Under the pieces are notes generated by a model that saw nothing but the letters and a program-made list of their open reading frames with translations, was not told where the DNA came from and made no database searches. Below are positions 1 through 25,310 of a stretch of 25,310 nt of DNA, in pieces; the first letter of the stretch is position 1; each line of letters opens with the position of its first letter. The position numbers and the translations under genes were made by a program. This stretch comes from a virus (lineage: Duplodnaviria > Caudoviricetes): IMG/VR virus record IMGVR_UViG_3300032092_000220, positions 1 through 25,310 of that record. The stretch is one strand, 5' to 3'.

Positions 1-780
1 GCGCCGGGAGGCGGGGCGGTCGGGAGCTTTTACCAGCATCCGCCTTTGATCAACAACACGAACACGATGTCTGTGGGCGGCGGCTCGTCCAACTACGTCC
101 AGCCTTTCGTGCTGCCATATGGAGTCAGCGCGTCCTACATCCGCATGCCGGTGTCGATGTCGCTGGCCTCGACCACGTTCACGACTGGCGCGGCTGGCTA
201 CGGAGCCAGCGTCGCCCAATCGAATACGCTGTGGTTCAACATCTACACGCGCGGGGGCGGCGCAAGCTCACTGTCTCTGCAATATCTCACGCAGGCATCG
301 GCAACGTGGGCGTTCCAGATCAGCTATTCGGGGACGGCCTCGACGCATACGGTCAGTTACAACGTGACGTTTCCGACGCTGGGCGGCACGTCATCCACAC
401 AGATGACATCGTCGCAGCAGTCCAGCGCGGTCAACCAGGTTCCCGCTGGCACAAGCAACTTCCAGAGCTTCCGCTATTTCGACATTCCGTTCGCCACGTC
501 ATTGTCGGCAGGCAACTACTATATGGCGCTGCAACGCTCATCGACCACAGGCGGCGGCTCGAATATCGGGCTCGGCATCAGCGCCATGATTGTCACGCAG
601 CACAACTCGTCCATTGGCGTTCCCAATCAGGCGTCGAACTCCAGCAATCATCTTGTCCCCTACCTTGGCTCATGGTCCACAAATAGCTTGGGCGCGACAA
701 CTTCCTCCATCGGCAAGGCGAGCATAAGCACACTGGGCTCGCATCCTGTTGCCGTGTTTCAGATCATCCGTGAGGCTTAA
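1..780 (+). CDS. Ser/Thr/Gly-rich putative virion or surface protein, 5'-truncated by the window edge
   Basis: Frame 1 is open from base 1 (APGGGAVGSFYQHPPLINN...), so the TTG start at 46 is probably internal. It ends at TAA 778-780. The sequence is very S/T-rich with a beta-strand pattern. Function is inferred from context only. Confidence 0.55.
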   Translation, partial: APGGGAVGSFYQHPPLINNTNTMSVGGGSSNYVQPFVLPYGVSASYIRMPVSMSLASTTFTTGAAGYGASVAQSNTLWFNIYTRGGGASSLSLQYLTQASATWAFQISYSGTASTHTVSYNVTFPTLGGTSSTQMTSSQQSSAVNQVPAGTSNFQSFRYFDIPFATSLSAGNYYMALQRSSTTGGGSNIGLGISAMIVTQHNSSIGVPNQASNSSNHLVPYLGSWSTNSLGATTSSIGKASISTLGSHPVAVFQIIREA

Positions 781-800
781 ACTTGAGCGGGACAGTCTGA

Positions 801-1508
801 GTGGAGATCGTCGGCTACGATTTCGGGAGGCACAATCTCGACTTGCACGCTTCGGCCTCGCGCATTTTCGAGGGCGCGACGTGGAAGAAGCAGCGGGTCA
901 TCCTCATCCTGCCGTCAGGCCCGACCATCCCGGCCAAGGTCGCGCTCTCGCACTGGAACCTGATCTTCCCGCCCAATCAGGCGGTCTACCGGATGCTCGC
1001 GCTCGGGCTGGAGGTGGGAGACGCCTACACGCAGGCCATCGAGGCCATTCTTGCGCATCCTGACCTCAGCACGTGGGAATACATTCTCACGCTGGAGCAC
1101 GACAACATCCCGCCGCCCGATGGCGTTCTGAAGCTCATTGCGCAGATGGAGGCCCATCCCGAGCTTTCCTGCGTCGGCGGGCTCTACTGGACGAAGGGCG
1201 AGGGCGGCGTACCCCAGATATGGGGCGATCCAATGGACCCGGTGCTGAACTTCCGGCCACAGCCGCCTGTTGCCGGCCAGCTGGTCGAGTGCTGCGGCAC
1301 GGGGATGGGCTTCAATCTGTGGCGCGTCTCGATGTTCAAGGACGCGAAGCTGCGCAAGCCATGGTTCAAGACGCTTGCTGGCGTTGACGGGGTGGGCACG
1401 CAAGATCTGTTCTTCTGGGGCGATGCGCGCAAGCACGGCTATCGCTGCGCAGTCGATTGCAGCGTGCTTGTCGGACACTATGACCACAATTCAGGGATGA
1501 CCTGGTGA
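801..1508 (+). CDS. GT-A fold (GT2-like) glycosyltransferase
   Basis: Motifs YILTLEHDNIPPPD (DxD-equivalent), GTGMGFNL, TQDLFF and AVDCSVLVGH match phage-type GT2-like enzymes. Confidence 0.75.
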   Translation: MEIVGYDFGRHNLDLHASASRIFEGATWKKQRVILILPSGPTIPAKVALSHWNLIFPPNQAVYRMLALGLEVGDAYTQAIEAILAHPDLSTWEYILTLEHDNIPPPDGVLKLIAQMEAHPELSCVGGLYWTKGEGGVPQIWGDPMDPVLNFRPQPPVAGQLVECCGTGMGFNLWRVSMFKDAKLRKPWFKTLAGVDGVGTQDLFFWGDARKHGYRCAVDCSVLVGHYDHNSGMTW

Positions 1509-2032
1509 AGATCGATATTGGCTGCGGTCCAAACAAGAAAGAGGGCTTCATCGGGCTGGACCAGTACGCTTTTCCCGGCGTCGATCATGTCGTGGCGCTG
1601 GGCCGCGACCCGCTGCCATTCGGTGACGGGACGGTTGAAGAAGCGCACGCCTCGCACTTCATCGAGCACCTGACGCAGATCGAGCGCTGCCATCTCATGA
1701 ACGAGCTTCACCGTGTGATGAAGCCCGGCGCGAAGATGGCGGTGATCGTCCCGCACTGGGGATCGACGCGGGCCTATGGCGACCCGACGCACCAGTGGCC
1801 GCCGATCTCGGAAATGTGGTTCTACTACCTCTCGAAAGCATGGCGGGACCAGAACGCGCAGCACACGGACAAGGCCAACTGGCCACACGGCTATGACTGC
1901 GATTTCGAGGCGACGTGGGGCTATTCGCTTCACCAGTCCCTGCTTGTGCGCAATCCAGAGTTTCAGCAGTTCGCGCTGAATCATTACCGTGAGGCGGCGC
2001 AGGATATGCACGCGACACTGACACGGCGATGA
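1505..2032 (+). CDS. Class I SAM-dependent methyltransferase (type 11-like)
   Basis: Motif I KIDIGCG, then FIGLD, LPFGDGTVEE, SHFIEHL and ELHRVMKPGA. The start overlaps the GT stop (GTGA). Confidence 0.88.
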   Translation: MKIDIGCGPNKKEGFIGLDQYAFPGVDHVVALGRDPLPFGDGTVEEAHASHFIEHLTQIERCHLMNELHRVMKPGAKMAVIVPHWGSTRAYGDPTHQWPPISEMWFYYLSKAWRDQNAQHTDKANWPHGYDCDFEATWGYSLHQSLLVRNPEFQQFALNHYREAAQDMHATLTRR

Positions 2033-2811
2033 GCAGCGGTTTCCAGCACGACGCTTTTCAGGGAGATGCATTCCAGCAGGGCGCGCTGGTTGTCGCGGGC
2101 GGCAGCAGAACTGGCACACTATCTGTAACGCTTGACGACATCGGCCTGTCGGCCACCGGCGCGGTTGCGCTGAGGGCTGTTCTGACGGCGACGCTGTCGG
2201 ATCTGACAGCAAACTCATCTGGCGCGCTGAGCCTTCTGGGAACAGGCAGCGTAACGCTGGCCGACGCTACACTGGCCGCGACCGGCAAAGTTGCCATTGC
2301 TGGCGCGCTCACGGCGACGTTGGCCGATGTGACCGTGGCGTCCGCTGGCACTATCGGCGGCGGCACGATCGCAGGCGTCCTTGATGCGACGCTGGATGAC
2401 GTGTCGCTTGTTGCGACGGGTGAAATTGCAGCCGCACAAGCGGCCTCGCAGGACTTCCGCAACGTTCTTGACGGCCCGGGCGAACGCTACTGGCTGGACA
2501 AGAAAAAGCGGGAAAAGGCCGACAGGAAAAAGCGCGAGGACGAACGCCTCGCCGCGCTGGAGATGGAGCTAAGGCAGGCCGAGGCGGATGCTGAGGCCCG
2601 CAACAATCCCAAGCCAGCGAAGGCTGTGCTGCCTGAGCCCCAGGTGGAGCAGGCGAAGAAAAAGCCGCGCGCCACAATCAGGCGCAAGGTTCCCGAAACG
2701 CCTGAGCTGATTCAGGCGAGGCTGGACGTCATTGCAGCGGCGGCGGAAGCCGAAGCCCTGCAACGGCAATATGACGAGGAAGCGGCAATTATCCTGCTGC
2801 TGGCTGCATGA
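2029..2811 (+). CDS. Hypothetical phage protein with 21-aa repeats and a charged C-terminal half
   Basis: ATGA overlaps at both ends. It has an N-terminal FQxDAFQxDAFQ motif, five GxLxxTLxDxxxxAxG-like repeats, and ends in DEEAAIILLLAA. Confidence 0.75.
   Translation: MSSGFQHDAFQGDAFQQGALVVAGGSRTGTLSVTLDDIGLSATGAVALRAVLTATLSDLTANSSGALSLLGTGSVTLADATLAATGKVAIAGALTATLADVTVASAGTIGGGTIAGVLDATLDDVSLVATGEIAAAQAASQDFRNVLDGPGERYWLDKKKREKADRKKREDERLAALEMELRQAEADAEARNNPKPAKAVLPEPQVEQAKKKPRATIRRKVPETPELIQARLDVIAAAAEAEALQRQYDEEAAIILLLAA
2113..2421 (+). repeat. Five degenerate ~21-aa (63-nt) coding repeats
   Basis: GTLSVTLDDIGLSATG / AVLTATLSDLTANSSG / GTGSVTLADATLAATG / GALTATLADVTVASAG / GVLDATLDDVSLVATG, spaced 21, 21, 21 and 24 aa. 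Confidence 0.85.
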
Positions 2812-3119
2812 ACGCACAACAGCGCGAAGACTGGCTCGAAGAGTTCGAGGCATGGCGGACGCTTCCGATGACGGAGGCGTTCTTTCGATCGCTCAAGACC
2901 GAGCAGACGGAAATACAGGCGGACTGGACCCGCGCGGTTTGGGAGTCGGAATCCGATCCACCGCTGGACCAGCTACGCCAACTGAGGATTCAGGCGCGAA
3001 CGCTTGAAGACGTGATCAACAGAAAGGGAACAGATGTCCTTGCATCACTCTACCCTGACCTACGAGGCATTGCCGAAGGTCAGCGAGACCAATCCGGGGA
3101 TGAAGCCCCTGGAATTTAA
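2808..3119 (+). CDS. Small helical hypothetical phage head-module protein
   Basis: Coupled to the upstream stop (ATGA). The EEFEAWRTLPMTEAFF pattern resembles small genes found just before GroES/scaffold genes in podoviruses. Confidence 0.7.
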   Translation: MNAQQREDWLEEFEAWRTLPMTEAFFRSLKTEQTEIQADWTRAVWESESDPPLDQLRQLRIQARTLEDVINRKGTDVLASLYPDLRGIAEGQRDQSGDEAPGI

Positions 3120-3429
3120 CGTGCTAGTCCTGCCGCGTGTCGTGCAGAGGCAGCGGGCTTCGGGGATATTCGTTCCCGAGAACGCGGCCCAGCGCGAGGA
3201 CGAGGGCGGGGATGAGGGCCTGCTGGTGGCAATCTCGCCGCTGGCCTTCAACGAAGAGGACTTTCCGAACCCCGACGCCATCCCGAAGGTGGGCGAGCAT
3301 GTGATGTTTGCGCGCTATGCGGGCAAGTCGTTCGTCGGCGCTGACGGTCGCGTCTATCGGGTGATGAAGGACAAGGAGATTGTCGGCATCAGGACGGCGG
3401 CTGCGACCAGTGCGCAGGTGGCGGCATGA
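3034..3429 (+). CDS. groES: GroES/Cpn10-like co-chaperonin
   Basis: MKPLEFNVLV, mobile loop ASGIFVP, GLLVAI, KVGEHVMFARYAG and YRVMKDKEIVGI. A purine-rich SD (AAAGGGAA) precedes 3034; an alternative ATG lies at 3100. Confidence 0.88.
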   Translation: MSLHHSTLTYEALPKVSETNPGMKPLEFNVLVLPRVVQRQRASGIFVPENAAQREDEGGDEGLLVAISPLAFNEEDFPNPDAIPKVGEHVMFARYAGKSFVGADGRVYRVMKDKEIVGIRTAAATSAQVAA

Positions 3430-4295
3430 GCGACGACGTTCTGGAGCAGGAAGCGCCATCGCAGGGTGAGGCCGACGCGCCAGCGCCCAAGGCTGACGAC
3501 CTCGAAACCGTCGCCCGTGAGCTGGGCTGGAAGCCGGAAACCGAATGGAAGGGAGACCCGCCCCCGGGAGGCTTTGCCACCGCGGCGGAGTTCATCCGCT
3601 CCCAGCGTGACCGCGCCAAGTCCGTCGAGAAGGAGCTGAAGAAGCTCAAGTCCGACACCGACAAGCGCATCAAGCGCATGGAGGAACAGTCAGCCAAGCA
3701 GCGCGCCAAGGAGATCGCAGACCTCCACAGCGAATATGACTGGTACATCCGCGAGGCCATCAAGAAGGGCGACGACGCGACCGAGCGCAAGCTGATCAAG
3801 GAGCGCGACGAGCAGCTCGCCAAGGCCCGGGAGGCCGACGAGGAGGCGGACGAAGACGAAGCGCCCGCGATCGACGAGGACGAGTTTGTCGAGAAGTTCA
3901 GCCCGTCCTACCCGCAGGTGCAGAAGCGTTTCTATGACGACGGCCATGCGTGGATTCTGGCCGACGACGCCGACCCCGACGCGATGCGGATCGTGCTGGA
4001 CTATGTCGATAGCGGCATCCCGTTCGCGGATGCGCTTGAGAAGGCCGACAAGGCGCTGCGCAAGGCATACGCCGACAAATACGAGGACGATGACGACATG
4101 GACGAGGAACCCGCACCGAAGCCGGCGAAGAAAGCCCCTGTTCTCGCCCCCGGTGGCCGCGGCACGGGCGGTGGAGTTTCCGCCGCCTCGCGTCTTTCGC
4201 CTGCACAACGTGAAATCGGCGCCCGCTTCGTCAAGGAAGGCCTGTTCGGCTCGCTTGAAGAATACGCGGAACAACGCCTGAAGCTGGAAGTCTGA
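3426..4295 (+). CDS. Putative capsid scaffolding protein
   Basis: Acidic, coiled-coil-rich protein with an ARELGWKPETEWKGD...AAEFI motif and a short C-terminal helix (LSPAQREI...EEYAEQ). It lies upstream of the capsid genes. Confidence 0.7.
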   Translation: MSDDVLEQEAPSQGEADAPAPKADDLETVARELGWKPETEWKGDPPPGGFATAAEFIRSQRDRAKSVEKELKKLKSDTDKRIKRMEEQSAKQRAKEIADLHSEYDWYIREAIKKGDDATERKLIKERDEQLAKAREADEEADEDEAPAIDEDEFVEKFSPSYPQVQKRFYDDGHAWILADDADPDAMRIVLDYVDSGIPFADALEKADKALRKAYADKYEDDDDMDEEPAPKPAKKAPVLAPGGRGTGGGVSAASRLSPAQREIGARFVKEGLFGSLEEYAEQRLKLEV

Positions 4296-4297
4296 TC

Positions 4298-4855
4298 ATG
4301 ACCGACGAAACCGCAAAGCTTGCTGAGCCCGCCAAGGTCGATGGCCGCACCAAGGAAGCCCGCGCCCGCATCCGGCCTCGCACTGACGGCCCCAATGCCG
4401 AGCTTGCTGCCCGGCGCGCTGCCCGCAAGGCGCGTGGCGGTCTGGACTATACCAACGAGCAGAGGCTGACGCTGGCCGGCGCTGCGGTGGATTACGAGAA
4501 TTACGCATATCGCTGGTGCAATGAAGAGACCGGCAATATCGAGACCTTGCGCGCTCAGGAATGGGAAGACGTGAGCGCGGATGAGATGAATGGGCTGCCG
4601 ATGGCCCGACTGGTTGGCACGTCTCGCGAAGGCAAGGCGATGCAGGCCCGACTGATGAAGAAATGGAAGCCCTGGTTCGATGAGGATCAGGACGCCAAGG
4701 TTCAGGAATACCGGGAGCGTGAGAAGGCTCTCAAACGCGGCGCGGCAAAGGCCCCGCAGGAAACGCCCGATGATGAGGGCAAGAGCTACGCTCTGAACAA
4801 CACCATCACGTCTGCAACGCCGACAAAAGCTGCGGCAAGCGGATACACCCCTTAA
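4298..4855 (+). CDS. Hypothetical head-module protein
   Basis: In the operon between scaffold and capsid genes. YAYRWCNE...WEDV resembles a recurrent podovirus protein. Confidence 0.7.
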   Translation: MTDETAKLAEPAKVDGRTKEARARIRPRTDGPNAELAARRAARKARGGLDYTNEQRLTLAGAAVDYENYAYRWCNEETGNIETLRAQEWEDVSADEMNGLPMARLVGTSREGKAMQARLMKKWKPWFDEDQDAKVQEYREREKALKRGAAKAPQETPDDEGKSYALNNTITSATPTKAAASGYTP

Positions 4856-4871
4856 CCCCACAGGATAACAA

Positions 4872-5453
4872 ATGGCGAATACAAACGCCGCCTTTGGTGG
4901 GAAACTCGTCGGCTCTTTGCTTGGCGCTCCCATCAACGGCGCGGTGAACACGTATACGGCTCCGGCCTCATACGCCACCGACCTCTTCATTGGCGATCCG
5001 GTCGTTGTGACCGGCGCCCGCGCTTCCGGCCATCAGGTCGTCAACCTCGCTACTGCGGGATCGACGAACCAGATCACCGGCTTCATCGTCGGCTTCGAGC
5101 CCACTCCGGGCATCGTGTCGCTGGGCTATGGCGCGGCCTCCACGCTGCGCTTCCCGATCGTCGCAGACAATCCCGAGGCTCTTTTCGAGCTTCAGGAAGA
5201 CGCTGTCGGCGGCGCGATTGCGGTGGCTTCGATCGGCCTCAACGTCAACCTCGTGTCAGGCTCTGGCAGCGCCTTCACCAAGAAATCGGGCTGGCTGGTT
5301 GATTCCAGCACGGTCGCTTCTGACGCCACCTGCCAGTTGACGATCCGGGACATCGTCACCCGCGTCGATAACGAGGAAGCGACGGCCTACGCGAAGTACA
5401 TCTGTTCCATCAATCTCCACACGCGGCGCCTTGCCGCCGTGGCTGGCATCTAA
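4872..5453 (+). CDS. Putative capsid decoration/cement protein
   Basis: SD AGGA, MANTNAAFG start, LFIGDPV and VADNP motifs; immediately upstream of the major capsid gene. Confidence 0.6.
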   Translation: MANTNAAFGGKLVGSLLGAPINGAVNTYTAPASYATDLFIGDPVVVTGARASGHQVVNLATAGSTNQITGFIVGFEPTPGIVSLGYGAASTLRFPIVADNPEALFELQEDAVGGAIAVASIGLNVNLVSGSGSAFTKKSGWLVDSSTVASDATCQLTIRDIVTRVDNEEATAYAKYICSINLHTRRLAAVAGI

Positions 5454-5467
5454 GGAGGGCATGAACC

Positions 5468-6373
5468 ATGGTTATGACTCGTGCGCTTCACCCGGCCGAC
5501 CTCTGGCCCGGGATCAAGGCCCATTTCGGCAAAGCCTACAAGCAGATGGAGAAGCAGTACACGCGCTACTTCGAGGACAAGTCTTCGGACAAGGCCTACG
5601 AAGAGTTCGTGGAAAGCACCACCTTCGGCCTGCCGGACATCAAGAACGAAGGCCAGGCGATCCGCTTCGACACCGACAGCGAAGGCTACAAGACCCGTCT
5701 CACCAACGTGGTCTGGGGTCTCGGCTGGATGGCGTCCCGCGAGGAGATCGAGGACAATCTTTACGAGAGCCGCGCTGCGCGCCGTTCGCGTAACCTCGCC
5801 TACTCCATGGGACAGTCGAAGGAGATCGTCCATGCGGCTCACTTCAACAATGGCTTTTCGACCTCCTATCTGGGCGGCGACGGCGCGGCGCTGTTCTCGA
5901 CGTCGCACCCGACGCTGGCCGGCAACAAGTCGAACAAGCCCAGCGCGGCTGCTGACCTTTCTGAAGCAGCGCTGGAAGACCAGCGGATCTCCATCCGCCT
6001 GATGACCAACTCGCGCGGCCTGAAGATGTATTTCCGCGCGAAGGAACTGGTTGTGCCGCCGCAACTGGAGTTCACGGCTGAAAGGCTGATGAAGTCCGAG
6101 AAGACGCCCGGCACCGCCAACAACGACATCAACGCCAACAAGTCGGTGTCGATGAGCGGCGGCTACTCGGTCTGGGACTACCTGACCGATTCGAAGGCGT
6201 GGTTCCTCATGGTCGAGGGCGTGCCGGAAGGCATGGTCACGCTCCAGCGCCGCAAGCTGGAGATGGACCAAGACAACGACTGGGACACCGAGAACGCGAA
6301 AGCCAAGGCCACCGAGCGCTATATCTCGGGCTGGGTCGACTGGCGCGCTGTCTGGGGCGTCCAAGGCGTCTAG
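5468..6373 (+). CDS. Major capsid protein (HK97 fold)
   Basis: Strong SD AAGGAGG and strong codon bias. Motifs include LWPGIKAHFGKAY, KNEGQAIRFD, EEIEDNLY, DGAALFSTSHP, LVVPPQL, YLTDSKAWFL and RYISGWVDWR. A hairpin follows. Confidence 0.88.
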   Translation: MVMTRALHPADLWPGIKAHFGKAYKQMEKQYTRYFEDKSSDKAYEEFVESTTFGLPDIKNEGQAIRFDTDSEGYKTRLTNVVWGLGWMASREEIEDNLYESRAARRSRNLAYSMGQSKEIVHAAHFNNGFSTSYLGGDGAALFSTSHPTLAGNKSNKPSAAADLSEAALEDQRISIRLMTNSRGLKMYFRAKELVVPPQLEFTAERLMKSEKTPGTANNDINANKSVSMSGGYSVWDYLTDSKAWFLMVEGVPEGMVTLQRRKLEMDQDNDWDTENAKAKATERYISGWVDWRAVWGVQGV

Positions 6374-6405
6374 GACTAACGCTCTACATCTCTCCCATCA
6401 CTGAC

Positions 6406-6440
6406 GGGGCGCGCGGGGTAACAGCCGCGCGCCTTCATTT
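6406..6440 (+). terminator. Probable intrinsic terminator after the capsid gene
   Basis: GGCGCGCGG (6408-6416), 8-nt loop, CCGCGCGCC (6425-6433), followed by TTCATTT. Confidence 0.65.
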
Positions 6441-6457
6441 CAAGAAAGGCGCCCCAA

Positions 6458-7174
6458 GTGAGTGTTCCTGCAAGATTTCCCCGCGGCATTACCAATTCGG
6501 CTGCAACCGGCCCGATGCGGATGCTGCCCATTCCTGACCCGTCTTCGATCCACGTCTGGTTCGATGACTTCGATGATTTCGCTGCTGCGCAGTGGATCAT
6601 CACCACGACGGAGGCGGGCGCAGGCTCGGCCACCGAGGCTGTGGGCAATGAGGATGGCGGCGTTCTCGTCATCACCAACGACGCTGCCGACAACGACAAT
6701 GACTTTTTCCAGTGGTCCGGCACGGATGCGTCCGGCGCTGTGGAATCCTTCAAGTTTGCCTCTGGCAAGAAGCTCTGGTTCAAGGCCCGGCTCAAGATTT
6801 CCGACGCCACGCAGTCGGACTTCGTCATCGGCCTCCAGATCACGGACACCTCGCCGCTGGCCGTGACGGACGGTGTCTATCTGATGAAAGACGACGGCGA
6901 CGCCAACCTCGACTGCTATGTGACGAAGGACTCGACTTCGACCACAAGCGTCGCGGCTTCGACTTTGTCGGATGACACATACGCTGTGCTTGGCTTCTAC
7001 TACAACGGCGTCGATGCGGTGGAGTTCTACAAGGACGGCGTCGAGATCGCTTCGCTGGCGACGACCAACCTGCCGGATGACGAGGAGCTGACCATCAGCT
7101 TTGGCATCCAGAACGGCGAGGCTGTCGCGAAGGTGCTGAGCTTGGATTACATTCTCGTGGCTAAAGAAAGATAG
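6458..7174 (+). CDS. Putative virion protein, acidic and beta-rich (possibly ConA-like fold)
   Basis: GTG start with AAAGG SD. Motifs WFDDFDDF, LWFKARLKI, LGFYYNG and VEFYKDG; directly after the capsid gene. The fold call is tentative. Confidence 0.65.
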   Translation: MSVPARFPRGITNSAATGPMRMLPIPDPSSIHVWFDDFDDFAAAQWIITTTEAGAGSATEAVGNEDGGVLVITNDAADNDNDFFQWSGTDASGAVESFKFASGKKLWFKARLKISDATQSDFVIGLQITDTSPLAVTDGVYLMKDDGDANLDCYVTKDSTSTTSVAASTLSDDTYAVLGFYYNGVDAVEFYKDGVEIASLATTNLPDDEELTISFGIQNGEAVAKVLSLDYILVAKER

Positions 7175-7177
7175 GTC

Positions 7178-7567
7178 ATGCCAGACGCGGTAACCAGCCA
7201 GACGCTGTTTGACGGCCACAAGCGCGCGGTGATGAAGTTCACCAATCTGTCGGATGGGACCGGAGAAACAGCGGTTCTGAAAGTGGATGTTTCGGCGCTG
7301 GCCGGGGCGCCCACGCGCGTGACCATTGATAAAATCTACTACAACACGAACGGCATGACGATTGACCTGCTCTGGGACGCCACAACCGATTCCATCGCGT
7401 GGACTATCGGCAACAACGTGACGGGAACGGTCGATTTTTCCTGCTTCGGCGGCATTTCCAACGATGCAGGAGCAGGCGTGACGGGCGACATCGTTCTGAC
7501 GACCCGTGGCCACGCGGCGGGCGATGCCTATTCGATCATTCTCGACATGACGAAGCACTACACATGA
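7178..7567 (+). CDS. Hypothetical virion-module protein
   Basis: The N-terminus MPDAVTSQTL...KFTNLSDGTGETAVLKVDVSAL resembles a recurrent phage protein; the gene is in the operon. Confidence 0.7.
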   Translation: MPDAVTSQTLFDGHKRAVMKFTNLSDGTGETAVLKVDVSALAGAPTRVTIDKIYYNTNGMTIDLLWDATTDSIAWTIGNNVTGTVDFSCFGGISNDAGAGVTGDIVLTTRGHAAGDAYSIILDMTKHYT

Positions 7568-7842
7568 CGTGGAAAGGCTCATACGAGGCGGGCCGGCCGT
7601 ATGCCAAATGCGACCGCTGCGACAAGCGGGTCCGTCTGGATGAGCTTAAGACGGAGTGGAGCAATTCGCGGGTCTGTGACGGCTGTTACGACCCGCGGCC
7701 TGCCCACCTGTCCACGCCCGTTCTGAGGCCGGGCGAGGGCGCCCCTCTGCCTGGTGCAAGGCCCGACATCGTGCAGGAAGCGGCAGATGCCGATCTCGAC
7801 TTCGCCTATCGTGATGGGACAACCTACGTGCCGCCCACATGA
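7564..7842 (+). CDS. Small CxxC...CxxC protein (putative Zn-binding)
   Basis: The likely start is ATG 7564, overlapping the previous TGA, rather than 7399. It contains CDRC and CDGCYDP, and its stop overlaps the next ATG. Confidence 0.75.
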   Translation: MTWKGSYEAGRPYAKCDRCDKRVRLDELKTEWSNSRVCDGCYDPRPAHLSTPVLRPGEGAPLPGARPDIVQEAADADLDFAYRDGTTYVPPT

Positions 7843-8510
7843 GCATTTCTCTCACCTATACGGCTGGCGAGTTTGTGGATGAGGCGCTGAAGCGCTGCCA
7901 GATCCTCGGAGATGGCCAGACCGCATCGGCCTACCAGTGGACCATTGCGAGGAGCCATATCAACGGGCTCCTCAAGCTTCTGGTCACGCAAGGCCCGAGC
8001 GAATGGCGCAGGGCCACGCAGAGCCCGGCCATGACGGCGTCGGTTGCATTCGTGACGTGCAACCCGAGGCCGGATCGGGTGCATCGGGTTTACTACCGCA
8101 ATTCATCGGGCTTCGATCTCGAATTGCAGCAGTGGAACATGGACGATTATGACCGGATACCCGTGAAGACGAGCACGGGAAGGCCGACCATCTTCGCCGT
8201 CGATCGCCTGCGCACGGAGACGAAGATTTACCTCTGGCCTGTGCCGGATGCGACGATTGCGGCGGGGACGCTGCGTGTCTCCTATGAACGCGTTCCAGAG
8301 GATGTGGTGAACACCAGCGATATCCTGGACGTGCCGCAGGAATGGTTTGACGTGTTCATGGACCTTGTCGGCGGACGGACAGGGCAGAGCCTTGGCGTGG
8401 GTGAGCGTCCGCCTGTTGCTGCGGCTCTGGAACGTGGCTCCGGCAATCTCAACGAACTGCTTGGCTATGACCGTGGCTTCAGCACGCGGTTTGCAATCAC
8501 AACGGAGTGA
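7839..8510 (+). CDS. Putative head-tail adaptor (P22 gp4 / tail tubular A-like)
   Basis: N-terminal VDEALKRCQILG helix, GRPTIF, IYLWPVPD and DVPQEW; located after the head genes. Confidence 0.65.
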   Translation: MSISLTYTAGEFVDEALKRCQILGDGQTASAYQWTIARSHINGLLKLLVTQGPSEWRRATQSPAMTASVAFVTCNPRPDRVHRVYYRNSSGFDLELQQWNMDDYDRIPVKTSTGRPTIFAVDRLRTETKIYLWPVPDATIAAGTLRVSYERVPEDVVNTSDILDVPQEWFDVFMDLVGGRTGQSLGVGERPPVAAALERGSGNLNELLGYDRGFSTRFAITTE

Positions 8511-8692
8511 CCATGACGAAGGCAAAGATCAGCGACGAATCCATCCGCCTGTTGCGCAAGGCCATTCGCACAAAACTGGGGGTGAGCACGGCCAAGTCGA
8601 AGAAACCGGCAAGGCGCGAAAAGGTCGAGGCCGAGGATGATACGCCCGCTCCGCGCAAGCAGAAGGTCGAGCGGCTGGGCTTTGCTGACTGA
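8507..8692 (+). CDS. Small basic hypothetical protein
   Basis: Fills the gap exactly, with overlaps at both ends; K/R-rich. The start could be 8507 or 8513. Confidence 0.5.
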   Translation: MTMTKAKISDESIRLLRKAIRTKLGVSTAKSKKPARREKVEAEDDTPAPRKQKVERLGFAD

Positions 8693-9108
8693 TGACCGTT
8701 CGCCCGGCGACGGTCGATGACCTGCCAAGGCTCATGGGCTATGCCGAGGCGTTCCTTGCCTATCATCCTGTGACGAGCCAGTTCCCGCGCGACCTTGACG
8801 CTGTGGGCAAGGCGCTGCGGCGGATGATGGCGAGCGAGGATGCGGTCCTGCTTGTCCATGACAGCGGCGTGATTGGCGGGGTTCTGGCCCCGGTCTGGTG
8901 TTCGCCTGACGTGGTGGTGGCGACCGAGCTTTTCTGGTGGTCGGACAGGGACGGGCTCAGCCTGTTGCGGGCGTTCGAGGCGTGGGCGCGGGAGCGCGGG
9001 GCGGACATGGTTCAGATGCTGATGATTGTCGGGCGGCGTGACGTGTCTGCGATCTATGACCGGGCTGGATACACCCCTGCCGAGCTTTCTTATGTGAGGG
9101 CCGCCTGA
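8692..9108 (+). CDS. GNAT-family acetyltransferase-like protein
   Basis: VRPATVDDLPRL, GLSLLRAFEAWARERGA and IYDRAGY; it sits just before the ejection genes, as in many podoviruses. Confidence 0.8.
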   Translation: MTVRPATVDDLPRLMGYAEAFLAYHPVTSQFPRDLDAVGKALRRMMASEDAVLLVHDSGVIGGVLAPVWCSPDVVVATELFWWSDRDGLSLLRAFEAWARERGADMVQMLMIVGRRDVSAIYDRAGYTPAELSYVRAA

Positions 9109-10076
9109 TGGCAGCTTTGACGACAGCTCTTGTTGCGACAGCCGCCGTTGGCGCCGCTGGGTCGATCTATTCGGCCAACAAGCAGACCAAGGCCGCGAAG
9201 AACGCTGCGAACGTGCAGAAGCAGTCGCAGGACGAGGCGCTGGCCTTCCAGCAGCGCGCCCGCGATGAGGCCAAGCAGATCCTCAGCAAGTATTCGACCG
9301 AGGGCGATGCGGCGCGTGGCCGCCAGAATGCGTTCCTTGGCCTGAACAAGCCGAGAGCATCCCAGCCGCAGGCTGCCGCGCCCATGGGCTATGCCGGGGC
9401 TCTGGGCACGCCTGCGGGGATGCGTCAGGTGCGTGGCCGCTATGGTCCCAACGGCCCCATGGGCGAGTTCTCGACGCTCGGGCAGATCGAGGGCGGACCG
9501 ATCGAGATGGGCCAGCCCGGCATGATGTCGCCCGGAGCCGATCCCACAAAGACCGATGCGGAGACGCAGGAGGAGGCGTGGGCGGCCTATGAGCAGACCC
9601 CATGGGCGAAGATCGGGACCATGGAGGCGGGAAAGGCGCGTGATGACTTCCTCACCATGGCCGGAGCGCAGGGCTCGGCCCTGTCAGGGCGGACGGCGCG
9701 CGGCATGTCCGAGGTGGCCGAAGAAGCCAAGCTCCGCAACTTCATGGGCTATTACGGCGCGCTTGGCGATGTGACGGAGCGCGGCTTTTCGGCGGACAGC
9801 GGCATTGCTTCTGGCGGGCAGCAGTTCGCTGATCGTGCTGCGGGCATCAAGCTCGAAGGCGGGCGGACCTCTGCCGACTTCTACCAGCAGAAGGGTCAGA
9901 ACCAGGCGAACGCTGCCAACGACCTTGCGAGCTGGATCGGCTGGGGCATGGGCCAGATGCCTGGAGGCGGGACGGCAGGCGGGACGGGGGGCGGTAGTGG
10001 TCCCAGCTCCATAGGCGGTGGCGCGTTGCAGACGAGGCCGTATCGCGCGGGCGGACTGAGGAGCCGTATCGGATGA
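9108..10076 (+). CDS. Putative DNA ejection/pilot protein (P22 gp7-like)
   Basis: Hydrophobic Ala/Gly N-terminus followed by SANKQTKAAKNAA and an A/Q/G-rich body with AGAQGSALSG; first gene after the GNAT. Confidence 0.7.
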   Translation: MAALTTALVATAAVGAAGSIYSANKQTKAAKNAANVQKQSQDEALAFQQRARDEAKQILSKYSTEGDAARGRQNAFLGLNKPRASQPQAAAPMGYAGALGTPAGMRQVRGRYGPNGPMGEFSTLGQIEGGPIEMGQPGMMSPGADPTKTDAETQEEAWAAYEQTPWAKIGTMEAGKARDDFLTMAGAQGSALSGRTARGMSEVAEEAKLRNFMGYYGALGDVTERGFSADSGIASGGQQFADRAAGIKLEGGRTSADFYQQKGQNQANAANDLASWIGWGMGQMPGGGTAGGTGGGSGPSSIGGGALQTRPYRAGGLRSRIG

Positions 10077-11536
10077 GCACGTTCCGGGCGTTCCAGACAG
10101 GGCTTCAGGCTGGCCAGCAACAGGCCAAGATGCGGCGCGAGGATGATGCGCGTCGCAAGGCGTCCGAAGCCTTTGGCATGGGCAATTTCGAGGGCGCGGT
10201 CACCGGCCTGATGGGCGCGGGCCTGACGGATGAGGCGAGCAGCTATTCGACGCTTGGCCAGCAGCAGGAAGCGCGCAACCGCACGAGGGCCTATGGCGAG
10301 GCGTTCAGGACCGGCATGGGCACAGGCCCGCAGCCCGATCGCAGGGGCGCCTATCAGGCTGTGGCGACCACGGCAGGCCAGCAGGGCGACTTCGGCATGA
10401 TGGCCGACATGGATCAGGTCTTGTCGCAGATGGACGAGAGCCAAGCCTCGCAATTCGCCAGCGGGATGGAGTTCCTTGGCAATACCGCGCTGGGCCTCAA
10501 GGGCGTGCCGCCTGAACAGCGCGGCGCGGCGGCTGTGGAAATCCTCAAAAACTCGCCCTACGGCAACCCGCAGATCATGGCGCAGATCGAGCAGGCCGCG
10601 GCGGATGGCCGGATCACCGATCAGGAGCTGGACAACTTCGCCATGCAGACGATGAGCGTGGCTGAGCGGGTGAAGGCTCAACAGCCGAAGCTGTTCAACA
10701 CAGGGCAGGCGGTTGTCTCTGTGAGCCCCGGAACCGATCCCAAGGCAGAGGTGCTTTACACTGACCCGCAGAAGGCTGGCGGCGGGGTGCGTCAGCCACC
10801 GAGCGGGTACACATGGACCGAAGAGGGCGCCCTTGCGCCTATTCCGGGCGGGCCTGCCGATACCAAGCGGAGCGGCGTGGACGTTGACCCGAAAATCATC
10901 GCGCTGGAGATGACGCAGTCCAGCAAGTGGATGCCGATCCAGAACAACTTTCAGGACATTCAGGCTTCATTCAATCGCATCAATACTCTTGCAGGGAACA
11001 AAAACTCCGCAAGCGATCTTGGCCTCATCGTCTCATTCACGAAGATGCTTGACCCTGGCTCTGTGGCTCGCGAGGGCGAAGTCGCGCTCACACAGTCGGC
11101 GGCAAGCGCGCTTGATCAAGCTGCAATGTGGGCGCCTCGCCTTGCTGGCGGCAAGACGCTTCTGCCTGACAATGTCCGCAAGATGTACGTGGACGCGGCG
11201 CGCGACATGTACGGGGCATACGAGAAAACTTACCAGCGCCTTGCCCGGGACACGCAGAAGCGCGCGACCGAATACGGCCTGAGCCCTGATCGGATCATGC
11301 TGGGCTACGAAGCCAAAGAGCCTGTCCAGTCCAAGACTGTCCAGACGCCAGCCATGCAGATGGGCATCCGCGCCTATTCCAAGCAGACGGGCATCCCGGC
11401 TGAAGCGATCAGCGAGTTCCTGTCCAACCCCGCAACGCCGCAGGAAATCGCTGAGTTCAACCAGGCGTTGGAAGAGGCGGGCTTTGGCCCCAATCAAGCC
11501 GAAGCTCTTTTGAAGGCGCTGCAAGGTGGTCGCTAA
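10073..11536 (+). CDS. Putative DNA ejection protein (P22 gp20-like position)
   Basis: A/Q/G-rich, with PPSGY...LAPIPGGPAD and SDLGLIVSFTKMLDPGSVAREGE motifs of the kind seen in phage internal virion proteins. Confidence 0.68.
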   Translation: MSTFRAFQTGLQAGQQQAKMRREDDARRKASEAFGMGNFEGAVTGLMGAGLTDEASSYSTLGQQQEARNRTRAYGEAFRTGMGTGPQPDRRGAYQAVATTAGQQGDFGMMADMDQVLSQMDESQASQFASGMEFLGNTALGLKGVPPEQRGAAAVEILKNSPYGNPQIMAQIEQAAADGRITDQELDNFAMQTMSVAERVKAQQPKLFNTGQAVVSVSPGTDPKAEVLYTDPQKAGGGVRQPPSGYTWTEEGALAPIPGGPADTKRSGVDVDPKIIALEMTQSSKWMPIQNNFQDIQASFNRINTLAGNKNSASDLGLIVSFTKMLDPGSVAREGEVALTQSAASALDQAAMWAPRLAGGKTLLPDNVRKMYVDAARDMYGAYEKTYQRLARDTQKRATEYGLSPDRIMLGYEAKEPVQSKTVQTPAMQMGIRAYSKQTGIPAEAISEFLSNPATPQEIAEFNQALEEAGFGPNQAEALLKALQGGR

Positions 11537-14500
11537 CAAGTACGCCAAGTACGTCCAGCCGACGCCTGCGCCGCAACCGGAGCAGCAACCGGCCCCAGCG
11601 TCACAGAACAAGTACCGCAAGTATTTGCAGCCCGTGCCGGAGCCCGCTGCGCCTTCCGCCAATGCGGCTAACCCCATCGTCACAGCCCAGCGCCAAAGCC
11701 AGACGCAGGCAATGTCTCAATGGGCGGCGCAGCAGGAAGCGCGCAAGGCGGCTGAGGCGGCCGATGCCGCCCGCCGTCAGCAGGAGCGTCGTGAGGCGTC
11801 CCGCGTCAACATGGGCGACTTCATCGTTGATGAAAACGCAGCGCCTATCCAGACGGACTATGAAAAGGACATCGGCAAGGGCGTGGCTGGCGCTCCGCTG
11901 TCATTCGGACAGGGGCTTGCCGAGGGTGGCGCGAACCTCATCAACAATGTCACGAACATCGGCGCGGAGGGCCTTAACGCGGCCAACCGGCTTCTGCTTG
12001 GCGACAAGGCTTACCAGTTCACGGGAACCAATATCGAGGTTCCGCGCAACGTCCTGATCGGTGAAGGCGCTCCGCTTGAATCCGTCACTGGAGCCCTTCC
12101 GCGCGGCGTTGGCCAGATGATGGCTGTACGTATGCCGCTTGGCAAACTGAAGCCGGGTGGTGGATTGCCGGGCATGGCGATCAAGGATGCGGCAGCGTTC
12201 GCAGCGACGACAGACAAGGATACCCCGCGTCTTGTCGATATGCTGCCGGCCGGAACGCCCATCGCCAGCGCGCTGCAAAGCCGTGATGGCGAGGGCTATA
12301 CCGAGGCGTTCCTGAAAAACGCGGCTGAAGACCTGACTATGTCAGGCGCTTCGGCTGGCGTCATGAAGCTTGTCGAAACGGCTCTTGGCGCGGGCGGGCA
12401 GGCGGGCAGGCAGGCAGCAAGGGCGCCGGAACCTGAGCCGACCCCGGCCCCCGCTCCGCAAGCACCTGCACCCACGGTGCAGCCCTTCAGCGCCCCGGCT
12501 GAACCTTCGGGCGGCAGCTTCATACGCAATTTTGGAACCCGCGCCATTGGCGGCGGCATCGGGGCCACGCTGGGAGGCGTGGGAGACGCAATCGCAGCCG
12601 AGGGCGACGGATCGCGCGGCGGGCCTGATATCATTAACCCGGTGACCGGAGCGGCTGCCGGCATATTCGGGCCGAGTGTTGTCGCACGTGGCTTGCGTGT
12701 CGCTGCACGCCCGTTCCGTCCCGCTGGCTTTGATGAGCGTGTCGCAGCGCGTGCCGTGCGCAAAGCGCTGCTTTCGGGCGGTATCAAATCAGAACAAGAC
12801 GCGCTCAATGCAGCCCGCGCCAGGTTTGGCGACAAGCCGGCGTCTGTGGCCGATCTGACGCAGGAAGGCGTCGGGATCAGCGCGGGTATTTCGCGCCTGC
12901 CCGGAGCGACGGGAGACGTTGCGCGTGCCCGCAGCGAAGACCTGATCAGCAACCGGGCTGGCCGTCTTGAGCGCGATATTGGCGAGGCAACCGGAGCCAA
13001 CCCGGCCACTATTTCCGGTGACGTGGACCGCATGATTGCGCTTGCTCAAGAGCAGGCTACGCCGGCTTACGATGCTTTGCGTGCGCAGTATCCCTTTGGC
13101 AGCCTGACCAGCCCCCGGCTCAAGGAATTGCGCGAGCTGGATATTCTGAAGCCGCACATCAAAGGCGTTGAACGTTATCAGGACACGCTGGCGAAAACAG
13201 AGAATCGTGTCGTTGGCGACTTCGAGTTCTGGGATCTGGTCAAACGCAGCCTTGACGACACTGAGCAGGCTGCAATCGCTCGCAATCAACCCGTGCCGTA
13301 TGACCTCGACAGCGCGCGGCAGGCGATTGTCAAAGAGATGGACGCGCGCGTGCCTGGGTATGCTGAAGCGCGCCAGCTTGGCGGTGAGGCACCCAAGATG
13401 CAGGCCGCGTTCCGGCAGGGGCAGGGGCTTCTTGGCGGTCGCTACACCGCTGAGGATGTGTCGCGGCTAGTTCAGGCCGTCACTGGTCAGCCGCTGACTG
13501 CGCTGCAAGCAGGCGTCATTCGGTCGATGGTTGGAAAGACCGAAGGAGCCGGGGCGGCTATTGCGGCTCTTTCCAGCGCGGGAGCGCAGAGGAAGTTAGA
13601 AAAGGTTTTTGGGAAGGGTCCTGCCGAGGCCATGCGGGCGCGCTTCAAAGCTGATGCAGCGCTTGTGCAGAACGCTTCGCGCATCAATCCGAACGTCGGA
13701 TCGGTCACATCTCAGGCAGAGATGAGCCAAGGCGGCATTCTGCCAGCAGCGGCTGATCTCATGCGCACGGTGCGCAGCCCTGTTGAAAGCGCGCTTGCGG
13801 CCATGTCGCGGTCGGGCAGTTACACCAAAGCCCAGCGGGACCTGATGGGCGAAATGCTTCTAGGCGGTGCTGATCCTGACAACCTTGCGCGCATCTTCGC
13901 CGGCAAGAAGCCCAAAGGTGGTGGCCGGGCTTCGCCGTCGCCCGTGCCGTCCACCGGCCTCGGAACCGTTTCATCTGCGCCTCGCAGACCAGAGCAGTCG
14001 GGCTTCGGAGGCGGTCGCAAGCTTCCTATGGATGAAGCGTCACGGATGTCTCGTGCTAGAGAGATGGGATTCGATGTCGATACGCCGCTGTATCATGGGA
14101 CGAACAAGAATATCGAAGAGTTTGCCGTTGGCGCAAATCGCGATGGAGCAAGCGGTTCGCGGGAGGGCCCTCTCGGTGTTTGGCTGACCAACTCGCCAGA
14201 CACGGCGTCAAGCTTTGCCGATTGGGCTGGTCGCGGTCAGGGCGGCGAGAACGTCATGCCGGTATTCGCTCGCCTCAAAAATCCTCTCGTGGTTGATAGC
14301 TACGCAGCAGTCAAAGACGTCATCGACAAATATACCAAATTCGAGCGCCCCGGCTATGAGATTGGTGGGCGTCAGATTAGAATGGTTGGCGACAAACCGG
14401 ACTATGCTGCAGCACGCAAAGCCATGGAAGCGGAAGGCTACGACGGCATCATCATTCGCAACACGATGACGGACAGCGTTGACGGCAACCCCATCGATCA

Positions 14501-15119
14501 GGTGCTCGTCTTCGACCCCGCCAACATCCGAGGCAAGTTCGCCAAGTTCGACCCCTCCGAATCCTCAAGCTCCAAGCTCCTTGCTGGAACAGGAGCCAAC
14601 GCCACCGGCCTAGGCGGTGCAGGCGGTGCAGTTGCGGGCGCAGCCTATGGCGAGTTCGGTCCACTTCAGGACATGGATCGCGACGGAGATACGGACGCAG
14701 AAGACCGGCAGGCCATGCGGATGAGCTATGGCTTCGGCGGCCTTGTCGGCGGCGGTCTTGCAGGAGCCGGAGCGAACAGGCTGCTAGGCCCGCGTCGTGG
14801 TGTGTCGAAGGCCGGGCCGCAGAAGCCCCCCGCTCAGGCCCCGCAGGCAAAAGCAGCGCCTGCCGTCGATCCAAACGACCCGTTTGGCGACAAGGCATGG
14901 CTGGCTCAGAAAAAGATGGGCGCAGGAAAAGCGCCAGTTGTTGAGCCTGTCGATACTTCAACATGGGTGCCGGAAGATTTTCAGGCAGCACGCACGCAGC
15001 TTGGCCAGCTTCTCAGGGAGCGCAGAACCGCGCCGCCGGATCAATGGCTGGACTACGACACCGAGATTGCACAGTTGAAGCAGGCGCTGGAGCAGGACGC
15101 CGCCAAGCCCAAGCGCTAA
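11526..15119 (+). CDS. Large ejection protein (gp16-like position) with an ADP-ribosyltransferase-like (ART-PolyVal-type) domain
   Basis: 1197 aa, Ala/Gly-rich. The segment at ~14028-14580 has RAREMGF, LYHGT, GVWLT, NVMPVFARLKNPL, GYDGIII and VFDPANIRGKFAKFDP. Confidence 0.78.
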   Translation: MVANKYAKYVQPTPAPQPEQQPAPASQNKYRKYLQPVPEPAAPSANAANPIVTAQRQSQTQAMSQWAAQQEARKAAEAADAARRQQERREASRVNMGDFIVDENAAPIQTDYEKDIGKGVAGAPLSFGQGLAEGGANLINNVTNIGAEGLNAANRLLLGDKAYQFTGTNIEVPRNVLIGEGAPLESVTGALPRGVGQMMAVRMPLGKLKPGGGLPGMAIKDAAAFAATTDKDTPRLVDMLPAGTPIASALQSRDGEGYTEAFLKNAAEDLTMSGASAGVMKLVETALGAGGQAGRQAARAPEPEPTPAPAPQAPAPTVQPFSAPAEPSGGSFIRNFGTRAIGGGIGATLGGVGDAIAAEGDGSRGGPDIINPVTGAAAGIFGPSVVARGLRVAARPFRPAGFDERVAARAVRKALLSGGIKSEQDALNAARARFGDKPASVADLTQEGVGISAGISRLPGATGDVARARSEDLISNRAGRLERDIGEATGANPATISGDVDRMIALAQEQATPAYDALRAQYPFGSLTSPRLKELRELDILKPHIKGVERYQDTLAKTENRVVGDFEFWDLVKRSLDDTEQAAIARNQPVPYDLDSARQAIVKEMDARVPGYAEARQLGGEAPKMQAAFRQGQGLLGGRYTAEDVSRLVQAVTGQPLTALQAGVIRSMVGKTEGAGAAIAALSSAGAQRKLEKVFGKGPAEAMRARFKADAALVQNASRINPNVGSVTSQAEMSQGGILPAAADLMRTVRSPVESALAAMSRSGSYTKAQRDLMGEMLLGGADPDNLARIFAGKKPKGGGRASPSPVPSTGLGTVSSAPRRPEQSGFGGGRKLPMDEASRMSRAREMGFDVDTPLYHGTNKNIEEFAVGANRDGASGSREGPLGVWLTNSPDTASSFADWAGRGQGGENVMPVFARLKNPLVVDSYAAVKDVIDKYTKFERPGYEIGGRQIRMVGDKPDYAAARKAMEAEGYDGIIIRNTMTDSVDGNPIDQVLVFDPANIRGKFAKFDPSESSSSKLLAGTGANATGLGGAGGAVAGAAYGEFGPLQDMDRDGDTDAEDRQAMRMSYGFGGLVGGGLAGAGANRLLGPRRGVSKAGPQKPPAQAPQAKAAPAVDPNDPFGDKAWLAQKKMGAGKAPVVEPVDTSTWVPEDFQAARTQLGQLLRERRTAPPDQWLDYDTEIAQLKQALEQDAAKPKR

Positions 15120-15123
15120 CGAC

Positions 15124-15152
15124 AAAGCCCCCACCGGTTAGGGCGAGGGCTT
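15124..15152 (-). terminator. Terminator hairpin between convergent genes, best formed on the - strand
   Basis: The minus-strand RNA AAGCCCUCGCC-CUAACC-GGUGGGGGCUU forms 11 bp including two G-U pairs. Those two positions would be mismatches on the + strand. Confidence 0.7.
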
Positions 15153-15168
15153 CAGTCTAGGCAGGTTA

Positions 15169-15654
15169 TCAGGCGGCTTTTTTCCAGCGCAGTTCGGCCA
15201 GTTGCCGGGCCGGGTTCGTGATCGGCGCTTTCTTCAGATCACGGGCGAACGTGTAGAGCGAGAACACGTTGAACACCGAGAGGCCAAAGGAGGCGACCCA
15301 CAGCGCCCAGTCAGGGGCAAGGTCTTTGCGGGCATCGAGCCAAGCAAGGCCCTGATGGGTCATGCCAGCTTCGATGAGGACCAGTATCGCACCGAGGACA
15401 ATCGTCATCCCCGCCGTGAAGCTGAACCCCTTCTCCTTGCATTCTGCGAACCGGGTGACACACCCGGACAGGATGAGAGAGACCGAAACCAGGACCGCCG
15501 TCAGCATCGCTGCGACGATCCACTCGACCGGATGATCTGCAACGCTGCCGGCAAGGACCGCGTCAGACCAGAACGAGAGGGCGCCAAACCCGATTGCGAT
15601 CCACATCAGGCAGTTGCTTGCCCAGAGAGCGCGATCTTGCGTAAGATAGTTCAT
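15169..15654 (-). CDS. Four-TM membrane protein (moron-like)
   Basis: The only credible reverse-strand gene. It has SD AAGGAA, four hydrophobic segments, a basic C-terminus, its own terminator and an AT-rich upstream region. Confidence 0.8.
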   Translation of the reverse strand: MNYLTQDRALWASNCLMWIAIGFGALSFWSDAVLAGSVADHPVEWIVAAMLTAVLVSVSLILSGCVTRFAECKEKGFSFTAGMTIVLGAILVLIEAGMTHQGLAWLDARKDLAPDWALWVASFGLSVFNVFSLYTFARDLKKAPITNPARQLAELRWKKAA

Positions 15655-15924
15655 AGCTCAGGTTCCTTCTGAGTTAGGGGCGGGAGACCACGGTTTGCGC
15701 CGTGCCCGCCCCGATTGATTGTCAAACATCGCGGAATTGCTTCCGTACTCGCAAGTTAAGCGAGTAATCGCTAAGTCAAACCGAAATTACGTGAAATGCA
15801 GGGCTGAAAAGCCAAGTATTTCCGCGTCTCCAAATCACATTTGCGTGATGATCCTAAGTATTAGGGGCTCACCATACCATACATCCCCGTTGTCCCGATA
15901 GCCGATCGCCGGCAGCGATATGGC
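15655..15924. promoter_or_regulatory. Divergent intergenic control region with hairpins and short palindromes
   Basis: Largest non-coding gap in the window and AT-rich. Minus-strand TTGACT at 15779-15774. Inverted repeats at 15657-15673, 15677-15712, 15732-15745, 15746-15766, 15759-15772, 15834-15849 and 15853-15865. Confidence 0.6.
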
Positions 15925-17295
15925 ATGGCGCCCCTGCGCCTGCTCAACATGTTCGCCGTCCCGATCCCGGCAGAGACAGGAAAGCCGACACGGCTCGCGC
16001 TTATCCCGACGCCGGGACGGGCGCAGCGCGTCGACCTCGGCGCAGAAATCCAGGGCATCTATTGCGAGCCCGGCGTGCGCAACGGTGCGCTGTTCGTCGT
16101 TGCTGGCGGCGACCTCTACAGCATCTCGGCTGCATGGGTGGCCACAAATCTCGGGACCATCGGCGGAAGCGGGCAGGCGGCCTTCGCCGGTCTTCGGGAC
16201 AACCTCTATGTCGCCCGCGCGGCCAAGCCGTGGCGCTATAACGGGTCAGCGCTGACGCAGGTGAGCGATGTCGATGCGCCCGACGCCACCAGCCTGCTTG
16301 TGCTGTCTCAGCGTCTTGTCGCTTCTGAGGACGGGGCGGACACCTATTACTGGTCCAACGTGCTCGACGGCACGTCATGGGAAGCTCTGGGCTTTGCCAC
16401 GGCGGAACAGCGCCCGGACGAAATCAGGCGGATGCTGCGCCTGTCGGGGCAGATCATTGCAGGCGGCGCCAGCTCCATCGAAATCATCCGCGCGACCACA
16501 TCGACCACGCTCCCTTTCCAGAACATCACGGGCCAGTCGATCGATGAGACGCAAGGTTTCCTGTCCGCGCATTCATGGGCGATCCGCGGCGACAAGCTGT
16601 TCCTGATCGGCGGGAACCTGATGCCCTATCTGATGAGCGGCTTTTCGCTCAATCCGCTGCCACGCAACGGCGAGATGGAAGACGACCTTCTGGCGCTCCC
16701 TGCTTCCGACCGCCTGCTCGTCACCTGCATGGCCTATCAGTACGGCTCCAACGAGTTCTTCAAGGTCCGCATCCCGAACAAGGCGGCTTACGTTTTCAAC
16801 ACCACAACAGGCTTCTGGCATCGCGAGCAGAGCTGGGAAGAAGACACCTACCCGCCAAAATATCATGCGACCGCTTACGGGTACGAGGTGCAGGCCGACG
16901 AAGGCGGGACGGCCCTCTACACGCTGGACAATACTGTTTTCACGGATGCGGGAACCACGGTTGAGCGCATGGCGACGCTGCGGGCGTCCTTTGCGGATTA
17001 CGAGATAATCGGCTCGCTGTGCGTGGATCTGCAAGCATTCGGCCGGCCAGCCAGCGGGCAAGGCTCCAACCCCACCATCATGGTGGACGTGTCAACCGAT
17101 GGGCGCAACACGCGCGATGACACGCGCTCGGAACTGACTGTCACGCTGGGAGCGGACGGACGTTACCAGAAGCCTGTCGTCTGGGGCCTTGGCATGGTCC
17201 CGCCCGGCGAGGCGACGAACATCACCATCCGCATGACGGACCCGGTCGGCATCACGATCAACGGCGCATGGATCAATGAAGGGCAGCGCTCGTGA
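15925..17295 (+). CDS. Tail hub / packaged-DNA stabilization protein (P22 gp10-like)
   Basis: 456 aa, beta-rich. Contains LIPTPG, FATAEQRPD, YQYGSNEFF, YVFNTTTGFWH, STDG, VWGLG and IRMTDPV, as in gp10-like proteins. Confidence 0.8.
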   Translation: MAPLRLLNMFAVPIPAETGKPTRLALIPTPGRAQRVDLGAEIQGIYCEPGVRNGALFVVAGGDLYSISAAWVATNLGTIGGSGQAAFAGLRDNLYVARAAKPWRYNGSALTQVSDVDAPDATSLLVLSQRLVASEDGADTYYWSNVLDGTSWEALGFATAEQRPDEIRRMLRLSGQIIAGGASSIEIIRATTSTTLPFQNITGQSIDETQGFLSAHSWAIRGDKLFLIGGNLMPYLMSGFSLNPLPRNGEMEDDLLALPASDRLLVTCMAYQYGSNEFFKVRIPNKAAYVFNTTTGFWHREQSWEEDTYPPKYHATAYGYEVQADEGGTALYTLDNTVFTDAGTTVERMATLRASFADYEIIGSLCVDLQAFGRPASGQGSNPTIMVDVSTDGRNTRDDTRSELTVTLGADGRYQKPVVWGLGMVPPGEATNITIRMTDPVGITINGAWINEGQRS

Positions 17296-17843
17296 CCGAT
17301 AACGTCCCGTTCCTGCAAGTCGGGATGAAGATCATCAACCCGGACGGCACTCCGGTCGAATGGTTCCGCAACGCCTGGAATACGCTTGTCCTGCGCACGG
17401 GCGATGAGACGACAGACACGGTCTTTGCGGCGGTGAGCGGCGCGGCGCAGGCGCGGGCAGATGCAGCAGCGGCACAGGCTGCGGCAGACGCTGCGGCTGC
17501 TGCGGCGGCGGCGGCAACAAGCGGGGCGGGCGGCTCGTCCAGCTTCTATGCCACCGCCAGCCGATCGGTCTGCTTCGGAACGACCTTGACGAGCGGGGCT
17601 GTCACGACCCCGAGCGTCACCGTCACGCCGACGGGCGGCACGGGGCCTTATGTTTATGCGTGGACCTACGATTCCGGTGATGCGGGGTTCACCGCAAACA
17701 GCCCTTCGTCGGCTTCGACCACCTTCACCGGAACGGTTGCGGCAGGCGAGGACAAGGTCGCCGTCTGGCGCTGCACTGTCACGGACTCACTTCTGGCGAC
17801 CTGCTTCGTCACCGTTGGCGTTTCAATCTCAAGCCTGAGCTGA
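17292..17843 (+). CDS. Putative tail needle (gp26-like position) with a C-terminal Ig-like domain
   Basis: Directly after the gp10-like gene. It has IINPDGTPVEWF, an Ala-rich helical stretch, then VTPTGGTGPYVYAW...CTVTDS. Confidence 0.55.
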   Translation: MTDNVPFLQVGMKIINPDGTPVEWFRNAWNTLVLRTGDETTDTVFAAVSGAAQARADAAAAQAAADAAAAAAAAATSGAGGSSSFYATASRSVCFGTTLTSGAVTTPSVTVTPTGGTGPYVYAWTYDSGDAGFTANSPSSASTTFTGTVAAGEDKVAVWRCTVTDSLLATCFVTVGVSISSLS

Positions 17844-17849
17844 AATCAC

Positions 17850-19673
17850 ATGGCAAAGAACCTGTTCGGACTCGTCCACACTTTGCTGGACGATAGCGGA
17901 GCCTTGGAGCCTGGCGGAACGATTGAGGTCTATACCGCAGGCACCACAACGCCGCGCACGGTTTATTCAGATCGCGCCCTGACGACGACGGCGGGAACTT
18001 CGATTACAGCAGATGCGGCGGGCCGGTTTCCCGAGCGGTGGATAGAAGACAGCGTCATCATAAAACTGGTCTACAAGGACAGCGCTGGCGCGACACTCGC
18101 GACCCGAGATTATGCGAACGACGACGCAAGCGACCTGACGGACCCGGTCAACGCCACGGCCTACGGCTTCAAGGTCGGTGGCGGCAATGCGGACGCCACG
18201 GCCAACACGACGGCGCTACAGGCGGCGCTTGACGCTAACTACTGGGTTCAGCTTCCCGAGGGCACGGCGTACATCAACACCATCACGCACACGCGGTCCA
18301 ATCGCGTTTCTGGCGTCGGGCAGTCGGCAACCATCCTTGTGCGGGCCAACAGCACGAACGGACGCATCTTCTATTCGTCCGCGAAGAATGACCTCATCTA
18401 TGAAGACATGACGCTGGACGCCAACCGGGCGAACAATACCGGCGACGGGGCGCATGGCGGCATCCGTTTTGAGGGCTGCTCGCGCTGGATCTTGCGGCGC
18501 ATCAAGGCGACGGGCTGGCGTGGGACGTTCTCCGGCTCGCCTGTGGGCTCCGGCTTCTCGTCCGTCAGCGGCGGATCGCGTGGCGTGATCGAGCCCGGAT
18601 GCTGGTTCGATGACTGTTATGATGGCTACGTGATCAGCGGCCACACAGACGCGCGGGACTTCGGGTCGCGCCTGACCACCTGCACCCGTAACGGCGGGCT
18701 TGTCTCCAGCTCATCGCATCGCTTCGAGCATCACGGCGTCGAGGCGACCGGAAACTGCACCACTTACGCCGGCGCAGGTCTCCAGATCATCGATACCAAC
18801 GATGCCAAGGGATATGGCGGCTATTTCGTCAGCAACACGCTGGGCCACGGGCTCCAGCATAACGGCTCTGATCGTTGCGAGACGCACGGGGGCACGTTCA
18901 ACTCGAACGGTATTTCTGGTCTCGATTTCTTCGACTCCATCGACTGCAAGGTTTACGGTGGCTATGCCACGCTGAACGCGATCCGGGGCATCGAGATCGA
19001 CTCGGCGTCCAATGGCTGCGTCGTCACCGGCTTTCAGGCCGCGTCCAATACTGATGTTGATATCTCGATTTTCCGCACAGCCGACGTGCAGCTTATCGGC
19101 TGCGAGGGCAATGTGCGCGCGTGGGATGCGGCAGTCATCGCAACGGCGACCGTCTCGGCAGGCGGTACGGGTTACACGGTGGGCGACGTGCTTACGGTGT
19201 CGGGCGGGACCAGGGCCACGGCAGCGACGTTCACAGTCGCCACGCTTGGCGGCGGCGGCGCGGTTGCAACTGTCACGGTCTCCAATGGCGGCAATTACTG
19301 GACCTTCCCGACCGAGCCGGCGTCGGTGACGGGCGGGACGGGATCGGGCGCAACCTTCACCTTCACGGCGACGGCTGAAGCCTCCAGCACGAACGCGCGG
19401 TTCCAGATCATGGGCGGGCATCGCTCCGATACCATCCTGCTCGTGACGGACGCCTGCACCGAGGTCCGTCTTACGAACGTCAAGGCGACCACCATCACGG
19501 ACCAGAGCAACGAGATCGTTTCGGCCATCGGGTGCGACAACATCGAGACCATCTTCGCGCTGGCAGATGTGGCGAGTTATGCCGATCAGGCCGCAGCCGC
19601 GACGGGAATCACAGGTGTCGGAAGGCTGTGGAGGCAGGATTCGACCGGGCTTCTAGGCATCACTCTGACGTAG
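17850..19673 (+). CDS. Tailspike with N-terminal particle-binding domain and pectate-lyase-like beta-helix
   Basis: N-terminal GGTIEVYTAGTTTP...ADAAGR, then NATAYG...DATANTTALQAALD...LPEGT and repetitive N/G/C beta-helix rungs. Confidence 0.8.
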   Translation: MAKNLFGLVHTLLDDSGALEPGGTIEVYTAGTTTPRTVYSDRALTTTAGTSITADAAGRFPERWIEDSVIIKLVYKDSAGATLATRDYANDDASDLTDPVNATAYGFKVGGGNADATANTTALQAALDANYWVQLPEGTAYINTITHTRSNRVSGVGQSATILVRANSTNGRIFYSSAKNDLIYEDMTLDANRANNTGDGAHGGIRFEGCSRWILRRIKATGWRGTFSGSPVGSGFSSVSGGSRGVIEPGCWFDDCYDGYVISGHTDARDFGSRLTTCTRNGGLVSSSSHRFEHHGVEATGNCTTYAGAGLQIIDTNDAKGYGGYFVSNTLGHGLQHNGSDRCETHGGTFNSNGISGLDFFDSIDCKVYGGYATLNAIRGIEIDSASNGCVVTGFQAASNTDVDISIFRTADVQLIGCEGNVRAWDAAVIATATVSAGGTGYTVGDVLTVSGGTRATAATFTVATLGGGGAVATVTVSNGGNYWTFPTEPASVTGGTGSGATFTFTATAEASSTNARFQIMGGHRSDTILLVTDACTEVRLTNVKATTITDQSNEIVSAIGCDNIETIFALADVASYADQAAAATGITGVGRLWRQDSTGLLGITLT

Positions 19674-19685
19674 TAGAATCAGCCC

Positions 19686-20264
19686 ATGCTTGTGATGTAC
19701 GGCGCTTCAACCGTGTCTGGCTTCCAATCGACACGGGATATCCCCGATAGCTGCCGGGCGCCTCATACGCCTGTGAATGACATAACACTGGTGACGCTGG
19801 GGGATTGCGTGGCCGACCTTGGCGTGGATGTGCAGGTCTGCGCACAGCCTGGCCTTTCGTCCTATCAGTTGCTGGAATGGTTCGAGCGTGTTCCGCAATG
19901 GCATGGCGAGCCGACAATCCTGTGGGGAACGCGGAACGATTATCCCAACGAATGCCGCAGCCTCCTGCTCAACTATGAGCGCATGATCTCACAACTGACG
20001 GGGCCGTGGTGGATCTGCGGAATCCCGCTTCAGGACAGCGACCTTGAACAGCCGGAATGCATGTTCCAGCGCTGCAATGCTGAACTGAAAGCCTTCGCCG
20101 GATCGCGCTACATCGACCCGCTTCAGGCACTGGGCGGCGCACCCGTGCTTCCGTGGTACTGGCGTATCGACCGCGTTCATCCGACCTCAGAGGCTAACCG
20201 CCTCATCGCACGCTGGCTGATCGCCAACACCATAGGCGCAACGGCTCAAGCCAAAGCCGCCTGA
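19686..20264 (+). CDS. SGNH/GDSL-type esterase
   Basis: Block I YGAST, block II PGLSS, block III GTRND and block V DRVHP, in the right order and spacing. Confidence 0.75.
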   Translation: MLVMYGASTVSGFQSTRDIPDSCRAPHTPVNDITLVTLGDCVADLGVDVQVCAQPGLSSYQLLEWFERVPQWHGEPTILWGTRNDYPNECRSLLLNYERMISQLTGPWWICGIPLQDSDLEQPECMFQRCNAELKAFAGSRYIDPLQALGGAPVLPWYWRIDRVHPTSEANRLIARWLIANTIGATAQAKAA

Positions 20265-20281
20265 TCAAAGAGGAAATCGCA

Positions 20282-20998
20282 ATGCCTGCTTTTGCAGAGG
20301 ACGGCACGGTGACGTGCCCGTTCCCGGCCGCGTGGCTGGAGTTCTACAACGCCGACAAGGACAAGTGGACGGCGGTGGCCTACAGGACCGAAGAGTGTGG
20401 CGGTGGACGCGAGTTCTCACACGGCACGGTCGTCGCGGCTTTGCCGGACGGATCATTCCCGCCCGTCTTCCTGTGGGACAAGATCAATTATCGCGTGGTG
20501 GCCAAGGGCGCTGACGGGTCAGTGCTGGCGACGATTGAGCGCGTGGAACCGGGCTCGGAGTTTGTGGCCGAAGGCGCCGCGCCTGAGCCTGAGCCTGTAA
20601 GGCCGCAGCCTGTCGCGCCTGACCTGACGGCGGAACTTGCTGCCGAGGTCGAAGCCCTGCGCGCAGAGAATGCCGAGCTGAGGCGCGCAATGGCGGCTGT
20701 GGAAGAACCCCCGCCGCTGCTGCCTGAGCCTGACGCGCTGATGGCTGACTATGGCCCCGTAGGCGAGGAGGCCGACATCACGGGCGACATGCTGCTCGAT
20801 GCCTTCGAGGTGGACCCCACCGAAACGGCTGCCGTGGTCAGGACGCTGTCGGCCACGCGCCTGAAGCATCTGAGCGAACAGTTGAACGTCGAGCGCGCCC
20901 GGCTGGATCGGGAGCACCAGGCAACGGGCATCGCCAATCCGAGGTCCGCATCGATCGACCGTCTGCTGGGGCTGCTGACGCGACGCGGGGAAGTCTAA
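20282..20998 (+). CDS. Protein with a tailspike-like N-terminal domain and a short coiled coil
   Basis: SD GAGGA. The N-terminal ~90 aa resemble the N-terminus of 17850..19673, followed by a PEPEP linker and LAAEVEALRAENAELRR. Confidence 0.7.
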   Translation: MPAFAEDGTVTCPFPAAWLEFYNADKDKWTAVAYRTEECGGGREFSHGTVVAALPDGSFPPVFLWDKINYRVVAKGADGSVLATIERVEPGSEFVAEGAAPEPEPVRPQPVAPDLTAELAAEVEALRAENAELRRAMAAVEEPPPLLPEPDALMADYGPVGEEADITGDMLLDAFEVDPTETAAVVRTLSATRLKHLSEQLNVERARLDREHQATGIANPRSASIDRLLGLLTRRGEV

Positions 20999-21020
20999 CA
21001 CGTGAGGGGCTGGGCAGGGC

Positions 21021-21440
21021 ATGTCGGAACTATTGATCGCAGAGCACTTGGCGCAGTCGCGCAAGACTGCCGAGCACGAACAAATCAACCGCTTTGGTAC
21101 GCTTGAGAAACACCTTGCCGTTCTTCAGACGCGCTTTGAAGCGTGGGTGGAGCGCGCGGTTCAGGGTGAAGACCTCAAGGAGCTGAAGCGCGAAATGGAG
21201 TCGCAGATGAAAGACACTCTCGGAAGCCTGCAATCCTACGTCGTCACAGCAAACGATCAGCAGGCCAAAGATATTTTAGGTGAAGTGCGCAGCATGTTTG
21301 TCGCGCAAAAGAATGAACAAGTCGAAGACCAAAAGGCGTTTCGCCGGCAGATGTTTTTCATCGTCTTCTCGTCGGCGCTTGGCGTGATCTGCACGGTGCT
21401 GGGTGCGCTGGCAATCACCGGACTACTCGGGCGCGCGTAG
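21021..21440 (+). CDS. Coiled-coil protein with a C-terminal TM anchor (holin-like candidate)
   Basis: Helical charged body, then RRQ and about 25 hydrophobic residues at the C-terminus; first gene of the lysis-like cassette. Confidence 0.65.
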   Translation: MSELLIAEHLAQSRKTAEHEQINRFGTLEKHLAVLQTRFEAWVERAVQGEDLKELKREMESQMKDTLGSLQSYVVTANDQQAKDILGEVRSMFVAQKNEQVEDQKAFRRQMFFIVFSSALGVICTVLGALAITGLLGRA

Positions 21441-21461
21441 CGCAAGCAGAAAGGGCAGGGC

Positions 21462-22685
21462 ATGGGCCGCTTTTTGGATAAATTCTTAGAGTTCAAGAAT
21501 GAAGCCGACGCGACACGCAAGTTTGCGCTGTTCGCGGTGGTCATCATCACGCTTGGGCTTGCTTCGCTGTCCGTCACCGGCATCGTCGCAACGGCTCAGT
21601 GGACGTGGCTGAGCTTCCTGCCGATCATGGGCATGATCGTTGCTGTGCTCGGTGCGGAACTGCTCGCGACCGTCGCCTTTATCCGCATGCTCACCGCATC
21701 GACCACATGGCGGAAGGTGGCGGGCGCGTTCATCTTCGTTGGCCTTGCCGCTGTCGGCGTCCACAATGCGGAGAACGGGGCGAAGGTCGTCTGGCCGGAT
21801 CGCTTCGCGGAAAGCTCGGCCTCCCTCGCAGCCAAGGCTGCCCTTGCAGGCGAGGAAGCCGGGACGCTGGGCACAGCGCAGCAGGCGGCGATTCAGGGCA
21901 CCGGCGCAGAGCTGGAACGGGTCAGGACGCAGATAGCGGAACTGAAGACCGAACAGCAGATCATGGCCTCGATGTCCCCGGAGGGCATCTCCAAGGCGCA
22001 ATCGCTCCTCCTCGCCCAAGGGCTCTATTTCGGAAGCGTGGACGGCATCAGGCGAGACAAGACCGAAAGCGCGATGCGTGCGCGTGGTGAGGCGATCCAG
22101 GCCGAGCTTGCGACCCTCAAGGCGCGTGAGGACGGGCTGATGGCAGGGCAGGCGAGCCCCGTGCAGCAGGCGACGACTGATCGCAGGCTGTCAGAGATCG
22201 AACTGGCCGACAAAGCCTCACAAGCCTTCTGGGCATGGGTCTGGCTGATCTTCATGCTCTGCACGCTGGAAGCTGCCCGCTCGCTTAGCCTGTGGGCGTT
22301 GATTACTGATATCAGCGCAAACGATGCCAAGCGCGACCGGGAGCGCTCGGACGAGCTGGCCGAGCTGCGGCATCAGCAGGAAGTGGCGGCCATGCGTGCG
22401 GCGATGGCTACCGTAGCCGCTCCACAACCTGTTGAAAACACACCGCAATTAATCGACCCCCCAATTAGCGATAATCGAACCTCGATTCCGGAACCCGAGC
22501 CAGAGCCCGTACAGGAACCCCTGACGCTGGTTGATCCGCCAGAGCCGGAGATGACCCCGCAGCAGCGCAACGCGCGTCAGGGCGGGCTAGCCGCACAGCA
22601 TGAACGCCGGGCAGCAAAGACTGAGCGCCTGCTTGTGATTGGTCCTGTCTCAACCCTCGATCAAATGAAGGTTGCCGCAGAATGA
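21462..22685 (+). CDS. Four-TM membrane protein with coiled coil and a PG_binding_1-like domain
   Basis: Three N-terminal TMs, then a coiled coil interrupted by ISKAQSLLLAQGLYFGSVDGIRRDKTESAMR (~21981-22085), a fourth TM and a Pro/Glu-rich tail. Confidence 0.75.
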   Translation: MGRFLDKFLEFKNEADATRKFALFAVVIITLGLASLSVTGIVATAQWTWLSFLPIMGMIVAVLGAELLATVAFIRMLTASTTWRKVAGAFIFVGLAAVGVHNAENGAKVVWPDRFAESSASLAAKAALAGEEAGTLGTAQQAAIQGTGAELERVRTQIAELKTEQQIMASMSPEGISKAQSLLLAQGLYFGSVDGIRRDKTESAMRARGEAIQAELATLKAREDGLMAGQASPVQQATTDRRLSEIELADKASQAFWAWVWLIFMLCTLEAARSLSLWALITDISANDAKRDRERSDELAELRHQQEVAAMRAAMATVAAPQPVENTPQLIDPPISDNRTSIPEPEPEPVQEPLTLVDPPEPEMTPQQRNARQGGLAAQHERRAAKTERLLVIGPVSTLDQMKVAAE

Positions 22686-24223
22686 AAGTCCGTAAACTCG
22701 TAGGAATTGACCTCGGAAGTAGTAACAGCAGCGTATCGCACTGGACCCCCAGAGGGCCGGAAGTCATCAACGTGGACGGCTCGCCGCTCCTGCCCAGCGT
22801 CGTGACCATCGTCCCGGCTGATGCCGTGGCCAAGGGTGACAGCCAGATATTCGTCGGGTTGGACGGCATAGAAGCCGGCAAGCGCTATCGCGATTTCTGC
22901 TTCCGCCTGTTCAAGCGGCAACTGGCCGCTGCATGGCATGAGAACGAAGACACCGGCCACCAGACCGTCGAGGGCCGGGACGAGGAGACGAACGAGCCTA
23001 ACGGCGAGCTGCACTATCAGGGGCCAGACGGCTACACCTATTCACCGACCATGCTTTGCAGCGCGGTCATCTCAAAGCTGCTTGATGCCGCCACCATCAA
23101 GTTCAAAGGGGAGAGGCCAGACGCTGCGGTGATCTGCGTGCCTGCGACCTTCACCCATGACCAGCGCGCGGCCGTCGAAGAAGCCGGAAAGATGGCGGGC
23201 TTGAAGTACATCGAGCTGATGGACGAGCCGACCGCTGCGGCTGTCGCTTACGGCTATGATTTCAAAAAGGTGCGCCGCATTGCCGTTCTCGATGTCGGCG
23301 GCGGCACAACTGACGTGAGCATCATCCAGACCGGCGCAGGGCTCGTGACGGTATTGGGCACGGGCGGGTCCAGCATCACGGGCGGGTCTGACGTTGACGC
23401 CATGCTGGGCCGCTACATCGTCGGGGAGTGGGCCAAGTCCCACGAGGGCGTTGACCTCGCTGTGGACGATACGGCGATGACGCTGGTGCTTCAGGAATCG
23501 GAGGAGACGAAAAAGCGTCTTTCCCGGAAGCAGAAGACCGAGTTTCGGATCAAGGATTTCGATCGCACGCCGGGCGGGGAAGTCCTGCACATGGACCATG
23601 TGGTCGACCGTCCATTGCTGGAGCATCTCTCCAAGGAAATCCTCGCCCGAATGCGTCAGGCCTGCACCATCGCGATAGCCGAGGCGCAGCGCAAAGACCC
23701 CAAGTTCAGCGTGCGGGACCTCAATGACGTGGTGCTCGTCGGCGGCGGCACCCGGATGCCAGCCGTGCAAGCCCTTGCCGCGCAGGTCTTCGGGCAGGAG
23801 GCGAAAACAGACATTGACCCGGAGATTGCCGTTGTCCTTGGCGCCGCCATCAAGGCGGCAGTCATCGAGGGCCGGAAGTCTGACCTGACCGTGCAGGACA
23901 TCATCAGCTATTCGGTCGCCATCGAGGTCTATGACAAGGTGGAGGGCGTTGCCTCCGTCGTCATCCCCAAAGGCACGCCATATCCGAGCGAGAAGGAAGC
24001 GGCGTTTGTCCTGACGAACCGCGAGCCCGGCCAGACGGTCCTGCCCGTCCGCATCGTCACCGGAGACGAAAGCCGAGCGGCGCTGTGTGACCTGCTGCAC
24101 GCAATCGATGTGCCGCTTGAGCCGGGCGAGCCGCGTAGCGCGCGCGTGCCGTTCACGGTGGGGCTTAGCGACAGGGGCACTCCTTACGGGCGTGTTGGCG
24201 AAGTAGAGTGGGGCGAGGCGTGA
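22682..24223 (+). CDS. Hsp70/DnaK-family protein, divergent and C-terminally short
   Basis: VGIDLGSSNS, PSVV, AVICVPATF, DEPTAAAVAYG, DVGGGTTDVS, GGSDVD, VVLVGGGTRMPAVQ and AVVLGAAI, followed by a partial substrate-binding beta domain. Confidence 0.93.
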   Translation: MKVRKLVGIDLGSSNSSVSHWTPRGPEVINVDGSPLLPSVVTIVPADAVAKGDSQIFVGLDGIEAGKRYRDFCFRLFKRQLAAAWHENEDTGHQTVEGRDEETNEPNGELHYQGPDGYTYSPTMLCSAVISKLLDAATIKFKGERPDAAVICVPATFTHDQRAAVEEAGKMAGLKYIELMDEPTAAAVAYGYDFKKVRRIAVLDVGGGTTDVSIIQTGAGLVTVLGTGGSSITGGSDVDAMLGRYIVGEWAKSHEGVDLAVDDTAMTLVLQESEETKKRLSRKQKTEFRIKDFDRTPGGEVLHMDHVVDRPLLEHLSKEILARMRQACTIAIAEAQRKDPKFSVRDLNDVVLVGGGTRMPAVQALAAQVFGQEAKTDIDPEIAVVLGAAIKAAVIEGRKSDLTVQDIISYSVAIEVYDKVEGVASVVIPKGTPYPSEKEAAFVLTNREPGQTVLPVRIVTGDESRAALCDLLHAIDVPLEPGEPRSARVPFTVGLSDRGTPYGRVGEVEWGEA

Positions 24224-25310
24224 ACGATCATCTGTATGTCAACAATCACGGACTGCGGCTGATAACGCAGTTCGAGGGCGAACCGCGTCTCAAGGCCCGT
24301 CTGTGCGAAGGCGGCGCATGGGAGATGTCCTACGGGGTCACCTTCTATCCCGATGGCTCGCCGGTCAAAGAAGGCGATAGCTGCACCTATGACGAAGCGC
24401 TGGGCATGTTCCGCCATGCGCTTACCGTGTTCGAGGACCACGTCAAAAGGCTCGTGACGGTCCCGCTCAACTCGAACCAGTTCAGCGCACTCGTCAGCCT
24501 CTGCTACAATATCGGCCCCGACAATCTTGAGCGGTCGAGCGTGCTGCGCCACGTGAATGCGCGCCGCTTCGATGACGCCGCCGACGCGTTCGGGATGTGG
24601 CTTTATGCGACCCTCGGACAGCACAAGCAGGCGCTGCGGGGCTTGCTTCGCAGGCGCTATGCCGAAGCCGTCGTCTTCATGGGCTATGATTTCGAGGTCG
24701 CCTGCTCTGACGATGCCGTGGCTTTGGTCCGCGAGCGACCGCCCGGCGACATCGGGACCGACAAGGTGCTGTTCAAGACCCCGTTCCGCGACGTGCTCGT
24801 GGTGGCCCAGCGCTTTCCGCTCCCCGCCGATGACGAGCTTGTCCTCACTACTCCCGCTTCGCCGCGTGCCGCGGTTGAGGCGGCCCAGCGGCAGCAGCCT
24901 GACCCTGCCCGGTCCCCCGCCGCTGCCGCTGGCGCTGCCTCCCCCACTATTACCAAAACCGTCGCTGCGTCTCCGGCGACGGCCCCGGCGGCGAAGGCGG
25001 GCGTCCCTCCGTCTTCGCCGCCACCAGTTCCGGCTGTCATCACGCAGCCAGTCGGCACAAAGCCCAAGAGCCCGAACACGGTCGCGCCGGCCGAGGTGCC
25101 ATATCGCATCGACCCGCAAGCCGGATTAAAGCCGCTGGAGGAGAGCGACCGCGCCAAAGGGTACTGGTATCAGCAGGCCGGGATCGGGATGATCCGCCTC
25201 GGCTCGCTGGGCGTCTTCGGGACAACTGTGCAGGGCGGGGCGCAGGTGCTGCAAGGCGATCCGGTTCTCAGCAATCTTGTGCTCACGGGCGTCGTGGTCG
25301 GCGGCATCGC
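24220..25310 (+). CDS. GH24 (T4-like) lysozyme with Pro/Ala linker and hydrophobic C-terminal region; runs off the window
   Basis: Translated by hand from GTG 24220, which overlaps the Hsp70 TGA: GLRLITQFEG...YGVT...VPLNSNQFSALVSLCYNIG...SSVLRHVN...AADAFGMW...GLLRRRYAEAVVF. No stop occurs before the window end, so the ORF track misses it. Confidence 0.9.
   Translation, partial: MNDHLYVNNHGLRLITQFEGEPRLKARLCEGGAWEMSYGVTFYPDGSPVKEGDSCTYDEALGMFRHALTVFEDHVKRLVTVPLNSNQFSALVSLCYNIGPDNLERSSVLRHVNARRFDDAADAFGMWLYATLGQHKQALRGLLRRRYAEAVVFMGYDFEVACSDDAVALVRERPPGDIGTDKVLFKTPFRDVLVVAQRFPLPADDELVLTTPASPRAAVEAAQRQQPDPARSPAAAAGAASPTITKTVAASPATAPAAKAGVPPSSPPPVPAVITQPVGTKPKSPNTVAPAEVPYRIDPQAGLKPLEESDRAKGYWYQQAGIGMIRLGSLGVFGTTVQGGAQVLQGDPVLSNLVLTGVVVGGI

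Follow-up and report, generated by a model that had tools for sequence, protein, structure and literature searches.

A lidless phage Hsp70 as an optional part of a lysis cassette, with the cytoplasmic tail of a membrane protein as its predicted partner

The genes considered here lie at one end of the window, by which we mean the whole stretch of DNA that was analysed (25,310 nucleotides of a Caudoviricetes virus, IMG/VR record IMGVR_UViG_3300032092_000220). Four co-directional open reading frames are found at 21021-21440, 21462-22685, 22682-24223 and 24220 to the window end, and the sequence confirms both of the stop-to-start overlaps given in the original prediction (ATGA at 22682-22685, GTGA at 24220-24223). 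The first gene (21021-21440, + strand) encodes an anchor protein of 139 aa with a coiled coil and a C-terminal transmembrane segment (TM), a layout which we take to be holin-/XhlA-like. It is found in 14/15 loci with 29-40% identity, two identical copies aside, and occurs both with and without the Hsp70 discussed below. Directly 5' of it is a late gene for 238 aa (20282-20998, + strand; tblastn match in 14/15 loci) whose C-terminal ~90 aa are kept in this position. This gene had no match in Pfam or PHROG and is probably context, the end of the tail module. Downstream of the endolysin, the near-identical locus L002 has i-spanin-like, o-spanin-like and small 2-TM genes. The putative spanin pair of L002 and its relatives is an overlapping N-TM gene and lipobox gene with a weak profile match (phrog_1275, E 0.027), and the putative holins are the anchor and a 2-TM gene of 65-81 aa, neither of which was matched in the family search. 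The four genes make up the first part of the lysis cassette of a temperate podophage. It had been proposed that this cassette departs from the canonical set of holin, endolysin and spanins, and it does so in having a chaperone, but spanin-like genes do follow downstream of the window.

The second gene (21462-22685, + strand) encodes a membrane protein of 407 aa with four TMs (4-TM protein), which belongs to a remote DUF4407-like family of 168 clusters at 50% identity. The DUF4407 profile is found sub-threshold in 12/114 representatives of this family (best 25.4 vs 31.3 bits). The protein consists of three N-terminal TMs, a periplasmic coiled-coil hairpin, TM4, a cytoplasmic coil, a Pro-rich linker and a conserved tail, and by the positive-inside rule, which the four hydrophobic segments obey, residues 104-255 would be outside and residues 284-407 inside. 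Its structural model is of low confidence (pLDDT 60, pTM 0.30), a fold search with it found nothing at E<=0.001, the GenBank phages gave no match to the sequence, and the ESM Atlas only unnamed viral clusters. The tip of the periplasmic hairpin (residues 174-207; 21981-22082, + strand) resembles a partial PG_binding_1 helix-loop-helix, with 13.0 bits against a cut-off of 23 (E 0.12) over 34/57 positions. The original prediction had placed the Hsp70 between a PG-binding membrane protein and a GH24 lysozyme; the Hsp70, the 4-TM protein and the GH24 domain are all there, but PG binding is sub-threshold in this protein. Within the family 8/114 representatives match at E<=0.005 and 3/114 are over the cut-off, and the Hsp70-accompanied 4-TM proteins of L051, L052, L186, L247, L263 and L317 all lack the motif. 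As judged by profile, the element is optional within the family, and these loci argue against the claim that wall binding is needed. The cytoplasmic tail (residues 363-407; 22548-22682, + strand) has a basic GG-containing helix and the motif RLLVIGP, while many other tails read K/R-I-P-V-x-D.

The third gene (22682-24223, + strand) encodes an Hsp70 of 513 aa with a nucleotide-binding domain and SBD-beta (Pfam HSP70 E 2e-82; 277.6 bits, cut-off 20.6). It stops after the beta domain, so that the alpha-helical lid is absent, and it belongs to a clade of phage proteins of 485-524 aa, compared to ~635 aa for DnaK. The model (pLDDT 87) matches ATP-state DnaK (5NRO/7KZU) with a TM score of 0.86, and the SBD-beta sandwich (model strands 403-510) is joined by the linker. 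In the window K78, E182, D204 and T209 are kept, E178 and R498 replace R167 and D481 of DnaK, and the linker reads LTVQ. Across an alignment of 93 rows, which are partly redundant, K70, E171, D194 and T199 are kept in 93/93, R167 (the J-domain contact) is lost in 93/93, the acid/base pair at 167/481 is reversed in 66/93 and L392 is polar in 92/93; linker positions L390/L392 are polar and the arch residue A429 is mostly Arg. The R167-D35 and R167-D481 contacts are described in PMC13012618 and PMC4022485. A J-domain (PF00226) was found in 0/5 near-complete genomes; the control matched in 12/14. Lacking both signal peptide and TM, the protein would be located on the cytoplasmic face, and ATP hydrolysis coupled to peptide binding is its predicted function.

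A frameshifted or pseudogene DnaK is ruled out by the conserved end point and a dN/dS of 0.135, which is close to that of the tail core of the 4-TM protein (0.117). A recent capture of host dnaK is ruled out by the separate clade (SH-aLRT 100 in a quick tree) and an identity of ~33% to DnaK. The score against the DnaK NCBIfam equivalog is 276 bits vs 648, and against the HscA HMM it is 232-236 bits with cut-offs of 620-709; the isc context and the HscB partner were likewise not found. Searching for further members was dominated by ordinary DnaK, which swamped both the genome-contig scan with the Hsp70 alignment (used for tree references only) and the last viral Hsp70 scan (15/64 parts covered). 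An SBD-only search of 262 genomes returned mostly host DnaK, and the GenBank phages gave only ~30% DnaK matches.

The fourth gene (24220-25310, + strand, cut by the window end) encodes a GH24 endolysin (Phage_lysozyme E 1e-30; PF00959 106.7 bits; phrog_7). In L002 it is 390 aa long and has a catalytic domain, a Pro-rich linker and a C-terminal TM. The catalytic-domain residues are E19/C29/E35, and when compared to the GH24 triad E11/D20(C)/T26 the first two fit and Glu35 replaces Thr; muramidase activity is putative. The T26E variant of T4 lysozyme is inactive and traps substrate (PMC5606550). The Glu35 (T26E-like) lysozyme occurs in 12/26 parsed loci with the Hsp70, the most divergent included, and in 0/16 loci without it that we read by eye. 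A Glu at the Thr26 position that is seen only in Hsp70-containing loci hints at a link between the Hsp70 and the lysozyme.

The short Hsp70 has the 4-TM gene upstream in all 30 loci examined (29 plus L317, which was found later), and it always lies between this gene and the lysozyme. Since the order is kept among loci whose Hsp70s are 34-100% identical, it is not due to chance, and the idea that these genes form a conserved unit is borne out. Two of 80 viral Hsp70 matches were short, both flanked by 4-TM and lysozyme genes, while the other 78 had no adjacent 4-TM gene. The genes can be parted, with ~850 bases between 4-TM and Hsp70 in L043 and insertions of ~0.7-0.8 kb between Hsp70 and lysozyme in 3 loci. 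Additionally, 16 related loci carry anchor, 4-TM and lysozyme genes and no Hsp70. The Hsp70 is therefore optional, and an obligate four-part machine is ruled out; lysis genes without the Hsp70 in related phages are what the original prediction itself had named as evidence against it.

The two forms of the cassette differ in the tail of the 4-TM protein. With the Hsp70 it ends in the short hydrophobic motif, and in 15/16 proteins without the Hsp70 it carries instead a domain of ~60 aa. We presume this domain to be HTH/SHOCT-like from its sequence motifs, because Pfam gives it no name (best FeoC, E 0.17); the ESM Atlas returned nothing for it. A profile of the domain scores 61-117 bits in 15/16 of the proteins without the Hsp70 and <=2.2 bits in 29/29 of those with it, where only the negatives are independent because the profile was built from the 15 positives. 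The out-of-sample L317 (tail KVPVSD, profile -7.8 bits) fits the pattern of Hsp70-containing loci, and L254, where the Hsp70 is absent, has a short tail that lacks the motif. Of 123 representatives of the family, 46 are of the short-tail type, 40 of the HTH type and 37 of other types. A helix-plus-strand element is also found ahead of the HTH-like domain in the proteins without the Hsp70, and thus may be a retained remnant. On a tree of the 4-TM bodies the presence of the Hsp70 needs 3 changes, with L052 (Hsp70 present) nested among L244 and L275 (absent). Across 16 loci the identity of the tails follows that of the Hsp70s (rho 0.82) and that of the bodies does not (rho 0.01), and L074 and L075 have identical bodies with Hsp70s 39% and tails 42% identical. 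From these comparisons, tail type follows Hsp70 type and not the 4-TM body, and tail and Hsp70 move between bodies as a unit. The lysozyme also tracks the Hsp70 type (rho 0.56 for the first 46 aa and 0.79 for 150 aa; the pairs are not independent), and linkage alone explains much of the covariation of tail and Hsp70.

Prediction of the complex between the Hsp70 and the 4-TM tail gave a score of 0.72, while the best of 3 controls, which were unrelated proteins and not other hydrophobic peptides, gave 0.00. This mark was reached by 116/157 solved complexes and 2/215 mismatched pairs. The runs share at least 70% of contacts, with a partner pLDDT of at least 56. The predicted contacts place L391-G394 (22632-22643) against Hsp70 residues 416, 444-448 and 455, which form the substrate cleft, and so the motif is predicted to be in the peptide groove. 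The passing score may stem from the predictor's memory of DnaK-peptide structures, as RLLVIG resembles NRLLLTG. The cytoplasmic tail is nonetheless the best-supported partner of the Hsp70, and together with the covariation the prediction is in line with the earlier suggestion that the membrane protein recruits a dedicated Hsp70. Because the predicted contact fills the substrate groove, the tail behaves as a client and not as a tether, which goes against the part of that suggestion in which the membrane protein leaves the Hsp70 for the lysozyme.

We lean, though not strongly, toward an explanation in which the lidless Hsp70 is an optional addition to the lysis cassette that is predicted to bind the tail motif, and whose ATP state likely controls 4-TM assembly and tunes lysis. 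An Hsp70 without lid or J contact would grip the hydrophobic motif in the cytoplasmic tail of the 4-TM protein, which would make the tail a dedicated client comparable to IscU with HscA. The grip would be weak and brief at high ATP and tighter in the ADP or empty state, and therefore the holding or release of 4-TM oligomers would follow the energy state of the cell late in infection. Gene position alone suggests a role of the 4-TM protein in lysis timing or endolysin staging. A more specific version, which we regard as possible but clearly less probable, is an ATP-sensing switch, where the J-independent Hsp70 clamps the tail and controls whether a membrane-anchored endolysin without an export signal is delivered or released.

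It is unlikely, in our view, that the 4-TM protein instead holds the Hsp70 at the membrane to prevent the endolysin, which has no signal peptide and is anchored by its C-terminus, from folding or becoming active until it is handed over for export. The overlapping genes and the restriction of Glu35 to Hsp70-containing loci would fit such a role, and PMC8943055 describes membrane crossing as unexplained for N-terminal catalytic domains in proteins whose sole TMs are C-terminal. A precedent is Gp1 of mycobacteriophage Ms6, like the Hsp70 a non-essential chaperone gene in a lysis cassette that is missing in many relatives (PMC6116114); Gp1, however, is no Hsp70 and has the endolysin as its binding partner, where the present evidence favours the membrane protein. 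Endolysins laid out in the same way are found in the 16 loci without the Hsp70, some with near-identical C-tails (L275 vs L273; L244 vs the window), the pairings are unlike (the window against L071 has 81% identity for the Hsp70 and 37% for the lysozyme N-terminus, against L067 52% and 74%), and insertions part the two genes in the 3 loci noted above. The groove is also taken by the predicted tail contact, and a cytoplasmic Hsp70 cannot ratchet outward. Ratchet Hsp70s (Tim44/Sec63) act from the opposite side of the membrane, with the groove left for cargo. Neither this placement, nor a tether outside the groove, a J-domain or an export signal was found here, and the outward ratchet of the original prediction is ruled out with the Hsp70 on the wrong side.

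A reading to which we give somewhat less credence still is that the pair of 4-TM protein and Hsp70 is real but serves superinfection exclusion, envelope remodelling or the countering of host stress or defence, and is placed in the cassette because late expression is needed. Chromosomal 4-TM homologues adjoin purK with no lysis genes in L249-L251 (3 Hyphomonadaceae-family genomes), the cassette has spanin-like and small 2-TM holin-like genes in any case, and a cytoplasmic HTH-like domain is odd for a lysis protein. What speaks for lysis is that the 4-TM gene is directly followed by the endolysin gene in 16/16 phage-type loci without the Hsp70. A simple consensus scan found no promoter-like site on the + strand of the cassette, and PADLOC gave a single weak, uninformative match of 15 bits.

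Least probable among the alternatives is a general chaperone for late proteins or virion assembly, with the tail merely hitch-hiking. Such a role could be seen in the GroES-like gene at 3034-3429, in full-length DnaK being common in viral contigs (72/80 matches) and in the strong linkage control; comparing the GroES-like and anchor proteins pair by pair revealed no signal. It is harder to reconcile with the constant place of the gene in a clade whose members are down to about 35% identical, with a lost lid and J contact, which speak against general folding, with the absence of the HTH-like domain from all 29 4-TM proteins accompanied by the Hsp70, and with a complex prediction that passed.

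Returning to the optional lysis add-on, its folds are old, and judged on the open-access literature the novelty is the module. DnaK shares the fold, the ATPase residues and SBD-beta but has the lid, R167, a hydrophobic linker and a J partner, all missing from the phage protein. In the lysis cassettes known so far, timing depends on membrane proteins and the proton gradient. Hsc70 on clathrin, like the Tim44/Sec63 ratchets, needs a J-domain recruiter and lid. Hsc70 is alike in gripping a short motif on the flexible tail of an oligomer. HscA/Ssq1 with IscU is similar in that one Hsp70 serves a short motif (LPPVK) of one neighbouring client (PMC9596805), but it has a lid, its own J-protein and a soluble client, whereas the phage Hsp70 has neither, its genes are viral and its predicted client is a membrane protein. 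The DnaK of large phages (moraphages, Lak; PMC12619734) is also phage-encoded, but it is host-like, often with DnaJ and in jumbo genomes, compared to the fixed place in a lysis cassette of 54-60 kb phages here; the viral DnaK matches that we checked are full length with R167 (R in 78/80). SpmX and Enc34/M4Lys share with the endolysin the GH24 (SpmX) domain, Pro-rich linker, C-terminal TM and missing signal peptide (10.1101/418723 and PMC8943055). They differ in the active site (E/L-R/x vs E/C/E), and the text consulted on them describes no neighbouring Hsp70; the endolysin scores 60.9 bits against the SpmX HMM (E 1e-16, cut-off 700), in a phage and not a chromosomal context. Our searches of open-access listings and abstracts found no description of a lysis cassette with an ATPase chaperone.

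If the ATP-sensing switch were true, it would be the first nucleotide-driven part of a phage lysis cassette and would open a way to ask by what route lysozymes with a C-terminal anchor (Enc34, M4Lys, SpmX) get to the wall. The family also offers natural swaps, with the same membrane protein carrying an HTH-like domain or a dedicated Hsp70 and identical bodies carrying different tail/Hsp70 pairs, and thus specificity is directly testable. The Hsp70 is a natural experiment in its own right, as it lacks a lid and a J-protein, has the R167/D481 pair reversed and is under selection across deep divergence. A search of sequencing runs matched 23 DNA runs and one RNA run.

The four genes of the cassette lie as the original prediction described them, with a membrane anchor (21021-21440), a 4-TM protein (21462-22685), an Hsp70 (22682-24223) and a GH24 lysozyme (from 24220), and with both four-base overlaps present. 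The window lysozyme is incomplete and extends past the window end. In L002, a locus near-identical to the window, it is 390 aa long, including a Pro-rich linker and a C-terminal TM; next come i- and o-spanin-like genes, which overlap, and then small 2-TM genes. Several types of this C-terminal membrane tail are found among the endolysins; they are interchangeable and do not depend on which catalytic domain is present (L002 10490-10711 compared with loci L012, L006 and L052). The Hsp70 cassette is a real and conserved feature. The 4-TM gene lies upstream of the Hsp70 in all 15 close loci, of which 14 have the anchor and 14 the lysozyme, the missing cases being contig ends. When the search was started from the 4-TM side the Hsp70 was next in 25 of 26 loci, the remaining one being cut, and the gene order is kept down to 34-50% Hsp70 identity. 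Among the best 80 further viral Hsp70 matches, 6 are incomplete and another 2 are short, and both short ones are flanked by the 4-TM gene and the lysozyme. Thus the occurrence of this Hsp70 in random contexts, which the original prediction had named as grounds for rejection, was not seen. Full-length DnaK is common on the viral contigs of 4-370 kb (L296-L375) and makes up the other 72 of these matches; about 2700 pattern-matching stretches are estimated. HNH-like genes on the opposite strand can be inserted, either separating the Hsp70 gene from that of the lysozyme or following the spanin genes; these and other inserts lie at L005 2945-3511, L014 9524-10207, L002 11186-11800 and L043 1196-2040, and in L043 an insert of about 850 bases separates the 4-TM and Hsp70 genes.

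The Hsp70 is an optional part of this cassette, since in 16 phage-type loci the 4-TM gene is followed directly by the lysozyme, and since two loci with Hsp70 (L052, L273) and one without it (L275) have 4-TM bodies that are 84% identical and the same lysozyme C-tail. These come from 48 loci chosen by hand, with duplicates and cut loci excluded. As to wall binding, the PG_binding_1 match of the window 4-TM protein is below threshold, only 3 of 114 4-TM relatives score above it, and the domain is missing from several Hsp70-linked subfamilies. Both results contradict the obligate, wall-bound machine of four parts that had been proposed. Chromosomal 4-TM homologues next to purK (L249, L250 and L251, in genomes G211, G222 and G208) have a fuller PG-binding motif and no phage genes in view; by analogy with what is reported for SpmX, they are possibly domesticated phage genes.

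The presence of the Hsp70 goes with the cytoplasmic C-terminal tail of the 4-TM protein (residues 363-407). In loci with Hsp70 the protein stops shortly after two elements, a basic helix with a GG and a strand of hydrophobic residues, the latter being RLLVIGP in the window and similar to KIPVxD in distant forms. Where Hsp70 is lacking, 15 of 16 proteins extend into a helical domain of about 60 aa, which we read from its motifs as HTH/SHOCT-like and which is unnamed in the libraries compared; its profile scores at most 2.2 bits in 29 of 29 proteins from loci with Hsp70. A locus identified later (L317) agrees with this swap, and another (L254) has neither the domain nor the Hsp70. In a tree built from 37 of the 48 bodies, after removal of 11 rows that were truncated or nearly duplicate, the Hsp70 label requires 3 changes. 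In the window's subfamily (16 loci), the more alike two Hsp70s are, the more alike are their tails, with a rho of 0.82 (tails 67-98% identical at Hsp70 identities of at least 73%, and 20-50% at 53% or less), and body identity against Hsp70 identity gives a rho of 0.01. This covariation must not be over-read, because the lysozyme, used as a linkage control, also tracks Hsp70 (rho 0.56 and 0.79), although its comparison shows clear discordant pairs whereas that of the tail shows none. A dN/dS of 0.117 over 7 loci shows purifying selection on the tail core.

A predicted complex places the 4-TM tail in the Hsp70 groove. The fold prediction of Hsp70 with 4-TM residues 355-407 reached 0.72 against 0.00 for the best control, a mark attained by 116 of 157 solved complexes and 2 of 215 mismatched pairs, counts that are approximate with the alignments built here. 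The runs have at least 70% of contacts in common and a partner pLDDT of at least 56, and L391-G394 of the tail touch Hsp70 residues 416, 444-448 and 455, which form the peptide cleft. Because structures of DnaK with bound peptides are widely known and NRLLLTG is similar to the motif, this pass may reflect likeness to known structures rather than binding. The original prediction was correct to expect a dedicated Hsp70 with a probable link to the membrane; that it is instead a general assembly chaperone seems the most improbable of the readings weighed here.

In a word-indexed search the Hsp70 matches a group of 70 proteins, 39-98% identical to it and mostly of about 500 aa, beyond which comes ordinary DnaK (about 33% identity, about 635 aa). 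Its model has the NBD and SBD-beta with no lid (pLDDT 87; TM 0.86 to DnaK), and 20 short Hsp70s form a single clade against 22 cellular sequences (SH-aLRT 100, in a quick tree with long branches flagged). Residues are named in E. coli DnaK numbering, placed on the Hsp70 rows via motifs. Across 93 rows, some of them redundant, K70, E171, D194 and T199 never vary, R167 is absent from all (Glu in 80), 92 have a polar residue in place of L392, and 66 combine an acidic 167 with a basic 481; six of seven cellular references have Asn at 481. Given that DnaK R167 touches both the J-domain Asp and D481 (PMC13012618 and PMC4022485), the swap would likely keep domain coupling and repel J-domains. A search of 5 near-complete genomes found no J-domain.

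What the sequences show is the gene order, the optional presence of the Hsp70, the domain swap and the residue pattern, while the tail in the groove is a prediction. We lean towards an Hsp70 that would clamp the 4-TM tail as its dedicated client and independently of a J-domain, gripping loosely with ATP and more firmly in its absence, and that would govern the assembly of an envelope protein helping to time or stage lysis. A role in lysis is putative, and a 4-TM/Hsp70 pair serving the envelope outside lysis appears rather improbable. The lysozyme brings in another reading, in which the Hsp70 holds or exports the endolysin. The window enzyme has E19, C29 and a Glu35 at the T4 lysozyme Thr26 position; it also has Arg at the T4L Tyr18 position (window 24220-24330). 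D20C retains lysozyme activity (10.1101/418723), and the T26E form of T4L has no activity and traps its substrate (PMC5606550). The Glu35 form may be a retaining or a wall-trapping enzyme. It is conserved across distant phages and occurs only with Hsp70, in 12 of 26 parsed loci and in 0 of 16 Hsp70-less loci (the latter partly judged by eye). This distribution is the best hint for the originally predicted lysozyme-Hsp70 link, and we regard holding or export as unlikely, if less so than a role outside lysis.

The nearest known systems are DnaK, the dedicated HscA-IscU pair (PMC9596805), Ms6 Gp1 (PMC6116114), jumbo-phage DnaK (PMC12619734) and C-anchored endolysins (PMC8943055). On the features tested the window Hsp70 fails membership of DnaK and HscA; ratchet system, SpmX and DUF4407 memberships failed likewise. 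A search of the open-access literature found no description of the module, and the cassette is apparently undescribed.

The cassette is probably expressed as part of a late operon, because no promoter-like site was found on the + strand and terminator-like sites are rarer than chance. Relatives estimated to be 92-100% complete have genomes of 54-60 kb, and are likely temperate because an integrase lies on the opposite strand directly beyond the lysis genes. The 4-TM profiles match 13 of 262 genomes from the family to which a Hyphomonadaceae MAG belongs, and 6 of the 401 genomes sampled at the level of its order. One copy without Hsp70 has housekeeping genes next to it on a contig of 371 kb (judged by eye); the two Hsp70-bearing copies (genomes G247 and G251) are on phage-like contigs of 57-59 kb, so their host assignment is by binning only. 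The window is a podovirus-type late region with a GroES-like gene, major capsid, SU10 adaptor, DNA-ejection protein, head closure and tail genes. The GroES-like gene (3034-3429; Pfam Cpn10, E 5e-10) precedes the capsid gene, and no GroEL was found within the window; it gives this small phage a second chaperone gene. The gene at 11526-15119, after the DNA-ejection genes, encodes 1197 aa; its product carries an ADP-ribosyltransferase domain of the ART-PolyVal type (E 4e-16) and is probably a polyvalent protein that is injected.
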